DNA from: Escherichia coli
GTDB lineage: Bacteria > Pseudomonadota > Gammaproteobacteria > Enterobacterales > Enterobacteriaceae
Assembly: GCF_003334405.1 (NCBI RefSeq)
Contig: NZ_QOWM01000007.1
Direction: 5' to 3' (one strand)
Length of the DNA stretch: 64,000 bases
The notes under the pieces: generated by a model
Told to the model about the DNA's origin: nothing
The model's database searches: none
The model's input: the letters and a program-made list of their open reading frames with translations, nothing else
In this document: one piece after another, positions 1-64,000 of the stretch
How the letters are laid out: the number at the start of each line of letters is the position of its first letter
How positions within the stretch are numbered: position 1 is the first letter of the stretch
Program-made: the position numbers and the translations under genes

Positions 1-8
1 TTTTTTTA

Positions 9-1775
9 TTATTCCGTGACTTCCAGCGTAGTGAAGGCAAACTTCTCGCCATCAAATAGCCCCTGACTGGTTAGTTTTAGCGCGGGGATCACTGGCAGAG
101 AAAGAAACGCCATCTGAATAAACGGCTCATCGGGTAACGGACCGCATTCACGGGCGGCGGCTTTCAAGGCGTCAATTTGTTCCGCCAGCGACTGCGCCGT
201 GTCGGTGCTCATCAGCCCGGCAATGGGTAACGGCAGATGACTTTGTACCTGGCCGTTACGTACCACGCACAGCCCGCCGCCATCCTGAATCACCTGATTG
301 ACCGCCAGCGCCATCTCTTCGGCACTGCGACCGATCACCACAATATTATGGCTGTCATGGCTGACCGTCGCAGCCAGCGCACCTTCATTCAGTCCAAAGC
401 CGCCAAGCAAACCACAAGCCGGAGCCAGCCGTTGCCCGTAACGCTCAAGTACGGCAATAAAGCTCACATCATCGCGATCAAAACCATTTTCGCTGTAGAC
501 GCTGGAGTGGGAGTGCGTAATCAATTCGTTATGGATGACGTCAATGACCCGATAGCGTTTTCCGGGCGTAAATTGCAGGGCAAAGTCGCTGGCGGAAACT
601 GGCTGGCGGGCAATGGTGTTGCCATATGGCGGAGCGGATTGTGCCAGTCTCGCCGACTCTTCCGCCTGTAAGGTTTGCGCATCAATCGGCTCGCCTTTCA
701 CCAGTACCTGCTGCACCGTGACCTTACGCGCATCGCTCAACAGGACGATATCGGCCTGCTTGCCGGGTGCCAGTAAGCCGAGGTGATTCAGACCAAAGTG
801 GCGCGCCGTCGACCAGCTGGCGACGCGATATGCCACATGCAGCGGCACATTGTGTTGTTCGATCAGGCGGCGAATTAAGGCATCGATGTGTCCTTCATGG
901 GCGATCTCCCACGGGTTACGGTCATCGGTACAGAGCATGCATTGCGGGCTGTTAAATTCGTTGATCAACGGTGCCAGCGCGTTGAGATTGCGGGCAGCGG
1001 ACCCTTCGCGGATCATCAACGACATGCCGAGTTGTAATTTCCGGCGTCCTTCTTCCAGCTGATAACTTTCGTGGCAGTTTTCAATACCCGCAGTAATATA
1101 GGCGTTAAGTTCTTTACCACCCAAACCCGGGCAGTGACCGTCCAGCGTCAGGTGGCGAAATGCATCCAGTTTATCGAGCAGCGCATTCTGCCCGCTAATT
1201 ACGCCAGGGTAGTCCATCATTTCTGCAAGGCCGGTAACCTGCGGATGGTCCCGCCAGGCGAGCATCTGTTCAAGGGTAAAACTGGCACCGTTAACATCGC
1301 AGCCTTCCAGGGCGGGTACGCAAGAGCTGACCTGTAAGTACTGGTTTTGCCTTGCCTGTTCGGCACAGCGGGCAAACCAGGCGAATCCGGCTTCGCCCAT
1401 CACGTTGACGATTTCATGAGGGTCGCAAATAACGGTCGTCAGGCCGCGCGGCAGGGTAGCGGTTTCAAAAGTGACCGGCGTCATCATGCTGGATTCAATA
1501 TGCAGGTGAGCATCAATAAACCCTGGCACCGCCGTTGCGCCGCGAGCATCAATCCGCTGCAAAGCCGGAGCATCAGTGTATTCTGCGCCAACACCGGCAA
1601 TGTAACGTCCTTTAATCACAATTGGGCCGGAAATTTCTCCGCCATTGATCAGGTCGAGAATAGAGACATTATCAATAATATAATCGGCAACAGCGTCGCC
1701 ACGGGAAACGGCTAACAATTCCTGGTATTCAGCCCGGCTAATGTGATGAAATTTATGGTTAATAGAATTATTCAT
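9..1775 (-). CDS. ade: adenine deaminase
   Basis: 588-aa ORF, full-length match to E. coli Ade as recalled; amidohydrolase-type metal-binding HxH motif ([10 protein letters not shown]). Confidence 0.93.
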
Positions 1776-1949
1776 ATTTTTCTCATTTTGATTTTATCAA
1801 TTTGATTATTATTTATCATAAAGAAACGTCGCGAGATTATTAAAGAATATCCATTAATGTGCAATTGAAATGTGATAATTATCACTGAACCGTTGTTGTC
1901 ATTTGTTTTACAAAAGCAAGGGATTAAATCTCCTCCAATGGACAAAAAA

Positions 1950-3284
1950 ATGAATAATGACAATACCGATTACGTGAGTAATGAATCAGGGACGCTTTCG
2001 CGATTATTTAAACTACCTCAGCATGGGACCACCGTCCGCACAGAATTGATTGCGGGGATGACCACTTTTTTAACCATGGTGTACATCGTTTTTGTGAACC
2101 CGCAAATCCTCGGCGCGGCACAAATGGACCCGAAAGTGGTGTTTGTTACCACCTGTTTGATTGCCGGTATCGGCAGTATTGCGATGGGGATATTTGCTAA
2201 CTTACCCGTGGCGCTGGCTCCGGCAATGGGGCTGAACGCCTTCTTTGCCTTCGTGGTCGTGGGGGCGATGGGCATCTCCTGGCAGACCGGGATGGGCGCA
2301 ATATTCTGGGGCGCAGTTGGACTATTTTTGCTCACGCTGTTTCGTATCCGGTACTGGATGATCTCCAACATTCCCTTAAGTTTACGTATTGGTATCACCA
2401 GCGGAATTGGATTATTTATCGCCTTAATGGGATTAAAAAATACTGGCGTTATTGTCGCCAATAAAGACACGCTGGTGATGATTGGCGATTTAAGTTCTCA
2501 CGGCGTGTTGTTAGGTATTTTAGGGTTTTTTATTATAACCGTGTTGTCATCACGTCATTTTCATGCCGCGGTGCTGGTTTCTATTGTGGTGACGTCTTGC
2601 TGTGGATTATTTTTCGGTGATGTTCATTTTAGCGGCGTCTATTCCATTCCGCCTGATATTAGCGGCGTCATTGGTGAAGTAGATTTGAGCGGCGCGTTAA
2701 CACTTGAACTCGCCGGTATCATTTTCTCCTTTATGCTGATCAACCTATTTGATTCATCAGGAACATTAATTGGTGTAACTGATAAAGCGGGCTTAATAGA
2801 TGGTAACGGTAAATTCCCCAATATGAATAAGGCGCTGTATGTTGATAGCGTCAGTTCGGTGGCGGGTGCGTTTATCGGCACCTCGTCTGTTACTGCCTAT
2901 ATTGAAAGTACTTCTGGTGTGGCAGTCGGTGGCCGCACGGGGCTGACTGCGGTTGTGGTTGGCGTTATGTTCCTGTTGGTTATGTTCTTCTCACCGCTGG
3001 TGGCGATAGTTCCTCCTTACGCAACCGCCGGAGCGTTAATCTTTGTTGGCGTGCTGATGACTTCGAGCCTGGCGCGCGTTAACTGGGATGATTTTACCGA
3101 ATCGGTGCCTGCGTTTATTACCACGGTGATGATGCCCTTTACTTTCTCGATCACCGAAGGGATTGCACTCGGCTTTATGTCGTACTGCATCATGAAAGTA
3201 TGCACCGGGCGCTGGCGCGATCTGAACCTGTGTGTGGTGGTGGTCGCAGCTCTGTTTGCACTGAAGATTATTCTGGTGGATTAG
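1950..3284 (+). CDS. adeQ: adenine permease (NCS2/AzgA family)
   Basis: Multi-TM ORF matching E. coli AdeQ/YicO; ORF track begins at 1872 but the recalled N-terminus MNNDNTDYV starts at the ATG at 1950 (alternative ATG at 1938). Confidence 0.85.
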   Translation: MNNDNTDYVSNESGTLSRLFKLPQHGTTVRTELIAGMTTFLTMVYIVFVNPQILGAAQMDPKVVFVTTCLIAGIGSIAMGIFANLPVALAPAMGLNAFFAFVVVGAMGISWQTGMGAIFWGAVGLFLLTLFRIRYWMISNIPLSLRIGITSGIGLFIALMGLKNTGVIVANKDTLVMIGDLSSHGVLLGILGFFIITVLSSRHFHAAVLVSIVVTSCCGLFFGDVHFSGVYSIPPDISGVIGEVDLSGALTLELAGIIFSFMLINLFDSSGTLIGVTDKAGLIDGNGKFPNMNKALYVDSVSSVAGAFIGTSSVTAYIESTSGVAVGGRTGLTAVVVGVMFLLVMFFSPLVAIVPPYATAGALIFVGVLMTSSLARVNWDDFTESVPAFITTVMMPFTFSITEGIALGFMSYCIMKVCTGRWRDLNLCVVVVAALFALKIILVD

Positions 3285-3309
3285 TAACTGGCGAGGGTTT
3301 CCAGATATC

Positions 3310-3789
3310 ATGAGTTCTGATTACGCAGGAGAACTCATGATCTGGATAATGCTCGCCACGCTGGCGGTAGTGTTTGTGGTTGGTTTTCGGGTGCTGACAT
3401 CCGGGGCCAGAAAAGCGATTCGCCGTCTCAGCGATCGGCTGAACATCGATGTCGTACCCGTGGAGTCGATGGTCGATCAAATGGGAAAGTCAGCTGGTGA
3501 CGAATTTTTACGTTATTTGCATCGTCCGGATGAGTCGCACCTGCAAAACGCCGCGCAGGTGTTGCTCATCTGGCAAATTGTCATTGTCGATGGTAGCGAA
3601 CAGAACCTGCTGCAATGGCATCGGATTTTACAAAAAGCTCGCCTCGCCGCGCCGATTACCGACGCTCAGGTCAGGCTGGCGCTAGGTTTTCTGCGCGAAA
3701 CCGAACCTGAAATGCAGGATATTAATGCTTTTCAGATGCGCTATAACGCGTTCTTTCAGCCTGCCGAGGGCGTTCACTGGTTGCATTGA
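3310..3789 (+). CDS. yicN: DUF1198 family inner-membrane protein YicN
   Basis: 159-aa ORF with N-terminal hydrophobic helix, conserved synteny between adeQ and nepI; true start may be the internal ATG at 3337. Confidence 0.75.
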   Translation: MSSDYAGELMIWIMLATLAVVFVVGFRVLTSGARKAIRRLSDRLNIDVVPVESMVDQMGKSAGDEFLRYLHRPDESHLQNAAQVLLIWQIVIVDGSEQNLLQWHRILQKARLAAPITDAQVRLALGFLRETEPEMQDINAFQMRYNAFFQPAEGVHWLH

Positions 3790-3999
3790 AACCGTTTCGT
3801 CTTATCAGCCTACAGACCGCGCCTGACCTGTCGGGTGGATAAGACGTTCACGCCGCATCCGGTAATCTTTGCCCTGTTCCGTTTCGATCTTAACTCCAGC
3901 TCAAGCAACACCGTAAAAGTTGCAAAAACGTTAAATGCGTCACACATTTCAATGTTAAAGTGGTCGGCTTTTCCCCTGAAACATGCCACGGGTAACACC

Positions 4000-5190
4000 A
4001 TGAGTGAATTTATTGCCGAAAACCGCGGCGCGGATGCCATCACCCGACCGAACTGGTCAGCCGTTTTCTCGGTGGCGTTTTGTGTCGCCTGTCTGATTAT
4101 CGTTGAGTTTTTGCCCGTCAGTTTGTTGACGCCAATGGCCCAGGATTTAGGCATTTCGGAAGGGGTTGCCGGGCAATCGGTGACCGTGACCGCCTTTGTG
4201 GCAATGTTTGCCAGTTTGTTTATTACCCAGACAATTCAGGCTACTGACCGCCGCTACGTTGTTATTTTGTTTGCCGTTTTGCTGACGCTCTCCTGCTTGC
4301 TGGTTTCCTTTGCTAACTCATTCAGTTTGCTTTTAATCGGTCGTGCCTGTCTGGGGCTGGCGCTGGGCGGGTTCTGGGCGATGTCGGCGTCGCTGACCAT
4401 GCGTCTGGTGCCGCCGCGTACGGTGCCGAAGGCGCTGTCGGTGATCTTCGGCGCGGTTTCTATTGCGCTGGTGATTGCCGCGCCGTTGGGCAGTTTTTTA
4501 GGCGAGCTTATCGGTTGGCGCAATGTCTTTAATGCGGCGGCGGTGATGGGCGTGCTGTGTATTTTCTGGATTATCAAATCATTGCCTTCACTGCCAGGCG
4601 AACCCTCGCATCAGAAACAAAATACTTTCCGCTTATTACAACGTCCGGGTGTGATGGCAGGGATGATCGCCATCTTCATGTCTTTCGCCGGGCAGTTTGC
4701 TTTCTTCACGTATATTCGCCCGGTGTATATGAACCTGGCGGGATTCGGCGTGGATGGCTTAACGCTGGTGCTGTTGAGTTTTGGTATCGCCAGCTTTATT
4801 GGTACGTCGCTTTCGTCGTTCATTCTTAAACGTTCGGTAAAACTGGCCTTAGCAGGCGCGCCGTTAATACTGGCTGTGAGTGCGTTGGTACTGACGTTGT
4901 GGGGAAGCGATAAAATCGTTGCTACCGGCGTGGCGATTATCTGGGGGCTAACTTTTGCATTGGTTCCCGTCGGCTGGTCAACGTGGATCACCCGCTCGCT
5001 GGCCGATCAGGCAGAAAAAGCCGGGTCTATTCAGGTGGCGGTTATTCAGCTTGCTAATACCTGTGGCGCGGCAATCGGCGGTTATGCGCTGGATAATATT
5101 GGTCTGACTTCGCCGTTGATGTTGTCCGGCACATTGATGTTGCTGACTGCATTGTTGGTTACTGCAAAGGTGAAAATGAAGAAATCCTGA
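4000..5190 (+). CDS. nepI: purine ribonucleoside efflux pump (MFS)
   Basis: ORF track starts at 3835, but the MFS protein begins [10 protein letters not shown] at the ATG at 4000 (396 aa); 12-TM pattern. Confidence 0.88.
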
Positions 5191-5230
5191 TATCAGGTAA
5201 AGAAGCGTTGGTCAGTAGTTGTTGCTGTTC

Positions 5231-5524
5231 TTACATATCCGGGCATTCTACCTTACCCAACGCTTCCCAATAATTGCTCTGATTATTACGTTCCATCGCC
5301 ACGATGGCCTCGCGTATATGTTGTTTATTGTTTTCATCTGACAACATTAACTTTTCCCACGCTTCATCTGATAATGACGCCTGTGGCGTGCAAATTTTAC
5401 GTAAATCTTGTAATACCGTGGTTTTCTCTTTTGCGGACTGCAGTGAGCTAAAAGGCGACTCGGCGTATACGATGCCTGGCATAGCGAAAAAAGTGAAAAT
5501 AAGCAGTAGTGTCGTTGGTTTCAT
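5231..5524 (-). CDS. yicS: small secreted protein YicS
   Basis: 97-aa ORF with N-terminal signal peptide (MKPTTLLLIFTFFAMPGIVYA). Confidence 0.8.
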   Translation of the reverse strand: MKPTTLLLIFTFFAMPGIVYAESPFSSLQSAKEKTTVLQDLRKICTPQASLSDEAWEKLMLSDENNKQHIREAIVAMERNNQSNYWEALGKVECPDM

Positions 5525-5745
5525 GGATTCAACCTTTTACAAATGTGTATCGAATGAAGCATAAGTGTAGTTTGCTTTCATCGCTCTCATCATGCTGTAC
5601 GAAACGCGCTTGCGTGGTCAGTAAGAAGTGCCAGACTTTATATTCCACTTTTATTCCTTTTTATTCTTATCGATAGCGTTTCGTTTTTTAAACCGCAGCG
5701 ACCTTACCGCTATAGTCAGGTAATCATTAATAAAAGGATAAAAAA

Positions 5746-6564
5746 ATGAAACTGACAACACATCATCTACGGACAGGGGCCGCATTATTGCTGGCCGGAA
5801 TTCTGCTGGCAGGTTGCGACCAGAGTAGCAGCGATGCAAAACACATTAAAGTTGGCGTTATAAATGGCGCAGAACAAGATGTCGCGGAAGTCGCTAAAAA
5901 GGTGGCAAAAGAGAAATATGGCCTCGATGTTGAACTGGTAGGATTTAGCGGTTCGTTGCTACCGAACGATGCGACAAATCATGGCGAACTTGATGCGAAT
6001 GTCTTCCAGCATCGACCCTTTCTTGAACAAGATAATCAGGCGCATGGTTATAAACTGGTAGCGGTGGGAAATACGTTTGTCTTCCCTATGGCGGGTTATT
6101 CCAAAAAAATCAAAACCGTGGCGCAAATAAAAGAAGGCGCGACAGTGGCGATCCCCAACGACCCGACCAACCTTGGTCGCGCACTTTTACTGTTGCAAAA
6201 AGAGAAGCTAATTACTCTGAAAGAGGGAAAAGGGTTATTACCTACCGCGCTGGATATAACCGATAATCCTCGTCATTTGCAGATTATGGAACTCGAGGGG
6301 GCGCAGCTCCCGCGCGTACTGGATGATCCCAAAGTTGATGTAGCGATTATCAGCACCACTTACATTCAGCAGACCGGGCTTTCTCCGGTGCACGACAGCG
6401 TATTTATTGAAGATAAGAATTCGCCGTATGTGAATATTTTGGTGGCACGGGAAGATAATAAGAATGCAGAAAACGTGAAGGAATTTCTGCAATCTTATCA
6501 ATCACCCGAAGTCGCTAAAGCGGCAGAAACCATTTTTAACGGTGGCGCGGTGCCTGGCTGGTAA
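5746..6564 (+). CDS. nlpA: lipoprotein-28, methionine-binding NlpA family
   Basis: 272-aa ORF with lipobox LLAGC; matches E. coli NlpA. Confidence 0.92.
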   Translation: MKLTTHHLRTGAALLLAGILLAGCDQSSSDAKHIKVGVINGAEQDVAEVAKKVAKEKYGLDVELVGFSGSLLPNDATNHGELDANVFQHRPFLEQDNQAHGYKLVAVGNTFVFPMAGYSKKIKTVAQIKEGATVAIPNDPTNLGRALLLLQKEKLITLKEGKGLLPTALDITDNPRHLQIMELEGAQLPRVLDDPKVDVAIISTTYIQQTGLSPVHDSVFIEDKNSPYVNILVAREDNKNAENVKEFLQSYQSPEVAKAAETIFNGGAVPGW

Positions 6565-6567
6565 TTC

Positions 6568-7491
6568 TCACTTATGCCGCGCCGGACGATTTATTTTTCT
6601 GGCGCGGCGACGGGAATCCATTGAAATCAAAATCACCGATGACAGAATCAGCAGCGTTCCCAGCCAGTCCGGTAATGTGAACGTGATCCCCAGCAACAGC
6701 AAAGAGAGTAGCGCGCTACTTAATGGTTCTGCACAGCTCAAAATGCTGGCTTTTGGACCGCCAATTAATTGTGCTCCTTTCAGGTACAGACTAAATGTCA
6801 GGGACGTACCAATGACCACCAAATAAAAAAACGCCAGAATCAAACTGCCGTTAACGACAAAGTTTGTTCCTTGTCTGGCATAAAAAGGCAACAGAATCAG
6901 ACCGCCAATCAGCATACTCCAGCCGACGACTGGTAACGTGCCATAGCGGGCAATTAGCGTTGAGGGATAGGTGGTATAGAATGCAGCAGCAAATGCCGAG
7001 GCAATGCCCCAGAACAACGCGGCAGGAGAGATCGATAATGACGTCGGATTACCGTGTGTCACCAATAAAAAAGTCCCGACCAGCGATGTCAAAATAGCGC
7101 AGAAAACCAGAATGCCCGGGCGCGATTTACGCACCAGTGAGAACCAGGCGACGATAATCGTCGGTGAGAGGAATTGCAGCACCGTTGCCGTGGCTGCGTT
7201 CGATTTTTCGATGGTTAGCAAAAAAGTGAGCTGTACAGTTAGCGCGCCAACCACGGAAAAAATCAGCAGGCTAATGGCATCTTTATGATTGTTAATAATA
7301 GAAAAGATTTTATCGCCATGAACAAATGACAGCGTCAGTAGAATCAAACCGGCGAATATCAAACGCGTCATAGTCAAAAACTGCGACGACATCTGGCTTT
7401 GCTCCATGATGTATTGCGCGCAGACCCCTGAACTTCCCCACAACACGGCGGCAATCAGAACGTTCAGCATCCCCTTTCTGGTGGAACCCAT
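6568..7491 (-). CDS. yicL: EamA/DMT family transporter YicL
   Basis: 307-aa 10-TM ORF, conserved position between nlpA and setC. Confidence 0.85.
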
Positions 7492-7601
7492 TTTTCCCTC
7501 TGCATACTGTTTTGTCGTTTATGTATGCAGGCATGATAGCAAAAATGGCGAGGATGGCTCTGTTTGCGCCACGCCGATTTTTCTTAGCCCAGACTGGTGA
7601 G

Positions 7602-8786
7602 CTAAATATCTTTAATAAACAGCAGGCAAATCATCGCAATACCCAACATCCCTATCGCCAGCCAGAACAACGCATGGTAGCTCCAGATTTCAACCATAAT
7701 TCCGTCAACAGAGCCGGCGATAATCCAGCCGACGCGTGAAGTATTTGCATATAACGTTGTCGCAGAGCCTATTTTTTCAGGCATCAAGTCCTGAAAATAA
7801 AGCATGCCGATACCACAGAGAATACCAAGGAAGATGGCATTAAGAATTTGCAATTCCAGCTCAACCGCCGGAGTCGTCGCCATGAGTACGCTGGCGTAAA
7901 AACACATTCCACTCACGATAGCAATGAGCATTAATAGTCGCTTGCCAATACGTTTCATGTAATAGCCTGCGATTAACATCATCGGAATTTCCAGACCGGC
8001 AGCGATACCAATCATTTCTCCAGCCAGTTTATCGGTTAGATGCAGTTCATCAATAATAAATAGCGGCATATTTATCATGTAGAGATTATTCGCCGCCCAC
8101 ATCATTGAACAGACCACAAAAAGTAGCCGCGTATCCCGCTTCCTGTGGGTGGAGGGTAAAATTTCTACGGGTTGGGTAACGACAGGAATATTTCTTTGTA
8201 TTGATGGCAAAAACAACCAGACTATCAGTCCGCAAACAACAAATGCGATGGCAGCGGTGAGATACATCACTTTAAAACTAAATCCCATTGCCAGTTCATA
8301 AGCGAGCGGTGGCCCGATAACCCAGGCAAGCGAGATCTGAGCACGTAAAAATGTACTGAACATGACCGTCTCACGGCCTGTTCTGTCGGCGTGTTCACGG
8401 GCGAGGGCGAACATTTGCGGGTTTGCGGTGGAAGCAAAACTACTCAGAAGTACGCCCGTTGAGAGGAGAATGAAGTAGTTGCGATTCCACGCAAAAAGCG
8501 TGCAGGCCAGCACTCCAAATAAGCAACATAGCAGAATCAGTAATTTACGGTCGCCTTGTTTATCGGAGTGCCTTGCCAGAAATTGACTGACCAGAATTCC
8601 CATAATAGCGCTACCGGTGAAGAAAAAACCTACCATTATAGGACGGGCTTTCAGTTCATCTGCGAGGAATATACTTAGGGTAGGAGTCTGAAGAGCGCCC
8701 GCAATACCCGTCAGAAAGGCGACAAGTAAAAATGCCGCGGCAGTGAGATCAAGTATTTTTGATGGAGTGGTAGCCGTTTTTTGCAT
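7602..8786 (-). CDS. setC: sugar efflux transporter SetC (MFS)
   Basis: 394-aa MFS ORF matching SetC/YicK. Confidence 0.88.
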   Translation of the reverse strand: MQKTATTPSKILDLTAAAFLLVAFLTGIAGALQTPTLSIFLADELKARPIMVGFFFTGSAIMGILVSQFLARHSDKQGDRKLLILLCCLFGVLACTLFAWNRNYFILLSTGVLLSSFASTANPQMFALAREHADRTGRETVMFSTFLRAQISLAWVIGPPLAYELAMGFSFKVMYLTAAIAFVVCGLIVWLFLPSIQRNIPVVTQPVEILPSTHRKRDTRLLFVVCSMMWAANNLYMINMPLFIIDELHLTDKLAGEMIGIAAGLEIPMMLIAGYYMKRIGKRLLMLIAIVSGMCFYASVLMATTPAVELELQILNAIFLGILCGIGMLYFQDLMPEKIGSATTLYANTSRVGWIIAGSVDGIMVEIWSYHALFWLAIGMLGIAMICLLFIKDI

Positions 8787-9422
8787 TCTTCTGAATCACC
8801 GGGCGAAAAAATATAACTGAGTTACAAATAAGTACCAGTCGAATGAGTATTGTATTAAGAATTTTTGAGTATCGCTGATACAACCAGAAAGCAATGCTAG
8901 CGCAATATTATAGGGCCAGCAATTGAGATTATTAGTAAAAGCATGTTAAGAATTAATTACCGAATTTATATATTAATTATAGTAAGGCAATGAGCTATTT
9001 TTGATAGTAAAAATAAAACAAGTTGATTTGATATATTAAATGAACAAATTAATCTTGATGGCAGTCTGATTATTGGTGAAGTTTATAGTCAGTTTTTTTC
9101 GCCAGCGGTTAAAGAAATAGAATAGTCGTATAAAAAAGGGTGTTCTGGGGCGAGTAAAACAACATCTTCACCTTAATGGCGATACAGTTGGCTGAGAGTC
9201 AGCAGGGGGGCAAATCACCTGCAAATAAACACGGCGCATACTGGCGTGAATATCGCGGATGCGTTCGAGGACAGAAGAACCGACAGGCGGATTCTTCAGC
9301 CGCTCATCGTCCATCACAAAACCTTAGACCAGGTATTCCTGAAGCCGATTGAATATTGAGCAGTAGAAAATATCTGGATTGACAGTATTACAAGGGGTTG
9401 GAGAACGTCAGGAGAGGCATTT

Positions 9423-9517
9423 TGGCGGAAGATCACAGGAGTCGAACCTGCCCGGGACCGCTGGCGGCCCCAACTGGATTTGAAGTCCAGCCGCCTCACC
9501 GGAGACGACGATCTTCC
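9423..9517 (-). tRNA. selC: tRNA-Sec (selenocysteine, anticodon UCA)
   Basis: The reverse complement of 9423..9517 reads GGAAGATCGTCGTCTCCGGTGAGGCGGCTGGACTTCAAATCCAGTTGGGGCCGCCAGCGGTCCCGGGCAGGTTCGACTCCTGTGATCTTCCGCCA, the 95-nt E. coli selC tRNA with long variable arm and encoded CCA. Confidence 0.97.
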
Positions 9518-9548
9518 GCGCCTCGATTGCTACATGGAGGCGGGGCGC

Positions 9549-9554
9549 ATTATA
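9549..9554 (-). promoter_or_regulatory. candidate -10 hexamer (TATAAT) of the selC promoter with GC-rich discriminator
   Basis: Minus strand reads ...gtagcTATAATgcgccccgcc... about 30 nt upstream of the mature tRNA 5' end; the GC-rich discriminator is typical of stable-RNA promoters; -35 not clearly assignable. Confidence 0.45.
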
Positions 9555-9809
9555 GCTACTTCCTTGAGTTTCTACATCCCCCAGATCAGTTTTTTCCGCC
9601 TAATACACGCAGCGTATTATCACGAAAGCATTATAGTTCATATAAAATCCATATTTTACAATGATATATGAGCGGAATTAACGCTACCACGATCACATAA
9701 AACAAGAATCATAAATTAATAACCAGATATCGGAATATTCGCTCTCACAGGGATGGTTTACAAAATGCGTTATCGGTCTCAGCACCCCTATAGCATCAAG
9801 GAAAAGTAG

Positions 9810-11192
9810 ATGAAGAGTGAAGTGTTGTCCGTTAAAGAGAAAATTGGTTATGGCATGGGAGACGCCGCCAGCCACATTATTTTCGATAACGTAATGTTAT
9901 ATATGATGTTCTTTTATACCGATATTTTTGGCATTCCTGCCGGATTTGTCGGAACCATGTTTTTGGTCGCTCGTGCACTGGATGCGATTTCCGATCCTTG
10001 CATGGGGTTGTTGGCCGATCGAACGCGCTCTCGCTGGGGTAAATTTCGTCCGTGGGTACTGTTTGGCGCACTGCCATTTGGGATCGTCTGTGTACTGGCC
10101 TATAGCACGCCAGATCTCAGTATGAACGGAAAAATGATTTATGCAGCAATTACTTACACCCTACTTACCTTACTTTATACCGTCGTCAATATCCCTTACT
10201 GCGCATTGGGTGGTGTAATCACCAATGACCCGACTCAGCGTATCTCGCTGCAATCCTGGCGTTTTGTGCTGGCGACCGCGGGAGGCATGCTTTCTACGGT
10301 TCTGATGATGCCACTGGTTAATTTAATTGGTGGTGATAATAAACCACTCGGTTTCCAGGGTGGTATCGCGGTCCTTTCCGTGGTGGCATTCATGATGCTG
10401 GCATTCTGTTTCTTCACCACTAAAGAACGCGTTGAAGCACCACCTACAACGACGTCTATGCGGGAAGATTTACGTGATATCTGGCAAAACGACCAGTGGC
10501 GGATTGTCGGTTTACTAACCATTTTCAATATCCTGGCGGTGTGCGTACGCGGTGGAGCGATGATGTATTACGTCACATGGATTTTGGGTACGCCGGAAGT
10601 GTTTGTCGCTTTTCTCACCACTTATTGCGTGGGTAACCTGATTGGTTCCGCTCTGGCAAAACCGCTGACCGACTGGAAATGTAAAGTCACTATTTTCTGG
10701 TGGACGAACGCCCTGCTGGCAGTGATTAGCCTCGCGATGTTCTTTGTTCCCATGCAGGCCAGCATCACTATGTTTGTCTTCATCTTCGTGATTGGTGTGT
10801 TGCATCAACTGGTGACACCTATCCAGTGGGTAATGATGTCCGATACCGTCGACTACGGCGAGTGGTGCAATGGTAAACGCCTGACCGGGATCAGTTTTGC
10901 TGGCACGCTGTTTGTGCTCAAACTGGGGTTGGCCTTCGGCGGCGCTCTTATCGGCTGGATGCTGGCTTATGGCGGATATGATGCGGCAGAAAAAGCGCAG
11001 AACAGCGCCACGATTAGCATCATTATTGCGCTATTCACGATTGTTCCGGCGATCTGTTATTTGCTGAGCGCGATTATCGCTAAACGCTACTACTCACTCA
11101 CGACGCACAATCTGAAAACCGTTATGGAACAGCTGGCCCAGGGCAAACGCCGTTGCCAGCAACAATTCACCTCTCAAGAAGTGCAGAACTAA
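9810..11192 (+). CDS. yicJ: GPH-family glycoside/cation symporter (putative xyloside transporter)
   Basis: 460-aa 12-TM ORF matching YicJ; immediately upstream of yicI. Confidence 0.88.
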   Translation: MKSEVLSVKEKIGYGMGDAASHIIFDNVMLYMMFFYTDIFGIPAGFVGTMFLVARALDAISDPCMGLLADRTRSRWGKFRPWVLFGALPFGIVCVLAYSTPDLSMNGKMIYAAITYTLLTLLYTVVNIPYCALGGVITNDPTQRISLQSWRFVLATAGGMLSTVLMMPLVNLIGGDNKPLGFQGGIAVLSVVAFMMLAFCFFTTKERVEAPPTTTSMREDLRDIWQNDQWRIVGLLTIFNILAVCVRGGAMMYYVTWILGTPEVFVAFLTTYCVGNLIGSALAKPLTDWKCKVTIFWWTNALLAVISLAMFFVPMQASITMFVFIFVIGVLHQLVTPIQWVMMSDTVDYGEWCNGKRLTGISFAGTLFVLKLGLAFGGALIGWMLAYGGYDAAEKAQNSATISIIIALFTIVPAICYLLSAIIAKRYYSLTTHNLKTVMEQLAQGKRRCQQQFTSQEVQN

Positions 11193-11201
11193 GGAACGGC
11201 A

Positions 11202-13520
11202 ATGAAAATTAGCGATGGAAACTGGTTGATTCAACCTGGCCTCAATTTGATTCACCCGCTTCAGGTGTTCGAGGTTGAACAGCAGGGTAATGAAATGGTG
11301 GTCTATGCTGCCCCCCGTGATGTGCGTGAACGTACCTGGCAGCTTGATACGCCTTTATTTACGCTGCGCTTTTTCTCCCCACAGGAAGGTATTGTCGGTG
11401 TACGGATTGAGCATTTTCAGGGGGCGCTGAATAACGGTCCTCATTACCCACTCAATATTTTGCAGGACGTGAAGGTCACAATCGAAAACACAGAGCGTTA
11501 TGCTGAGTTTAAAAGTGGCAACTTAAGTGCGCGTGTCAGCAAAGGTGAGTTCTGGTCACTGGATTTTCTGCGCAACGGCGAACGTATTACCGGTAGTCAG
11601 GTGAAAAATAATGGCTACGTGCAGGACACGAATAATCAACGAAATTATATGTTTGAGCGGCTGGATCTTGGCGTTGGCGAAACAGTTTATGGTCTGGGAG
11701 AGCGCTTCACTGCCCTGGTGCGCAATGGTCAAACGGTAGAGACCTGGAACCGGGACGGCGGCACAAGTACTGAACAGGCGTATAAAAATATCCCGTTCTA
11801 CATGACTAACCGTGGTTATGGGGTACTGGTCAATCATCCCCAATGCGTCTCTTTTGAAGTGGGATCGGAGAAAGTCTCCAAAGTGCAGTTCAGCGTTGAG
11901 AGTGAATATCTCGAATACTTTGTTATCGACGGTCCGACGCCGAAAGCGGTACTTGATCGTTATACCCGCTTTACTGGTCGTCCGGCGCTGCCGCCCGCGT
12001 GGTCCTTCGGTCTGTGGCTAACCACTTCATTTACCACCAACTACGACGAGGCGACAGTAAACAGCTTTATCGATGGTATGGCGGAACGCAATCTGCCACT
12101 GCATGTTTTCCACTTTGACTGTTTCTGGATGAAAGCCTTCCAGTGGTGCGATTTTGAGTGGGACCCGCTGACTTTCCCGGACCCGGAAGGGATGATCCGC
12201 CGCCTGAAAGCGAAAGGGCTGAAAATCTGCGTCTGGATTAACCCCTATATCGGGCAAAAATCCCCCGTCTTTAAAGAGTTACAAGAGAAAGGCTATTTAC
12301 TCAAACGCCCGGACGGTTCGCTGTGGCAGTGGGATAAATGGCAGCCAGGTCTGGCGATTTATGACTTTACCAATCCGGATGCCTGCACATGGTACGCCGA
12401 CAAACTGAAAGGTCTGGTCGCGATGGGCGTTGATTGCTTTAAGACCGACTTTGGCGAACGTATCCCAACCGATGTTCAGTGGTTTGACGGTTCCGATCCG
12501 CAGAAAATGCATAACCATTATGCGTACATCTACAACGAACTGGTGTGGAACGTGCTCAAGGACACCGTTGGTGAGGAAGAAGCCGTCTTGTTTGCCCGCT
12601 CGGCCTCCGTTGGTGCGCAGAAATTCCCGGTACACTGGGGTGGTGACTGTTACGCTAACTACGAATCAATGGCGGAAAGCCTGCGCGGTGGTTTGTCTAT
12701 TGGCCTTTCAGGTTTTGGCTTCTGGAGCCACGATATCGGCGGCTTTGAAAATACCGCTCCGGCACACGTTTACAAACGCTGGTGCGCGTTTGGTTTGCTC
12801 TCCAGCCATAGCCGTTTACATGGCAGCAAATCTTATCGTGTGCCGTGGGCCTACGATGATGAGTCCTGTGATGTGGTGCGCTTCTTCACGCAACTGAAAT
12901 GCCGCATGATGCCGTATCTGTATCGTGAAGCTGCGCGTGCAAACACGCGGGGTACGCCGATGATGCGGGCCATGATGATGGAGTTCCCGGACGATCCGGC
13001 TTGTGATTACCTTGACCGTCAATACATGTTAGGCGACAACGTGATGGTTGCGCCGGTGTTCACTGAAGCGGGCGATGTGCAGTTCTACCTGCCGGAAGGT
13101 CGCTGGACACACCTGTGGCACAACGATGAACTCGACGGTAGTCGCTGGCATAAACAGCAGCACAGCTTCCTGAGTCTGCCCGTTTATGTGCGTGATAACA
13201 CTCTACTGGCGCTGGGCAACAACGATCAACGTCCCGATTACGCGTGGCACGAAGGCACGGCATTCCACCTCTTTAATCAGCAAGACGGGCATGAAGCCGT
13301 CTGTGAAGTGCCCGCTGCTGACGGTTCGGTGATCTTTACTCTAAAAGCAACACGTACTGGTAACACGATTACTGTGATTGGTGCGGGCGAGGCGAGGAAC
13401 TGGACACTGTGCTTGCGCAATGTTGTGAAAGTAAATGGTCTGCAAGGCGGTTCGCAGGCTGAAAGTGAGCAGGGGCTGGTGGTGAAGCCTCAAGGGAATG
13501 CGCTGACAATTACGTTGTAA
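11202..13520 (+). CDS. yicI: alpha-xylosidase (GH31)
   Basis: 772-aa ORF matching E. coli YicI; GH31 catalytic region (WIDMNE-like KTDFGERIP context). Confidence 0.92.
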
Positions 13521-13536
13521 TCTATTGATGGAATGC

Positions 13537-13559
13537 CGGGTACGTCTGAGTCGTACCCG
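13537..13559. terminator. stem-loop between convergent yicI and yicH (probable bidirectional terminator)
   Basis: Inverted repeat cgggtacg-tctgagt-cgtacccg seen directly between the two stop codons. Confidence 0.5.
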
Positions 13560-13572
13560 ACGAGATTGATGT

Positions 13573-15282
13573 TTACTGCACCGGCTCCGTCGATGTAACT
13601 TCACCGCTGGAAACGACGCCCGCATTCATGGTTTGAGTCACTTGCTGCTTTGCGGCGTTCACGGCATGCAATTGCCCGCTAACCGTAGGTTTCAGCGGGG
13701 CATTGGCCTGAATATCTCCACTGGCGGTAAGCTGAATATTGCCGTCGCCAGTCAACGGTAATTCAGGCCATCCCCATTGTTGCAAAATATTCACCGGCAC
13801 ACCGCGTCCATTCAGGCTGATATGGGTCTGACGTTGTGGCGTTTGTGAAACACTGGCGGTGGCTTCCAGAATGCCTTTTTCAGTAAATGCACTCAGTTCG
13901 CTGATATTCACCGTGCTGCTGTTGGCGGTCAGCGCCAGCGACGGGCGACGAACATCAACACGATTGAATGTCGCGGCGGCGGCATTCAGATTCGCCGAGC
14001 CACTCCAGACGCCCCATTTATGATCGGTAACCAGCGTCAGGTTGGCACCGTAACCATCGAGCGTGGTGAGCTGCCACGGGAAGTCAGGGTCGATATCAAT
14101 GATCAGATTGCGGCTGGCGCTAAATCTCTTCAGTTGCAGGCTGTTTAACCAACCGGGTGTCGTTTCCATCCACAACTGTTGCCAGTTTTTCGGCAAGGTA
14201 TATTCCAGCCCGGCAATTGCCGCATCATCAAGGATCAACGTTTTCCCGTCACGCAGCCAGTTCCCTGACGTTCTGACCATACCCCCTTCCCAGCGGCTGG
14301 TGAACTGGCGCAGCGCTACGCCCTGCGGGGAAAATTCCGCGTTTATAATCGGGTCAAATAAATGCAGCGAACCATAAATGAACTCGCTAGCGTTCATCGA
14401 CAGTTTGCCTTCTTGTGTCTGCCAGTCATCTTTACTGAAGGTCATGTTGCGCAAGCTGAGATCGAGGTCGGTCACCGCCCAGTCCGGACCTTGCAAACGA
14501 GCATCGATCACTTCCAGGCGACCAATCTGCAACGACGGGACAGAGCGTAATGGCGCAAAGAAGTCGGTTAGCGATTTTTCGCTTTGTAGACGGATATCCG
14601 CCATGCGCAGGTTTTCCACTTGCCAGCTGCCGTCGGCGTTACGCTGCGCGTTTCCGGTTAATGTCCCGCGCGCGATGTCGGCACCCAGGTTAGTCAGCGT
14701 AACGCGATCGTTATCAATACTGCCTTCAATCAGTACATTGGTGGCAGGAACATCATTGAGCGAAAGCGATCCGGCACTAAACTGAATCTGCGCCTTCGTA
14801 CCCAGCACTTTACCGGCTTCTGGTGACCACGGAACCACGCCGCCATTTACCCGCTGCGCGCTCAGTTTCCATTCGCTATTCGGGCTATTAAACGCCATAT
14901 CACGCAGTTGCAGACGATCGGCTTTGAACGGTAGCGGCGCGGTCTGGTCGGTGAGATTCAGCGTCCCGTTTTCCAGCAGGATGGTATCGACATGGCGTGG
15001 TTCGGTCAGTTGCCGACTACTTAGCGCAATGTCGACACTTTTGGCCACCAGGGTCGCGGGCTGGCCATCACGACCAAACGTGACATTCTCCAGCACGATA
15101 TGAGATGGCGCGGAAAAACGGTGATCCATCGCCCCGAAGGCCAGATGATAGTCGCTATTCTCGGAAACCCATGCGCTGATATGTTCTGCTCCCCAGCGGG
15201 TTTGCAGAAGAAAATAGAGGCCAGCGATCACCACTAACAGAGCGATGAGAATGTAGAGAAGCAGCTTCCCAATAAATTTCAT
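13573..15282 (-). CDS. yicH: AsmA-family outer-membrane assembly protein YicH
   Basis: ORF 13573..15306; recalled protein starts MKFIGKLLLY (569 aa), i.e. the ATG at 15282; N-terminal TM anchor. Confidence 0.85.
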   Translation of the reverse strand: MKFIGKLLLYILIALLVVIAGLYFLLQTRWGAEHISAWVSENSDYHLAFGAMDHRFSAPSHIVLENVTFGRDGQPATLVAKSVDIALSSRQLTEPRHVDTILLENGTLNLTDQTAPLPFKADRLQLRDMAFNSPNSEWKLSAQRVNGGVVPWSPEAGKVLGTKAQIQFSAGSLSLNDVPATNVLIEGSIDNDRVTLTNLGADIARGTLTGNAQRNADGSWQVENLRMADIRLQSEKSLTDFFAPLRSVPSLQIGRLEVIDARLQGPDWAVTDLDLSLRNMTFSKDDWQTQEGKLSMNASEFIYGSLHLFDPIINAEFSPQGVALRQFTSRWEGGMVRTSGNWLRDGKTLILDDAAIAGLEYTLPKNWQQLWMETTPGWLNSLQLKRFSASRNLIIDIDPDFPWQLTTLDGYGANLTLVTDHKWGVWSGSANLNAAAATFNRVDVRRPSLALTANSSTVNISELSAFTEKGILEATASVSQTPQRQTHISLNGRGVPVNILQQWGWPELPLTGDGNIQLTASGDIQANAPLKPTVSGQLHAVNAAKQQVTQTMNAGVVSSGEVTSTEPVQ

Positions 15283-15402
15283 GGTCTTCCATCCCGTGAA
15301 ATGCACATAAGGGAGTTATGCACGATTTACGCGCAATCCTCAAGGCGGGAATGGTGAAAGAGGTGAGACTGCGGCGGTAATTATCTTACCGCCGCCAGTG
15401 AA

Positions 15403-16794
15403 TTACTGTTTTTCTGGTGGGAAAATCAGATTCAGCACGATGGCAGTAATACCGCCCGCGGCGATCCCGGAGGAGAGCAGGTTTTTCAGCCATTCAGGGG
15501 CAAACTGCAAAATCAGCGGCTGCTGAGACACGCCCAGACCAACCGCCAGCGACAGCGCGATAATCAGAATCGCCCGACGGTTCAGCGGCTCACGAGAAAC
15601 GATACGCACACCGGAGGCGGCGATGGTGCCAAACATTACAAGCGTTGCGCCGCCCAGAACCGGTTCTGGAATGTGTTGTACAAAACCGCTCACTGCCGGG
15701 AACAGACCCAGCACGATCAACATCAGCGCGACGACAAAACCGACATAGCGGCTGGCAACACCAGTCAACTGGATCACTCCGTTGTTTTGCCCGAAGCAGG
15801 AGTTCGGGAAGGTGTTAAACACCGCCGAAACAAACGAGTTCAGGCCGTTTGCCAGCACGCCACCTTTCAGGCGTTTCATGTACAGCGGACCGGACACTGG
15901 CTGTTCGGAAACGTCAGAGGTCGCCGTGATATCGCCAATGGTTTCCAGCGAAGTGATCATAAAGACCAGCATCAGCGGCAGCAGCAGACTCCATTCAATG
16001 CCAAGACCGTAATAGAGCGGCGTTGGCACCATAATCAGTTCTTGCGTCATCGGTTCGTTGCTTTCTGGCAACATGCCCATAAACCACGCCAGCGCATATC
16101 CGGCCGCCATCGCAATCACCAGTGAGGCCACGCGTAAGTAAGGGTTACGTTGACGGTTAAGCAGGATAATTAAGGCTAAGACCACGCCTGCCAGCAGCAG
16201 ATTTTTCGGTGCGCCGAAGGTGTTATCGCTCATGGCTGCGTAACCGCCGCCAATGGACGTTAACCCAACCTGAATTAGCGACAGGCCGATAATCATCACC
16301 ACAACGCCAGAAACCAGCGGCGTAATAATGCGGCGCGCCAGATGCAGAACGCGGGAGATCACCATCTCGGTGCAACTTGCCAGCATCAACGTGCCGAACA
16401 AAGCCGCCATCATGGTAGGAACATCAGCACCACCGGTTTTCAGCGCGGTACCGCCCATAATCAGCGGGGCAACAAAGTTGAAGCTGGTGCCCTGAATAGA
16501 CAACAGCCCGGAGCCAACCGGACCCCAGGCCTTAATTTGAATAATCGATGCCACACCGGAGGCAAACAGCGACATACTAATAATGTGTTGCGTGTCTTGT
16601 GCCGGTAAACCCAGCGCCTGGCAGATTAATAGCGCTGGCGTGATCACCGCAACGAACATCGCCAGCAGATGCTGACAGGCGGCAAACAGGGTTTGAGGAA
16701 GCGGCGGACGATCTTCAAGACGGTAAATCAGTTCGCTGTTTTGAGTCTGCGCAACCGGTTGCGCATTTTCTGACTCGAGGGTGGAAACAGACAT
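15403..16794 (-). CDS. xanP: xanthine permease (NCS2 family)
   Basis: 463-aa product starting [12 protein letters not shown]; multi-TM nucleobase transporter. Confidence 0.9.
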
Positions 16795-16989
16795 CGAAAA
16801 CAATCCCGTGGTAGCAAAGCGGGCATTTTAGCTGACCGAAAGAGAAAAGCAAACGTTTGCCACATCCTCATCTAAATATTTAAATGAGATAAATGCACTT
16901 TTTTATATAACTTTTGGTATTTTTCTGCTTAAAATCCATGCCATTTGTTCATTAACAGCTGAGAATTTGACCCAGGAAAGCATAACTCG

Positions 16990-17042
16990 ATACCCGTCAT
17001 AGTTCATGAAGTTGCCACTGCGCGATGAAGTATGACGAGTAT
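16990..17042. repeat. short imperfect palindrome related to ERIC/IRU termini
   Basis: atacccgtcatagttcatgaag ... cgatgaagtatgacgagtat: the two arms are inverted complements (17 of 20) and share the [16 protein letters not shown] motif with the element at 43725..43848. Confidence 0.4.
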
Positions 17043-17073
17043 GAAAGAGTGATGCGGATACAAAGGAGTAACT

Positions 17074-18279
17074 ATGTTTCATCTCGATACTTTAGCAACG
17101 CTTGTTGCCGCAACGCTGACGTTGCTGCTCGGGCGTAAGTTGGTCCATTCCGTCTCCTTTTTGAAGAAATACACCATACCGGAACCTGTTGCGGGTGGTT
17201 TGTTGGTGGCGCTGGCGCTACTAGTACTGAAAAAAAGCATGGGCTGGGAAGTCAACTTTGATATGTCCCTGCGCGATCCGTTAATGCTGGCTTTCTTCGC
17301 CACCATTGGCCTGAACGCCAACATTGCCAGTTTGCGTGCCGGTGGGCGTGTGGTTGGCATCTTCTTGATTGTGGTTGTTGGTCTGTTGGTGATGCAAAAT
17401 GCCATTGGCATTGGTATGGCTAGCCTGTTAGGGCTTGATCCGCTGATGGGGCTGTTGGCCGGTTCTATTACGCTTTCCGGCGGTCACGGTACGGGCGCTG
17501 CGTGGAGTAAATTGTTCATTGAACGTTATGGCTTCACCAATGCGACGGAAGTGGCGATGGCCTGTGCAACGTTCGGTCTGGTGCTGGGCGGCTTGATTGG
17601 CGGTCCGGTGGCGCGCTATCTGGTGAAACACTCCACCACGCCGAACGGTATTCCGGATGACCAGGAAGTCCCGACGGCGTTTGAAAAGCCGGATGTGGGC
17701 CGCATGATCACCTCGTTGGTGCTGATTGAAACTATCGCGCTGATTGCTATCTGCCTGACGGTGGGGAAAATTGTTGCGCAACTTTTGGCTGGCACTGCTT
17801 TTGAACTGCCGACCTTCGTCTGTGTACTGTTTGTTGGCGTGATTCTGAGCAACGGTCTGTCAATAATGGGCTTTTACCGCGTCTTTGAGCGTGCGGTATC
17901 CGTGCTGGGTAACGTAAGCTTGTCGTTGTTCCTGGCGATGGCGTTGATGGGGCTGAAACTGTGGGAGCTGGCTTCGCTGGCGCTGCCGATGCTGGCGATT
18001 CTGGTGGTACAGACCATCTTCATGGCGTTGTATGCCATCTTCGTTACCTGGCGCATGATGGGCAAAAACTACGATGCGGCAGTGCTGGCTGCGGGTCACT
18101 GTGGTTTTGGCCTCGGTGCAACGCCAACGGCAATCGCCAACATGCAGGCGATCACTGAACGCTTTGGCCCGTCGCACATGGCGTTTTTGGTGGTGCCGAT
18201 GGTCGGTGCGTTCTTTATCGATATCGTCAATGCGCTGGTAATTAAGTTGTATTTGATGTTGCCGATTTTTGCCGGTTAA
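17074..18279 (+). CDS. gltS: sodium/glutamate symporter
   Basis: 401-aa ORF matching E. coli GltS. Confidence 0.93.
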   Translation: MFHLDTLATLVAATLTLLLGRKLVHSVSFLKKYTIPEPVAGGLLVALALLVLKKSMGWEVNFDMSLRDPLMLAFFATIGLNANIASLRAGGRVVGIFLIVVVGLLVMQNAIGIGMASLLGLDPLMGLLAGSITLSGGHGTGAAWSKLFIERYGFTNATEVAMACATFGLVLGGLIGGPVARYLVKHSTTPNGIPDDQEVPTAFEKPDVGRMITSLVLIETIALIAICLTVGKIVAQLLAGTAFELPTFVCVLFVGVILSNGLSIMGFYRVFERAVSVLGNVSLSLFLAMALMGLKLWELASLALPMLAILVVQTIFMALYAIFVTWRMMGKNYDAAVLAAGHCGFGLGATPTAIANMQAITERFGPSHMAFLVVPMVGAFFIDIVNALVIKLYLMLPIFAG

Positions 18280-18319
18280 CCGATGAAGCGGCGGTAGAAG
18301 TGCCGCCGCAACAAAGACA

Positions 18320-18402
18320 AATGCCTGATACGCTTCGCTTATCAAGCCTGCGTATTGATTCATAATTTATTGAATTTGTAGGGTGAATCGCATCCGGCAG
18401 GA
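18320..18402. repeat. REP (repetitive extragenic palindromic) elements
   Basis: tgcctgatacgcttcgcttatcaagcctgcg and gtagggtgaatcgcatccggcagg resemble the REP consensus (GCCTGATGCG...TTATCAGGCCTAC / GCATCCGGCA); lies between gltS and recG. Confidence 0.55.
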
Positions 18403-18444
18403 AGGTAGGGTAACCTGAAATGGCGGTCTTCTCACTGCCGCCTT

Positions 18445-20526
18445 TTACGCATTCGAGTAACGTTCTGTCTCCGGCATCCAGCGTTCTATCAAGGCTTTTG
18501 CCTGTTGTGGGTAACGTTCGTGAATATGTCGCGCCAGGCGCTGAACTTCCGGGATCATCGCCTGATCGCGCAGTAAATCCGCCACTTTAAATTCAGCATT
18601 ACCCGTCTGACGCGTGCCTAACAATTCGCCAGGGCCGCGAATCTCCAGATCTTTTTGCGCAATCACAAAACCGTCGTTACTGTCGCGCAGCACTTGCAGG
18701 CGAATTTGCGCCGTTTTAGAAAGCGGCGTTTTGTAGAGCAGCACGCAGTGAGAAGCCACCGCGCCACGACCTACGCGCCCGCGCAGCTGGTGTAACTGCG
18801 CCAGACCCAGACGCTCAGGGTTTTCGATAATCATCAGGCTGGCGTTAGGCACATCAACACCGACTTCAATAACGGTAGTGGCAACCAGCAGATGTAGCTC
18901 ACCTTGTTTAAACGACGCCATCACCGCCTGTTTCTCGGCTGGTTTCATCCGCCCGTGTACCAGGCCAACATTCAATTCTGGTAGCGCCAGTTTCAACTCT
19001 TCCCAGGTAGCTTCCGCCGCCTGCGCTTCCAGTAACTCTGACTCTTCAATCAACGTACAAACCCAGTACGCCTGACGACCTTCAGTTATGCAGGCGTGGC
19101 GCACGCGGTCAATGATGTCGGTACGGCGGGTATCAGGAATAGCGACCGTAGTCACTGGCGTGCGGCCTGGCGGCAGCTCATCTATCACCGAGGTATCGAG
19201 ATCGGCATACGCCGTCATTGCCAGCGTGCGGGGGATCGGCGTGGCGGTCATGATCAACTGATGCGGATGGAAGCCCTGCTGCTGGCCTTTCTCCCACAAT
19301 GCCAGACGCTGATGCACGCCAAAACGATGCTGTTCGTCGATAATCACCAGCGCCAGGCCGTTAAACTGCACCTGTTCCTGGAAGATGGCGTGTGTACCGA
19401 CAATCATCTGCACCTGACCGCTGGCGATGGCTTCCTGCTGAGACAGTCGCGCTTTGCCTTTCTGCTTACCGGCGAGCCAGCCCACTTTGATACCGAGCGG
19501 TGCAAACCAGTTGCGGAAGTTATTGGCGTGCTGCTCGGCGAGTAATTCGGTTGGTGCCATCAGTGCCACCTGTTTGCCGTGGGCAATCGCACGCAGCGCG
19601 GCGAGGGCGGCGACCAGCGTTTTACCGGAACCTACATCGCCCTGTACCAGGCGCATCATCGGCACATCCAGCGCCATATCATGCTCGATCTCCGCCACTA
19701 CGCGTGCCTGTGCGCCCGTTGGCTTGAACGGTAAGGCGGCGAGGAGTTTATTTTTCAGCGTGTCATTGGCGCTCAGCGGCTGGGCATGAAAACGCTGTGC
19801 TCCGGCACGTAAGGCTAACATGCTGAGGTTGTGCGCCAGCAGTTCTTCCAGAATCAGACGACGTTGCGCCGGATGCTGCCCGGTTTCCAGATCGCTAAGC
19901 TGTAGCGTCGGTGGCGGGCGGTGCAAAGTGCGCAACGCTTCCGGTAGCGTCATCATTCCTTGTGACAGTTCCGGCGGCAGGAGTTCTTCAATGGCGCAGG
20001 TGTCGAGCAGATCCAGCGCCTGGTCGGTTAATTTACGCAGCGTGGCCTGCTTTACGCCTTCCGTTGTTGGATAAACCGGCGTGAGCGTTTCCTGTAATTC
20101 TGGCGTGCTGAGATCGCCCTGCACGCGGTATTCCGGGTGGATCATCTCCGCACCATATTTACCGCGCTTTGCTTCGCCATAAGCCAGTACACGGCGGCCC
20201 GTCGCCAGGCTATTTTTCATTGCCGCGCTGAAATTGAAAAAGCGCATGGTGAGGATGCCGGAACCGTCGCTGATCTGGCAGGTCATCATCCGCCGACCGC
20301 CGAAGGAGATATTGCAGTTCAGCACTTCGCCTTCCACCGTGGCATAAACGCCCGGCAGTAGTTCTCCGATGGGGTAGAGATGGGTGCGATCTTCGTAGCG
20401 CAGGGGAAGGTGTAAGAGTAAATCCTGCACGGTATGCAGGTTGATTTTCGCCAGTTTGTTACTAAGCGCTGCGCCAACGCCCGTTAGGGAACTGAGCGGG
20501 ACAGTATCTAACAGGCGGCCTTTCAT
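18445..20526 (-). CDS. recG: ATP-dependent DNA helicase RecG
   Basis: 693-aa product (start MKGRLLDTVPLSSL); helicase motifs GDVGSGKT, DEQHRFG. Confidence 0.95.
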   Translation of the reverse strand: MKGRLLDTVPLSSLTGVGAALSNKLAKINLHTVQDLLLHLPLRYEDRTHLYPIGELLPGVYATVEGEVLNCNISFGGRRMMTCQISDGSGILTMRFFNFSAAMKNSLATGRRVLAYGEAKRGKYGAEMIHPEYRVQGDLSTPELQETLTPVYPTTEGVKQATLRKLTDQALDLLDTCAIEELLPPELSQGMMTLPEALRTLHRPPPTLQLSDLETGQHPAQRRLILEELLAHNLSMLALRAGAQRFHAQPLSANDTLKNKLLAALPFKPTGAQARVVAEIEHDMALDVPMMRLVQGDVGSGKTLVAALAALRAIAHGKQVALMAPTELLAEQHANNFRNWFAPLGIKVGWLAGKQKGKARLSQQEAIASGQVQMIVGTHAIFQEQVQFNGLALVIIDEQHRFGVHQRLALWEKGQQQGFHPHQLIMTATPIPRTLAMTAYADLDTSVIDELPPGRTPVTTVAIPDTRRTDIIDRVRHACITEGRQAYWVCTLIEESELLEAQAAEATWEELKLALPELNVGLVHGRMKPAEKQAVMASFKQGELHLLVATTVIEVGVDVPNASLMIIENPERLGLAQLHQLRGRVGRGAVASHCVLLYKTPLSKTAQIRLQVLRDSNDGFVIAQKDLEIRGPGELLGTRQTGNAEFKVADLLRDQAMIPEVQRLARHIHERYPQQAKALIERWMPETERYSNA

Positions 20527-20531
20527 GGCGC

Positions 20532-21221
20532 TTACCCTGCGGCCTGCATGGTGGACCACCAGTCAGCATCAGCTTCGATCTCGCCTTGCTGATTGACGTG
20601 GGGGTAAGGCAGGCCTTTGCGTTTTGCGACTTTCGCCAGCACCGGATAGCCGCCTTCAAACAACAGGCGTTGTTGCTCTGCTTCCGGCAACATGCTGTTT
20701 TCACGCAGGTACATGCCTGCATTTTGCCGCTGACGCTGGGCTTCGTAAAGAATGAGGGCTGAGGCAACGGAAACATTCAGCGACTGCACCATGCCGATCA
20801 TCGGAATGATGATGTCCTGATCCGCCAGGGCCAATGCTTCCTGCGTGATGCCCGTTTTCTCCTGTCCCATCAAAATGCAGGTCGGGCGAGTGTAATCAAT
20901 TTCGCGGAAATCGACAGCATTATCAGAAAGATGGGTTGCCAGAATCTGCATGCCCTGGCCTTTCAGATGAGCGACGGCATCGCCAATGGTGCGGTGTGTT
21001 TTCACCTGTACCCAGCTGTTACTACCCGCCGCTGCCGAAGCCATGGTGCGCATCCGGCTACCAGGCCAGACGGCGTGAACTTCATGTACGCCAACGGCAT
21101 CTGCGGTACGAATAATCGCAGAAACGTTATGAGGTTTGTGGACCTGCTCCATGCAGACGGTCAGGTCAGGCTGCCGCCTGGCGAGCATTTCGCAGATGCG
21201 TGCATAACGTGTTGGGTTCAT
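20532..21221 (-). CDS. trmH: tRNA (guanosine18-2'-O)-methyltransferase
   Basis: 229-aa SPOUT-family ORF matching TrmH/SpoU; last gene of the spoT operon. Confidence 0.92.
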   Translation of the reverse strand: MNPTRYARICEMLARRQPDLTVCMEQVHKPHNVSAIIRTADAVGVHEVHAVWPGSRMRTMASAAAGSNSWVQVKTHRTIGDAVAHLKGQGMQILATHLSDNAVDFREIDYTRPTCILMGQEKTGITQEALALADQDIIIPMIGMVQSLNVSVASALILYEAQRQRQNAGMYLRENSMLPEAEQQRLLFEGGYPVLAKVAKRKGLPYPHVNQQGEIEADADWWSTMQAAG

Positions 21222-21227
21222 AAAACA

Positions 21228-23336
21228 TTAATTTCGGTTTCGGGTGACTTTAATCACGTCTGGCATCACGCGGATTTTGCGCATGATATTCGCCAGATGC
21301 ACACGGTCACGAGCGGTCAGACGAATAAAGGCGCTGTAGACGCGACCATCTTTCTCTTCCGTATTCAAACTTTGAATATTCGAGGTCGTGGTGTTAATTG
21401 CCGCCGTCAGGTTTGCCAGCGCACCCTGATGATTGAACATCTCCACCTTGATTTCGGTGATGAATTCCTGCGCCGTCTCTTTATCCCATTCCACAGCCAT
21501 AAACTTCTCTGGCTCTTTCTGGTAGCCACGGATGTTACGGCAGGATTCATGGTGGATCACCAGACCTTTACCGGGGCTGACGTGGGCGATAATCGGGTCG
21601 CCAGGAATAGGGCGGCAGCATTTCGCAAAGGTGATCAGCACGCCATCGGCACCTTTAATTGGCAGATGTCCGTGACTTTGGGTTGCCGGTGGAATGGAGG
21701 CGTCCCCATGTTGTAGATTTTTCGCGACCACCACGCTCATTGCGTTACCAAGGCCGATTTCAGCCAGCAGATCGTCAAGCGTTGCCAGCTTCATGCGATC
21801 CAGCTCGCGCTGAATATTTTCCTGCGGGATTTCATTCAGCTTACGGCTACCACCCAAAGCATGGTTGAGCAGACGACGGCCCAGGCTTACAGAATCATCA
21901 CGCTTGAGGTTTTTCAGCAACTGACGAATTTTGGCGCGCGCTTTTGAGCTAACGACAAAGTTCAGCCACGCGGCATTCGGGCGAGCGCCCGGTGCGGTAA
22001 TGATTTCAACGGTTTGACCGCTGGTAAGCGGCTGCGACAGCGGGTAAGGCTGGCGGTCAACGCGTGCGCCCACGCAGGCATGACCGATATCGGTATGCAC
22101 TGCATAAGCGAAGTCGACGGGCGTTGCACCGGCAGGCAGCTCGACAATGCGCCCTTCCGGTGTGAAAACGTAAATCTCATCCGGGAAGAGATCGGATTTA
22201 ACGCTCTCGATAAATTCAAACGAACTACCGGCGCTCTGTTGCAGCTCCAGCAGGCTTTGCATCCAGCGCTGGGCGCGGATTTGTGCGGTAGTACTGGTTT
22301 CGCCGTGCTCTTTATAAGCCCAGTGCGCGGCAACACCCATCTCCGCCATCTGATCCATATCTTCGGTACGGATCTGGACCTCAACCGGCACGCCGTGCGG
22401 GCCAATCATCGAGGTGTGCAAAGACTGATAGCCGTTCGCTTTTGGAATGGCGATATAGTCTTTCACGCGGCCCGGACGCGGCTTGTACAGGCTGTGCATC
22501 TGGCCCAGCACGCGATAACAGGTGTCAGAATCATTGACGATCACGCGGAAAGCGTAGATGTCCATGATTGAGTGAAAACGCTGCTCTTTGAGCACCATTT
22601 TGCAGTAAATCGAATAAAGATGCTTTTCGCGACCACTGACGCGGCACGGTATTCCCGCTTCCTGCAAACGCCCTTCGATTTCAGAAAGAATCTTCTGGAT
22701 CATCTCTTTACGGTTGCCGCGCGCGGCTTTCACCACTTCTTTGATTACGCGATAACGGTTGGGATACAGCGCCTCAAAACCCAGCTCTTCGAGTTCGGTT
22801 TTAATGTGGTGGATACCTAAACGGTGCGCCAGCGGGCTGTAAATTTCGAGAGTTTCACGGGCGATGCGGCGACGTTTGTCCGGGCGAAGTGAGCCCAGCG
22901 TGCGCATGTTGTGGGTACGGTCGGCAAGTTTGATGAGGATGACGCGGATATCCTGCACCATCGCCATAATCATCTTGCGAAAGTTTTCGGCCTGCGCCTC
23001 TTTCTTATCGCGGAACTTGAGTTTATCAAGTTTCGACACCCCCTCTACCAGCTCGGCGACGCTTTTACCAAAAAGCTGTTCCATATCCTGGTAGGTGGCG
23101 GGAGTATCTTCAATCACGTCATGCAGCAGCGCCGCCATCAGCGTTTCATAGTCGAGTTTCATCTCGGCCAGAATGCAGGCAACCGCTACCGGGTGCGTGA
23201 TATAGGGTTCACCGCTTGAACGTGTTTGCCCCTCGTGAGCATCACGTGCAACGAGATACGCCTGCCGCAGACGCTTGATTTGGTCTTCCGGCAGGTAGGT
23301 TTGAATCAGTTGATTCAGGCTTTCAAACAGATACAA
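21228..23336 (-). CDS. spoT: bifunctional (p)ppGpp synthetase/hydrolase
   Basis: 702-aa ORF with HD domain (HDVIEDT), synthetase, TGS and ACT regions; matches E. coli SpoT. Confidence 0.97.
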   Translation of the reverse strand: MYLFESLNQLIQTYLPEDQIKRLRQAYLVARDAHEGQTRSSGEPYITHPVAVACILAEMKLDYETLMAALLHDVIEDTPATYQDMEQLFGKSVAELVEGVSKLDKLKFRDKKEAQAENFRKMIMAMVQDIRVILIKLADRTHNMRTLGSLRPDKRRRIARETLEIYSPLAHRLGIHHIKTELEELGFEALYPNRYRVIKEVVKAARGNRKEMIQKILSEIEGRLQEAGIPCRVSGREKHLYSIYCKMVLKEQRFHSIMDIYAFRVIVNDSDTCYRVLGQMHSLYKPRPGRVKDYIAIPKANGYQSLHTSMIGPHGVPVEVQIRTEDMDQMAEMGVAAHWAYKEHGETSTTAQIRAQRWMQSLLELQQSAGSSFEFIESVKSDLFPDEIYVFTPEGRIVELPAGATPVDFAYAVHTDIGHACVGARVDRQPYPLSQPLTSGQTVEIITAPGARPNAAWLNFVVSSKARAKIRQLLKNLKRDDSVSLGRRLLNHALGGSRKLNEIPQENIQRELDRMKLATLDDLLAEIGLGNAMSVVVAKNLQHGDASIPPATQSHGHLPIKGADGVLITFAKCCRPIPGDPIIAHVSPGKGLVIHHESCRNIRGYQKEPEKFMAVEWDKETAQEFITEIKVEMFNHQGALANLTAAINTTTSNIQSLNTEEKDGRVYSAFIRLTARDRVHLANIMRKIRVMPDVIKVTRNRN

Positions 23337-23354
23337 GGGCGACCCGCTTTGTGA

Positions 23355-23630
23355 TTAACGACGACCTTCAGCAATAGCGGTAACGGCTTGTAATTCAGCG
23401 GCTTCCTGCTCTTGCTGTTCCTGGCGTTCGCGAACGTCGAGGATCTGGTTGTTGATCAGACCTTCTTCGATTTCGCGCAGCGCGATTACAGTGGTTTTAT
23501 CGTTTTCTTCCGGTACCAGCGGATCCTTTCCGCCTACCTGCATCTGACGAGCGCGACGCGCGGCGACCAGTACCAGGTCAAAACGGTTACCAATTTTCTC
23601 TACAGCGTCCTGAACAGTTACGCGTGCCAT
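23355..23630 (-). CDS. rpoZ: RNA polymerase omega subunit
   Basis: 91-aa [32 protein letters not shown]. Confidence 0.97.
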
Positions 23631-23684
23631 ACTTAAAAAGCTCCACAGGTGAAGAAATGACTGGGCATGATACTGAAATCAGGT

Positions 23685-26862
<3,178 letters not shown>

Positions 26863-27153
26863 GGTTCTCTCCCTAAAAATCTGTCTGGCAGGGTAGCGAT
26901 TTGTGCGTATTGTCACGATTGAGATTTTTTAAGGTGAGAGGAAATTGATAACTTGTAGTTATGTGAAATCGCTATTTTCTGTAGCGTAGATGCATTCTTC
27001 TGACTTCTTGTCTGAGAAAATGCATAAGAAAAAATAGGTTAAAATTGAGGGGTGGAAAAGAAAGGTGCAATGTTTAGCCATTGTGTTCACCGCACCTGGA
27101 CTTTGGCTTACGCATCGGGTATCTCAATCAACAAAAAGAGTTTTTAGTTTCTG

Positions 27154-27978
27154 CTATTTCTTCTCTGTAATTTTTACACTGTTTTCCAACTGCTTGATGC
27201 TGACCTGCGGGGTCGGCAACTCCTCAGGCATGGTTCCGCCAAGTTCCTGAATGGTTTGCATCACCTTGCTACCCACGTCAAAGTGTGTGGTATTAGCTTG
27301 CTGTTTTGAATTCACGCCATCCCGCTTGAGTTTTTCTTCTGTTTGGGTAGCTCGAAAGAGATTAGCCGCCAGTTCTGTTGAACCCATATGATCCAGGATC
27401 TTCTGATTCTTTTTCAGCCCCTTCCGCTGATGAATAGCTTTCTGATCTAATCCACCATACAGCCCCTGGTAACCATGATTCTGAAATATGGCGAAATCAG
27501 TAGCTGTCGCTACCCCAGCTTGCTGTGCTGCCTCAACCAATTGTTTGTTATGTTCTTTCAACTCATTTCTCAGAAACAGACGCTTTTCGTCTTCACGAAG
27601 TTGCTTAAATGCTTCATCGTCAGCAAGCTCCTGCCGTCGGGTCTGGATAGCAAAATAAGTCTGCCCTGCCGCAATGACCGGTTTCGCAGGGTCGCCGTTT
27701 TGTACTACCAGGTAACAGGCATAGCGGGAGAGTACGATGTCTTTTAATGCTCTTTTGGCATTTGAGCCAATTTTGACCATATCGAGGATCTCCTCGAAAT
27801 GGTCATCAATTGTGTGACCACTGTTCTCACAGGCTTCTTTGGCGCGCGTTAATACAGGTATAAAGTGACGATACTCTGAATAACCCAGTAGTTTCCCAAG
27901 TTGTCTTGCTGACCATTGTTCTGCTCCGTTTGCATTAATCAGTTTTATCTCTTCAAAAGGTTGATGATGTTCGTTCAT
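27154..27978 (-). CDS. dinD: DNA damage-inducible protein D
   Basis: 274-aa product from MNEHHQPFEEIKL; LexA box located upstream. Confidence 0.9.
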   Translation of the reverse strand: MNEHHQPFEEIKLINANGAEQWSARQLGKLLGYSEYRHFIPVLTRAKEACENSGHTIDDHFEEILDMVKIGSNAKRALKDIVLSRYACYLVVQNGDPAKPVIAAGQTYFAIQTRRQELADDEAFKQLREDEKRLFLRNELKEHNKQLVEAAQQAGVATATDFAIFQNHGYQGLYGGLDQKAIHQRKGLKKNQKILDHMGSTELAANLFRATQTEEKLKRDGVNSKQQANTTHFDVGSKVMQTIQELGGTMPEELPTPQVSIKQLENSVKITEKK

Positions 27979-28023
27979 TGCCCACTCCATGTGATATCAA
28001 TTGCAAAGAAAGTAAATCTGTAA

Positions 28024-28039
28024 CTGTATTTATATACAG
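28024..28039. promoter_or_regulatory. LexA (SOS) box upstream of dinD
   Basis: CTGTATTTATATACAG matches the CTGT-N8-ACAG consensus, about 46 bp upstream of the dinD start codon. Confidence 0.8.
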
Positions 28040-28199
28040 TTGTGAGTATCTCACGTTCTCAGTGTGCTGGGCAAAAAAACATCGCAAAATCTGGAGCAGG
28101 CACGAAAAACAGAATTGAAAGTTGCGGGGAAGAAAAATGCCGCTCTGTTTGAGTGGGCGGCATTTGTGAAGGCTGAAAAGTAAGAATTGGCGTTACGAG

Positions 28200-29063
28200 T
28201 TATTCAATATTCTGAATCTGCTCGCGCATCTGCTCAATCAACACTTTCAGCTCAATCGCGGAGTTTGTCACTTCGGCATTGATAGACTTCGACGCAAGAG
28301 TGTTCGACTCGCGGTTGAACTCCTGCATCATAAAGTCCAGACGACGACCAACGGCTTCTTTTTTCTTCAGAATGTTGTAGGTCTCTTTGACATGCGCTTC
28401 GAGGCGGTCCAGTTCTTCGGCAACGTCAATTCGTTGTGCCAGCAGAACCAACTCCTGCTCCAGACGGTTGTTTTCCAACTGAACCTGAGCATCTTCCAGC
28501 TTCGCGACCAAGCGTTCACGCTGCCATTGCAGGATTTCCGGCATATGGGAGCGGACTTTGACCACTTCGGCGGTGACGCCTTCCAGACGCTGCTCGATCA
28601 ATGCTTTCAGTGCCTGACCTTCGGTTTCGCGCGCGACAATAAAGTCGTCCAGCGTACCATCCAGCGCCGCGAGAATTTCAGCGGCAATGGCGTCAAGATC
28701 CTGCTCCTGGGCTGCCATCACGCCCGGCCAGCGTAGAATATCAACCGGGTTGATTTCCCCTTCGTCACTCTGCATTTTTACCCAGTTCGCGGCAGTTACC
28801 AGCTGTTTAGCCAGTTTTTCGTTGAGGATCAGCTCACCTTGCGCGCTAACATCTGGCTCATAGCGCAGGGTACATTCCACTTTACCGCGCGTCAGGCGAG
28901 AACGAATACGCTCGCGAACGACAGGTTCAAGGCTACGGAACTGCTCCGGCAGACGAAAGTAAGTTTCCAGATAACGCTGGTTTACCGAGCGCATTTCCCA
29001 GGTTGCGCTCCCCCATTCACCCTTGATTTCACGCCGGGCGTAGGCGGTCATACTGCGGATCAT
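28200..29063 (-). CDS. yicC: YicC-family endoribonuclease (stress-induced)
   Basis: 287-aa ORF matching E. coli YicC; divergent from rph. Confidence 0.9.
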   Translation of the reverse strand: MIRSMTAYARREIKGEWGSATWEMRSVNQRYLETYFRLPEQFRSLEPVVRERIRSRLTRGKVECTLRYEPDVSAQGELILNEKLAKQLVTAANWVKMQSDEGEINPVDILRWPGVMAAQEQDLDAIAAEILAALDGTLDDFIVARETEGQALKALIEQRLEGVTAEVVKVRSHMPEILQWQRERLVAKLEDAQVQLENNRLEQELVLLAQRIDVAEELDRLEAHVKETYNILKKKEAVGRRLDFMMQEFNRESNTLASKSINAEVTNSAIELKVLIEQMREQIQNIE

Positions 29064-29189
29064 AGACGTTCCTGTTTATAAAAGGAGAGGTGGAAGGATT
29101 ATAGCCATCGATGCCTTGTCAGGATAGGAATAACCGCCGGAAGTCCGTATAATGCGCAGCCACATTTGTTTCAAGCCGGAGATTTCAAT

Positions 29190-29906
29190 ATGCGTCCAGC
29201 AGGCCGTAGCAATAATCAGGTGCGTCCCGTTACCCTGACTCGTAACTATACAAAACATGCAGAAGGCTCGGTGCTGGTCGAATTTGGCGATACCAAAGTG
29301 TTGTGTACCGCCTCTATTGAAGAAGGCGTGCCGCGCTTCCTGAAAGGTCAGGGCCAGGGCTGGATCACCGCAGAGTACGGCATGCTGCCACGTTCTACCC
29401 ACACCCGTAACGCTCGTGAAGCGGCGAAAGGTAAGCAGGGTGGACGCACAATGGAAATCCAGCGTCTGATCGCCCGTGCGCTTCGCGCGGCAGTAGATTT
29501 GAAAGCGCTGGGTGAGTTCACCATTACGCTGGACTGCGACGTGCTTCAGGCTGATGGTGGCACGCGTACCGCTTCGATTACGGGTGCCTGTGTGGCGCTG
29601 GCAGATGCGCTACAGAAGCTGGTGGAAAACGGCAAGCTGAAAACCAACCCGATGAAAGGGATGGTAGCCGCGGTTTCTGTCGGGATTGTGAACGGCGAAG
29701 CGGTTTGCGATCTGGAATACGTTGAAGACTCTGCCGCAGAGACCGACATGAACGTAGTGATGACCGAAGACGGGCGCATCATTGAAGTGCAGGGGACGGC
29801 AGAAGGCGAGCCGTTCACCCATGAAGAGCTACTCACCTTGTTGGCGCTGGCCCGAGGGGGAATCGAATCCATTGTAGCGACGCAGAAGGCGGCGCTGGCA
29901 AACTGA
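29190..29906 (+). CDS. rph: ribonuclease PH (intact, full length)
   Basis: 238-aa product from [13 protein letters not shown] to ...QKAALAN; no frameshift near the 3' end, unlike the rph-1 allele of K-12 MG1655. Confidence 0.93.
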
Positions 29907-29914
29907 TTTTTAAG

Positions 29915-29938
29915 GCGACTGATGAGTCGCTTTTTTTT
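29915..29938 (+). terminator. rph-pyrE intercistronic attenuator/terminator hairpin
   Basis: gcgact-gatg-agtcgc stem followed by T8 between rph stop and pyrE start; position matches the known pyrE attenuator. Confidence 0.75.
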
Positions 29939-29970
29939 GTCTGTAGAAAAGTAAGATGAGGAGCGAAGGC

Positions 29971-30612
29971 ATGAAACCATATCAGCGCCAGTTTATTGAA
30001 TTTGCGCTTAGCAAGCAGGTGTTAAAGTTTGGCGAGTTTACGCTGAAATCCGGGCGTAAAAGCCCCTATTTCTTCAACGCCGGGCTGTTTAATACCGGGC
30101 GCGACCTGGCACTGTTAGGCCGTTTTTACGCTGAAGCATTGGTGGACTCCGGCATTGAGTTCGATCTGCTGTTTGGCCCTGCTTACAAAGGGATCCCGAT
30201 TGCCACCACAACCGCCGTGGCGTTGGCGGAGCATCATGACCTGGACCTGCCGTACTGCTTTAACCGCAAAGAGGCAAAAGACCACGGTGAAGGCGGCAAT
30301 CTGGTTGGTAGCGCGTTACAAGGACGCGTAATGCTGGTAGATGATGTGATCACCGCCGGAACGGCGATTCGTGAGTCGATGGAAATTATTCAGGCCAATG
30401 GCGCGACGCTTGCTGGCGTGTTGATTTCGCTCGATCGTCAGGAACGGGGGCGCGGCGAGATTTCGGCGATTCAGGAAGTTGAGCGTGATTACAACTGCAA
30501 AGTGATCTCTATCATCACCCTGAAAGATCTGATTGCTTACCTGGAAGAGAAGCCGGAAATGGCGGAACATCTGGCGGCGGTTAAGGCCTATCGCGAAGAG
30601 TTTGGCGTTTAA
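29971..30612 (+). CDS. pyrE: orotate phosphoribosyltransferase
   Basis: 213-aa product from [13 protein letters not shown]; PRPP-binding motif [13 protein letters not shown]. Confidence 0.95.
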
Positions 30613-30648
30613 AGAAACTCGCCGGATGAAAATTCATCCGGCGTCATA

Positions 30649-31245
30649 TTACTGCAACTGCGCGGCAATTAGCGGCCAGCGGGCGTCAAAATCATCCGTC
30701 GGGCGGTATTTAAATTCGCTGCGGACAAAACGTGACAGCATACCTTCACAGAAGGCCAGGATCTGGCTTGCCAGCAGGGTTTCATCGGTGGTGTAACCTT
30801 CACCCTCACGCATTCTCTTTTCACGCAATACCTGGCGCAGCTGCGCTTCAATACGCTCGAACAGCTGGTTGATGCGCCCTTGCAGGCGATCCTGTTCAAA
30901 CATTAGCGCATGACCAGTGAGGATGCGGGTCAGGCCAGGATTACGCTCACCAAAACCGAGAAGCAGCAACACAATCAGACGCAGGCGCGCTGTGGTGTCT
31001 TTCTCATCTTTCAGAATCAGATTGATGCGAGTAATCAGGCTATCTTCGATAAACTCAATCAGGCTATCGAACATGCGGGTCTTACTGGGGAAGTGGCGAT
31101 ACAGTGCCGCTTCGGAAACGCCGACAGAGGCGGCCAGTTTTGCCGTCGTGATACGTTGGCTTCCATCGCTGGATTCCAGCATCAGCGCCAGAGACTGAAG
31201 TATTTCCTCGCGACGGTTCCTTTTCGCAGTTTGTTTTTCTGCCAT
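30649..31245 (-). CDS. slmA: nucleoid occlusion factor SlmA (TetR family)
   Basis: 198-aa product from [16 protein letters not shown]; TetR-type HTH. Confidence 0.92.
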
Positions 31246-31351
31246 GTTACAAAATACCCCTGAAAATAAGCACTTGCCAGGCGGCACCCACGCTATGACC
31301 GCAAACGAAATGTTTGCGGCTATGTTATGACGTTATTCGGATGCGTATGTG

Positions 31352-31807
31352 TTACTGACGACCAGAGTGACCAAAGCCGCCTTCACCGCGGTCGGTGGCG
31401 TCGAAATCTTCCACCAGATTAAATTCAGCCTGTACTACCGGAACAAAAATCATCTGGGCGATGCGTTCGCCAGGTTGAATGGTGAAGCTGTCCTGACCAC
31501 GGTTCCACACGGAAATCATCAACTGGCCCTGATAGTCGGAATCGATCAATCCTACCAGGTTACCAAGCACGATACCGTGCTTATGTCCCAATCCGGAGCG
31601 CGGCAGCATCATTGCCGCCAGTGAAGGATCGGCAATATGAATCGCCAGCCCGGTCGGAACCAGCGTAGTGTCACCCGGAGCCAGTTCTACGGCGTCGTCG
31701 AGACAGGCACGCAGGTCAAGTCCGGCAGAGCCAGAGGTGGCATAAGTCGGGAGCGGAAATTCCTTCCCAACGCGCGGGTCCAGAATCTTAACGTCGATTT
31801 TTTTCAT
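31352..31807 (-). CDS. dut: dUTP diphosphatase
   Basis: 151-aa product [14 protein letters not shown] (ORF track offers an extra N-terminal Met at 31810). Confidence 0.95.
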
Positions 31808-33008
31808 CATAACGGGTCACGATCTCGTCGAGTAATAATTGGCCAAGGAGCTCTTTGCGCTCAAGCGGTAAGACTTTATCTCCGTCCTGCCAGAAAAGGT
31901 GTAATGCGTTGTTGTCGCTGTTAAATCCTTGAGTTGGCTGGGAAACATCGTTCGCGCAGATCAGATCAAGGTTTTTACGGATACGTTTTTGCCGGGCGTA
32001 TTCTTCCACATTATTTGTTTCGGCGGCAAATCCAACGACGTAGGGTCGATGGTCTTTTAGTGCGGCAACGCCTGCGACGATATCGGGGTTTTTAACCATT
32101 TTTATTGTTAATTCATCACCCTGCGTGGCCTGCTTTTTGATTTTTTCTGGGGCCACGGTAGCTGCGCGATAATCCGCCACGGCGGCGCAGCCGATAAAAA
32201 TATTTTGCTGCTGTACAGAAGCATTCACGGCGGCTTCCATTTCCAGCGCGGTCATCACATCAACACGTTTAACAAACGGTGGCGTCGGTAGTGAAACCGG
32301 ACCTGATACCAGCGTGACGTTCGCGCCACGACGGGCAGCGGCGGCGGCGATAGCAAAACCCATCTTGCCGGAGCTGTGATTAGAGATATAACGCACCGGA
32401 TCGAGCGGTTCACGCGTCGGACCGGCGGTAATCATAATGTTCAGATGTTTCAGGTCGTTGACGGGCGAAAAATGCGCCACCGCCATATCCACAATGGTTA
32501 ACGGATCGAGCATTCGCCCAGGACCGATATCACCACAAGCCTGACTGCCACTGTCTGGCCCCCAGATGAGCAAACCACGGGAAGCAAGCACCTCTAAATT
32601 ATGCTGCGTGGCAGCGGCACGGTACATCTGCTGGTTCATGGCGGGGAGCACGGCTACAGGCGCAGGTGTAGCCAGACAAATCGTCGATACCAGGTCATTC
32701 GCCATTCCGGCAGCAACACGGGCAATCAAATCTGCCGTGGCAGGGGCGAGAATCACTAAATCAGCCCATTTACCCAGCTCAATATGGCCCATAGCGGCTT
32801 CGGCTGCCGGGTCCAGCAAACTGTCGGAAACGGGATAACCAGAAACCGCCTGCAAGCTAAGTGGGGTGATAAAGGCTTTTGCCGCTTCGGTCATGGCTAC
32901 GCGGACGTCGGCCCCGCGATCGCGCAAACGACGCACCAGTTCAGGGGTTTTATAGGCAGCAATACCGCCGCTAACGCCGAGAACGATTTTTTTACCGGCC
33001 AGGCTCAT
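31788..33008 (-). CDS. coaBC: bifunctional phosphopantothenoylcysteine decarboxylase/synthetase
   Basis: 406-aa product from [20 protein letters not shown]; 3' end overlaps the dut start. Confidence 0.93.
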
Positions 33009-33179
33009 GATGATTTTTCCTGTTGGGTGACACCAGAAGTTGGCGATTTTATCACAATACTTTTGTTGTCGTGCCTTCACCTGAGAATCACTTTGCGAGG
33101 CGCTTTCCAGGATTGAAAACTGGCCGTCGATTTAACGGAACGGCTATGACAGGATGCGAGCACCACAAAGGAGGTGAAG

Positions 33180-33848
33180 GTGAAAAACAATTCACAGCTG
33201 TTGATGCCGCGCGAAAAAATGCTGAAGTTTGGTATTAGCGCCTTAACGGATGTCGAGCTGCTGGCGCTATTTCTGCGTACCGGAACGCGCGGTAAAGATG
33301 TATTAACCCTGGCAAAAGAGATGCTGGAGAATTTCGGCTCTCTTTATGGCTTGTTAACCTCTGAATATGAACAATTTAGTGGCGTTCATGGAATTGGCGT
33401 GGCGAAATTTGCCCAGTTAAAGGGGATTGCTGAACTGGCGCGGCGTTACTACAACGTGCGGATGCGTGAAGAAAGCCCTTTACTCAGCCCGGAGATGACG
33501 CGGGAATTTTTACAAAGCCAGCTCACGGGTGAGGAGCGGGAGATCTTTATGGTGATCTTTCTCGACTCACAACACCGGGTTATAACGCATAGCCGTCTTT
33601 TTTCCGGCACGCTAAACCATGTTGAAGTCCATCCTCGGGAAATTATCCGCGAAGCGATAAAAATAAACGCCTCGGCGCTGATCCTTGCACATAATCACCC
33701 TTCGGGTTGTGCTGAACCCAGTAAAGCGGATAAACTCATTACTGAACGGATAATAAAGAGTTGTCAGTTCATGGATTTACGCGTGCTCGACCATATCGTG
33801 ATTGGGCGTGGAGAGTATGTTTCTTTTGCCGAACGCGGTTGGATTTAA
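33180..33848 (+). CDS. yicR: UPF0758/RadC-family JAMM protein
   Basis: 222-aa product; GTG start at 33180 ([13 protein letters not shown]) preceded by aggagg SD, with an alternative GTG at 33174; JAMM motif HNHPSG. Confidence 0.85.
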
Positions 33849-34043
33849 CCCGCTATGCGCGATCCTTCGGGATCTTTGTCTGTTCGGGACTTGAGCACAT
33901 CGCTGAGTCAGCGTATACTACGCCACCTTTGAGAATCTCGGGTTTGGCATTTGGGCCTGGCAATCGAGAGTTCACATAGAACTGCGATGACCGGGCTGTA
34001 AAGCCTGACGAGGCGCCAATACCCCATACGAAGCTCGAGCTAA

Positions 34044-34301
<258 letters not shown>

Positions 34302-34318
34302 GTACTTAGAGGAAATAA

Positions 34319-34489
<171 letters not shown>

Positions 34490-34510
34490 TTCTCGCTTTG
34501 ATGTAACAAA

Positions 34511-34532
34511 AAACCTCGCTCCGGCGGGGTTT
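34511..34532 (+). terminator. rho-independent terminator after rpmG
   Basis: cctcgc-tccg-gcgggg stem followed by TTTTTT. Confidence 0.7.
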
Positions 34533-34586
34533 TTTGTTATCTGCTTGCCCCCATATTGACTGCATCTGTTCATTCCTGGAGATGCT

Positions 34587-35396
34587 ATGCCTGAATTACC
34601 CGAAGTTGAAACCAGCCGCCGCGGCATAGAACCGCATCTCGTTGGTGCAACCATTCTTCATGCAGTGGTGCGCAACGGACGCTTGCGCTGGCCGGTTTCA
34701 GAAGAGATCTACCGTTTAAGCGACCAACCAGTGCTTAGCGTGCAGCGGCGGGCTAAATATCTGCTGCTGGAGCTGCCTGAGGGCTGGATTATCATTCATT
34801 TAGGGATGTCTGGCAGCCTGCGCATCCTTCCAGAAGAACTTCCCCCTGAAAAGCATGACCATGTGGATTTGGTGATGAACAACGGCAAAGTGCTGCGCTA
34901 CACCGATCCGCGCCGCTTTGGTGCCTGGCTGTGGACCAAAGAGCTGGAAGGGCATAATGTGCTGGCCCATCTTGGACCGGAGCCGCTTAGCGACGATTTC
35001 AATGGTGAGTATCTGCATCAGAAGTGCGCGAAGAAAAAAACGGCGATCAAACCGTGGCTGATGGATAACAAGCTGGTGGTAGGCGTAGGGAATATCTATG
35101 CCAGCGAATCTCTGTTTGCGGCGGGGATCCATCCGGATCGGCTGGCGTCATCACTGTCGCTGGCGGAGTGCGAATTGCTGGCTCGGGTGATTAAAGCGGT
35201 GTTGCTGCGTTCGATTGAGCAGGGCGGTACAACGCTAAAAGATTTTCTGCAAAGCGACGGTAAACCGGGCTATTTCGCGCAGGAATTGCAGGTTTACGGG
35301 CGAAAAGGTGAGCCGTGTCGGGTGTGCGGTACGCCGATTGTGGCGACTAAACATGCGCAGCGGGCAACGTTTTATTGTCGGCAGTGCCAGAAGTAA
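34587..35396 (+). CDS. mutM: formamidopyrimidine-DNA glycosylase
   Basis: 269-aa ORF starting MPELPEVE with a C-terminal zinc finger ([24 protein letters not shown]). Confidence 0.96.
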
Positions 35397-35405
35397 TTCA
35401 TGCGC

Positions 35406-35427
35406 GCCGGATGGCATACCATCCGGC
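35406..35427. terminator. perfect palindrome between convergent mutM and coaD (possible bidirectional terminator)
   Basis: gccggatgg-cata-ccatccggc seen directly; no obvious U-tract, so termination activity is uncertain. Confidence 0.4.
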
Positions 35428-35434
35428 ATAAACG

Positions 35435-37199
<1,765 letters not shown>

Positions 37200-37519
37200 A
37201 ATAAATAGCTGACTTATGGATGTGCTGGGGATTCTATGTATTTAGCACCGGGTTTGCCATTACTTTTCCTTTTTTTGACTTAATTAGCCTCTGTTTGAGC
37301 TGATCTGCCGCTAGATCTTCATTTTTTTTGTATTTTTATGCGATTCATTGAATTTCAGCCAGGATTGCAGCTTTACATCGACAATATCTGGATTCTCGAG
37401 TATGCAAAATTTTATCTCTATGATTTTTATAATTAAAACATATTTTGTGTATAAAAATCATTCGGGTCGGATTGCTGCGAAAGAAATGATACACTAGCGC
37501 GTCAAAGTAAGTGCGTTAT

Positions 37520-37558
37520 CAGTATTCGGGTAGCTGTTGAGCCTGGGGCGGTAGCGTG
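37520..37558 (+). promoter_or_regulatory. JUMPstart sequence containing the ops element (GGCGGTAG, 37547..37554) in the waaQ leader
   Basis: cagtattcgggtagctgttgagcctggggcggtagcgtg matches the JUMPstart consensus; ops is the RfaH recruitment site. Confidence 0.85.
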
Positions 37559-37605
37559 CTTTTTTCTGCTTAACTTAACCAGACAATCACACAAAAGAGT
37601 CGCTA

Positions 37606-38676
37606 GTGGAAAAGCCATTTCGAAAAATCCTGGTCATAAAGATGCGATATCACGGAGATATGTTATTAACTACTCCTGTAATCAGTACACTCAAGCAGAA
37701 TTATCCCGACGCAAAAATCGATATGCTGCTTTACCAGGATACAATTCCGATTTTATCTGAAAACCCAGAAATTAATGCACTCTATGGTATAAGCAATAAA
37801 GGTACGGGAACATTCGATAAAATTAAAAATGCACTTTCACTGATAAAAACTCTGCGTGCGAATAATTACGACCTGGTCATTAATCTTACGGATCAGTGGA
37901 TGGTGGCCCTGCTGGTACGTTGTTTACCTGCTCGTATGAAAATATCGCAGCTTTATGGTCATCGGCAGCATGGCATTTGGAAAAAAAGCTTTACACACTT
38001 AGCGCCTATACACGGTACACATATTGTTGAGCGTAATTTGTCGGTCCTTGAGCCATTAGGTATTACCGATTTTTATACTGAAACAACCATGAGTTACGCC
38101 GAGGATTGCTGGAAGAAAATGCGCCAGGAATTAGATGCACTGGGCGTGAAAGATCATTATGTCGTCATCCAGCCGACAGCCAGACAGATATTTAAGTGCT
38201 GGGACAACGATAAATTTTCTATGGTTATCGATGCGTTGCAACATCGTGGTTATCAGGTTGTGCTGACTTGTGGCCCTTCGGCAGATGATCTCGCTTGCGT
38301 AGATGAAATTGCACGAGGCTGCCAAACAAAACCTATTACCGGCCTTGCCGGTAAAACACGTTTTCCTGAACTGGGCGCATTAATTGATCATGCAGTGCTC
38401 TTTATTGGTGTGGATTCTGCGCCGGGGCATATTGCAGCGGCTGTGAAGACGCCAGTTATTAGCCTGTTTGGGGCCACTGATCATGTATTCTGGCGTCCAT
38501 GGACCGAGAATATTATTCAGTTCTGGGCGGGGAATTATCAAAAAATGCCTACCCGGCACGAACTTGACCGCAACAAAAAATATCTTTCTGTTATTCCAGC
38601 GGAAGATGTCATTGCCGCTACGGAAAAGCTGTTGCCAGAAGATGCACCTTCAGCTGACAGGAATGCGCAATTATGA
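37606..38676 (+). CDS. waaQ: LPS heptosyltransferase III (GT9)
   Basis: Matches WaaQ; ORF track starts at the GTG at 37606 (356 aa); the start recalled for the K-12 protein would be the ATG at 37642 (344 aa). Confidence 0.88.
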   Translation: MEKPFRKILVIKMRYHGDMLLTTPVISTLKQNYPDAKIDMLLYQDTIPILSENPEINALYGISNKGTGTFDKIKNALSLIKTLRANNYDLVINLTDQWMVALLVRCLPARMKISQLYGHRQHGIWKKSFTHLAPIHGTHIVERNLSVLEPLGITDFYTETTMSYAEDCWKKMRQELDALGVKDHYVVIQPTARQIFKCWDNDKFSMVIDALQHRGYQVVLTCGPSADDLACVDEIARGCQTKPITGLAGKTRFPELGALIDHAVLFIGVDSAPGHIAAAVKTPVISLFGATDHVFWRPWTENIIQFWAGNYQKMPTRHELDRNKKYLSVIPAEDVIAATEKLLPEDAPSADRNAQL

Positions 38677-39797
38677 TCGTGGCATTTTGCTTATATAAAT
38701 ATTTTCCATTTGGTGGGCTACAGCGTGACTTTATGCGTATTGCCTCAACAGTTGCCGCACGGGGCCACCATGTTCGGGTATATACACAGTCGTGGGAAGG
38801 CGATTGCCCGGAAGCATTTGAGCTTATTCGCGTACCGGTTAAATCCCATACTAACCATGGACGTAATGCAGAATATTATGCCTGGGTTCAAAACCATCTG
38901 AAGGCACATCCCGCTGATCGCGTTGTTGGCTTTAATAAGATGCCTGGGCTGGATGTTTATTTTGCCGCCGATGTCTGTTATGCCGAGAAAGTGGCGCAAG
39001 AAAAGGGATTTTTCTATCGTTTAACATCGCGCTATCGCCATTATGCTGCATTCGAGCGAGCGACTTTCGAACATGGTAAATCGACGAAACTTATGATGTT
39101 GACCGATAAGCAAATCGCCGATTTTCAGAAGCATTACCAAACTGAACCAGAACGTTTTCAAATTCTTCCCCCTGGTATCTATCCTGACAGAAAATACAAC
39201 GCGCAAATCCCAAACAGTCGTGAAATTTATCGCCAGAAAAATGGCATCACTGAACAACAAAACTTATTGCTGCAGGTTGGTTCAGATTTTGGTCGTAAAG
39301 GTGTGGATCGCTCAATTGAAGCTTTGGCATCGTTACCAGAATCGTTACGCCATAATACGTTGTTGTTTGTTGTTGGCCAGGATAAACCGCGTAAATTTGA
39401 AGTGCTGGCAGAAAAACTCGGTGTGCGTAGTAAAGTGCATTTCTTTTCCGGGCGGAATGATGTGTCTGAATTAATGGCAGCCGCTGATTTATTAATGCAT
39501 CCCGCTTATCAGGAGGCTGCAGGTATTGTTCTCCTTGAGGCAATTGCCGCGGGATTACCTGTGTTGACGACTGCGGTATGCGGATACGCACACTATATCA
39601 CAGATGCTAATTGTGGAACGGTCATCGCTGAACCTTTCTCCCAGGAACAATTAAATGACGTTTTACGTAAAGCGTTAACTCAATCTCCATTGCGCATGGC
39701 CTGGGCGGAGAATGCTCGGTATTACGCCGATACTCAGGATTTATACAGCCTGCCGGAGAAAGCGGCAGATATCATTACAGGTGGTTTAGATGGTTGA
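38673..39797 (+). CDS. waaG: LPS glucosyltransferase I (GT4)
   Basis: 374-aa GT4 ORF matching WaaG; overlaps the waaQ stop (ATGA). Confidence 0.95.
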
Positions 39798-40587
39798 ATT
39801 AGAAGAGCCACTTGCCACACTCTGGCGTGGTAAAGATGCCTTTGCAGAAGTTAAAAAACTGAATGGCGAGGTCTTCCGTGAACTGGAGACGCGTCGCACA
39901 TTACGCTTTGAACTGGCCGGCAAAAGTTATTTCCTCAAATGGCACAAAGGGACGACCCTAAAGGAGATTATAAAAAATCTGCTCTCATTGCGGATGCCCG
40001 TTTTAGGTGCAGACAGAGAGTGGCACGCTATTCATCGACTGCATGATGTCGGTGTTGATACGATGCACGGAATAGGATTTGGTGAAAAAGGGTTAAATCC
40101 ATTAACTCGCACATCATTTATTATTACCGAAGATCTCACTCCCACAATTAGCCTTGAAGATTATTGTGCAGATTGGGCGGTCAACCCGCCTGATGTACAT
40201 ATTAAGCGTATGCTGATCGCGCGTGTGGCAACCATGGTGCGCAAAATGCATGCAGCAGGGATTAATCACCGTGATTGTTATATCTGCCACTTTTTACTCC
40301 ATTTGCCATTTACTGGCCGGGAAGATGAATTAAAAATTTCGGTTATCGATCTGCACCGGGCACAGATACGTGCAAAAGTACCACGTCGTTGGCGGGATAA
40401 AGATTTGATTGGTTTATATTTCTCATCAATGAATATTGGTCTGACGCAGAGAGATATCTGGCGATTTATGAAGGTTTATTTTGGGATGCCTTTACGCGAT
40501 ATTTATAGACTTGAGATTGATTTACTTAAAAAGGCAAGGATTAAAGCAGGAAAAATAGAAGCAAGAACAATAAGAAAAAACTTGTAA
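39790..40587 (+). CDS. waaP: LPS core heptose(I) kinase
   Basis: 265-aa kinase-like ORF matching WaaP; overlaps the waaG 3' end. Confidence 0.95.
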
Positions 40588-40619
40588 ATAGTATTTTATT
40601 ACAAAAAGGGATTCTAAAA

Positions 40620-41600
40620 TTGTTGAAATATAGAAACTTCGTTGCTAAGAAGAAAAATTTATACCAAAACGAAGTGTCGTATGTTAAAAATTTACATATT
40701 GCACTATGCTTTGACCGTGAATTCATAATGCCAGCGGGTGTTGCATTATATTCAATTATATCCAACAATAGACATATTAACCTTCATTTTCACCTTCTTA
40801 TATCAGGCATAGAAGAAAAGGAGTGTTCAGCTTTTTACGAACTAGAAGGTCCTAATACATCAATATCTGTATATTATATAACTGATAAATTTGACATTAA
40901 TCCGGATACATTAGTTCTTGGTATTCCTTTATCAACATGTTTACGTTTTTTAATCCCAGAAGTTATTGATGATAAAATAAATAAGATACTTTATCTTGAC
41001 TGTGATGTCATATGTAATGGTCCTTTAGATGAACTGGTTGATTATAATTTAAATGCTGATATTGCATGTGTAATTCCAGATTCGCCAGAAATGCAAGAAC
41101 GTGTAAAAAAATTAGACTATGGCATTGAGTTTATTAATTATTTTAATGCCGGGGTTATGTTTATTAATACCAGCGAATGGAAAAAAAATAATATAACACA
41201 AAAAGCGTTAGAAATGATCAACAGTGGAAAAGTATATAGGTATGCAGATCAGGATGTGCTCAATATTTTACTTAATGGACGAGTGCATTACCTTGATAAG
41301 AAGTACAATAATAAGACAACATTGTCAGTACGATGTGATGAAGAACAAAAAAACTTGCCCAACACAATTATAATGCATTATGTTACCCAGAATAAACCAT
41401 GGTACAAAATATTTAGAGCACAAAATTTTGATCATTATTTTTCAAATTCTCCTTGGAAGAACCATAAAAGAAATCTAGCTCCATCATCAAGTGAGATTAG
41501 GTTAAAGTCTAAAGTTTTTTGGCTAGAAGGAAAATATTGTAAAGCCATTTCTTATTATTATAAGTATTTACTTGTTAAATTATTTGGCTTAAAGATTTAG
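40620..41600 (+). CDS. GT8-family LPS outer-core glycosyltransferase (paralog 1, at the position waaS occupies in K-12)
   Basis: 326-aa ORF with GT8 motifs seen directly: YLDCDVIC (DxD), YFNAGVMFIN, ADQDVLN, QNKPWYK; TTG start per ORF track, so the start is uncertain; N-terminal region is divergent (ALCFDREF where the other two have AYGxDxNY-type). Confidence 0.75.
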   Translation: MLKYRNFVAKKKNLYQNEVSYVKNLHIALCFDREFIMPAGVALYSIISNNRHINLHFHLLISGIEEKECSAFYELEGPNTSISVYYITDKFDINPDTLVLGIPLSTCLRFLIPEVIDDKINKILYLDCDVICNGPLDELVDYNLNADIACVIPDSPEMQERVKKLDYGIEFINYFNAGVMFINTSEWKKNNITQKALEMINSGKVYRYADQDVLNILLNGRVHYLDKKYNNKTTLSVRCDEEQKNLPNTIIMHYVTQNKPWYKIFRAQNFDHYFSNSPWKNHKRNLAPSSSEIRLKSKVFWLEGKYCKAISYYYKYLLVKLFGLKI

Positions 41601-41613
41601 CTGGAATGAAATT

Positions 41614-42693
41614 ATGAAAATAGCCTTTATTGGCGAAGCTGTTTCTGGATTTGGCGGCATGGAAACAGTCATTCGTGATGTTATTACTACCTTCAGGCAA
41701 CAACATATCCAAAGTGAAATTTTTTTCTTTTGTCGTAATGACAAAATGGATAAGGGATGGCTGGAAGGTATTAAGTACTCGTGTTCATTTTCCAATATTC
41801 GCTTAGGTTTTTTGCGTCGCGCGAAACATATTCATGCTTTAAGCAAATGGCTTCATGATTATCAGCCAGATGTTGTTATTTGTATTGACGTGATCTCGTG
41901 TTTGTATGCGGCCAAAGCTCGTAAAAAATCGGGGATTGATGTACCTGTATTTTCATGGCCGCATTTTTCTTTAGATCATAAAAAACATGCCGAATATATC
42001 ACCTGTGCCGACTATCATTTAGCCATCAGCTCTGGTATTAAACAGCAAATGATTAGCCGGGGTGTACCAGAATCGACAATAAACGTTATTTTTAATCCCG
42101 TTGAGGCGAAAAATTCAGTCATTCCTGCACCCGGGGAAGGCGAAACGGCAACATTCATTTATGTTGGGCGCATGAAATTTGAAGGCCAAAAGCGCGTAAA
42201 AGATCTGCTTGATGGCTTATCACAAGTGCAAGGTGACTGGAAACTTCATGTATTGGGAGATGGCTCCGATTTCGAAAAATGCCAGGCTTATGGTAGAGGA
42301 TTAAATATTGATGATCGAATTGTCTGGTATGGTTGGCAACAACATCCCTGGAAATTAGTTCAGCAAGATATTAAAAAAGTGAGTGCATTATTACTCACGT
42401 CATCTTTTGAAGGTTTCCCAATGACTCTACTTGAAGCCTTGTCGTGGGGGATCCCTTGTATCAGTGCAGATTGTGTCTCCGGGCCTGTTGATATCATTCA
42501 GCCTGATGTTAATGGTCATTTATATCAACCGGGGGATATGACCGGTTTTGTTGCTCTTCTCAATAAATACATAGCCGGTGAAATTCACATCGCACATGAA
42601 AAAATTCCGGCGTCGATCGATAAATTTTATCAACCGAAATATTACGACAGATTGCAAAAGATAATTATTTCTGTTATTTCCCGGAGGAAATAA
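41614..42693 (+). CDS. waaB: UDP-galactose:(glucosyl)LPS alpha-1,6-galactosyltransferase (GT4)
   Basis: 359-aa ORF starting MKIAFIGEAVSGFGGMETVI, collinear with recalled WaaB; GT4 EX7E-type C-terminal region. Confidence 0.85.
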   Translation: MKIAFIGEAVSGFGGMETVIRDVITTFRQQHIQSEIFFFCRNDKMDKGWLEGIKYSCSFSNIRLGFLRRAKHIHALSKWLHDYQPDVVICIDVISCLYAAKARKKSGIDVPVFSWPHFSLDHKKHAEYITCADYHLAISSGIKQQMISRGVPESTINVIFNPVEAKNSVIPAPGEGETATFIYVGRMKFEGQKRVKDLLDGLSQVQGDWKLHVLGDGSDFEKCQAYGRGLNIDDRIVWYGWQQHPWKLVQQDIKKVSALLLTSSFEGFPMTLLEALSWGIPCISADCVSGPVDIIQPDVNGHLYQPGDMTGFVALLNKYIAGEIHIAHEKIPASIDKFYQPKYYDRLQKIIISVISRRK

Positions 42694-43712
42694 TGCAGCA
42701 GGTTTTTTTCCAGGAGACTGAGTTTCTCAATTCGGTTATTGATTATAATCATAAAATAGAAGCAGAAAATCTTTGTCTGGATATTGCTTATGGGACTGAC
42801 AAAAATTTTCTTTTTGGATGCGGAATATCGATTGCTTCAATATTAAAATATAATGAAGGAAATCAATTATGCTTTCATATTTTTACTGATTATTTCGGTG
42901 ATGACGATCGCAAATATTTTGATGCCCTGGCCAGGCAATATAAAACAAGAATTAAGATATATTTAATTAATGGTGATCGACTCCGTTCATTACCCTGCAC
43001 CAAGAACTGGACTCATGCTATTTATTTTCGTTTTGTTATCGCCGATTACTTTTTTAATAAAGCACCCAAAGTTCTTTATCTGGATGCAGATATTATTTGT
43101 CAGGGAACTATAGAACCACTTATCAATTACACGTTTTCTGAACATACAGTCGCAATGGTTGTTACAGAAGGACAAAAAGACTGGTGGGCAAAACGTGCTC
43201 ATTCGTTAGGTGTTGCTGGGATTGCTAATGGTTACTTTAACTCCGGTTTTTTACTGATTAATACTAATCAATGGACGAATGAGCGGGTTTCTGCACGGGC
43301 CATTGCAATGTTAAGTGATCCAGAGATAGTCAAAAAAATAACACATCCTGATCAGGATGTATTAAATATGTTATTGGCAGACAAACTTGTTTATGCTGAT
43401 ATTAAATATAACACTCAGTTTAGTTTAAATTATCAACTAAAAGAAAGTTTTAAAAACCCAGTAACTAACGATACAGTTTTTATTCATTATATTGGTCCAA
43501 CTAAACCCTGGCATGACTGGGCCTGGGATTATCCAATATCACAAGCTTTTATGGCGGCAAAAAATGCTTCACCATGGAAGGATACTGCGTTATTGAAACC
43601 GGTTAATAGTAATCAATTAAGATACAGTGCTAAACATATGTTGAAAAAAAAGCAATATATCAAAGGATTTGACAACTATCTTTTGTATTTTATAAAAAAG
43701 CTAAAGCATTAA
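42693..43712 (+). CDS. waaO: GT8-family LPS outer-core glucosyltransferase (WaaO/WaaI-like, by motif and position)
   Basis: 339-aa ORF with motifs IAYGTDKNF, YLDADIIC, YFNSGFLLIN, PDQDVLN, GPTKPWH; start overlaps the waaB stop; the name is assigned by synteny only. Confidence 0.7.
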   Translation: MQQVFFQETEFLNSVIDYNHKIEAENLCLDIAYGTDKNFLFGCGISIASILKYNEGNQLCFHIFTDYFGDDDRKYFDALARQYKTRIKIYLINGDRLRSLPCTKNWTHAIYFRFVIADYFFNKAPKVLYLDADIICQGTIEPLINYTFSEHTVAMVVTEGQKDWWAKRAHSLGVAGIANGYFNSGFLLINTNQWTNERVSARAIAMLSDPEIVKKITHPDQDVLNMLLADKLVYADIKYNTQFSLNYQLKESFKNPVTNDTVFIHYIGPTKPWHDWAWDYPISQAFMAAKNASPWKDTALLKPVNSNQLRYSAKHMLKKKQYIKGFDNYLLYFIKKLKH

Positions 43713-43724
43713 TACTGATAATCT

Positions 43725-43848
43725 ATACTCTAAATAATTCGAGTTGCAGGACAAAAAGCCAGTGGCGTTTTGAGGAACGCTTGCGTTGGCCCTGAAATGC
43801 CGAGTAACTCGCCGATGCAGCACATGCAACTTGAAGTATAACGAGTAT
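43725..43848. repeat. ERIC/IRU-related imperfect palindromic element with divergent core
   Basis: Termini atactc...ttcgagttgca and tgcaacttgaagtataacgagtat are inverted complements and resemble the ends of the ERIC copy at 51001..51133; occupies the 163-bp gap between two GT8 genes. Confidence 0.45.
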
Positions 43849-43875
43849 ATAAAGTAATGATATAAGGATAGCCTT

Positions 43876-44892
43876 GTGAACTCATTTCCTGCCATAGAGA
43901 TAGATAAAGTTAAAGCCTGGGATTTTAGGCTTATTGATGAAAATACTGCTGAAAGTTTAAATGTTGCCTATGGTGTCGATTCCAATTATCTTGATGGTGT
44001 AGGTGTTTCCATTACTTCAATTGTCATTAATAATCGACATGTTAATCTTGATTTTTATATTATTGCTGATGTTTATAACGACGATTTCTTTCAAAAAGTT
44101 GAGAAACTTGCTGAGCAATACCAATTAAGAATCACACTTTATAGAATAAATACTGATAATCTTCAGTGCCTGCCTTGTACACAAGTCTGGTCAAGAGCAA
44201 TGTACTTCCGTTTATTTGCTTTTCAATTATTGGGAGTAACACTTAATCGTTTGCTTTATCTTGATGCCGATGTAGTTTGTAAGGGAAATATTAGTCAACT
44301 ATTGCATTTAGAGTTTAATGGAGCGGTGGCTGCAGTAGTCAGGGATGTAGACCCAATGCAGGAAAAGGCGGTAGTCAGATTATCTGATCCTGAACTTCGG
44401 GGGCAGTATTTTAATTCTGGTGTCGTTTACTTAGACCTAAAAAAATGGACAGAAGCAAAACTAACCGAAAAAGCACTGTCTATTCTTATGAGTAAAGATA
44501 GTATTTATAAGTATCCTGACCAGGACGTTATGAATGTCCTACTAAAAGGGATGACAATATTCCTGCCACGTGAGTTCAATACTATATATACAATAAAAAG
44601 TGAGTTAAAAGATAAAACGCATCAAAAATATAAAGAGTTGATAAAAGAGGATACTCTTCTTATTCATTATACTGGGGCCACCAAGCCGTGGCACAAATGG
44701 GCAATTTATCCATCGGTAAAATACTATAAAATAGCTTTAGAAAGATCCCCCTGGAAAGATGACTCACCACGAGATGCAAAATCAATTATTGAATTCAAAA
44801 AAAGATATAAACATCTGTTAGTGCAACATCATTATATCTCAGGACTCATTGCAGGAGTGTGTTATCTTTGCCGAAAATATTACCGTAAATAA
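43876..44892 (+). CDS. waaJ: GT8-family LPS outer-core glucosyltransferase (WaaR/WaaJ-like, by motif and position)
   Basis: 338-aa ORF, GTG start with AAGGA SD 7 nt upstream; motifs VAYGVDSNYL, YLDADVVC, YFNSGVVYLD, PDQDVMN, GATKPWHKW; the name is assigned by synteny only. Confidence 0.65.
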   Translation: MNSFPAIEIDKVKAWDFRLIDENTAESLNVAYGVDSNYLDGVGVSITSIVINNRHVNLDFYIIADVYNDDFFQKVEKLAEQYQLRITLYRINTDNLQCLPCTQVWSRAMYFRLFAFQLLGVTLNRLLYLDADVVCKGNISQLLHLEFNGAVAAVVRDVDPMQEKAVVRLSDPELRGQYFNSGVVYLDLKKWTEAKLTEKALSILMSKDSIYKYPDQDVMNVLLKGMTIFLPREFNTIYTIKSELKDKTHQKYKELIKEDTLLIHYTGATKPWHKWAIYPSVKYYKIALERSPWKDDSPRDAKSIIEFKKRYKHLLVQHHYISGLIAGVCYLCRKYYRK

Positions 44893-44909
44893 CATTTAAC
44901 TGGTTTAAC

Positions 44910-45608
44910 ATGATTCAGAAGAATAAAATCAAAGATTTAGTTGTTTTTACCGATGAAAATAACTCAAAGTATCTCAATGTATTAAATGACTTTCTTTCTT
45001 ATGATATTAATATCATCAAAGTTTTTCGTTCTATAGATGATACAAAAGTCATGCTTATTGATACCGATTACGGTAAATTGATACTTAAAGTTTTTTCGCC
45101 TAAAGTAAAACGCAACGAACGTTTCTTTAAATCTCTTTTAAAGGGAGATTATTATGAACGCCTTTTTGAGCATACTCAAAAAGTGCGTAACGAGGGGCTA
45201 CATTCTCTCAATGATTTTTATTTGTTGGCAGAACGGAAAACATTACGTTTTGTCCATACTTATATCATGCTTATCGAATATATCGATGGCGTAGAGTTGT
45301 GTGATATCCCCGATATTGATGAAACTTTAAAAAATAAAATTCAACAATCAATTCGTTCATTACACGAACACGGTATGGTATCTGGTGATCCTCACCGCGG
45401 TAATTTTATTATTGAAAATGGTGAAGTACGCATTATTGATCTTTCAGGAAAACGGGCATCTGCACAACGTAAAGCGAAAGATCGTATTGATTTAGAGCGA
45501 CATTATGGTATTAAGAATGAGGTTAAAGATCTCGGTTATTATCTTTTAGTTTATCGTAAAAAAATACGTAATCTTATGCGGCGTTTGAAAGGGAAGCCAG
45601 CACGATAA
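44910..45608 (+). CDS. waaY: LPS core heptose(II) kinase
   Basis: 232-aa kinase-like ORF (HGMVSGDPHRGNFII) matching WaaY. Confidence 0.88.
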   Translation: MIQKNKIKDLVVFTDENNSKYLNVLNDFLSYDINIIKVFRSIDDTKVMLIDTDYGKLILKVFSPKVKRNERFFKSLLKGDYYERLFEHTQKVRNEGLHSLNDFYLLAERKTLRFVHTYIMLIEYIDGVELCDIPDIDETLKNKIQQSIRSLHEHGMVSGDPHRGNFIIENGEVRIIDLSGKRASAQRKAKDRIDLERHYGIKNEVKDLGYYLLVYRKKIRNLMRRLKGKPAR

Positions 45609-45679
45609 AGTAAAAGTCTTACATTTAAACGTCTTCGTCAGGACATTTCTATGCGGAGTTCTTATTTCACAGGTTTATC

Positions 45680-46489
45680 ATGAAGAATATTAGATACATT
45701 GACAAAAAAGATGTTGAAAACCTGATAGAAAGTAAAACGTCTGATGATGTTATTATTTTTCTTTCCGGCCCCACATCGCAAAAAACACCATTGTCAGTGC
45801 TGCAGACAAGGGATGTTATTGCTGTCAATGGTTCTGCACAATATCTATTAAGTCATAATATTATTCCCTATATTTATGTACTTACCGATGTTCGCTTTTT
45901 ACATCAACGGCGTGATGATTTTTATAAATTTAGCCAGAGAAGTCGTTATACCATCGTAAATGTTGACGTTTATGAACATGCTTCTGAAGAAGATAAGCGG
46001 TACATCCTTCAAAACTGCCTGGTACTACGTTCATTTTACCGCAGAGAAAAAGGTGGATTGATCAAGAAGATCAAGTTTAATATTTTGAGCCGAATTCATA
46101 AAGAGCTCCTGATCTCTGTACCTTTTTCTAAAAAAGGTCGTCTGGTTGGCTTTTGCAAGGATATTAACCTCGGTTATTGTTCATGCCATACCGTTGCTTT
46201 TGCTGCAATCCAAATAGCCTATTCGCTGAAGTATGCTCGTATTATCTGTTCAGGCCTTGATTTAACGGGTAGCTGTTCGCGTTTCTATGATGAAGATAAG
46301 AATCCTATGCCCTCAGAGTTGACTCGGGATTTATTCAAAATTTTACCATTTTTCCGTTTTATGCGTGAAAATATAGAAGATATCAATATTTATAATTTAT
46401 CCGACGATACTGCAATTCAATATGATATTATTCCCTATATGAAAATATCCGAAATTGAAGAGCCGTGTGTTTATGAAAAAATAAGCTAA
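45680..46489 (+). CDS. waaZ: LPS core biosynthesis protein WaaZ (Kdo III-related)
   Basis: 269-aa ORF starting MKNIRYIDKKDVENL, collinear with recalled WaaZ. Confidence 0.8.
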   Translation: MKNIRYIDKKDVENLIESKTSDDVIIFLSGPTSQKTPLSVLQTRDVIAVNGSAQYLLSHNIIPYIYVLTDVRFLHQRRDDFYKFSQRSRYTIVNVDVYEHASEEDKRYILQNCLVLRSFYRREKGGLIKKIKFNILSRIHKELLISVPFSKKGRLVGFCKDINLGYCSCHTVAFAAIQIAYSLKYARIICSGLDLTGSCSRFYDEDKNPMPSELTRDLFKILPFFRFMRENIEDINIYNLSDDTAIQYDIIPYMKISEIEEPCVYEKIS

Positions 46490-46541
46490 TATTTTATATG
46501 TGTTTATTACGTGTTATAAATTATATTGGAGTTGGCTAATA

Positions 46542-47684
46542 ATGATTAAAACAATAATATTTACCGTCACACCAATATTTTCTATACCGCCAAAAGGAGC
46601 TGCAGCGGTTGAAACATGGATTTATCAGGTCGCAAAAAGACTTTCGATTCCAGTAACTATCGCCTGTATTCGAAACGAAGGTTACCCAACCTACACAAAA
46701 GTAAATGATCACTGTGATATTCACTACATTGGTTTTAGTCGAGTCTATAAACGACTTTTCCAAAAGTGGACTCGACTTGATCCTGTGCCATATTCTCAGC
46801 GTATTTTAAATACCCAACCTAAAAACACTGATCCGAAAGACTCTGTTATTGTTATCCACAATAGCATGAAGCTGTATAAACAGATTCGTAGCAGAAGCCC
46901 TCACGCGCAGCTAGTTATGCATCTTCATAATGCTTTCGAGCCAGGTGAGTTAGACAAAAATGCAAAGATAATTGTTCCTAGCCAGTTTCTTTTCGATTTC
47001 TATTCGGAAAAAATGCCTGATGCAAATATTGCTATTGTGCCTAATGGTTTTTGTTCTGAATCGTATGAACAAAATAATACTGAAGATTTGAGGCAGAAAC
47101 TGAACATTGATGCAAATGATACCGTGTTATTATTTGCAGGAAGGATATCACCAGATAAAGGTTGCCTGATGCTTATGGAGGCTTTTAATCAGCTGAATAA
47201 GATACAAGATAACCTCAAACTGGTGATTGTCGGAGATCCTTTTGCCAGTAAAAAAGGCGAAAAAGCTGAATATCAGAAAAAAGTTCTGGATGCAGCGAAA
47301 GCTATTGGAGCGCAATGCATTATGGCGGGTGGACAGCCTCCAGAGCAGATGCATAACTATTACCGTTTAGCAGATTTAGTTGTTGTTCCTTCTCAGGTAG
47401 AAGAAGCTTTTTGTATGGTAGCTGTTGAAGCGATGGCGGCAGGTAAACCAGTGCTTGCCAGTCAAAAAGGTGGAATTAGTGAGTTTGTTCTGGAAGGAAT
47501 TACAGGCTATCACCTTGCAGAGCCTATGACATCTGAAAGTATTCTCGCGGATATTAAGCGCGTTTTGGCGGATGCTGACAGAGCTCAAATTGCTAAAAAT
47601 GCCCGAAATTTTGTTTTCTCAAAATATAGCTGGGAACATGTTACTCAGCGTTTTGAAGCACAAATACAAGACTGGTTTGGTTAA
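46542..47684 (+). CDS. waaK: GT4-family LPS outer-core glycosyltransferase (WaaK-like, terminal GlcNAc transferase of R2/Salmonella cores)
   Basis: About 380-aa product from MIKTIIFTVTPIFSIPP (ORF track starts 14 codons earlier); GT4 motifs (EAFCMVAVEAMAAGKPV); not a GT9 heptosyltransferase like K-12 WaaU. Confidence 0.75.
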   Translation: MIKTIIFTVTPIFSIPPKGAAAVETWIYQVAKRLSIPVTIACIRNEGYPTYTKVNDHCDIHYIGFSRVYKRLFQKWTRLDPVPYSQRILNTQPKNTDPKDSVIVIHNSMKLYKQIRSRSPHAQLVMHLHNAFEPGELDKNAKIIVPSQFLFDFYSEKMPDANIAIVPNGFCSESYEQNNTEDLRQKLNIDANDTVLLFAGRISPDKGCLMLMEAFNQLNKIQDNLKLVIVGDPFASKKGEKAEYQKKVLDAAKAIGAQCIMAGGQPPEQMHNYYRLADLVVVPSQVEEAFCMVAVEAMAAGKPVLASQKGGISEFVLEGITGYHLAEPMTSESILADIKRVLADADRAQIAKNARNFVFSKYSWEHVTQRFEAQIQDWFG

Positions 47685-47702
47685 AAATTATTGGATTTGA
47701 AG

Positions 47703-47740
47703 AGCCTGCCTGAACTTAATGTCAGGCAGGCTTTTTTTTA
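47703..47740. terminator. bidirectional rho-independent terminator between waaK and waaL
   Basis: agcctgcctga-acttaatg-tcaggcaggct followed by T8; the waaL stop codon lies within the T-tract. Confidence 0.75.
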
Positions 47741-48955
47741 TTTATTCCGCATTGCTAACAGTAAACCAACAATCAAGCCAATTGGTTTGAGATCAACTTC
47801 CTCGAAGTTACCTCGAATAATATAAAAGCTTACAAGCGTTAAAAATAGTAGTAATTGACCATTATAAGGAGTGACGACAACTGTTTTAAACGTTGCATTA
47901 GCTGTCTCTTTGATAATAGAGCCATACAGATAAAGTAAAGCGAGTAGTCCAGCCAAACCCGCTGCAAACCAAATTGACAAAACAACGTTGTGTGGCCCAA
48001 TGGATTGCCTGAACTTCCATGACGGAAAATCTACAACACGCTTATTATATATTGCATGGTAAATATCATCGCCGTAGCCATATCCCTTAAGAGGATTTTC
48101 CATAATTAATGTCCACGCCGTACCTTGAGTACCATTGGTATAGCGATAAGAACTGTCGGTCTGTTGAAGTTTATAAATAAGCCTGTCTTTACCAGCATGA
48201 TCACCTTTATAGGTAAATACACCCACTGCGGCAACAGAAATAACGATGGAAGTCAGCATCAATAATTTCCACTGACGATTTAAGATTAACCATAGCAGAG
48301 TCACTATGAATACTGCCAGCCATGCACCACGAGACAGCGTTCCTAATAGCAGAAATAAGAAAACTGCACTAAAAATTACGAATGCTATTTTATAAGAGGT
48401 TTTCTTGATAAGCCAAAGGTTTAATAATGCTGGAAACAGAAACACCATTGAATCGGAAATACTACGGTGTTCATAGGTGGAAAATGGCATTATTCCTTTA
48501 TTATAATCCTGAATATAAAGAATAAGTTCAACAAGACAACGTAAGCCAAGTCCGGTAACTAATGAGTATAGTACAATTTTACCAATGCTTTCATTATCTT
48601 CATCTTTTAATAATGCAGGTATAAGTAAACTATAGGCCAAAAATCCTTTAAGTACCGTATTACTGAATTCTTTAAAACTGATTTTCAGATCAGGTGATAT
48701 AAAAGTAGCATATAAAAGAATGAGTGATAGTGCCAGGACACTATAAAAAAGATTATTTTTATAGAGTACTTTAAATGTTCCCGGAGCACGAGAAACTTGA
48801 TAGATTACCGTAATAATCATTAGTATAGATATGATGTGTTTATAACGGGTTATACCATCAAGGAAAAAGGTTGCAATAAAGAGGAATACCAACGCTTTAT
48901 TCCAGTACGGTTTCCACTTTTCTTTATTACGTAGCGCCAGCGAGGCTGTTAACAT
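47738..48955 (-). CDS. waaL: O-antigen ligase
   Basis: 405-aa polytopic membrane ORF at the conserved waaL position; AT-rich. Confidence 0.88.
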   Translation of the reverse strand: MLTASLALRNKEKWKPYWNKALVFLFIATFFLDGITRYKHIISILMIITVIYQVSRAPGTFKVLYKNNLFYSVLALSLILLYATFISPDLKISFKEFSNTVLKGFLAYSLLIPALLKDEDNESIGKIVLYSLVTGLGLRCLVELILYIQDYNKGIMPFSTYEHRSISDSMVFLFPALLNLWLIKKTSYKIAFVIFSAVFLFLLLGTLSRGAWLAVFIVTLLWLILNRQWKLLMLTSIVISVAAVGVFTYKGDHAGKDRLIYKLQQTDSSYRYTNGTQGTAWTLIMENPLKGYGYGDDIYHAIYNKRVVDFPSWKFRQSIGPHNVVLSIWFAAGLAGLLALLYLYGSIIKETANATFKTVVVTPYNGQLLLFLTLVSFYIIRGNFEEVDLKPIGLIVGLLLAMRNK

Positions 48956-48993
48956 TGCTTCTCCACCATCTTAAATAATATATAACGTATTAA

Positions 48994-49950
48994 TCAGGAA
49001 TTGATTTTATTAAATACCGTTTCTGCAGTCAGATGAGCAAGATCTTTATCTGGTGCCCTACAAACCACCTGATTCTTCCCATATCCGCCAATTAATCCCG
49101 GATCGGTTGGTCCATAAACCGTGATATTCGGTCGATCCAGTGCTGCAGTTAAATGACTTAACCCAGTGTCTACCGATACCACGAATTTCGCTCCGGCCAG
49201 CACACGGGCAACACCTTCCAGACTCATCTTCGGCAATACTTCAACATAAGCAAATCCTTCCGCCAGTCGTTTCGCCCGTTTTTCCTCATGCGGCGCACCC
49301 CACGGAAGTTTAATGCGAATCCCTGAATCTGCCAGTAAACCAATCAATTCTCGCCAGTGTTCTTCCGGCCAGTGTTTATCATCACGGGTCGTCGCATGAA
49401 GAAATACGGCATATTCGCCAGCATCTGTAGGCAGGTTCGTCAGAAAATGCTGTGCGATAGCATAATCGCCCTGGGTTTGCGGTTTGCTATAGCCCAGACT
49501 TTTGGCAAAAAGTTCGCGGATGCGTTCTACGGCGTGCTGCTGTTTTGCAATATGATGTTTACGATTGTAAAACAGGCTGGCTAAAGGTTCGCGAGCGGTT
49601 TGCCAGTCCATTCCATGCTTTACGCCATGCGCCAGACGCGTCACCAGCGCCGCGCTTTTTACCAGCCCCTGAGCATCGATAACTGCGTCATAGTTCTCTG
49701 CTTGTAGCGCTTCACGAAACGCTTTGCGTTCAGCTTTTATGGGGGCCGAGAACCAGGCTTTACGCCAGCGACGTATTGCCACAGGAATAACTCGCTCAAC
49801 GGCGGCGTGCCAGGAAGGAATCTGTGCGAACCCTTCTTCCACCACCCAGTCAAACTTAATCCCTGGGATTGCCTGCTGGGCATCAGTGAGTGCGGGCAAC
49901 GTATGGAGAACATCGCCCATCGACGATGTTTTAACGATCAAAACCCGCAT
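48994..49950 (-). CDS. waaC: LPS heptosyltransferase I (GT9)
   Basis: 318-aa ORF starting MRVLIVKTSSMGDVLHTLPALTDA; C-terminal approximately 25 residues differ from the K-12 sequence I recall. Confidence 0.93.
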   Translation of the reverse strand: MRVLIVKTSSMGDVLHTLPALTDAQQAIPGIKFDWVVEEGFAQIPSWHAAVERVIPVAIRRWRKAWFSAPIKAERKAFREALQAENYDAVIDAQGLVKSAALVTRLAHGVKHGMDWQTAREPLASLFYNRKHHIAKQQHAVERIRELFAKSLGYSKPQTQGDYAIAQHFLTNLPTDAGEYAVFLHATTRDDKHWPEEHWRELIGLLADSGIRIKLPWGAPHEEKRAKRLAEGFAYVEVLPKMSLEGVARVLAGAKFVVSVDTGLSHLTAALDRPNITVYGPTDPGLIGGYGKNQVVCRAPDKDLAHLTAETVFNKINS

Positions 49951-49953
49951 CCG

Positions 49954-51000
49954 TCAGGCTTCCTCTTGTAACAATAGAGAGTTGAGTTCTTCCAGCACGC
50001 GCTGGGGAGTAATGTCGATCAAGCTCTGGTGATAACCTTCTGCGGCGTCGCCTTTGCGTACTTTGTGATAGCCGGTAATCAGGCGGATCACGCGCGCTTT
50101 ATGGGATAGCGGCGGTGTGAAGTCCGGGCTACTCGGACCATACAGGGCAACCAGCGGACGATTGAGCGCCGCCGCAACGTGCATCAGGCCAGAATCGTTA
50201 GTGACAATGGCTTTACAGGCTGCAATCAGGATAACCGCTTGATCAAGCTGTGTTTCCCCCGCCAGGTTCCGGCACCATGCCTGCTGCTCGGTATTTAAAG
50301 CGGCAAGAATCTCATTGCCCGCTTCATGATCTTTCGCCGAGCCAAACAGAACCACTTGATAACCTTCATCAATCAGTTGCTTTGCCAGTTCCGCATAGTG
50401 GTAGTGTGGCCAGCGTTTTGCCGGACCAAACTCCGCACCCGGGCAAAAACCAATCATTGGACGTTCTGATGAAAGCGAAAATTGATTACAGGTATATGAT
50501 TTTTCACCTTCGCTCACCTGCAACTGCGGCCATAACAATGGCTGCGGCAGATCTTGTGCGGTACGCATAATACCTTTGTCATAGGCCAGCGCCACATAGC
50601 GTTCCACCATCAGCGGCCAGGCTTCTTTATCCAGCACACGCACATCGTTGAGTAAACCGTAGCGCATTTCGCCGCGCCAGCCGGTGCGATGAGGAATACC
50701 CGCGAAGAAAGGCACTAATGCGGATTTGAAGGAGTTGGGTAAAACGTAGGCGCGGTCGTAACGTTTTTCGCGCAGGCTATGACCCAGCTTGCGGCGTTCG
50801 CCAATTTCCAGCGCCCCGTGACCAAGCGGCATAGGAATGGCTTCGTTAACTTCCGGCATCCGCGATAATAATGGACGGCACCATGCCGGTGCCATCACGT
50901 CGATTATCGCCTGGGGATAGCGCGCCTGGAGCGTGCGATAGAGACTTTGCGACATCATCATGTCGCCAACCCATGACGGGCCGATCACCAATATTTTCAT
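49954..51000 (-). CDS. waaF: LPS heptosyltransferase II (GT9)
   Basis: 348-aa ORF starting MKILVIGPSWVGDMMMSQS. Confidence 0.95.
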   Translation of the reverse strand: MKILVIGPSWVGDMMMSQSLYRTLQARYPQAIIDVMAPAWCRPLLSRMPEVNEAIPMPLGHGALEIGERRKLGHSLREKRYDRAYVLPNSFKSALVPFFAGIPHRTGWRGEMRYGLLNDVRVLDKEAWPLMVERYVALAYDKGIMRTAQDLPQPLLWPQLQVSEGEKSYTCNQFSLSSERPMIGFCPGAEFGPAKRWPHYHYAELAKQLIDEGYQVVLFGSAKDHEAGNEILAALNTEQQAWCRNLAGETQLDQAVILIAACKAIVTNDSGLMHVAAALNRPLVALYGPSSPDFTPPLSHKARVIRLITGYHKVRKGDAAEGYHQSLIDITPQRVLEELNSLLLQEEA

Positions 51001-51133
51001 TCACTTCATCCTTCAAGCTGTCTCTGCGGCGGCTGCCTGCGTTCACTCCGGTCACTTACTTTTGTAAGCTCCCGGAGATTCACTTAGTTGCTGCCTTGAT
51101 ACCGCTCGAATGATTTTGTGAATTTACGTTGAT
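51001..51133. repeat. ERIC (enterobacterial repetitive intergenic consensus, IRU) element
   Basis: The minus strand carries GTGAATCTCCGGGAGCTTACAAAAGTAAGTGACCGGAGTGAACGC, matching the ERIC1R/ERIC2 primer-site core (GTGAATCCCCAGGAGCTTACAT / AAGTAAGTGACTGGGGTGAGCG) with 3 mismatches each; about 130 bp, imperfect palindrome; boundaries approximate. Confidence 0.8.
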
Positions 51134-52060
51134 GTCGCGATTCAGCCAGGCCATGTATTCCGTTACGCCTTCGGCAACGGTTTTGAACGGTTTGTCATAA
51201 CCCGCCGCGCGCAGATTCGTCAGATCTGCCTGCGTGAATGCCTGATAGCGGCCTTTCAGTTTATCCGGGAACGGAATGTATTCGATCTGGCCTTTCTTGT
51301 GATAAGCAAGCGTTGCATCGGCTACCGCCTGGAAGGATTCCGCACGACCAGTACCGAGGTTGAAGATGCCGGAAACGCCATTTTCCAGGAACCACAGGTT
51401 TACATCTGCCACGTCGCCAACATAGACGAAGTCGCGTTTAAAGTTCTCGCTACCTTCGAACAGCTTCGGTGATTCACCGTTATTAAGCTGGGTGTTGAGA
51501 TGGAAAGCGACGCTCGCCATGCTGCCTTTATGGCCTTCACGCGGTCCATAAACGTTGAAATAACGGAAGCCAACAATCTGTGAGTTTGCTTCCGGCAGAA
51601 TTTGACGAACATATTCATCAAACAGGAATTTCGAGTAACCGTAGACGTTCAACGGTTTTTCGTACTCGCGGGATTCAATAAAGTCGGAAGTGCGACCGCC
51701 GTAAGTGGCTGCGGATGAAGCGTACAGGAACGGGATTTCACGCTCCAGGCAGTAGTGCAGCAGCTCCTTGGAGTATTGATAGTTGTTATCCATCATATAC
51801 TTGCCGTCCCACTCGGTGGTGGAAGAGCACGCGCCTTCGTGGAAAATCGCTTCGACATCGCCGAACTCTTCGCCAGCCATAATCTGGATCAGGAAGTCTT
51901 CCTTATCCATATAGTCTGCGATATTCAGGTCCACCAGGTTCACAAACTTGGTGCCGTCTTTCAGGTTGTCCACCACCAGAATATCGGTGATGCCTTTGTC
52001 ATTCAGGGCTTTAACGATGTTGCTGCCGATAAAGCCCGCGCCGCCGGTAACGATGATCAT
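51080..52060 (-). CDS. hldD: ADP-L-glycero-D-manno-heptose 6-epimerase (C-terminally extended by read-through into ERIC)
   Basis: 326-aa ORF starting [19 protein letters not shown] (Rossmann fold); from memory the K-12 protein is 310 aa ending ...WLNRDA, here it continues ...[22 protein letters not shown]. Confidence 0.9.
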
Positions 52061-52273
52061 AACTGTAACCTTCGAATTGTGGAGTCAGAGACAATCTCAG
52101 ACACGAATACTTCTATCATATCACTACACGGCGCTGGCTACAGCCATTCACCGAAAGTGGTATGCCTGAGCGTGATTTATGCTTATTTTTTGACAAGTAC
52201 AAATGCTTCATCTCGTATCAACCTATGGCTTTCGGTAATATGTGCTGAAATTTGCCCAGTCTGGAGAATCGCG

Positions 52274-53470
52274 ATGCGTGGAGATTTTTATCAGCAGTTA
52301 GCCAACGATCTGGAAACCGCTCGTGCGGAAGGATTGTTTAAAGAAGAGCGCATTATCACATCCGCTCAACAAGCGGATATCACTGTGGCGGATGGTAGCC
52401 ACGTCATTAACTTTTGTGCCAATAACTACCTGGGGCTGGCGAACCACCCGGAACTGATTGCGGCAGCAAAAGCGGGAATGGATTCTCATGGTTTCGGCAT
52501 GGCTTCGGTGCGTTTTATTTGTGGCACTCAGGACAGCCACAAAGAGCTTGAGCAGAAGCTGGCTGCATTCCTGGGGATGGAAGATGCGATTCTCTACTCT
52601 TCCTGCTTTGATGCTAACGGTGGCCTGTTTGAAACACTGCTGGGTGCGGAAGACGCCATTATCTCCGACGCACTGAACCACGCGTCTATTATTGATGGTG
52701 TGCGTCTGTGTAAAGCTAAACGCTATCGCTATGCCAACAACGATATGCAGGAGCTTGAAGCTCGTCTGAAAGAAGCGCGTGAAGCCGGTGCGCGTCATGT
52801 GCTGATTGCCACCGATGGTGTGTTCTCGATGGACGGCGTGATTGCCAATCTGAAGGGCGTTTGCAATCTGGCAGATAAATACGATGCCCTGGTGATGGTA
52901 GACGACTCCCACGCGGTCGGTTTTGTCGGTGAAAACGGTCGTGGTTCCCATGAATACTGCGATGTGATGGGCCGGGTCGATATTATCACCGGTACGCTTG
53001 GTAAAGCGCTGGGCGGGGCTTCTGGTGGTTATACCGCGGCGCGCAAAGAAGTGGTTGAGTGGCTACGCCAGCGTTCTCGTCCGTACCTGTTCTCCAACTC
53101 GCTGGCACCAGCGATTGTCGCCGCTTCCATCAAAGTGCTGGAGATGGTTGAAGCGGGCAGCGAGCTACGTGACCGTTTGTGGGCGAACGCGCGTCAGTTC
53201 CGTGAGCAAATGTCGGCGGCGGGCTTTACCCTGGCGGGAGCCGATCACGCCATTATTCCGGTCATGCTTGGCGATGCGGTAGTGGCGCAGAAATTTGCTC
53301 GTGAGCTGCAAAAAGAGGGGATTTACGTCACCGGTTTCTTCTATCCGGTCGTTCCGAAAGGTCAGGCGCGTATTCGTACCCAGATGTCTGCGGCGCATAC
53401 CTCTGAGCAAATTACGCGCGCAGTAGAAGCATTCACGCGTATTGGTAAACAACTGGGCGTTATCGCCTGA
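52274..53470 (+). CDS. kbl: 2-amino-3-ketobutyrate CoA ligase (glycine C-acetyltransferase)
   Basis: 398-aa product from [17 protein letters not shown]; the ORF-track entry 51755..53470 is an artefactual 5' extension overlapping hldD. Confidence 0.95.
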
Positions 53471-53479
53471 GGATGTGAA

Positions 53480-54505
53480 ATGAAAGCGTTATCCAAACTG
53501 AAAGCGGAAGAAGGCATCTGGATGACCGACGTTCCTGAGCCGGAACTGGGTCATAACGATCTGCTGATTAAAATCCGTAAAACAGCCATCTGCGGGACTG
53601 ACGTTCACATCTATAACTGGGATGAGTGGTCGCAAAAAACCATCCCGGTGCCGATGGTCGTGGGCCATGAATATGTCGGTGAAGTGGTAGGTATTGGTCA
53701 GGAAGTGAAAGGCTTCAAGATTGGCGATCGCGTTTCTGGCGAAGGCCATATCACTTGCGGTCACTGTCGCAACTGTCGTGGCGGTCGTACCCATCTGTGC
53801 CGCAACACGATCGGCGTCGGCGTTAACCGCCCGGGCTGCTTCGCCGAATATCTGGTGATTCCGGCGTTCAACGCCTTCAAAATTCCCGACAATATCTCCG
53901 ACGATCTGGCTTCCATTTTTGATCCCTTCGGTAATGCCGTGCATACCGCGCTGTCGTTCGATCTGGTTGGCGAGGATGTGCTGGTCTCTGGTGCAGGTCC
54001 GATAGGTATTATGGCTGCGGCGGTGGCGAAACACGTTGGTGCACGCAATGTGGTGATCACGGATGTTAATGAATATCGTCTCGAACTGGCGCGCAAAATG
54101 GGTATCACCCGTGCGGTCAACGTCGCTAAAGAAAACCTTAATGATGTGATGGCAGAACTGGGTATGACCGAAGGCTTTGATGTCGGTCTGGAAATGTCCG
54201 GTGCGCCGCCAGCGTTTCGTACCATGCTCGACACCATGAACCACGGCGGTCGTATTGCGATGTTGGGTATTCCACCTTCTGACATGTCGATAGACTGGAC
54301 AAAAGTGATCTTTAAGGGCTTGTTCATTAAAGGCATTTACGGTCGTGAGATGTTTGAAACCTGGTACAAGATGGCGGCGCTGATTCAGTCTGGCCTCGAT
54401 CTCTCGCCGATCATTACCCATCGTTTCTCTATCGATGATTTCCAGAAGGGCTTTGACGCTATGCGTTCGGGCCAGTCCGGGAAAGTTATTCTGAGCTGGG
54501 ATTAA
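53480..54505 (+). CDS. tdh: L-threonine 3-dehydrogenase
   Basis: 341-aa zinc-dependent dehydrogenase ORF ([19 protein letters not shown]). Confidence 0.96.
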
Positions 54506-54514
54506 CACGAACAA

Positions 54515-54538
54515 GGGCTGGTATTCCAGCCCTTTTAT
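54515..54538 (+). terminator. rho-independent terminator after tdh
   Basis: gggctgg-tatt-ccagccc stem followed by TTTTAT. Confidence 0.7.
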
Positions 54539-54743
54539 CTGAGGATAATCTGTTAAATATGTAAAATCCTGTCAGTGTAATAAAGAGTTCGTAATTGTGC
54601 TGATCTCTTATATAGCTGCTCTCATTATCTCTCTACCCTGAAGTGACTCTCTCACCTGTAAAAATAATATCTCACAGGCTTAATAGTTTCTTAATACAAA
54701 GCCTGTAAAACGTCAGGATAACTTCAGAGGTCGTCGGTAATTT

Positions 54744-55778
54744 ATGATGAACAGCACCAATAAACTTAGTGTTATTATTCCGTTATATAATGCGGGCGAT
54801 GATTTCCGCACTTGTATGGAATCTTTAATTACGCAAACCTGGACTGCTCTGGAAATCATTATTATTAACGATGGTTCAACGGATAATTCTGTTGAAATAG
54901 CAAAGCATTACGCAGAAAACTATCCGCACGTTCGTTTGTTGCATCAGGCGAATGCTGGCGCATCGGTGGCGCGTAATCGTGGGATTGAAGTGGCAACGGG
55001 CAAATATGTCGCTTTTGTCGATGCTGACGATGAAGTCTATCCCACCATGTACGAAACGCTGATGACCATGGCGTTAGAGGACGACCTCGACGTGGCGCAG
55101 TGCAACGCTGACTGGTGTTTTCGTGAAACGGGAGAAACCTGGCAATCCATCCCCACCGATCGCCTTCGCTCAACCGGCGTCTTAACCGGCCCGGACTGGC
55201 TGCGGATGGGGCTTTCTTCGCGCCGTTGGACTCACGTTGTCTGGATGGGGGTTTATCGCCGTGATGTTATTGTTAAAAATAACATTAAATTTATTGCCGG
55301 ATTACATCATCAGGATATTGTCTGGACAACAGAATTCATGTTTAACGCGCTGCGTGCGCGATATACCGAGCAATCATTATATAAATATTATCTGCATAAT
55401 ACGTCAGTGAGTCGGTTGCATAGACAAGGGAATAAAAACCTTAATTATCAACGTCACTATATTAAGATTACCCGCCTGCTGGAGAAATTAAATCGAAATT
55501 ATGCCGACAAAATTATGATTTATCCGGAATTTCATCAGCAAATAACTTACGAGGCATTGCGTGTTTGCCATGCGGTGCGCAAAGAGCCGGATATTCTTAC
55601 CCGCCAACGGATGATTGCCGAGATATTTACTTCCGGTATGTATAAGCGCCTGATTACCAATGTGCGCAGCGTGAAGGTCGGTTACCAGGCGTTACTGTGG
55701 TCTTTCCGCTTATGGCAATGGCGCGACAAAACGCGGTCGCACCATCGCATTACGCGTAGCGCCTTTAATTTGCGCTAG
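54744..55778 (+). CDS. waaH: GT2-family LPS inner-core glycosyltransferase (glucuronic acid transferase WaaH/YibD)
   Basis: 344-aa ORF with GT2 motifs (LSVIIPLYNAGD, VAFVDADDEV). Confidence 0.88.
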   Translation: MMNSTNKLSVIIPLYNAGDDFRTCMESLITQTWTALEIIIINDGSTDNSVEIAKHYAENYPHVRLLHQANAGASVARNRGIEVATGKYVAFVDADDEVYPTMYETLMTMALEDDLDVAQCNADWCFRETGETWQSIPTDRLRSTGVLTGPDWLRMGLSSRRWTHVVWMGVYRRDVIVKNNIKFIAGLHHQDIVWTTEFMFNALRARYTEQSLYKYYLHNTSVSRLHRQGNKNLNYQRHYIKITRLLEKLNRNYADKIMIYPEFHQQITYEALRVCHAVRKEPDILTRQRMIAEIFTSGMYKRLITNVRSVKVGYQALLWSFRLWQWRDKTRSHHRITRSAFNLR

Positions 55779-56724
55779 CGTTAAACTTCGCCGCTTCGGG
55801 CTGTTTGCCCCAGCCTTGCCACTGATGCTGGAAGTAAACGATCAGCGTGCTCTGGCTGATGCTTTCGCTTAATACTTCAAAGAAGCGATTAGCATAAACA
55901 GGTTCTATCGGTTTCTTCGGTTTGCACAGCTTCACGCCACGGAACGGATTACGCGGTGCATCAGGCACAGCGTTTTTCGGCGGTGTAGAAGTATCAACCT
56001 GCGGTTCATTCAGCAAGCTGCTGGCTTTCACCAGCGTAATGTCTGGCGGCAGGTTATAAACCATCTGTTGTAGCACGCGTACCGTTGAAGGGTGAGGATG
56101 CCCAATGGCAATGGTTGAACCGTTGCGACGCGCCAGATCAATTGCGCGATTAAATTGCACACGGATGTCCGCTTCGTTCTGCGAATCGTCGAGGAACACC
56201 TTCCGTTTGATCACCTTCACGCCAGTACCTTGCGCGGCGCGCATCGCCTGGGTATTACCGATGGTTACGCTGTCGAGGAAGTAAAGATTGTAACGCTCCA
56301 GTGCCTGCATCACTTTCTGCATACCAAACAGGTTAGAGGTCATCTTGCTACCCATGTGGTTGTTGATCCCCACGGCATAGGGCACGTTATTGACCGCACT
56401 ACGAATAATGCGCTCAATTTCGTCGCTGCTCATCTCCGGGCGCAGCGTATTTTTCTCCAGCGGCTGTTTACTCAGTGGTGCCATCGGGAGATGAATCAAC
56501 ACTTCGTGCCCGCTGTTATGCGCTTTGGTCGCCATCTCTCTGGCGTGCGGTGAATCGGGTAATACAGCGACGGAGATAGCGGAGGGCATCGCCAGCACCT
56601 GGTTTTCGTTGTGCGGGCGATACCCAAAATCATCAATGACGATGGCAAGTTTGCCAGCAAGTACGGGGGAGGAGAGCGCCAACAGAGCGGCAAATGCAAG
56701 AACGTTACGACGAAATGGAAACAA
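55765..56724 (-). CDS. yibQ: divergent polysaccharide deacetylase family protein YibQ
   Basis: 319-aa ORF with signal peptide; 3' end overlaps the waaH 3' end by 14 bp. Confidence 0.85.
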   Translation of the reverse strand: MFPFRRNVLAFAALLALSSPVLAGKLAIVIDDFGYRPHNENQVLAMPSAISVAVLPDSPHAREMATKAHNSGHEVLIHLPMAPLSKQPLEKNTLRPEMSSDEIERIIRSAVNNVPYAVGINNHMGSKMTSNLFGMQKVMQALERYNLYFLDSVTIGNTQAMRAAQGTGVKVIKRKVFLDDSQNEADIRVQFNRAIDLARRNGSTIAIGHPHPSTVRVLQQMVYNLPPDITLVKASSLLNEPQVDTSTPPKNAVPDAPRNPFRGVKLCKPKKPIEPVYANRFFEVLSESISQSTLIVYFQHQWQGWGKQPEAAKFNASAN

Positions 56725-56727
56725 AAC

Positions 56728-57987
56728 TTATCTTCCCAACCACGGCTGTGGATTGACCGCCTGACCCTGGCGGCGAATTTCGAAATAGAGTGAAGGCCGA
56801 CCCTGACCGCCACTGCTGCCCACCAGTGCAATTGGCTGGCCCGCGCGAACCTGCGAACCAACGCTCACCAGTGCGCTCTGATTATAGCCGTAAAGACTCA
56901 TGTCGCCTTTACCGTGCTCAACCACCACCACCAGACCGTAACCTTGCAGCCAGTCAGCCAGAATCACCCGACCGTCGGCAATCGCTTTAACTTCAGTACC
57001 TTCAGAGGCACCGATAACCATTCCTTTCCAGCGTAGTTCGCCCTGTAGCTGTTCACCATAGCGATGCAGCGTCGGCCCGCGAACCGGCCAGAATGCCTGA
57101 CCACGCGGCGCACCCAGACCACCGGTACGGGACATCAGCGATTTTTCGCTTTCAGTCGGTTTGTAGGTGGTGCCTTTACGCGTCGCTTCTTTCTGGCGGT
57201 CGCGAACCGCCTGGGCCTCACGCGCTTCTCGTTCAGCACGCGCTTTCGCCGCGGCTTCCGCACGGGCAATGCTGTTACGCAGACGGGATTCGTTGGCACG
57301 CAGTTCACTTAGCTGCTGCTGACCTTGCTGGATGGAAGATTCCAGCCCCGCCAGCGTCTTTTTACGCTCGTTCAGAGCCTGAGTCAGTTTCGCCTGTTGG
57401 GCGCGCTGTTCATATAACAGCGTTTGTTGCTCGCTTTGTTTCTCTTCCAGTTCAGCACGCTGCATGGCGACTTCTTCACGCGTTTGCTTCAACTGGGCAA
57501 TGGTTTCTTGTCGCGCCTGGTTGAGATAGCCGAAATAAGCCTGTAAACGCTGTCCACGCTGGCTTTCTTCACCGCTGAGAATTAGCTGAATACCGGTATG
57601 CTCGCCCTGACGGAATGCGGCATCCAGTTGTGCGGCGAGGCTGCGCTCCTGGGCGGCTTTTTGCTGCTCCAGTTTGGCAATCGACGCGTTCATCTCATCA
57701 ATCTGTTTATTGAGTTGATTGAGCGTGTTTTGCGTTTCGCGCAGCTTACGGGTGGCTTCAGAGATCGCTTCTTCCTGCTTTTTCAATTGTGCGAGCAGGC
57801 TTGCGCGTTGTTGTTGCTTTTGGCGTACCGCGCGCTCTTTCGCGGCGATATCGGCCTGAATAGATTTGAGTTGGTCACGCTCATCCGCGTGGGCGGAAAA
57901 GGCGCACAACAATACGCCAGCGCTAAGAACGCTGGCGTAGATGATGGGCCTGATTGCAAACCTGCGCGGTTTCACGGCCCGTGTCAT
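56728..57987 (-). CDS. envC: murein hydrolase activator EnvC (LytM/M23 domain)
   Basis: 419-aa product from MTRAVKPRRFAIRP; coiled-coil region and C-terminal LytM domain. Confidence 0.92.
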   Translation of the reverse strand: MTRAVKPRRFAIRPIIYASVLSAGVLLCAFSAHADERDQLKSIQADIAAKERAVRQKQQQRASLLAQLKKQEEAISEATRKLRETQNTLNQLNKQIDEMNASIAKLEQQKAAQERSLAAQLDAAFRQGEHTGIQLILSGEESQRGQRLQAYFGYLNQARQETIAQLKQTREEVAMQRAELEEKQSEQQTLLYEQRAQQAKLTQALNERKKTLAGLESSIQQGQQQLSELRANESRLRNSIARAEAAAKARAEREAREAQAVRDRQKEATRKGTTYKPTESEKSLMSRTGGLGAPRGQAFWPVRGPTLHRYGEQLQGELRWKGMVIGASEGTEVKAIADGRVILADWLQGYGLVVVVEHGKGDMSLYGYNQSALVSVGSQVRAGQPIALVGSSGGQGRPSLYFEIRRQGQAVNPQPWLGR

Positions 57988-58020
57988 GGTATTAATCGCC
58001 TTTCCCCTCATGGGGAGGGA

Positions 58021-59565
58021 TTATTCCACGATGAACAGCGGCTTACCAGTCATCTCTTGCGGGATTTCCATACCCATCAGCGACAACATGGTCGGCGCGA
58101 TGTCAGAAAGTTTGCCGCCTGCAACCGCTTTCACGTTCTTATCACCAACGTAAATCAGCGGAACTGGCAGGTTGGTGTGTGCCGTGTGTGCCTGACCCGT
58201 TGCCGGATCGCGCATCTGTTCAGCGTTACCGTGGTCAGCGGTGATCAGCAGTTGTCCACCCACGGACTCAACCGCTTTCGCGACTTCTTCCACGCAGTGA
58301 TCCAGTGCTTCAACCGCTTTAACCGCCGCTTCCATCACCCCGGTGTGACCTACCATGTCGCCGTTCGGATAGTTACAGATAATGGTGTCGTATTTGCCGC
58401 TCTTGATGGCCGCAACCAGTTTTTCGGTCAGCTCTGCGGAGCTCATTTCCGGTTGCAGATCGTAGGTAGCCACTTTCGGTGAGTTGATCAGAATGCGATC
58501 TTCGCCTTTGAACGACTCTTCTACGCCACCGTTGAAGAAGAAAGTAACGTGGGCATATTTTTCGGTTTCGGAAATACGCAACTGAGTTTTGTCGTTTTTC
58601 GCCATCCACTCGCCGAAGGTGTTAACCAGGGAAGCGGGTGGGTAAGCAACCGCAGTTTTGATGTCAGCGGCGTATTCGGTCAGCATCACGAAATCGACGT
58701 TAACCACTTTCTTACGCGCGAAGCCGTCGAAATCTGCGTTTACGAATGCACGAGTGATTTCGCGCGCGCGGTCAGCACGGAAGTTCATGAAAATCAGCGC
58801 ATCGCCGTCTTCCATTGCCGCATCTGGCTGACCTTCTGCACGAATAACGGTCGCTTTCACGAACTCGTCGTTTTCGTCGCGAGCATAAGCTGCCTGCAAA
58901 CCAGCAACGGCAGTATCGGCCTGGAACTCACCCTGCGCTAGAGTCAGCAGGTCATAGGCTTTTTCAACGCGATCCCAACGGTTATCGCGGTCCATCGCGT
59001 AGTAACGACCAATGATGGACGCTACGCGGCCTTTACCCAGCGCAGCAAATTTCTCTTCAAATTTTTTCAGCGAGGATTCAGCACTGCGCGGCGGGGTGTC
59101 GCGACCGTCAAGGAATGCGTGCAGGTAGATTTTTTCTGCGCCGCGTTCAGCTGCCAGTTCTACCATCGCCATGATGTGATCTTCGTGGCTGTGTACGCCG
59201 CCTGCGGAGAGCAGACCCATAATGTGTACTGCTTTACCTGCGTTTTTCGCTTTATCTACCGCGCCAGTCAGCACTGGATTAGCAAAGAAAGCGCGATCTT
59301 TGATTTCAACGTCCAGACGAGTCAGGTCCTGATATACGATGCGGCCGGCACCCAGGTTAACGTGGCCTACTTCGGAGTTACCCATCTGACGGTCAGGCAG
59401 ACCGACTTCCAGACCGGAAGCGTCGATCAGGGTATGCGGACGATTGGCCCACAGTGCATCCATTACCGGGGTTTTAGCACTAAAAATGGCGTTATCCTGC
59501 TGTTCTTCACGATAGCCATAGCCATCCAGAATCACCAGTACCATAGGTTTTTTAGAAACCGACAT
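58021..59565 (-). CDS. gpmI: 2,3-bisphosphoglycerate-independent phosphoglycerate mutase
   Basis: 514-aa product from [20 protein letters not shown]; ORF track extends 48 codons upstream. Confidence 0.95.
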
Positions 59566-59809
59566 TGCGACAACCTCATACTCAAGAGTCAAAATTTGCG
59601 TAATTTTACTACAGCTGAATCGATAAAATAGCCTCTGAAGATCAAAATATACGACCGCTCGCGGCAAGCCGATGCCAGATTTGCGCTTTTTTTTCGTCGT
59701 GCCCCGCAAAATTGCATTCCAGTTAACGCGCTGGCTGTATTTGCCGCACCGCGCAGGTATACTCCTTTCCTGGTTTTTTTAATCACTACGTCGGGAGTTG
59801 TTACCCCCC

Positions 59810-60241
59810 ATGCAAGAAATTATGCAATTTGTTGGCCGTCATCCCATACTGAGTATCGCCTGGATCGCGTTACTGGTGGCGGTTCTTGTGACTACGTTTA
59901 AGAGCCTGACCTCGAAAGTGAAGGTGATTACTCGTGGTGAAGCTACGCGTCTGATCAACAAAGAAGACGCTGTGGTTGTGGATTTACGTCAGCGTGATGA
60001 CTTCCGTAAAGGCCATATCGCAGGTTCTATCAATCTGTTGCCGAGCGAAATCAAAGCCAACAATGTTGGTGAGCTTGAGAAGCACAAAGACAAACCGGTT
60101 ATCGTGGTAGACGGTTCTGGCATGCAGTGCCAGGAGCCTGCAAACGCGCTGACGAAAGCTGGTTTTGCGCAAGTATTCGTGCTGAAAGAGGGCGTTGCTG
60201 GCTGGGCTGGCGAAAACTTGCCTCTGGTGCGCGGCAAATAA
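59810..60241 (+). CDS. yibN: rhodanese-domain inner-membrane protein YibN
   Basis: 143-aa product from [12 protein letters not shown]; rhodanese fold. Confidence 0.88.
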
Positions 60242-60382
60242 TTTACCTGTCGTCTTTCATGATGCAGGCCGTTAGCTGCAATTAGGCCCCCAGCGACTTA
60301 TTGTTATAAGCTTCTGGGGACACTCCATTTTGCAGCCGCCCTGCAACATGAAATTTCAGGGTAAAAAAACAGGAGCTAAATT

Positions 60383-60634
60383 ATGGCCAATGTTGAAATC
60401 TATACCAAAGAAACCTGCCCGTATTGCCATCGTGCAAAAGCACTGCTGAGCAGCAAGGGCGTGAGTTTTCAGGAGTTGCCGATCGATGGCAATGCCGCCA
60501 AGCGTGAAGAGATGATCAAACGCAGCGGTCGCACCACGGTTCCCCAGATTTTTATTGACGCACAGCACATTGGCGGCTGTGATGACTTGTATGCATTGGA
60601 TGCACGTGGTGGACTGGATCCCCTGCTGAAATAA
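60383..60634 (+). CDS. grxC: glutaredoxin 3
   Basis: 83-aa ORF with CPYC active site. Confidence 0.96.
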
Positions 60635-60696
60635 CGTGTGAACGTTGGCATTACATTGCGCAGTATTTAAGGACAACACTTAAGGGTTTTCTACAC

Positions 60697-61164
60697 ATGT
60701 CAGAACAAAACAACACTGAAATGACTTTCCAGATCCAACGTATTTATACCAAGGATATCTCTTTCGAAGCGCCGAACGCGCCGCACGTTTTCCAGAAAGA
60801 TTGGCAACCAGAAGTTAAACTTGATCTGGATACGGCATCTTCCCAACTGGCAGATGACGTATACGAAGTGGTACTGCGTGTTACCGTAACGGCCTCCCTG
60901 GGCGAAGAAACCGCGTTCCTGTGTGAAGTTCAGCAGGGCGGTATTTTCTCCATCGCGGGTATCGAAGGCACCCAGATGGCACATTGCCTGGGCGCATACT
61001 GCCCGAACATTCTGTTCCCGTATGCTCGTGAGTGCATCACCAGCATGGTATCCCGCGGTACATTCCCGCAACTGAACCTTGCGCCGGTTAACTTCGATGC
61101 GCTGTTCATGAACTATTTGCAGCAGCAGGCTGGCGAAGGTACTGAAGAACATCAGGATGCCTGA
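60697..61164 (+). CDS. secB: protein-export chaperone SecB
   Basis: 155-aa [32 protein letters not shown]. Confidence 0.97.
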
Positions 61165-62183
61165 TGAACCAACGTAATGCTTCAATGACTGTGATCGGTG
61201 CCGGCTCGTACGGCACCGCTCTTGCCATTACCCTGGCAAGAAATGGCCACGAGGTTGTCCTCTGGGGCCATGACCCTGAACATATCGCAACGCTTGAACG
61301 CGACCGCTGTAACGCCGCGTTTCTCCCCGATGTGCCTTTTCCCGATACGCTCCATCTTGAAAGCGATCTCGCCACTGCGCTGGCAGCCAGCCGTAATATT
61401 CTCGTCGTCGTACCCAGCCATGTCTTTGGTGAAGTGCTGCGCCAGATTAAACCGCTGATGCGTCCTGATGCGCGTCTGGTGTGGGCGACCAAAGGGCTGG
61501 AAGCGGAAACCGGGCGTCTGTTACAGGACGTGGCCCGCGAGGCGTTAGGCGATCAAATTCCGCTGGCGGTTATCTCTGGCCCAACGTTTGCGAAAGAACT
61601 GGCGGCAGGTTTACCGACAGCTATTTCGCTGGCCTCGACCGATCAGACCTTTGCTGATGATCTTCAGCAGCTGCTGCACTGCGGCAAAAGTTTCCGCGTT
61701 TACAGTAACCCGGATTTCATTGGCGTGCAGCTTGGCGGCGCGGTGAAAAACGTCATTGCCATTGGTGCGGGGATGTCCGACGGTATCGGTTTTGGTGCGA
61801 ATGCGCGTACGGCGCTGATCACCCGTGGGCTGGCTGAAATGTCGCGTCTTGGCGCGGCGCTGGGTGCCGATCCTGCCACCTTTATGGGCATGGCGGGGCT
61901 GGGGGATCTGGTGCTTACCTGTACCGACAACCAGTCGCGTAACCGCCGTTTTGGCATGATGCTCGGTCAGGGCATGGATGTACAAAGCGCGCAGGAGAAG
62001 ATTGGTCAGGTGGTGGAAGGCTACCGCAATACGAAAGAAGTCCGCGAACTGGCGCATCGCTTCGGCGTTGAAATGCCAATAACCGAGGAAATTTATCAAG
62101 TATTATATTGCGGAAAAAACGCGCGCGAGGCAGCATTGACGTTATTAGGTCGTGCACGCAAGGACGAGCGCAGCAGCCACTAA
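61164..62183 (+). CDS. gpsA: NAD(P)H-dependent glycerol-3-phosphate dehydrogenase
   Basis: 339-aa ORF with [13 protein letters not shown]-binding motif; start overlaps the secB stop. Confidence 0.96.
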
Positions 62184-62262
62184 CCTCAGGGAACCTTTGT
62201 TACCGCTATGACCCGGCCCGCGCAGAACGGGCCGGTCATTATCTCATCGTGTGGAGTAAGCA

Positions 62263-63084
62263 ATGTCGTGTGAAGAACTGGAAATTGTCTGGAACAATAT
62301 TAAAGCCGAAGCCAGAACGCTGGCGGACTGTGAGCCAATGCTGGCCAGTTTTTACCACGCGACGCTACTCAAACACGAAAACCTTGGCAGTGCACTGAGC
62401 TACATGCTGGCGAACAAGCTGTCATCGCCAATTATGCCTGCTATTGCTATCCGTGAAGTGGTGGAAGAAGCCTACGCCGCTGACCCGGAAATGATCGCCT
62501 CTGCGGCCTGTGATATTCAGGCGGTGCGTACCCGCGACCCGGCAGTCGATAAATACTCAACCCCGTTGTTATACCTGAAGGGTTTTCATGCCTTGCAGGC
62601 CTATCGCATCGGTCACTGGTTGTGGAATCAGGGGCGTCGCGCACTGGCAATCTTTCTGCAAAACCAGGTTTCTGTGACGTTCCAGGTCGATATTCACCCG
62701 GCAGCAAAAATTGGTCGCGGTATCATGCTTGACCACGCGACAGGCATCGTCGTTGGTGAAACGGCGGTGATTGAAAACGACGTATCGATTCTGCAATCTG
62801 TGACGCTTGGCGGTACGGGTAAATCTGGTGGTGACCGTCACCCGAAAATTCGTGAAGGTGTGATGATTGGCGCGGGCGCGAAAATCCTCGGCAATATTGA
62901 AGTTGGGCGCGGCGCGAAGATTGGCGCAGGTTCCGTGGTGCTGCAACCGGTGCCGCCGCATACCACCGCCGCTGGCGTTCCGGCTCGTATTGTCGGTAAA
63001 CCAGACAGCGATAAGCCATCAATGGATATGGACCAGCATTTCAACGGTATTAACCATACATTTGAGTATGGGGATGGGATCTAA
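62263..63084 (+). CDS. cysE: serine O-acetyltransferase
   Basis: 273-aa ORF with C-terminal hexapeptide repeats. Confidence 0.96.
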   Translation: MSCEELEIVWNNIKAEARTLADCEPMLASFYHATLLKHENLGSALSYMLANKLSSPIMPAIAIREVVEEAYAADPEMIASAACDIQAVRTRDPAVDKYSTPLLYLKGFHALQAYRIGHWLWNQGRRALAIFLQNQVSVTFQVDIHPAAKIGRGIMLDHATGIVVGETAVIENDVSILQSVTLGGTGKSGGDRHPKIREGVMIGAGAKILGNIEVGRGAKIGAGSVVLQPVPPHTTAAGVPARIVGKPDSDKPSMDMDQHFNGINHTFEYGDGI

Positions 63085-63096
63085 TGTCCTGTGATC

Positions 63097-63133
63097 GTGC
63101 CGGATGCGATGTAATCATCTATCCGGCCTACAG
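63097..63133. repeat. REP element between convergent cysE and trmL
   Basis: gtgccggatgcgatgtaatcatctatccggcctaca matches the REP consensus (GCCGGATGCG ... ATCCGGCCTACA). Confidence 0.7.
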
Positions 63134-63136
63134 TAA

Positions 63137-63610
63137 CTAATCTCTCAATACCGCTCCCGGATACCCCAACTGCCGCCAGGCTTCATACACCACTACCGAC
63201 ACCGCATTGGACAGATTCATGCTGCGGCTGTCCGGCACCATCGGAATGCGAATTTTTTGTTCAGCGGGCAGGGCATCAAGAATGCTCGCTGGCAGGCCGC
63301 GTGTTTCCGGGCCGAACATCAGATAATCGCCATCCTGATAGCTTACGGCGCTGTGAGCAGGTGTACCTTTCGTGGTGAGGGCGAACAGGCGCTGGGGATT
63401 TTCTGCTTCGAGGAACGCGCGATAGTCATGATGACGCGTAACGGCGGTAAACTCGTGATAGTCCAGCCCCGCGCGGCGCAGGCGCTTATCGTCCCAGGCA
63501 AATCCCATCGGTTCGATGATATGCAGACGAAAGCCGGTATTAGCGCAAAGACGGATGATGTTGCCAGTATTTGGCGGAATTTCTGGTTCGTAAAGTACGA
63601 TGTTTAGCAT
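63137..63610 (-). CDS. trmL: tRNA (cytidine34/5-carboxymethylaminomethyluridine34-2'-O)-methyltransferase
   Basis: 157-aa SPOUT-family ORF starting [27 protein letters not shown]. Confidence 0.93.
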
Positions 63611-63667
63611 ACTGCCCCCTTAGTGCGGGGGCAGGATAGCAGAAAATTGGTGAGCAGTGCGGCCTTT

Positions 63668-63799
63668 TCCCCTCACCCCGGCCCTCTCCCCGGAGGGGCG
63701 AGGGAGAAAAAAAGAGTGCGGTGTCGTTTCAGAGTGAGGGAGTACATACAGCGCCGAACGGTCCCCTCTCCCTGAGGGAGAGGGTTAGGGTGAGGGGGC
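63668..63799. repeat. GC-rich compound imperfect palindrome (CCCTCACCC / CCCTCTCCC units)
   Basis: cccctcaccccggccctctccccggaggggcgagggag ... tcccctctccctgagggagagggttagggtgaggggg; the two blocks are inverted relative to each other and each is internally palindromic; lies between trmL and lldD. Confidence 0.6.
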
Positions 63800-63807
63800 G
63801 CAAACGA

Positions 63808-64000
63808 CTATGCCGCATTCCCTTTCGCCATGGGAGCCAGTGCCGCAGGCAACTCTTTACCCAGCCCCTGCACCAGCGAATCTTGCGTAATTTCGCTGAT
63901 CGATTTCGCGCCAGTCAGCGTCATCGCCACTTTCATCTCTTTTTCGATCAGATTTAGCAGGTTAGCTACACCCGCCTGGCCCGCTGTTGCCAGCGCATAC
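63808..64000 (-). CDS. lldD: L-lactate dehydrogenase (FMN-dependent), 3' end only, truncated by the window edge
   Basis: Minus-strand translation ends ...[53 protein letters not shown]-stop, the LldD C-terminus. Confidence 0.85.

Follow-up and report, generated by a model that had tools for sequence, protein, structure and literature searches.

The junction between hldD (rfaD) and waaF (rfaF) in the window, i.e., the whole stretch of 64,000 nucleotides of Escherichia coli DNA analysed here (contig NZ_QOWM01000007.1 of assembly GCF_003334405.1), is occupied by an element that is a member of the ERIC/IRU/RU-1 family. This ERIC copy supplies hldD with a new stop codon and waaF with both a Shine-Dalgarno (SD) sequence and a start codon, and it recurs in the same register in three genera other than Escherichia, where it is much better conserved than the nucleotides adjoining it. 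The reading that we prefer, tentatively and from modelled RNA folds, is that an old, fixed ERIC copy is now part of both genes and that translation of the hldD tail may transiently unmask the waaF start.

An ERIC element overlapping the ends of two genes

In the window, hldD, waaF, waaC and waaL all lie on the minus strand, and kbl is located upstream in divergent orientation. The features of the junction and of its surroundings are the following.

51080..52060, minus strand: hldD (rfaD) coding sequence, 326 aa, stop TGA at 51082-51080
51125..51133, minus strand: 9-nt junction ATCAACGTA, encoding I310-N311-V312, neither ERIC nor K-12 sequence
50998..51124, minus strand: full-length ERIC/IRU (RU-1) element, 127-nt register, from the consensus, seven E. 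coli copies and nhmmer
51104..51123, minus strand: 5′ arm of the predicted hairpin, with the anti-SD (51108-51114) and anti-AUG (51122-51123) segments, within hldD codons 313-320, from MFE pairs
51040..51083, minus strand: ERIC central core with the ERIC1R/ERIC2 primer sites, apical hairpin, holding the hldD stop, 38/44
51009..51014, minus strand: waaF SD GAAGGA, located in the 3′ arm of ERIC with exactly 8 nt between it and the ATG, predicted paired
49954..51000, minus strand: waaF (rfaF) coding sequence, 348 aa, ATG at 51000-50998
48994..49950, minus strand: waaC, downstream of waaF
47738..48955, minus strand: waaL, downstream of waaC, its allele apparently marking the ERIC-carrying haplotype

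Read on the minus strand, the junction runs ...AAT CGC GAC/ATC AAC GTA/AAT TCA CAA AAT CAT TCG AGC GGT ATC AAG GCA GCA ACT AAG TGA ATCTCCGGGAGCTTACAAAAGTAAGTGACCGGAGTGAACGCAGGCAGCCGCCGCAGAGACAGCTTGAAGGATGAAGTGA ATG AAA... The codon for D309 of HldD (51136-51134) is followed by 17 new codons (51133-51083). This is the number given in the original prediction, which had placed all of them within the element; 14 are encoded by ERIC and the other three by the 9-nt junction. The reading frame closes, as had been proposed, at the TGA (51082-51080) contained in the GTGAAT of the core (51083-51078). Residues 1-309 of HldD are identical to those of the E. coli K-12 enzyme in PDB 1EQ2, and only Ala310 is replaced, by 17 residues. 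The long form is the one annotated by PGAP (981-nt rfaD, 326 aa, WP_000587766.1); the length of 310 aa against which it had been set is indeed that of HldD in K-12, which is devoid of the element. ERIC overlaps 45 nt of the end of hldD (14 codons and the stop) and 3 nt of the start of waaF. The GAAGGA of waaF (51014-51009) was correctly located inside the element, 8 nt before the ATG, and the ATG itself makes up the final three nucleotides of the ERIC register. The distance from the hldD stop to the waaF start amounts to 79 nt in the ERIC allele versus 9 nt in K-12. The description of this locus as an essential LPS inner-core operon is right about the inner core and loose about essentiality, as K-12 strains made deep-rough by hldD or waaF mutations survive, although they are sensitive to temperature and detergents.

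The register of the element (51124..50998) was fixed by a gapless alignment (97/125, 77.6%) to the 127-nt consensus published for E. coli by Wilson & Sharp, as quoted in Table 1a of Delihas 2007 (PMC2759123), in the orientation of which it is transcribed. It also aligns end to end with seven paralogous E. coli copies, located at hsdM-hsdR (K-12 and BL21), queA-acpH, puuR-puuC, ybhJ-ybhI, pmbA-cybC and rhlB-gppA. The blastn match to the K-12 hsdM-hsdR copy reaches 82.3% identity over the full length (E = 1e-26), and nhmmer gives E = 1.4e-38, so that the repeat of roughly 130 bp that had been called is an ERIC of 127 nt. The 44-nt core carrying the ERIC1R/ERIC2 primer sites, a substring of the published consensus, agrees with the window at 38 of 44 positions (51083-51040), in keeping with the few mismatches announced. 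A pattern search of the window for the consensus core with at most three mismatches returned no match, because this copy has six. The termini read AATTCAC...GTGAATG here, as against TATAC...GTATA, and the right arm of this sub-type reads GAAGGATGAAGTG where the consensus reads GAAATATGACGGG. A blastn search with the 129-nt element gives hits at 53,544 places, spread over 5,426 of 5,426 complete E. coli genomes (median, 11 per genome). The copies inspected elsewhere in E. coli lie between genes; the hldD-waaF copy is an exception in overlapping the ends of two coding sequences.

Folding of the element, a check that had been proposed, yields a long hairpin (-51.7 kcal/mol, z = -5.62) that none of 200 shuffled sequences equalled in stability. 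Among 10 ERIC copies, compensatory changes on both sides occur in 16 of the 39 consensus hairpin pairs, and paired changes from C-G to U-A and from A-U to G-C preserve the stem of the central core. Rfam holds no ERIC model. It does return a sub-threshold match to V_AS5 (Vibrio antisense RNA AS5) at 51002-51125 (29.7 bits, E = 0.0028); membership was rejected despite the full-length alignment, the gathering threshold being 96 bits, and the V_AS5 model apparently overlaps an ERIC-like repeat. An intrinsic terminator or an internal promoter inside ERIC was likewise rejected, as a scan of both strands of the element found neither a terminator-like nor a sigma-70-like site, which fits co-transcription of hldD and waaF.

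ERIC and empty alleles among E. coli

The ERIC junction is present in 480 of 5,426 complete E. coli genomes (~9%), in all of them at an identity of at least 99%, a carrier being a genome that covers at least 80% of a 290-nt query centred on the hldD-waaF junction. In the other 4,944 matching genomes, the query aligns as two pieces with 118 nt skipped. The empty allele, CGCGAC-GCA-TAA-GAGCTCTGC-ATG, encodes a 310-aa HldD followed by a 9-nt gap, and was observed in K-12, AST20, WP4-W18, a derivative of E2348/69, E. albertii and the GTDB E. coli representative. The presence/absence polymorphism for which genome alignment had been recommended is thus real. The locus had been read as an insertion, and it is indeed a presence/absence variant; however, the filled allele has 133 nt in place of 15 nt (GCATAAGAGCTCTGC), and this replacement is old and common to other genera rather than specific to E. 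coli.

That ERIC simply inserted at a TA of the E. coli empty site was rejected on account of this change from 15 to 133 nt and of the 9 junction nucleotides, for which no source could be identified. Comparison of the empty and filled alleles for the marks of a MITE-type event, ERIC being classed among such elements, revealed no terminal TA, and neither a TA-flanked clean insertion nor a TA duplication could be reconstructed. Signs of recent mobility were not found among the copies at this locus: all 480 occur in one haplotype of at least 99% identity, and three other genera display the same register. With a 326-aa HldD made by about 9% of sequenced E. coli, the polymorphism matters for the use of the 310-aa K-12 protein as a reference, for primers and for annotation across the junction.

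The waa cluster of the window comprises WaaQ, a GT4 at the WaaG position, WaaP, an extra GT8, WaaB, a WaaI-like protein, a second GT8, WaaY, WaaZ, a WaaK-like GlcNAc transferase and WaaL, a gene content that we take to be that of an R2/Salmonella-like core. The waaL allele of the window occurs in 501 genomes, in 481 of them at an identity of at least 99%, a number close to the 480 ERIC carriers. The link between the two rests on these matching counts and on two genomes that were checked: FORC 064, which has an identical waaL (100%), a 326-aa rfaD and a 79-nt gap, and ECNB21-M121, which has a waaL that is 98% identical and an empty junction. These observations suggest that ERIC is a marker for a single clade within one waaL type, and that nature also offers near-isogenic alleles with an empty junction.

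Such a linkage is what would be expected of a tolerated passenger, i.e., an ERIC that by chance restores a workable SD, an ATG and a nearby in-frame stop, that is linked to a successful waa haplotype and that leaves the function and expression of HldD and WaaF essentially unchanged. The counts of 480 carriers and 481 waaL alleles, together with the one genome of the latter group that was checked and has ERIC, fit hitch-hiking, and the conservation of the K-12 enzyme up to residue 309 points the same way. We nevertheless consider this explanation unlikely in view of the conservation described below.

The hldD and waaF alleles of the ERIC haplotype are 3-7% diverged from those of other E. coli. 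Along with the agreement between the carrier count and that of one waaL allele, and with the empty variant at 98% waaL identity, this divergence could be taken as the trace of recombination, ERIC then being either a recent import or a cruciform, protein-binding or recombination site at the edge of the LPS core cassette. Both versions appear very improbable to us. The flanks are of E. coli type right up to ERIC, the flanking genes of the window being 95-99% identical to those of other E. coli and 80-87% to those of Superficieibacter, Pseudocitrobacter and Citrobacter Cu233. Moreover, pairs that tolerate G-U are retained through the compensatory changes, as is typical for structured RNA, and ERIC has no known DNA-binding motif (PMC2229807).

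Orthologous copies in other genera and their constraint

One genome per species was scanned for the junction, by which 80 hldD loci were recovered and the hldD stop could be read in 79. Three genomes outside Escherichia carry the same element in the same register, namely D309, 9 nt and then an ERIC whose end is fused to the waaF ATG as GT(G/A)AATG.

Superficieibacter electus: HldD of 326 aa, 17-residue tail
Pseudocitrobacter faecalis: HldD of 316 aa, tail SDTHSQN
Citrobacter sp. Cu233: HldD of 313 aa, tail NATN, two extra insertions of ~70 nt nested in ERIC

A search of the protein database with the HldD tail matched only short partial HldD fragments, which include two further 17-residue tail variants; these fragments show that tail variants exist and are unsuited to an estimate of prevalence. 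One of the partial-fragment variants stems from an Enterobacter MAG.

Over 124 nt, the orthologous ERICs are 93.5-94.4% identical to that of the window. By comparison, only five or six of the 12 nt made up of the 9-nt junction and the first three nucleotides of ERIC are identical across genera (42-50%; Fisher p = 1.5e-5 to 2.5e-4), and the third codon positions of hldD and waaF across the same genera are 53-68% identical. The junction itself is 9 nt long in all orthologues. The simplest reading of these sequences would be a single old insertion, in which ERIC has been held nearly constant by selection and the junction and the frame of the tail have drifted. Purifying selection appears to act on the whole ERIC and not on the ribosome-binding site (RBS) alone. 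A recent horizontal transfer from another genus was rejected on the strength of the E. coli-type flanks and of a junction saturated with differences when ERIC is not, because a transfer would have brought the junction along unchanged. Candidates to account for the presence of the element in a minority haplotype of E. coli are a long-lived polymorphism or an old introgression later trimmed by recombination. This cross-genus comparison provides quantitative evidence of selection on an individual whole ERIC copy (94% versus ~50% for the adjoining nucleotides).

Selection at the protein level on the tail is not supported, as the stops fall after seven and four residues in two of the genera and a third has an H-to-L change. 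The resulting variation in tail length (17, 17, 7 and 4 aa) is what a passenger would predict. On the other hand, neutral decay should have brought the element to the 42-50% of the junction or the 53-68% of synonymous sites, the central hairpin is conserved although it has neither a coding nor an RBS role, and its pairs covary. It could also be that another RNA-level or DNA-level role accounts for the conservation of the whole ERIC.

A native 16-bp stem, in which hldD codons 302-308 would pair with waaF codons 5-10 and extend the ERIC hairpin, was considered and rejected, the synonymous sites varying without compensation. This stem is 80% paired over 64 distinct species sequences versus 20-58% in shifted registers, and may be a plain reflection of conserved coding sequence.

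Predicted masking of the waaF start and comparison with known systems

Both the MFE structure and the ensemble predict that the SD (51014-51009) pairs with 51108-51114 and that the A and U of the AUG (51000-50999) pair with 51122-51123. The predicted probability of being unpaired is 0.00-0.02 at four of the six SD nucleotides, 0.27 and 1.00 at the other two (the latter a bulged G), and about 0 at the A and U of the AUG; averaged over the stretch from SD to AUG, it stands at 0.55 for the K-12 junction and at 0.31 for the ERIC allele. By prediction, then, the sequences with which the waaF SD and AUG pair lie within the hldD ORF, as in RBS unmasking. When a 30-nt ribosome footprint is imposed on the 5′ arm, the constrained fold frees both SD and AUG. 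Once the ribosome occupies the E. coli hldD stop codon, at the foot of the apical hairpin, the prediction has the basal stem closing again in its wake, which would make any unmasking transient. The same pairing of SD and AUG is predicted in all four orthologues, the window allele included, and in each of them, whatever the length of the tail, the anti-SD and anti-AUG strand is covered by the hldD ORF or by the footprint of the terminating ribosome.

The preferred reading, in which ribosomes translating the hldD tail briefly open the waaF start, would operate as follows. In a ribosome-free message, the waaF initiation site would be masked by the ERIC hairpin. A ribosome on the last hldD codons would melt the 5′ arm and briefly expose the waaF SD and AUG. 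The coupling that a 9-nt stop-to-start distance affords in K-12 would be preserved in the ERIC allele by this unmasking, so that waaF translation would stay coupled to that of hldD despite the 79 nt that separate them. The peptide tail would be a tolerated by-product, with selection acting on the RNA element and the initiation site that it contains. It is possible, if somewhat doubtful, that the element is a domesticated module (stop, hairpin, SD and start) kept by purifying selection since before the split of Escherichia, Citrobacter, Pseudocitrobacter and Superficieibacter, and that it enforces hldD-to-waaF coupling by masking and unmasking. The effect on mRNA stability or translational coupling put forward in the original prediction may exist, the support for it being computational. 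Loss of waaF leads to a deep-rough phenotype, and from this and from the viability of the 480 carrier isolates, which come from many hosts, we infer that waaF is adequately expressed from its ERIC-borne RBS.

Two other E. coli copies, rhlB-gppA and queA-acpH, have the same orientation toward the downstream gene as the hldD-waaF ERIC. The gppA ATG stands in the same ERIC register as that of waaF (GAAGGA, 8 nt, ATG), that of acpH starts on the final ERIC base, and at both loci the SD is base-paired in the modelled hairpin. However, no upstream ORF enters the 5′ arm of either copy, since rhlB terminates ~15 nt short of the element and queA is transcribed divergently, whereas the hldD frame crosses the entire 5′ arm and ends within the core. 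Because gppA and acpH combine a masked SD with the absence of an upstream ORF in the 5′ arm, a masked ERIC RBS may work without coupling. This is the main counter-evidence to the coupling model, and the use of an ERIC-borne RBS by these two genes also speaks for a passenger at hldD-waaF. Were the domesticated-module reading true, the like masked RBS at gppA and acpH would point to a general and overlooked role, in which this ERIC sub-type acts as a portable structured translation-initiation region.

A further explanation places the effect at the level of the message, the hairpin itself, or a site for RNase E or RNase III within ERIC or close to it, giving the hldD segment of the transcript another steady-state level than the waaF-waaC-waaL segment. 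According to De Gregorio 2005, as summarized in reviews (PMC2229807, PMC3184786, PMC10969869), Yersinia ERICs at the 3′ ends of genes lower the upstream mRNA when ribosomes unmask an RNase E site in a TIR, in an orientation-dependent manner. The conservation of the whole ERIC would suit such a function, as would the entry of the hldD ORF into the element, by which ribosomes must disturb its folding. We deem mRNA processing improbable here: the published stop-overlapping C-terminal fusions are in the opposite orientation (Delihas 2007, PMC2759123), which suggests that the U-rich, RNase E-prone arm would be absent from the hldD-waaF transcript and its A-rich complement CAAAAUCAUUC present instead.

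The function of ERIC elements has been an open question since 1990-91, and hldD-waaF offers an unusually clean test system. There, an ERIC is fused to both genes, natural alleles with and without it exist in one waaL type (FORC 064 and ECNB21-M121), and the readout is easily scored, WaaF-dependent heptosylation being accessible through LPS core size, novobiocin or SDS sensitivity and growth at high temperature. A search of the available literature for an ERIC at hldD/rfaD-waaF found no relevant paper. The strains compared by Wilson & Sharp reportedly did not include this LPS core type. To our knowledge, three features are undescribed: one ERIC giving a stop, an SD and a start; cross-genus orthology of a copy with measurable constraint; and an ERIC-borne RBS that recurs at gppA and acpH. 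What is already established comprises the ERIC elements themselves, their hairpins, their polymorphism among strains and their C-terminal fusions to conserved enzymes, and hldD-waaF is a new locus for a long-known element. A specialist is unlikely to be surprised by it; the locus is still a good experimental handle on ERIC function.

In comparison with the ERIC/IRU/RU-1 elements of the literature (Sharples & Lloyd 1990; Hulton et al. 1991; Wilson & Sharp 2006), the hldD-waaF copy has the same length of 127 nt, the same covarying imperfect hairpin, the same multi-copy nature and a location in a transcription unit; it departs from the typical member in not being intergenic, in its termini and in that no clean TA duplication is visible. 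Polymorphism of ERIC among E. coli strains has been documented, with 14 extra loci in non-K-12 strains (2024 review). Known C-terminal fusions to RU-1 (ERIC) concern the amidase ECA3499 and the threonine dehydrogenase ECA0168 of Pectobacterium and YPO3245 of Y. pestis (Delihas 2007, PMC2759123). As in those fusions, a conserved enzyme has lost its normal stop and gained a short C-terminal extension outside its conserved domain, with the rest of the repeat downstream. However, the published fusions read the reverse-complement strand (peptide YTRHISSC...), whereas hldD reads the forward strand, for 14 ERIC residues. Furthermore, rfaD/hldD is not among the RU-1 fusions published by Delihas 2007 (PMC2759123), and the hldD-waaF ERIC also gives the next gene its RBS and start.

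Like the Yersinia operon ERICs, so far as the reviews present them, the hldD-waaF copy lies inside an operon, is co-transcribed and overlaps or abuts a stop codon, where ribosomes interfere with folding of the hairpin. The output proposed in these accounts for the Yersinia copies is RNase E cleavage and less upstream mRNA. The hldD-waaF ERIC is probably in the opposite orientation to the RNase E-regulated ('B-oriented') Yersinia copies, judging from Delihas 2007.

The mechanism proposed for waaF has its closest counterparts outside the ERIC literature. Translational coupling by unmasking of an RBS operates in phage MS2, from coat to replicase and lysis, and in infC-rpmI-rplT of E. coli. As in these systems, the downstream SD and AUG at hldD-waaF pair, by prediction, with a segment inside the upstream ORF. 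Unlike in these systems, the pairing partner is provided by the inverted repeat of a repeat element, and the coupling is a predicted one.

ERIC right arm as a ribosome-binding site

At two further loci, copies of the element related to the one between hldD and waaF lie directly at the start of a downstream gene:

L009 401-521, E. coli O157:H7: ERIC element between rhlB and gppA
L005 401-529: ERIC element between queA and acpH

In gppA, the final three positions of the ERIC register are taken up by the start codon, a placement identical to that of the waaF ATG (GAAGGA, 8 nt, ATG), and the first base of the acpH ATG is the last base of the element. In the predicted folds, the Shine-Dalgarno sequences of gppA and acpH are both paired within the ERIC hairpin. 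Since both genes start at the right end of the element, with their Shine-Dalgarno sequences paired, the right arm of the waaF-type ERIC sub-type is a repeatedly used ribosome-binding site.

Complementarity and hairpins around the hldD-waaF junction

On the minus strand, a 16-bp complementarity joins window positions 51137-51155 with 50972-50988. The partners, hldD codons 302-308 (YMAWLNR) and waaF codons 5-10 (VIGPSW), stack below the ERIC hairpin, and in K-12 they likewise surround the stop/start junction. Across 64 distinct species sequences, this complementarity is 80% paired, vs. 20-58% in shifted registers. Variation at synonymous sites is not compensated, so the sequence comparison does not demonstrate selection for the pairing.

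One terminator-like site was found within the waaF coding region:

50874-50896, minus strand: hairpin of 10 pairs followed by CATTATTATC

This hairpin is probably due to chance, as a single site was observed against 0.4 expected from shuffles.

Other ERIC-like elements and neighboring genes

Two other ERIC-like elements were recovered in the window by nhmmer:

43723-43849, plus strand: second ERIC-family element (E = 4.3e-5)
60245-60354, minus strand: degenerate ERIC-like element (E = 7.8e-6)

The first has canonical termini, TATACTCTAAATAATTCGAGTTGCAGG ... CATGCAACTTGAAGTATAACGAGTATA, and a central part that does not match the ERIC core; it lies within the waaQ operon, in the 163-nt gap that separates a WaaI-like gene (42693-43712) from the GT8 gene following it (43876-44892). 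The second, whose core is GAGTGTCCCCAGAAGCTTATAACAATAAGTCGCTGGGGGC, is flanked by ORFs of 147 aa (59798-60241; no match in an NCBIfam scan) and 83 aa (60383-60634), which, going by the K-12 gene order, are probably yibN and grxC, with secB and gpsA just downstream. Among the 53,544 ERIC-like places in 5,426 complete E. coli genomes, 36 are plasmid-borne; strain HCM-22C-2, for instance, has one on a record of 157,885 bp.

NCBIfam matches were obtained across the waa cluster:

37606-48955: waa cluster

These matches comprise RfaQ, RfaP, an extra GT8, a 1,6-galactosyltransferase (WaaB), a 3-alpha-galactosyltransferase (WaaI), a further GT8, RfaY, WaaZ, a WaaK-like GlcNAc transferase and RfaL, and a GT4 glycosyltransferase occupies the WaaG position. 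The cluster is presumably of the R2/Salmonella-like core type, and its waaL allele occurs in 501 of the 5,426 genomes.

Directly 5′ of hldD, the window carries kbl (~52061-52270), as do L73, AST20, FORC 064 and others, and K-12 (L002 1-837) has yibB (htrL) in its place. This seems to add a second presence/absence difference to the hldD locus; the ERIC element shows no linkage to it.

The Citrobacter orthologue and the Rfam V_AS5 family

The orthologous hldD-waaF element of Citrobacter sp. Cu233 has two additional insertions of ~70 nt, one per arm (L017 ~2485-2555 and ~2590-2665), and both insertions start with small palindromes that resemble each other (CAAATTCGTCTGGAACGAATTTGAAC and CAAATCTGTCTGGAACAGATTTGAAC); even so enlarged, its predicted fold is a single long rod (-114.9 kcal/mol). 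Rfam contains no dedicated ERIC family. Its model V_AS5, a Vibrio antisense RNA, matches the E. coli hldD-waaF element over its full length (positions 1-129; window 51002-51125, minus strand; 29.7 bits), and this full-length alignment suggests that the V_AS5 model was built upon an ERIC-like repeat.

Follow-up and report, generated by a model that had tools for sequence, protein, structure and literature searches.

The waaH and yibQ (sddA) genes of Escherichia coli meet in an ordinary 14-bp convergent overlap

The closest described counterparts of the junction at which the E. coli genes waaH and yibQ converge are the short overlaps, a few 3' bases in length, between two genuine genes of opposite strand. 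Random extension of a 3' end to the next stop codon accounts for convergent overlaps generally, according to the model of Kingsford, Delcher and Salzberg (2007), as cited in PMC3887535. At the level of transcripts, 3' ends overlap at 276 of 370 convergent E. coli operons, by 286 nt on average, and most of these operons have an inefficient intrinsic terminator in their spacer (Conway et al., 2014). Other systems of comparable layout are excludons, i.e., opposite-strand neighbours with overlapping transcription and a tiny intergenic distance (Sesto et al., 2013; ExcludonFinder, 2025), bidirectional intrinsic terminators (Ju et al., 2019; Wang et al., 2022), and Rho transcripts in which a U-less stem-loop past the stop codon, a stretch richer in C than in G and a bicyclomycin-sensitive stop are found together (Dar and Sorek, 2018). 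Among the papers searched, none names both waaH and yibQ.

The junction was analyzed here in a 64,000-nt stretch of E. coli DNA (contig NZ_QOWM01000007.1 of assembly GCF_003334405.1), hereafter the window (Table 1). The original prediction of a 14-bp convergent overlap between the two 3' ends, with no room for a terminator between the genes, was confirmed on both points: the sequence and its list of open reading frames place the ends of waaH (plus strand) and yibQ (minus strand) on the same 14 bp, which leaves zero intergenic space. An identical overlap stands in the RefSeq annotation of MG1655 and of CREC7837, a divergent clinical strain, and RefSeq also gives the overlap in the three sampled junction variants that diverge most. 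Since both boundaries are stop codons, they are unaffected by the choice of start codons. Of 5426 complete E. coli genomes, 5425 matched a 601-nt junction probe and 5418 matched one of 60 nt, i.e., the junction is present in about 5,420 of them. The two properties that define a convergent overlapping CDS pair, shared stop-proximal nucleotides and two real genes, are both found at this locus, the genes having orthologues in many genera and published functions. The overlap is real, has been annotated before and is ordinary. It is very probably a trivial meeting of two gene tails that serves no function of its own, and carries little biological weight.

Table 1. Features at and around the waaH/yibQ junction, in window coordinates.
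Feature	Position	Strand	Remarks
tdh intrinsic terminator hairpin	54513..54534	unstranded	Term-seq 3' end at window 54538 (MG1655 3790287, primary tdh)
waaH (yibD) CDS, UDP-glucuronate:LPS(HepIII) glycosyltransferase	54744..55778	+	344 aa; stop TAG 55776-55778
Rho termination region, waaH sense	54783 (MG1655 3790042 -)	+	~39 nt into the ORF, LB
envC-yibQ read-through zone, antisense to the 3' third of waaH	55441..55764	-	Adams et al., 2021, Supplementary file 2
13-bp stem-loop on yibQ mRNA	55715..55748	-	Folding; 17 nt past the yibQ stop
Imperfect palindrome across the overlap	55752..55781	either strand	10-bp hairpin, -14.4 / -13.3 kcal/mol
Shared stretch	55765..55778	both strands	Final 3.7 codons plus stop, each of waaH and yibQ
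yibQ (sddA) CDS, periplasmic denuded-glycan-strand GlcNAc deacetylase	55765..56724	-	319 aa; stop TAA 55767-55765
YibQ C-terminal tail, 14 codons (GKQPEAAKFNASAN)	55768..55809	-	Non-conserved, past ...QWQGW; outside PF04748
envC, upstream gene of the envC-yibQ operon	56728..57987	-	RefSeq annotation mapped over

Both genes are well identified, and the shared bases fall outside the family models on either side. With 634.7 bits, WaaH exceeds the cut-off (423) of the NCBIfam equivalog NF007482, and its residues 9-137 match the Pfam GT2 domain; the NF007482 model covers residues 1-334 of 344, and the overlapped residues lie beyond its end. When phosphate is limiting, this LPS glycosyltransferase transfers glucuronic acid onto heptose III in the core (Klein et al., as cited in bioRxiv 536201); its gene is accessory and induced by phosphate starvation. 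YibQ matches PF04748 (divergent polysaccharide deacetylase) at residues 28-238 (E 6e-76) and begins with MFPFRRNVLAFAALLALSSPVLAG, which to the eye resembles a signal peptide. Its earlier description as a putative polysaccharide deacetylase is outdated, as YibQ is SddA, a periplasmic GlcNAc deacetylase of denuded peptidoglycan strands that is co-transcribed with envC, and its residues 239-319 are reported to be disordered and not needed for in vitro activity (PMC12440217). The envC stop lies 3 nt ahead of the yibQ start.

The frequency of such junctions was estimated from the RefSeq annotation of five 50-kb stretches of MG1655 (250 kb) picked independently of the locus; a sixth stretch of 50 kb, the one containing waaH/yibQ, was read as well. 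Overlaps of 4-41 bp were found in 6 of the 32 intact convergent CDS pairs of the five unselected stretches. Three of these are 4 bp long (zapC/ycbX, yccX/tusE, and xseA/yfgJ) and the others measure 35 bp (nudG/ynjH), 38 bp (sxy/yccS) and 41 bp (cho/ves), while cueR/ybbJ abuts with zero gap. In the sixth stretch, yiaU/yiaV overlaps by 4 bp at 36 kb from waaH/yibQ. About one in five convergent E. coli pairs overlaps, and the waaH/yibQ overlap is no more than chance expectation. Fourteen codons staying open past the conserved end of YibQ have a chance of about (61/64)^14, or about 0.5. We see no material difference from the short overlaps accounted for by random extension: YibQ likewise continues through non-conserved codons to the next stop, the usual 4-bp (TTAG/CTAG) and abutting junctions occur in relatives, and the 14 bp exceed the commonest 4-bp class and remain under the overlaps of sxy/yccS, cho/ves, and nudG/ynjH.

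The junction was also compared among relatives of E. coli. A YibQ search restricted to one genome per species gave 80 loci, in which the yibQ and waaH frames were extended to their stops. The conserved part of YibQ always ends in ...QWQGW, after which come tails of 0-14 aa with unrelated sequences (79 loci). The original prediction had proposed conservation in other Enterobacteriaceae as a check, and the overlap is indeed found there, unchanged in place and size across 11 loci that represent 8 genera; the taxa are E. coli, E. albertii, four Citrobacter, Leclercia and Salmonella enterica subsp. diarizonae, as well as an Enterobacter, Silvania and Cedecea. When these loci are aligned without gaps, the bases of the stop codons are invariant or nearly so and the bases between them vary, the yibQ stop being TAA or TGA. 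All of them have a 14-residue YibQ tail, the last codons of which are antisense to the ...NL(R/G/S)* end of WaaH. Elsewhere the junction takes other forms. Some lineages overlap by 4 bp (TTAG or CTAG), the yibQ and waaH stops abut exactly in the C. freundii complex and in Kluyvera, and gaps of 6-113 nt occur in further lineages, two of them with a REP-like element. At the abutting junctions WaaH is 63-67% identical, and the one such protein that was scanned (L011) passes NF007482 with 539 bits. Although the junctions range from the 14-bp overlap to a 113-nt gap, the length of the WaaH C-terminus is constant within a lineage, the protein ending a fixed count of residues after the conserved W-R-D-K (17 or 18, depending on which of the two lineages it belongs to). 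About half of the sampled Enterobacteriaceae loci have no waaH at all. Among these, two Citrobacter loci (L010, L012) retain an "...INANAN*" YibQ tail and a 116-nt spacer, which we read as the scar of a deletion.

As a separate observation, the position of the 14-bp overlap is constant in 8 genera despite changes between the stops, which could reflect constraint rather than shared descent; the counterpoint is the occurrence in other lineages of 4-bp overlaps, abutting stops and gaps of 6-113 nt.

The overlap is also lost within E. coli itself. A +1 frameshift in the A7 run of waaH is found in 309 genomes, mostly O157:H7, and the frameshifted ORF stops 5 nt before the yibQ stop, without CDS overlap. 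Since this change removed the overlap in so many genomes, the shared coding stretch is dispensable. In other E. coli lineages, most of waaH or its 3' end is deleted and yibQ is untouched.

Genomes without waaH also point to how the junction may have formed. In three loci (L046, L080, and L082, from an Enterobacter sp., Cedecea neteri and a third Enterobacter sp.), yibQ directly faces tdh across a 40-42-nt spacer made of an A tract, a GC hairpin and a U tract, as in the bidirectional intrinsic terminators described by Ju et al. (2019) and Wang et al. (2022). In genomes lacking waaH, the hairpin equivalent to the one listed beside tdh in Table 1 is the single bidirectional terminator common to yibQ and tdh. 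In E. coli, waaH sits between yibQ and this old shared terminator, which stays beside tdh. The gene occupies the short convergent yibQ-tdh spacer, on the yibQ side of the terminator that is shared elsewhere, and the YibQ frame passes its conserved end for 14 unconstrained codons and finds its first stop 14 bp inside waaH. The overlap exists because this non-conserved tail extends into waaH. Neither family model reaches the residues encoded by the shared bases, a pattern expected from random 3' extension. As such, the junction is a clean and well-documented example of an accessory gene entering a convergent spacer and displacing a shared terminator, while the tail of the neighbour reads on.

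Transcription across the junction could be followed in published MG1655 data after mapping (MG1655 position = 3844825 minus window coordinate, from two anchor sequences; Adams et al., 2021). A scan for intrinsic terminators at the junction returned only a weak 6-bp hairpin inside yibQ (55841-55860) with no real U tract, and no Term-seq 3' end lies in MG1655 3788600-3789199 in LB at OD 0.4, in LB at OD 2.0 or in M63 (Adams et al., 2021). The same authors reported a Rho termination region at 3789384 (+), labeled "antisense waaH", which corresponds to window 55441 and lies 324 nt past the yibQ stop. In their DirectRNA-seq experiment, the reads upstream and downstream of this position changed from 106/28 without bicyclomycin to 187/274 with the drug (Rho score 5.55, p 1.8e-15), the coordinate being approximate because the method uses 800-nt windows. 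Given these bicyclomycin data, the envC-yibQ transcript enters waaH and is ended there by Rho, and termination of the yibQ strand within waaH was thus already covered by published work. A second region, at 3790042 (-) on the waaH sense strand, changed from 95/20 to 154/187 (Rho score 5.77, p 7e-13; Adams et al., 2021). As Rho stops transcription so early in the ORF, few waaH transcripts would reach the junction in LB unless the gene is induced.

Because there is no intergenic space, a full-length mRNA of either gene must carry antisense to the other. Published data agree with an extension of transcripts into the other gene for one strand only, that of yibQ, with its read-through of about 324 nt; on the waaH strand in LB, Rho stops transcription some 39 nt into the ORF. 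To call the antisense overlap obligatory was therefore an overstatement, all the more so as the 309 frameshifted genomes do without the CDS overlap. Nor does the arrangement stand out, since 276 of 370 convergent operons do likewise and antisense overlap is the norm. Similarly to the operons of Conway et al. (2014), yibQ-strand transcription runs several hundred nucleotides into the neighbour and is ended by Rho (Adams et al., 2021). In contrast with most of them, which have an inefficient intrinsic terminator in their spacer, waaH/yibQ has no spacer, and the old shared terminator is on the far side of waaH.

A plausible course of events on the yibQ strand would be that Rho acts on RNA left untranslated once the ribosome has departed at the stop codon, and that the stem-loop 17 nt further on, predicted at -23 kcal/mol, would protect the trimmed 3' end. 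Induced waaH transcripts would end likewise, inside antisense yibQ, and the resulting complementarity of the 3' ends would be incidental, as it is for most convergent operons of E. coli. The C/G ratio past the yibQ stop peaks at only 1.47, between +81 and +158 nt, a weakly suggestive rut composition. The arrangement resembles the Rho transcripts of Dar and Sorek (2018) in its U-less stem-loop past the stop, its mildly C-over-G stretch and its bicyclomycin-sensitive stop, but the likeness is one of geometry only, the stem-loop having no mapped steady-state 3' end. We regard it as a candidate 3'-end-protecting structure.

The same hairpins could be given a more active role. The palindrome across the overlap and the 13-bp stem-loop beside it might together form a U-less bidirectional element that places head-on polymerase collisions at the gene boundary, as Wang et al. 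(2022) put forward for convergent pairs, since both strands fold hairpins exactly there. The loop of the palindrome contains the yibQ stop, and one of its arms contains the waaH stop. The stem-loop reaches -23 kcal/mol (z -5.0) on yibQ mRNA vs. -16.8 kcal/mol on the waaH strand, and both hairpins past the yibQ stop have energies well below those of shuffled controls (z -5.0 and -3.0), an unusual stability, and are invariant in the sampled E. coli. Their stability, greater on the strand of the yibQ mRNA, hints at selection on RNA. Several results speak against a collision element, however. Neither hairpin has a U tract, the palindrome lacking one on either strand, and flanking A tracts are missing too, so that in contrast to the terminators of Ju et al. 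(2019) and Wang et al. (2022) the E. coli junction has neither the tracts nor a mapped 3' end, at or near the hairpins, in any of the three growth conditions. Reads from the yibQ strand pass the hairpins and drop only about 324 nt past the stop, in a bicyclomycin-sensitive manner. The stem-loop falls in the waaH codons for W-R-D-K-T-R-S-H-H; its full 13-bp stem is present in Escherichia only, and what persists in other genera is a 5-7-bp core lying on the conserved WRDK codons of WaaH. Covariation across genera is no better than in controls (about 74-74.6% paired, the slid control being higher, for 12 sequences from 8 genera) and supports the hairpins no further than coding conservation does, and an Rfam scan of 53000-58500 at E<=1 found no RNA family. 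A collision-placing element at this boundary is therefore unlikely.

Another possibility is that of an excludon-like arrangement, in which strong PhoB-driven waaH transcription during phosphate starvation would meet envC-yibQ head-on and lower SddA, and perhaps EnvC, either because polymerases collide or because RNase III cuts the duplex of the two 3' ends, thereby linking LPS core remodelling to septal peptidoglycan processing. The locus shares with excludons the opposite-strand neighbours, the overlapping transcription and the tiny intergenic distance, and several observations are in favor of such a role. No terminator separates the genes and the yibQ read-through into waaH is documented. 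Low phosphate induces waaH 46-80-fold in EDL933 (bioRxiv 536201), and in K-12 under low phosphate waaH RNA reaches about five times the level of envC. The dosage of SddA matters physiologically, as its excess causes cell chaining (PMC12440217). In addition, p19-captured dsRNA was found within yibQ, and mscL-arfA provides an E. coli precedent for convergent antisense crosstalk (PMC10070815).

Against this stands first the response to phoB. In K-12 under low phosphate, waaH RNA differs between wild type and phoB deletion by log2 2.1 (about 4.3-fold, q 1.6e-22), a contrast limited by waaH being not fully off in the deletion strain, whereas envC shows no significant change (log2 -0.4, q 0.19) and yibQ is absent among the listed rows (q up to about 0.57). 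The columns of this table (two wild-type, two phoB-deletion, log2 ratio, q) were deduced from the statement in the text that waaH is positively regulated. Reciprocal expression of waaH and yibQ, which is expected of an excludon, was thus not seen in the phoB comparison, and overlapping transcripts were found for the yibQ strand only. That envC holds steady at a roughly fourfold difference in waaH also weakens the notion that the overlap called obligatory is special. The pair is missing from the 165 convergent excludons listed for MG1655. Among the p19-captured dsRNAs listed, the two entries at this locus lie deep in yibQ (window 56537-56559), some 770 nt away from the junction. No listed dsRNA comes within about 300 nt of it, a weak indication of absence. 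Finally, about half of the sampled Enterobacteriaceae loci lack waaH, and several E. coli lineages have a frameshift or a deletion in the gene while yibQ is unchanged. The locus thus differs from described excludons in having no MG1655 listing, no reciprocal expression and no junction dsRNA among those reported. An excludon-like role is quite improbable, and no sign of regulatory coupling was found.

An evolutionary version of this idea would take the positional conservation in 8 genera, together with the two stable hairpins, as the outcome of selection for a terminator-less head-on junction at which waaH transcription trims SddA and EnvC. If true, phosphate-starvation LPS remodelling would be coupled to septal peptidoglycan cleavage through waaH transcription; we consider this very improbable.

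The idea that one annotated 3' end is wrong and that the proteins do not truly overlap has practically no chance and was rejected, the stops being unambiguous and conserved: although O157:H7-type strains have an earlier waaH stop and overexpressed His-SddA comes out truncated within its C-terminal region (PMC12440217), both ends are the first in-frame stops of frames with strong homology support, and frames and stop positions are kept across 8 genera. An earlier in-frame stop in other strains, which the original prediction had named as grounds for doubt, was thus found in O157:H7-type waaH, but it does not indicate a wrong annotation, since it results from a derived +1 frameshift rather than from the ancestral frame.

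An ordinary tail-to-tail overlap still has consequences for strain construction. Deleting the whole ORF of waaH or of yibQ takes with it the final four codons and the stop codon of its partner, so that 55765-55778 should be left intact when mutants are constructed. The Keio design reportedly leaves the last few codons in place and should be safe for the overlap partner. With no intervening terminator, a cassette that replaces waaH and carries an outward promoter transcribes into yibQ and envC, which is relevant when the phenotypes of ΔwaaH strains are read.

The spacer between yibQ and tdh, which holds waaH in E. coli, is a slot whose glycosyltransferase genes vary among Enterobacteriaceae. 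It is occupied by either of two WaaH lineages, one 73-96% and the other 63-67% identical to the E. coli protein, or, in Klebsiella, by a gene for an unrelated 262-aa GT2 that is convergent with yibQ at a 5-nt gap. In Enterobacter, it contains a GT4 gene together with a 304-aa ORF on the yibQ strand, and in some Enterobacteriaceae the slot is empty. The coordinates of these and further features are listed in the table.

Coordinates of features at the yibQ-waaH-tdh locus
Feature	Locus	Positions	Strand
yibQ-tdh slot	L072	3401-4189	-
yibQ-tdh slot	L053	3972-6107	+
yibQ-tdh slot	L011 (diverged WaaH lineage)	3928-4962	-
yibQ-tdh slot	window	54506-55764	
Widened Pseudocitrobacter junction	L054	3933-4047	
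Widened Pseudocitrobacter junction	L076	3882-3955	
waaH frameshift site (W-R-D-K codons)	window	~55722-55730	
waaH frameshift site (W-R-D-K codons)	L002	1760-1796	
Conserved YibQ C-terminal segment	window	55810-55920	-
First p19 dsRNA 21-mer	window	56537-56559	
Second p19 dsRNA 21-mer	window	~66 nt deeper into yibQ	

Several genomes lack all or part of waaH. Two Citrobacter loci, L010 and L012 (3950-4082), lack waaH, but their YibQ still has the tail "…INANAN*", the antisense of a WaaH C-terminus, and they carry a 116-nt spacer with the tdh terminator at its end; this arrangement looks like the scar of a waaH deletion. The 3' part of waaH is deleted in ETEC1748 (L004, 2501-2525), the deletion ending just past window ~55747, and most of the gene is deleted in Escherichia sp. 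MOD1-EC7003 (L007). These two deletions are independent, and yibQ with its tail is intact in both strains. In Pseudocitrobacter, a REP-like palindromic element, with the sequence GCCGGATAAGGCGTAGCCGCATCCGGC in the case of L054, sets yibQ and waaH 72-113 nt apart, so that insertions are evidently tolerated at this junction.

The O157:H7-type waaH harbors GCGCGAAAAAAACG in place of GCGCGACAAAACG, an A7 run producing a +1 frameshift. The resulting ORF specifies a 338-aa product whose last 9 residues are new, stops 5 nt short of yibQ and is considered a pseudogene in RefSeq; 309 E. coli genomes out of 5373 carry the frameshift allele. Nevertheless, according to a preprint (bioRxiv 536201), waaH is upregulated 46-80-fold on phosphate starvation in EDL933 and its deletion (ΔwaaH) causes a biofilm phenotype, while O157 LPS is devoid of GlcUA, an absence to which the frameshift may be relevant.

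Bicyclomycin data obtained in LB place a Rho-dependent termination region on the waaH sense strand at window 54783 (+), ~39 nt inside the ORF (Adams 2021). This location just within the gene suggests that premature Rho termination may act as an additional gate beside PhoB-dependent control; one ChIP-seq study detected no PhoB peak upstream of waaH.

Two RNase III dsRNA 21-mers captured by p19 both lie within the 5' part of yibQ, the second differing from the window sequence by at least one base. They thus indicate an antisense transcript in this part of the gene, which could originate from waaH read-through or from an internal promoter.

YibQ residues ~270-305 (PVYA.RFF.VL.ESI.QS.L..Y...QWQGW) are strongly conserved in all genera sampled, although the C-terminal region that contains them is reported to be disordered and not required in vitro (PMC12440217). 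Given this conservation, the segment probably has a role in vivo, such as localisation or partner binding.

Window 53480-56724 is not identical to the MG1655 locus (L001), as two residues differ in Tdh, one in WaaH and one in YibQ, whereas 55465-56065 shows 100% identity.

What the first reader, a model, noticed from the sequence alone, without database searches (positions are those of the whole stretch)
63612..63634. trmL ribosome-binding site is embedded in a perfect 8-bp GC hairpin
Immediately 5' of the trmL start codon the mRNA would read CUGCCCCC-gcacuaa-GGGGGCAG-u-AUG. The G-rich 3' arm is the only candidate Shine-Dalgarno and is fully paired with the upstream C-rich arm. This predicts structure-limited translation initiation or a regulatory or processing site.
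Basis: seen in the sequence. Interest (0 to 1): 0.25.

Follow-up and report, generated by a model that had tools for sequence, protein, structure and literature searches.

The report
Promoter nested in conserved RBS hairpin
The strong hairpin covering the trmL ribosome-binding site is real and conserved across Enterobacterales, but trmL's own promoter starts transcription inside its loop, so it most likely silences and ends RNA reading in from the upstream gene rather than throttling trmL's own mRNA.

Summary
On the minus strand the RNA reads CUGCCCCC-GCACUAA-GGGGGCAG-U-AUG, a perfect 8-bp stem of about -18 to -20 kcal/mol. It is the most structured start region of 52 long ORFs in the window.

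The hairpin is single-copy and near-invariant in 5,421 E. coli genomes. It is present in 56 of 80 related loci across Enterobacterales. Its arms covary, and only the sense RNA benefits from G·U pairs.

The interpretation needs revision. Immediately 5' of the stem, and overlapping it, lies a conserved extended -10 promoter (TGnTATnnT), and the 5' arm is its GC-rich discriminator. Published E. coli K-12 constructs place the trmL transcription start at the first loop nucleotide, so trmL's own mRNA lacks the 5' arm and its Shine-Dalgarno is free.

Published Term-seq finds a bicyclomycin-sensitive RNA 3' end 4 nt after the stem. The upstream gene differs between lineages (lldD, cpxA, an MFS transporter) but is co-directional in most loci.

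Best reading: a fold-back insulator, as in IS10/IS50. It forms only in read-through transcripts, hides the ribosome-binding site, allows Rho termination, and caps the upstream mRNA. This is a new member of known kinds, of modest interest.

The parts
63639..63641 (-). TGn of an extended -10 promoter element (TGC)
   Evidence: T and G are nearly invariant in the 56-species alignment A2. They sit one base upstream of the -10 hexamer.
63633..63638 (-). -10 hexamer TATCCT of the trmL promoter. Its last two bases are the first two bases of the hairpin 5' arm.
   Evidence: T-A-(T)-n-n-T is invariant or near-invariant across 56 Enterobacterales. In Hafnia it is TATAAT and is called promoter-like with TTTATA-16. 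The published TSS lies 7 nt downstream.
63627..63634 (-). Hairpin 5' arm CUGCCCCC. Bases 63632-63627 (GCCCCC) are the promoter discriminator, with C at -1.
   Evidence: It lies upstream of the TSS. It covaries with the 3' arm.
63626..63626 (-). trmL transcription start (G), the first nucleotide of the hairpin loop
   Evidence: The Adams et al. 'entire 5' UTR + ORF' forward primer JW10180 begins GCACTAAGGGGGCAG. Other TSSs in that paper are credited to Thomason et al. 2015 dRNA-seq. The ompA primer from the same set begins at the known ompA 5' end.
63620..63626 (-). Loop GCACUAA. Its length and sequence vary between species.
63612..63619 (-). Hairpin 3' arm GGGGGCAG. With the two loop A's it forms the Shine-Dalgarno AAGGGGG (63621-63615).
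   Evidence: The G-run is near-invariant across species.
63608..63610 (-). trmL start codon AUG. 63608 is also the mapped RNA 3' end (MG1655 3781218).
   Evidence: ORF. The Term-seq 3' end has Rho score 3.68 (significant) and intrinsic-terminator score 1.92, below the 3.0 threshold. The published 61-mer is identical to the window sequence.
63137..63610 (-). trmL coding sequence (157 aa). Its first ~90 nt are C-rich and G-poor (C/G 1.9), which is rut-like.
63611..63807 (-). lldD-trmL spacer (197 nt here). It carries two variable palindromic repeats upstream of the invariant promoter-hairpin module.
   Evidence: The spacer is 47-197 nt in E. coli strains, while the last ~36 nt are invariant. The repeats are listed as HPGQ elements in PMC5100583.

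Best explanation
The hairpin is a fold-back insulator at the boundary between trmL and whatever gene lies upstream.

One ~45-nt module holds three functions. The first is an extended -10 sigma-70 promoter. The second is that promoter's GC-rich discriminator, which doubles as the 5' arm. The third is the trmL Shine-Dalgarno, which doubles as the 3' arm.

RNA polymerase starting at trmL's own promoter begins in the loop. That mRNA has a 16-nt unstructured leader and is translated normally.

RNA that reads in from the upstream operon (lldPRD in E. coli, cpxRA in most other Enterobacterales) contains both arms and folds the roughly -18 kcal/mol hairpin. This buries the SD and abuts the AUG, so trmL is not translated from that RNA. 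The naked, C-rich start of the ORF then lets Rho terminate. In Serratia-type sequences, where a U-tract follows, the hairpin terminates directly. After 3'-5' trimming the hairpin remains as the protective 3' cap of the upstream mRNA.

Shown: the sequence, the fold, conservation with covariation, the conserved -10 signature, the TSS in the loop, and the Rho-sensitive 3' end 4 nt after the stem.

Inferred: the translational block, the link between that block and Rho, exonucleolytic trimming, and stringent or supercoiling control through the discriminator.
For: 1. Stable hairpin containing the SD.

2. Structural selection on the sense RNA.
- Orthologous hairpins occur in 56 of 80 loci, with 34 distinct stems.
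- Native 5'/3' arm combinations average -16.3 kcal/mol against -13.3 +/- 0.44 for permuted partners, with 0 of 20,000 permutations as good.
- On a pseudo-alignment anchored at the -10, the covariation score is 0.282 against 0.144 +/- 0.013 for shuffles (0 of 500), and at most 0.172 for slid registers.
- The pair at +3 is GC 25 / CG 20 / GU 3. The pair at +4 is CG 36 / GC 8 / GU 2 / UA 1.
- The sense RNA is more stable than the antisense in 40 of 53 sequences, p = 4e-5.
- The covarying positions +3 and +4 lie upstream of the TSS, so the selected structure must form in RNA that begins upstream.

3. Promoter.
- The TnTGnTATnnT signature is conserved.
- Hafnia has TATAAT with a -35-like hexamer.
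- The E. coli 5' UTR starts at loop G.
- The own mRNA is unstructured.

4. RNA ends here.
- A Term-seq 3' end falls on the G of the AUG.
- Read counts are 425 upstream and 96 downstream without bicyclomycin, and 942 and 784 with it.
- The Rho score is 3.68 and the intrinsic score 1.92.
- The trmL 5' ORF has C/G of 1.9.

5. A trmL fusion that starts at the TSS, and so lacks the 5' arm, showed no Rho effect. The authors called this unclear. The model predicts it.

6. The module stays with trmL although the upstream gene is LldD, CpxA or an MFS transporter. That gene is co-directional in most loci, with gaps as short as 35 nt.

7. In Serratia the same hairpin is followed by UUUUU and is called terminator-like.
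Against: - The TSS is known to me only through a cloning primer and the paper's stated use of dRNA-seq TSSs. I could not read a primary TSS table.
- TSS positions in other species are unknown.
- No experiment shows that read-through RNA is untranslated, or that the Rho-sensitive 3' end depends on the hairpin.
- The 3' end could arise from endonucleolytic cleavage.
- Related sequences inflate shuffle-based covariation statistics. There may be only about 10 independent lineages.
- Several species have weak stems of -9 to -12 kcal/mol (L035, L060, L065, L020).
- The rut-like composition is modest.
Confidence: 0.55

Rival explanations
1. First reader's model. The hairpin sits in the 5' UTR of the functional trmL mRNA and keeps translation initiation low or conditional, acting as a constitutive throttle, a thermosensor, or a protein- or sRNA-opened switch.
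For: The SD and AUG are embedded in a -18 to -20 kcal/mol stem. The stem is conserved with covariation. In species where trmL lies 35-60 nt after cpxA, co-transcription is likely, so some trmL-encoding RNA does carry the hairpin.
Against: The E. coli TSS lies in the loop, 7 nt after a conserved extended -10. The own mRNA therefore lacks the 5' arm and is unstructured. Rfam gives no match. The loop varies in length and sequence, which argues against a ligand or protein site.
Confidence: 0.12
2. The hairpin serves only the upstream operon, as its terminator or its 3'-end protective stem-loop. The overlap with the trmL SD and promoter is a by-product of a very short intergenic space, with no role in trmL expression.
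For: There is a Rho-sensitive 3' end 4 nt after the stem. It matches the class described. Serratia has a U-tract version. The hairpin directly follows the cpxA stop codon in many species.
Against: The module followed trmL, not the upstream gene, through at least three different upstream neighbours. In E. coli, lldD already has its own mapped 'primary' 3' end at 63761, after a different hairpin. The 3' arm is always the SD, and the stem ends between 3 nt inside the AUG and 7 nt before it.
Confidence: 0.2
3. A DNA-level element. The palindrome is an operator for a dimeric regulator or a cruciform that modulates the trmL promoter.
For: It is a perfect palindrome overlapping the -10, the discriminator and the TSS, where repressors commonly bind.
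Against: The arm sequences change while pairing is kept, the opposite of what a sequence-specific operator shows. G·U pairs make the sense RNA more stable than the antisense in 40 of 53 sequences, and they would be mismatches in DNA. Loop length varies from 3 to 9 nt.
Confidence: 0.03
4. Coincidence. A C-rich discriminator and a G-rich SD happen to be complementary, with no selection on pairing.
For: The core of the stem is a C-run against a G-run. Each has an independent reason to exist, one as discriminator and one as SD.
Against: Pairs outside the C/G runs covary: GC/CG at +3, and CG/GC/UA at +4. Stems reach up to 12 bp and extend into the -10 in L033. Native arms beat permuted arms in 20,000 of 20,000 trials.
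Confidence: 0.03

Closest known systems
IS10/IS50 (Tn10/Tn5) 'fold-back inhibition' of externally initiated read-through transcripts (Davis, Simons and Kleckner 1985; Schulz and Reznikoff 1991). Cited from my own knowledge, not read here.
   Same: The gene's own promoter starts inside an inverted repeat. Only transcripts that enter from outside carry the 5' arm, which pairs with the ribosome-binding site and blocks translation. The gene is thereby insulated from neighbouring promoters.
   Different: Here the gene is a chromosomal housekeeping tRNA methyltransferase, not a transposase. The 5' arm doubles as the promoter discriminator. The hairpin also marks a Rho-sensitive RNA 3' end. No translational assay has been done.
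[quoted passage not shown]
   Same: An energetically stable stem-loop without a U-tract, a precise steady-state 3' end a few nucleotides downstream, bicyclomycin-sensitive read-through, and C-rich sequence just downstream.
   Different: This one contains the next gene's SD and TSS. Exonuclease dependence was not tested. lldD also has another 3' end further upstream.
SD-sequestering 5' UTR hairpin of IS200 tnpA (PMC4513863)
   Same: A nearly identical SD (AAGGGGGU there, AAGGGGGC here) is buried in a stem-loop. IS200 also carries a device against impinging transcription.
   Different: In IS200 the SD hairpin lies inside the gene's own 5' UTR, and a separate terminator handles impinging transcription. 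In trmL one hairpin would do both jobs and is absent from the gene's own mRNA.
Intrinsic (Rho-independent) terminators
   Same: A GC-rich stem-loop in an intergenic region after a co-directional gene. In Serratia it is followed by UUUUU.
   Different: E. coli has no U-tract. The published intrinsic score is 1.92, below 3.0, and the end is Rho-sensitive. Only 5 of 53 orthologues have at least 5 T in the next 8 nt.
Stringently controlled sigma-70 promoters with GC-rich discriminators (rrnB P1, tyrT; general properties in PMC8422995; the specific sequences are from my own memory)
   Same: A -10 hexamer followed by GCGCCCC or GCCCCC, and C at -1 relative to the TSS.
   Different: There is no recognisable -35. 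The promoter relies on an extended -10. ppGpp/DksA or supercoiling sensitivity of trmL was not tested.

Membership tests
SD-sequestering translational hairpin in a gene's own 5' UTR | The SD or start codon is base-paired in a stable local stem | tested here: met
   8-bp stem at -18 to -20 kcal/mol. GGGGG of the SD lies in the 3' arm, and the AUG is 1 nt after the stem.
SD-sequestering translational hairpin in a gene's own 5' UTR | Both arms are present in the gene's own primary transcript | tested here: not met
   The published 5' UTR starts at loop G63626. A conserved -10 overlaps the 5' arm.
Fold-back insulation against read-through (IS10/IS50 type) | The own TSS lies between the two arms, with the 5' arm upstream of the TSS and the 3' arm covering the RBS | tested here: met
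Fold-back insulation against read-through (IS10/IS50 type) | Co-directional transcription enters from upstream | tested here: met
   The nearest long upstream ORF is co-directional in most hairpin-bearing loci; the seven checked are LldD, CpxA or an MFS transporter. Published read counts upstream of the site are 425 without BCM.
Fold-back insulation against read-through (IS10/IS50 type) | Read-through transcripts are translationally silent, and opening the stem restores translation | not testable with these tools
   This needs translational fusions with disrupting and compensatory mutations.
Rho-dependent 3'-end protective stem-loop (Dar and Sorek class) | A stable stem-loop not followed by a U-rich tract | tested here: met
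   The tail is UAUGCUAA. No terminator call at this site.
Rho-dependent 3'-end protective stem-loop (Dar and Sorek class) | A precise steady-state 3' end immediately downstream, with read-through increased by bicyclomycin | tested here: met
   From the literature only. The 3' end is at MG1655 3781218, which is window 63608. Rho score 3.68, flagged 'Yes'.
Rho-dependent 3'-end protective stem-loop (Dar and Sorek class) | The 3' end is generated by 3'-5' exonuclease trimming (PNPase or RNase II dependence) | not testable with these tools
   No exonuclease-mutant data were available to me.
Intrinsic terminator | A U-tract directly after the stem, and Rho independence | tested here: not met
   E. 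coli has 3 T in the next 8 nt. Intrinsic score 1.92, below 3.0, and Rho-sensitive. The feature is met only in a minority, such as Serratia.
Extended -10 sigma-70 promoter | TGn plus a -10 hexamer with A at -11 and T at -7, and a TSS 6-8 nt downstream | tested here: met
   TGC-TATCCT. T, A and the last T are invariant in 56 species. The TSS is 7 nt downstream.
Stringent or supercoiling-sensitive promoter | GC-rich discriminator with C at -1, and repression by ppGpp/DksA or by DNA relaxation | tested here: inconclusive
   The sequence features are met: GCCCCC with C at -1 (criteria). The regulatory response could not be checked because no data set was reachable.
REP/BIME or other dispersed palindromic repeat | Many copies per genome | tested here: not met
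   Exactly one place per genome in 5,421 E. coli genomes, and none on plasmids.
Any Rfam family | A covariance-model hit at or near the gathering score | tested here: not met
   No hit overlaps 63608-63641, even at E up to 10.

The most novel reading that the evidence does not exclude
The trmL module may be the first recognised example of a general, compact 'promoter-inside-hairpin' boundary element for housekeeping genes. In this element a single RNA stem built from the promoter discriminator and the Shine-Dalgarno would do three things: cap the upstream mRNA, make incoming read-through RNA untranslatable and Rho-sensitive, and leave the gene's own loop-initiated mRNA fully active. Expression would then be set only by a growth-rate-sensitive promoter, whatever operon lies upstream.
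Probability: 0.3. Interest if true: 0.55.

Novelty: new member of a known kind. Interest (0 to 1): 0.38.

Why it matters
TrmL makes Cm34/Um34 in tRNA-Leu and has been reported to be needed for efficient RpoS expression through UUX-Leu decoding. A recent review notes that it is unknown whether TrmL itself is regulated.

The analysis gives a concrete, testable picture of how trmL is expressed. It would have its own extended -10 promoter with a stringent-type discriminator, insulated from the lactate-inducible lldPRD operon (or the Cpx stress operon in other genera) by a hairpin that exists only in read-through RNA.

It also offers an explanation for a result the authors of a published 3'-end atlas called unclear: a significant Rho score at trmL but no Rho effect in a fusion that starts at the TSS.

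More generally, it shows how one 45-nt module can overlap a promoter, a ribosome-binding site and an RNA 3'-end determinant. That is relevant to operon annotation and to designing genetic insulators.

Tried and rejected
- An Rfam scan of 63000-64000 at E up to 10 found nothing at the hairpin.
- The consensus promoter/terminator scan of the window found neither at this site. The promoter lacks a -35 and the stem lacks a U-tract.
- RNAalifold on the plain MAFFT alignment predicted no pairs, because the 3' arms are in different registers. I replaced it with a -10-anchored pseudo-alignment and an alignment-free arm-swap test.
- I looked for primary TSS tables or independent 3'-end tables and found nothing usable. 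Thomason 2015 is not held. The supplements of Cappable-seq, SMRT-Cappable-seq, Kim 2012 and Salmonella dRNA-seq had no trmL/yibK entry in the text held. The Dar and Sorek supplements are not held.
- I looked for ppGpp-regulon data on trmL and found none reachable.
- tRNA-Leu anticodon-loop mimicry, as possible autoregulation by TrmL, is rejected because loop length (3-9 nt) and sequence are not conserved.
- A dispersed-repeat origin is rejected because the element is single-copy.
- A DNA operator or cruciform, and an antisense-strand RNA, are rejected on G·U asymmetry and on covariation.
- A crude G·U versus A·C count over all 14 columns was uninformative, at 55 against 40, because loop columns dilute it.

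Full report
**Where we are**

The window is E. coli DNA. It carries gpsA (+), cysE (+), trmL (-, 63610..63137) and the 3' end of lldD (-, stop at 63808-63810). The same 601 bases occur at 100% identity in RefSeq E. coli chromosomes, where the two genes are annotated lldD and trmL.

Read on the minus strand, the RNA is ...UCUGCUAUC-CUGCCCCC-GCACUAA-GGGGGCAG-U-AUG.
- The 8-bp stem is the minimum-free-energy structure in 36-nt, 114-nt and 261-nt contexts. The values are -19.9 kcal/mol with z = -3.2, -28.8 with z = -3.2, and -103.7 with z = -4.4.
- Perfect 8-bp stems with at least 7 G/C and a 3-10 nt loop occur 5 times in the window, against 0.43 +/- 0.67 in dinucleotide shuffles.
- Of 52 long ORFs in the window, trmL has the most structured -35..+3 region, at -18.1 kcal/mol against a mean of -4.8, sd 4.1.
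- AAGGGGG is the only SD-like sequence, and its G-run is the 3' arm.

**It is not a repeat element, and it is fixed in the species**

The lldD-trmL spacer varies from 47 to 197 nt among E. coli strains, because two palindromic GGGTGAGGG/CCCTCTCCC repeats are present, truncated or absent. The last ~36 nt (UCUGCUAUCCUGCCCCCGCACUAAGGGGGCAGUAUG) are identical in all five length variants. A 55-nt probe finds exactly one place in 5,421 of 5,426 complete genomes and none on plasmids. 5,344 of those matches are at 99% identity or better. Rfam has nothing at this site.

**It is conserved well beyond Escherichia, and the pairing is what is conserved**

A scan of one genome per species returned 80 trmL loci. 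56 of them carry a hairpin at the same place. They cover Enterobacteriaceae, Erwiniaceae, Yersiniaceae, Hafniaceae, Budviciaceae and Photorhabdus. Pasteurellaceae, Xenorhabdus, Moellerella, Rheinheimera and Marinobacter do not carry it.

The arms differ between lineages while pairing is kept:
- CUGCCCCC/GGGGGCAG in Escherichia
- GCGCCCCC/GGGGGCGC in Edwardsiella
- GCGUCCCUC/GGGGGACGC in Rahnella
- GCGGCCCUU/GAGGGUCGC in Erwinia
- GGCUCUCG/CGGGAGCC in Tatumella
- a 12-bp GCUUCGGCCCUC/GAGGGCUGAAGC in one Pantoea

There are 34 distinct stems in all. Three tests support selection on pairing.
- Arm-swap test, which needs no alignment. Native 5' and 3' halves fold to -16.3 kcal/mol on average. Permuted partners give -13.3 +/- 0.44, and none of 20,000 permutations did as well.
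- Pair counting on a pseudo-alignment anchored on the -10 hexamer and one central pair. The covariation score is 0.282 against 0.144 +/- 0.013 for shuffles (0 of 500), and at most 0.172 for slid registers. The pair at +3 is GC 25 / CG 20 / GU 3, with 1 unpaired. The pair at +4 is CG 36 / GC 8 / GU 2 / UA 1.
- Strand test. G·U pairs make the sense-strand RNA more stable than the antisense strand in 40 of 53 distinct sequences (p = 4e-5).

Together these point to an RNA of the trmL sense strand rather than DNA or an antisense transcript. One caveat applies: the sequences are related, so the shuffle statistics overstate independence. The double changes still occur in several separate families.

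**The twist: a promoter sits on the 5' arm**

In the 56-species alignment, the most conserved non-coding columns are not in the stem. They lie just 5' of it: T.TG.TA(T)..T, with T, A and the final T invariant. This is the signature of an extended -10 element, TGnTATAAT. E. coli has TGC-TATCCT, Hafnia has TATAAT, and Edwardsiella has TATACT. The tool's consensus scan calls the Hafnia site promoter-like, as TTTATA-16-TATAAT.

The last two bases of the hexamer are the first two of the E. coli 5' arm. The rest of the arm (GCCCCC, or GCGCCCC in most genera) occupies the discriminator position.

Adams et al. built an 'entire 5' UTR + ORF' trmL fusion. Elsewhere in the paper they credit their TSSs to the Thomason et al. 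dRNA-seq map. Their forward primer begins GCACTAAGGGGGCAG. That places the transcript's first base at G63626, which is 7 nt after the hexamer and is the first base of the loop. The ompA primer from the same set begins at GCCAGGGG, which I recall as the known 5' end of ompA mRNA, so the primer convention holds.

An RNA starting at G63626 lacks the C-rich arm entirely. It folds no better than shuffles (-12.2 kcal/mol, z = 0.07). The covarying positions +3 and +4 lie upstream of the TSS, so the selected hairpin must form in RNA that starts further upstream.

**RNA ends at the hairpin**

The same study's Term-seq lists a 3' end at MG1655 3781218. Its 61-nt context is identical to the window and places the end at the G of the AUG (63608), 4 nt after the stem.
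- Read counts are 425 upstream and 96 downstream without bicyclomycin, and 942 and 784 with it.
- The Rho score is 3.68 ('significant').
- The intrinsic-terminator score is 1.92, below their threshold of 3.0.

This matches the class defined by Dar and Sorek: Rho-dependent transcripts end precisely just after stable stem-loops that lack a U-tract, the stems protect against 3'-5' exonucleases, and rut sites lie just downstream. The first ~90 nt of trmL are C-rich and G-poor, with C/G of 1.9.

Only 5 of 53 orthologues have at least 5 T in the 8 nt after the stem. In those, for example Serratia with GCCCCUCGUCAUGAGGGGC-UUUUUAC-AUG, the hairpin is a textbook intrinsic terminator.

**The module belongs to trmL, not to the upstream gene**

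The nearest upstream ORF is co-directional in most hairpin-bearing loci but differs by lineage. It is LldD in Escherichia and several Enterobacter-like genera. It is CpxA in Cedecea, Shimwellia, Siccibacter, Erwinia, Pantoea, Serratia, Yersinia, Rahnella, Hafnia, Edwardsiella and Budvicia. It is an aromatic-acid MFS transporter in Citrobacter and Lelliottia. Gaps are as short as 35 nt.

**Most likely mechanism**

Putting this together gives three inferred steps.
- Transcripts entering from the upstream operon fold the hairpin. This hides the SD and abuts the AUG. By the established relation between initiation-site stability and translation (de Smit and van Duin, from my own knowledge), a stem of about -18 kcal/mol should reduce initiation by orders of magnitude.
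- The untranslated, C-rich start of trmL then allows Rho to terminate, or the U-tract does so in Serratia-type sequences. Trimming leaves the hairpin as the 3' cap of the upstream mRNA.
- Transcripts from trmL's own promoter start in the loop, cannot fold, and are translated.

This reading accounts for a result the authors called unclear. trmL has a significant Rho score, yet their fusion, which starts at the TSS and lacks the 5' arm, is unaffected by rhoR66S.

The logic is that of IS10/IS50 fold-back inhibition of externally initiated transcripts (from my own knowledge). IS200 offers a related pair of devices, and its buried SD is nearly identical (AAGGGGGU).

The GC-rich discriminator with C at -1 also predicts ppGpp/DksA and supercoiling sensitivity, by the criteria summarised in PMC8422995. 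I could not test this.

**What is shown and what is inferred**

Shown here or in cited data:
- the sequence and the fold
- single-copy status
- conservation with covariation, and the sense-strand asymmetry
- the conserved -10 signature
- the TSS in the loop (indirectly, through a primer)
- the Rho-sensitive 3' end
- the variable upstream gene

Inferred:
- the translational block on read-through RNA
- its coupling to Rho
- exonucleolytic trimming
- stringent control
- the assumption that TSS position is the same in other genera

**Rivals**

It needs a major TSS upstream of the stem, and none is indicated.
- A pure upstream-gene terminator or cap. This is compatible with the 3'-end data. It does not explain why the 3' arm is always the SD, or why the module travelled with trmL.
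- A DNA operator or cruciform. Covariation and G·U asymmetry argue against it.
- Chance complementarity between the discriminator and the SD. Covariation outside the C/G runs argues against it.

**Novelty and score**

I found no description of this element in the searchable literature. Each ingredient belongs to a known kind, so I file it as a new member of known kinds, combined in an unusually compact way. Interest is modest at 0.38. The element is a clean, testable example in a tRNA-modification gene whose regulation is described as unknown. It does not overturn anything.

Noticed in passing
window 63664-63712 and 63755-63800 (minus strand), lldD-trmL spacer: Two GC-rich palindromic repeats (CCCTCACCC...CCCTCTCCC / GGGAGAGGG...GGGTGAGGG). 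They are present, truncated or absent among E. coli strains, so the spacer ranges from 47 to 197 nt. A 2016 paper lists them as HPGQ (hairpin/G-quadruplex) elements HPG1 #43 and HPG2 #44. The published 'primary' lldD 3' end (MG1655 3781065, window 63761) lies just after the first repeat's hairpin.
   Followed up: partly
window 63093-63128 (minus strand), between the 3' ends of cysE and trmL: A REP-like palindrome gives a sub-threshold match to naRNA4/CssrE (26.2 bits against a gathering score of 59.5, E = 0.024).
   Followed up: no
window 63561-63577 (plus strand), inside trmL codons ~12-17: A terminator-like hairpin plus T-rich tail on the strand antisense to trmL (TTGCCAGTATTTGGCGG AATTTCTGGT). 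The orthologous site is also called in Hafnia (L037 2550-2534). It might stop antisense read-through from the convergent cysE, or it may simply reflect the conserved PPNTGN coding sequence.
   Followed up: no
window 62213-62235 (plus strand), gpsA-cysE spacer: Another perfect 8-bp GC hairpin (CCGGCCCG, loop 7). A very abundant published Term-seq 3' end (MG1655 3782582 minus strand, about window 62244) lies 9 nt after it, about 19 nt before the cysE start codon.
   Followed up: partly
loci L017, L021, L024, L031-L053, L056-L059, L074 (upstream of trmL): Outside Escherichia, Enterobacter and Citrobacter, the gene directly upstream of trmL is cpxA, with a gap of 35-100 nt in most loci (up to 245). 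cpxA-trmL is therefore probably the ancestral arrangement, and the lldD-trmL junction of E. coli is derived. A preprint on Providencia O-antigen loci also mentions trmL/yibK; I did not open it, and from memory the O-antigen cluster of Proteus and Providencia lies next to cpxA.
   Followed up: partly
MG1655 3781497 (+) and 3781526 (-), inside trmL (about window 63329 and 63300): Published Rho-termination regions lie on both strands inside the trmL ORF. The sense-strand score is 8.4 and the antisense score 3.4. Together with convergent cysE, this suggests heavy Rho policing of the locus.
   Followed up: no

Follow-up and report, generated by a model that had tools for sequence, protein, structure and literature searches.

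Short GC-rich palindromes that recur between genes are known from several described families in Escherichia coli, and the family closest to the locus reported here is the one whose motif was once called "BoxC", then PIT elements (potential intrastrand triplex), and which was later renamed TMECO (Holder et al. 2015, PMC4666352; the sources of the family are Bergler 1992 and Bachellier, as these are cited in Holder 2015, and Hoyne and Maher 2000). The TMECO consensus is given as CCCTCNCCC-N3-6-GGGNGAGGG-N3-GGGNGAGGG (Holder et al. 2015, PMC4666352), with a C-rich block ahead of two G-rich ones, and the third block, which is G-rich, reads GGGTGAGGG. For triplex formation, the published circular dichroism (CD) and NMR data come only from in vitro work on single-stranded family oligonucleotides (Holder et al. 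2015, PMC4666352). In earlier work, PIT elements were inactive as promoters and terminators, showed no other activity and had no in vivo effect on replication. A literature search for later work on the function of BoxC, PIT or TMECO elements returned only reviews in which the 2015 paper is cited.

Two further groups invite comparison. REP elements (also PU, and the BIMEs) resemble BoxC in that they are short, GC-rich intergenic palindromes, often located in 3′ UTRs or between convergent genes, and in that they are targets of IS insertion; as RNA, their hairpins stop 3′-to-5′ exonucleases and define mRNA 3′ ends. BoxC differs from REP in its unrelated sequence, its extra third G-rich block and its copy number (approximately 23, compared to approximately 300-500 for REP). 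The second group is that of the Rho-associated protective 3′ stem-loops: Rho-dependent transcripts have been found to end just past stable stem-loops without U-tracts, which block PNPase and RNase II and have rut sites just downstream (Dar and Sorek 2018, PMC6061677). Sites of this kind have in common a stable stem-loop lacking a U-tract, a steady-state RNA 3′ end that follows it by a few nucleotides, C-rich sequence thereafter and a bicyclomycin-sensitive region.

The inverted BoxC pair at the lldD-trmL junction

The window (the whole 64-kb stretch of E. coli DNA that was analysed) matches E. coli K-12 at 100% identity, as its reverse complement. Coordinates were converted to those of K-12 (NC_000913.3) as follows: window position = 63610 + 3781215 - K-12 coordinate. 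The K-12 annotation, mapped onto the window, agrees with the initial annotation on the gene context, with lldD followed by trmL and both genes co-directional on the minus strand, and contains no repeat feature in the lldD-trmL spacer (K-12 RefSeq). The spacer, its borders and the elements within it are listed below.

63808-63810, minus strand: stop codon (TAG) of lldD, from the mapped NC_000913.3 annotation and the sequence; upstream border of the spacer
63611-63807: lldD-trmL intergenic spacer, 197 bp in K-12
63137-63610, minus strand: trmL, from the K-12 annotation mapped onto the window
63764-63797, plus strand: right block, BoxC/PIT/TMECO #17, type A, no mismatch, adjacent to lldD (TMECO pattern and Table 1 of Holder et al.)
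63669-63704, minus strand: left block, BoxC/PIT/TMECO #18, type B, one stem mismatch, adjacent to trmL (TMECO pattern and Table 1 of Holder et al.)
63670-63693, plus strand: tandem 12-bp direct repeat within #18, CCCTCACCCCGG / CCCTCTCCCCGG (direct-repeat search)
63705-63763: spacer between #18 and #17, 59 bp
63749-63763: type-A 5′ flank within the 59-bp spacer, cagcgccgaacggtc (flank conservation over the 23 K-12 copies)
63705-63719: type-B 5′ flank within the 59-bp spacer, a T-run on the minus strand (flank conservation over the 23 K-12 copies)
63731-63742: degenerate BoxC-like fragment within the 59-bp spacer, AGAGTGAGGGAG, of the GAGTGAGGGAG type (direct repeat)

The left block (63669-63704) has the sequence CCCCTCACCCCGG CCCTCTCCCCGGAGGGGCGAGGG and, when read on the minus strand, is parsed as CCCTCGCCCC-TCC-GGGGAGAGGG-CCG-GGGTGAGGGG (element #18). 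The right block (63764-63797) has the sequence CCCTCTCCCTGAGGGAGAGGG TTA GGGTGAGGGG, parsed as CCCTCTCCC-TGA-GGGAGAGGG-TTA-GGGTGAGGGG (element #17). The two are mutually inverted, with 22-nt arms at 63669-63690 and 63776-63797 that are 86% complementary, and each block also has a hairpin of its own, that of the right block being a perfect 10/10 inverted repeat (63764-63773 and 63775-63784). The locus had been described in the initial annotation as two inverted GC-rich blocks approximately 60 bp apart, each internally palindromic, and this description stands, with a measured gap of 59 bp.

Exact matches to the TMECO consensus are located at 63670-63704 (minus strand) and 63764-63796 (plus strand), with no others in the window. 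The pattern CCCTCWCCCNNNCCCTCTCCC, searched with up to two mismatches, also has two matches in the 64-kb window, one per strand and both at this pair. Because each pattern has two matches in the window while neither CCCTCWCCCNNNCCCTCTCCC nor the TMECO pattern has any in 100 dinucleotide-preserving shuffles, a chance origin is excluded.

Both blocks correspond to entries in Table 1 of Holder et al. 2015 (PMC4666352): #17 is a type A element at 3781061-3781028 (window 63764-63797, plus strand), and #18 is a type B element with one mismatch at 3781121-3781156 (window 63704-63669, minus strand). The same authors name #17+#18 among five inverted A+B pairs (Holder et al. 2015, PMC4666352), and the second loop, which is TTA in the right copy (type A) and CCG in the left (type B), agrees with such a pairing. 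As the blocks coincide with these entries in both sequence and coordinates, the feature is, at the level of sequence, an already catalogued BoxC/PIT/TMECO pair, comprising copies #17 and #18 of the 23 in K-12. It shares with the family the three-block consensus, the TTA/CCG loops, the intergenic position, the set of approximately 23 K-12 copies, the inverted A+B pairing and the variability between strains; nothing essential sets it apart, its peculiarities being that it faces outwards and has a 59-bp spacer. Membership in a less-described repeat family, one of the options in the initial annotation, was thus the correct one. The same source was right that the element is not a typical REP or ERIC: it shows no relationship in sequence to the REP consensus (a palindrome of the GCCGGATGCG...CTTATCCGGCCTAC type), of which no example was found in 63660-63810, and assignment to REP or ERIC was rejected. 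The element, the family and even both copies are published, which removes the finding from the unknowns and leaves it little value as a discovery.

The genome-wide search for further copies that had been proposed at the outset identified the unit as multi-copy. A 39-nt unit taken from the right block was found in 5,409 of 5,426 complete E. coli genomes, at a median of 20 places per genome (22 in the K-12 records), and nearly all of these are chromosomal (80 of 96,341 places are plasmid-borne). All 23 published K-12 copies were recovered by pattern, and these occupy 18 intergenic loci (lldD-trmL and 17 others), of which 7 lie between convergent, 9 between co-directional and 2 between divergent genes. 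One K-12 copy is upstream of fabI (envM), where BoxC was reportedly first named. Across the 23 K-12 copies, conservation extends past the 36-nt core, to ...GCnCnnaCGGTC on the 5′ side and GAAcAGgcc on the 3′ side of type A, and to TTTTCT on the 5′ side of type B.

The lldD-trmL pair is alone in K-12 in having the order <-A ... B-> (59 bp); the order in the remaining four pairs is B-> <-A, and their spacers measure 16-27 bp. Three of these inward-facing pairs (10+11, 12+13 and 7+8) have a homologous spacer of approximately 27 bp, taaatattcgcgccagtgccggcctgttc and variants thereof, and because of this shared homology a composite B-spacer-A unit of approximately 100 bp is apparently what has been repeated in those three pairs. 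A separate copy, BoxC #19 (K-12 3908495-3908530), falls among the 182 bp that separate pstA from pstB within the pstSCAB-phoU operon, and could influence differential expression within that operon.

Variation and ancestry of the junction

Comparison of the junction across strains, also proposed in the initial annotation, shows that it is highly polymorphic. At least 80% of the K-12 spacer is present in only 2,715 of the 5,426 complete E. coli genomes, and at least six alleles can be distinguished, so that the locus has the variability seen in the BoxC/TMECO family.

Full pair, 197-bp spacer: K-12; roughly 22% of complete genomes, a share estimated from an even-step listing of genomes
L002, one 12-bp unit of CCCTCACCCCGG/CCCTCTCCCCGG lost, #18 reduced to a plain hairpin: O157:H7 and others; roughly 28%
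L003, copy #18 alone remaining, after deletion between GAGGG microhomologies: minor
L004, both copies truncated, with a 35-bp palindrome at the centre: 797 genomes, 15%
L005, 12-nt remnant: minor
L006, 47-bp spacer with no BoxC: 1,479 genomes, 27%

In the representative alleles, the deletions end within the 12-bp direct repeat or a GAGGG microhomology. The palindrome at the centre of L004 (approximately 590-625 in E. coli LH10-b-1), CTGTCTCTTGATCAGGAGATCTGATCAAGAGACAG, is the natural right end of ISEc13, an IS4-family element (L144, 1801-1834), in which it overlaps the transposase stop codon. The ISEc13 piece inside the pair looks like the scar of an IS end.

Outgroups were examined in a scan anchored on a TrmL motif, which covered at least 120 loci and, among the Enterobacteriaceae, a handful of outgroups (without Salmonella, Shigella and E. 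fergusonii). The lldD-trmL spacer of E. albertii is free of BoxC and differs by 2 nt from the empty E. coli allele; in Pseudescherichia vulneris and two Enterobacter species, lldD adjoins trmL across short spacers that are likewise BoxC-free. Given the near-identical E. albertii spacer and these BoxC-free outgroups, the empty spacer is most simply read as the ancestral state. Judged from the aligned alleles, the BoxC pair in K-12 is a derived gain that has been eroded by repeat-mediated deletions and IS insertion, and K-12 carries a minority allele of this derived, decaying insert. Since 27% of E. coli genomes, as well as the outgroups, lack BoxC at the junction, the pair appears to be dispensable, which argues against an important function.

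Two observations from more distant genomes may be added. Superficieibacter electus has a single BoxC-like copy at the same junction, directly 3′ of the lldD stop codon (L056, approximately 3128-3159), with the sequence CCCCTCACCC-AG-CCCTCTCCC-TCA-GGGAGAGGG; this copy could have been gained independently at the same position, or the lldD 3′ region could have been transferred. From other species, the 120 TrmL-anchored loci listed contain a single exact match to the TMECO pattern, CCCTCCCCCCTTGTGGGGGAGGGTCGGGGAGAGGG; it is in the metagenome-assembled genome of an uncultured proteobacterium (L063, approximately 7027), where it lies approximately 4 kb from trmL.

The lldD mRNA 3′ end and competing explanations

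Mapping of lldD 3′ ends had been suggested as a further check, and a published Term-seq end does fall at the pair. The positions of this end and of the adjacent RNA hairpin are as follows.

63760 (K-12 3781065, plus strand of K-12), minus strand: steady-state lldD RNA 3′ end, ...GGGAGAGGGGACC-3′ (Term-seq, Adams et al. 2021)
63764-63784, minus strand: hairpin in the lldD 3′ UTR RNA, CCCUCUCCC-UCA-GGGAGAGGG, 9 G/C-rich pairs, -18.4 kcal/mol (predicted fold of 63760-63800)

The end at 3781065 is listed as "primary" for lldD (supplementary files 1 and 3 of Adams et al. 2021, PMC7815308) and is located 4 nt past the stem of the lldD-proximal BoxC hairpin. The site has an intrinsic score of 1.32 (threshold 3.0) and a Rho score of 1.49, which is significant but modest, and RNA coverage is 338 upstream versus 232 downstream, such that approximately 69% continues (Adams et al. 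2021, PMC7815308). The 59-bp spacer is rut-like on the transcribed (minus) strand, being C-rich and G-poor by base counts (20 C versus 10 G).

Two other BoxC copies are likewise followed by a 3′ end 4-5 nt past the stem, at 3959467 (ppiC 3′ UTR) and at 164636 (after hrpB). The three coincidences compare with approximately 0.06 expected (a rough estimate, with approximately 3,110 3′ ends listed genome-wide), a count that is partial and post hoc, as the +4/+5 window was picked after the first case had been seen. At 21 other predicted positions beside BoxC copies, the Term-seq lists contain no 3′ end; many of the genes adjoining these positions may be poorly expressed. A very strong 3′ end (103,563 reads) is present at 624680 on the minus strand, in the divergent fepB-entC region (L012, K-12 624579-624680). 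This end in the fepB leader precedes BoxC #8 by 4 nt instead of following it, and a reading of BoxC as a protective hairpin leaves it unexplained.

The lldD site has both a stem-loop without a U-tract and an adjacent 3′ end, as do the Rho-associated protective stem-loops, a class defined functionally and not by sequence, so that the likeness is drawn from the hairpin, the 3′ end and the Rho score. By analogy, the lldD-proximal copy would fold in RNA into a 9-bp G/C hairpin lacking a U-tract, transcription would probably run past this hairpin and be ended in part by Rho further downstream, and 3′-to-5′ exonucleases would then trim the transcript back to the hairpin, producing the precise lldD 3′ end 4 nt past the stem. 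Trimming to a BoxC hairpin in this manner may be likened to that at REP elements and at other Rho-associated protective stem-loops. From the missing U-tract, the low intrinsic score and the Rho region, we infer that the likeliest role of the pair would be that of an exonuclease-blocking 3′ stem-loop, not a terminator. Taken jointly, an inverted BoxC pair that was gained within E. coli, that is decaying and whose lldD-proximal copy would serve as an exonuclease-blocking RNA hairpin is the best explanation of the locus, and one that we hold with considerable confidence. A weak or incidental role fits the negative assays of PIT elements, the lack of a triplex in vivo and the quarter of strains without the element.

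A terminator or insulator, one of the options in the initial annotation, would here separate the lactate-inducible lldPRD operon from trmL, and seems quite improbable. Its position between two co-directional transcription units would suit such an element, as would the apparent presence of a conserved trmL promoter just downstream, and the predicted RNA structure of the whole spacer is very stable (-87.9 kcal/mol, z -3.7); nevertheless, no U-tract follows either hairpin on either strand, and a scan for promoters and terminators returned nothing in the lldD-trmL spacer on either strand. The locus is like an intrinsic terminator in that an operon ends with a GC-rich hairpin and an adjacent RNA 3′ end, and differs in the U-tract, the score and the substantial read-through. 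The mapped 3′ end at the first hairpin does carry a Rho-dependent flag, but the intrinsic score (1.32) is below 3.0 and downstream coverage remains at approximately 69% of that upstream. PIT elements were negative for terminator activity in published assays, and a quarter of E. coli strains, together with the sister species, have a 47-bp spacer without the element. The suggestion in its original form was not borne out, and an intrinsic terminator was rejected on the hairpin without a U-tract, the score and the substantial read-through. Two other explanations concern the instability and the origin of the pair. In the proposal of Holder et al. 2015, the G-rich strand of each copy, when single-stranded during replication or transcription, folds as an intrastrand purine-motif triplex, stalls polymerases and makes the locus a hotspot of deletion and rearrangement, this instability being its main biological effect; we consider this unlikely to account for the lldD-trmL pair. 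Triplexes formed by oligonucleotides of the family are very stable in vitro (Tm 70-82°C), and TMECO loci were more variable than control loci among 56 strains (Holder et al. 2015); at lldD-trmL, both copies keep all three blocks intact, and by inspection of the sequence the triplets of copy #17 are all permitted (G.G:C, A.A:T, T.A:T). However, duplex DNA gave no sign of a triplex, nor did DMS footprinting in vivo, and an effect of PIT elements on replication in vivo was not seen. The alleles (at least six, with breakpoints inside the repeat blocks and both copies intact in only approximately 22% of complete genomes) are as a triplex hotspot would have them, yet the breakpoints are also explained by ordinary slippage at the 12-bp tandem repeat and the GAGGG microhomologies, and the high diversity may merely reflect a gained, non-essential insert that is segregating in the population. 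Triplex formation at most contributes to local instability.

The least probable of these explanations, and a very doubtful one, is that the pair is a MITE-like element moved by a transposase or recombination system encoded elsewhere. Several properties would be expected of such an element: the copies are multiple and strictly intergenic, with flanks conserved past the 36-nt core; the arrangement is palindromic; the E. albertii spacer and 27% of E. coli genomes lack it, while the distant S. electus has a BoxC-like copy at the same junction; and homologous spacers recur in three of the other K-12 pairs, as though a composite unit of approximately 100 bp had been copied. However, there is no target-site duplication around the pair or around single copies (the flanks of the pair are ...CCTTTT and GCGCAA...), and between filled and empty alleles 20-40 nt of flanking sequence has been exchanged, which is not what a clean insertion would leave. 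This flank replacement and the missing target duplication make cut-and-paste transposition look unlikely. In addition, the 80 plasmid-borne places are few among 96,341, no link to transposons, phages or plasmids was found by Holder et al. 2015, and no cognate transposase is known. A miniature inverted-repeat element had been offered in the initial annotation, and this option fared no better than the terminator: with neither a target-site duplication, a clean empty site nor a partner transposase, it was rejected.

Returning to the exonuclease-blocking hairpin, BoxC elements more generally may act in a REP-like way, with a Watson-Crick hairpin that sets and protects the 3′ ends of Rho-terminated mRNAs (the lldD, ppiC and hrpB copies); we offer this generalization tentatively, as something a little short of probable. 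That BoxC hairpins and mapped mRNA 3′ ends fall together is the only mildly new point, and it offers a testable hypothesis on lldPRD mRNA stability and on read-through into the trmL promoter region. If the generalization is true, gain or loss of BoxC at lldD-trmL would alter the stability of the lldPRD mRNA between E. coli lineages.

Neighbouring elements around trmL

The stretch that includes the trmL start codon, a -10-like sequence and a hairpin (63608-63641) is the downstream neighbour of the pair and lies outside the repeat.

63608-63610, minus strand: trmL start codon
63609-63619 / 63627-63637, minus strand: arms of a GC hairpin over the trmL Shine-Dalgarno sequence, abutting the ATG, CUGCCCCC...GGGGGCAG (inverted repeat)
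63633-63641, minus strand: extended -10-like sequence TGCTATCCT, upstream of the trmL hairpin

The hairpin has a predicted folding energy of -19.9 kcal/mol (z -3.6). Both it and the -10-like sequence are kept, with compensatory changes in the stem, in E. albertii, Citrobacter, Enterobacter, Pantoea, Yersinia and Photorhabdus, and the stretch could be a conserved promoter discriminator or translational control element. The trmL cloning primer begins at GCACTAAGG. In the Term-seq data, the trmL hairpin is followed at once by a 3′ end, at 3781218 (window 63607), with a Rho score of 3.68.

A permissive Rfam search of 63000-64000 returned, over the repeat, only meaningless sub-threshold microRNA and snoRNA matches and no family. 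Elsewhere in this interval, the REP-derived family naRNA4 gave a sub-threshold match of 26.2 bits at 63093-63128, not over the BoxC pair. A canonical REP palindrome, GCCGGATGCG...CATCTATCCGGCCTAC, is present at 63098-63131, between the convergent genes cysE and trmL.
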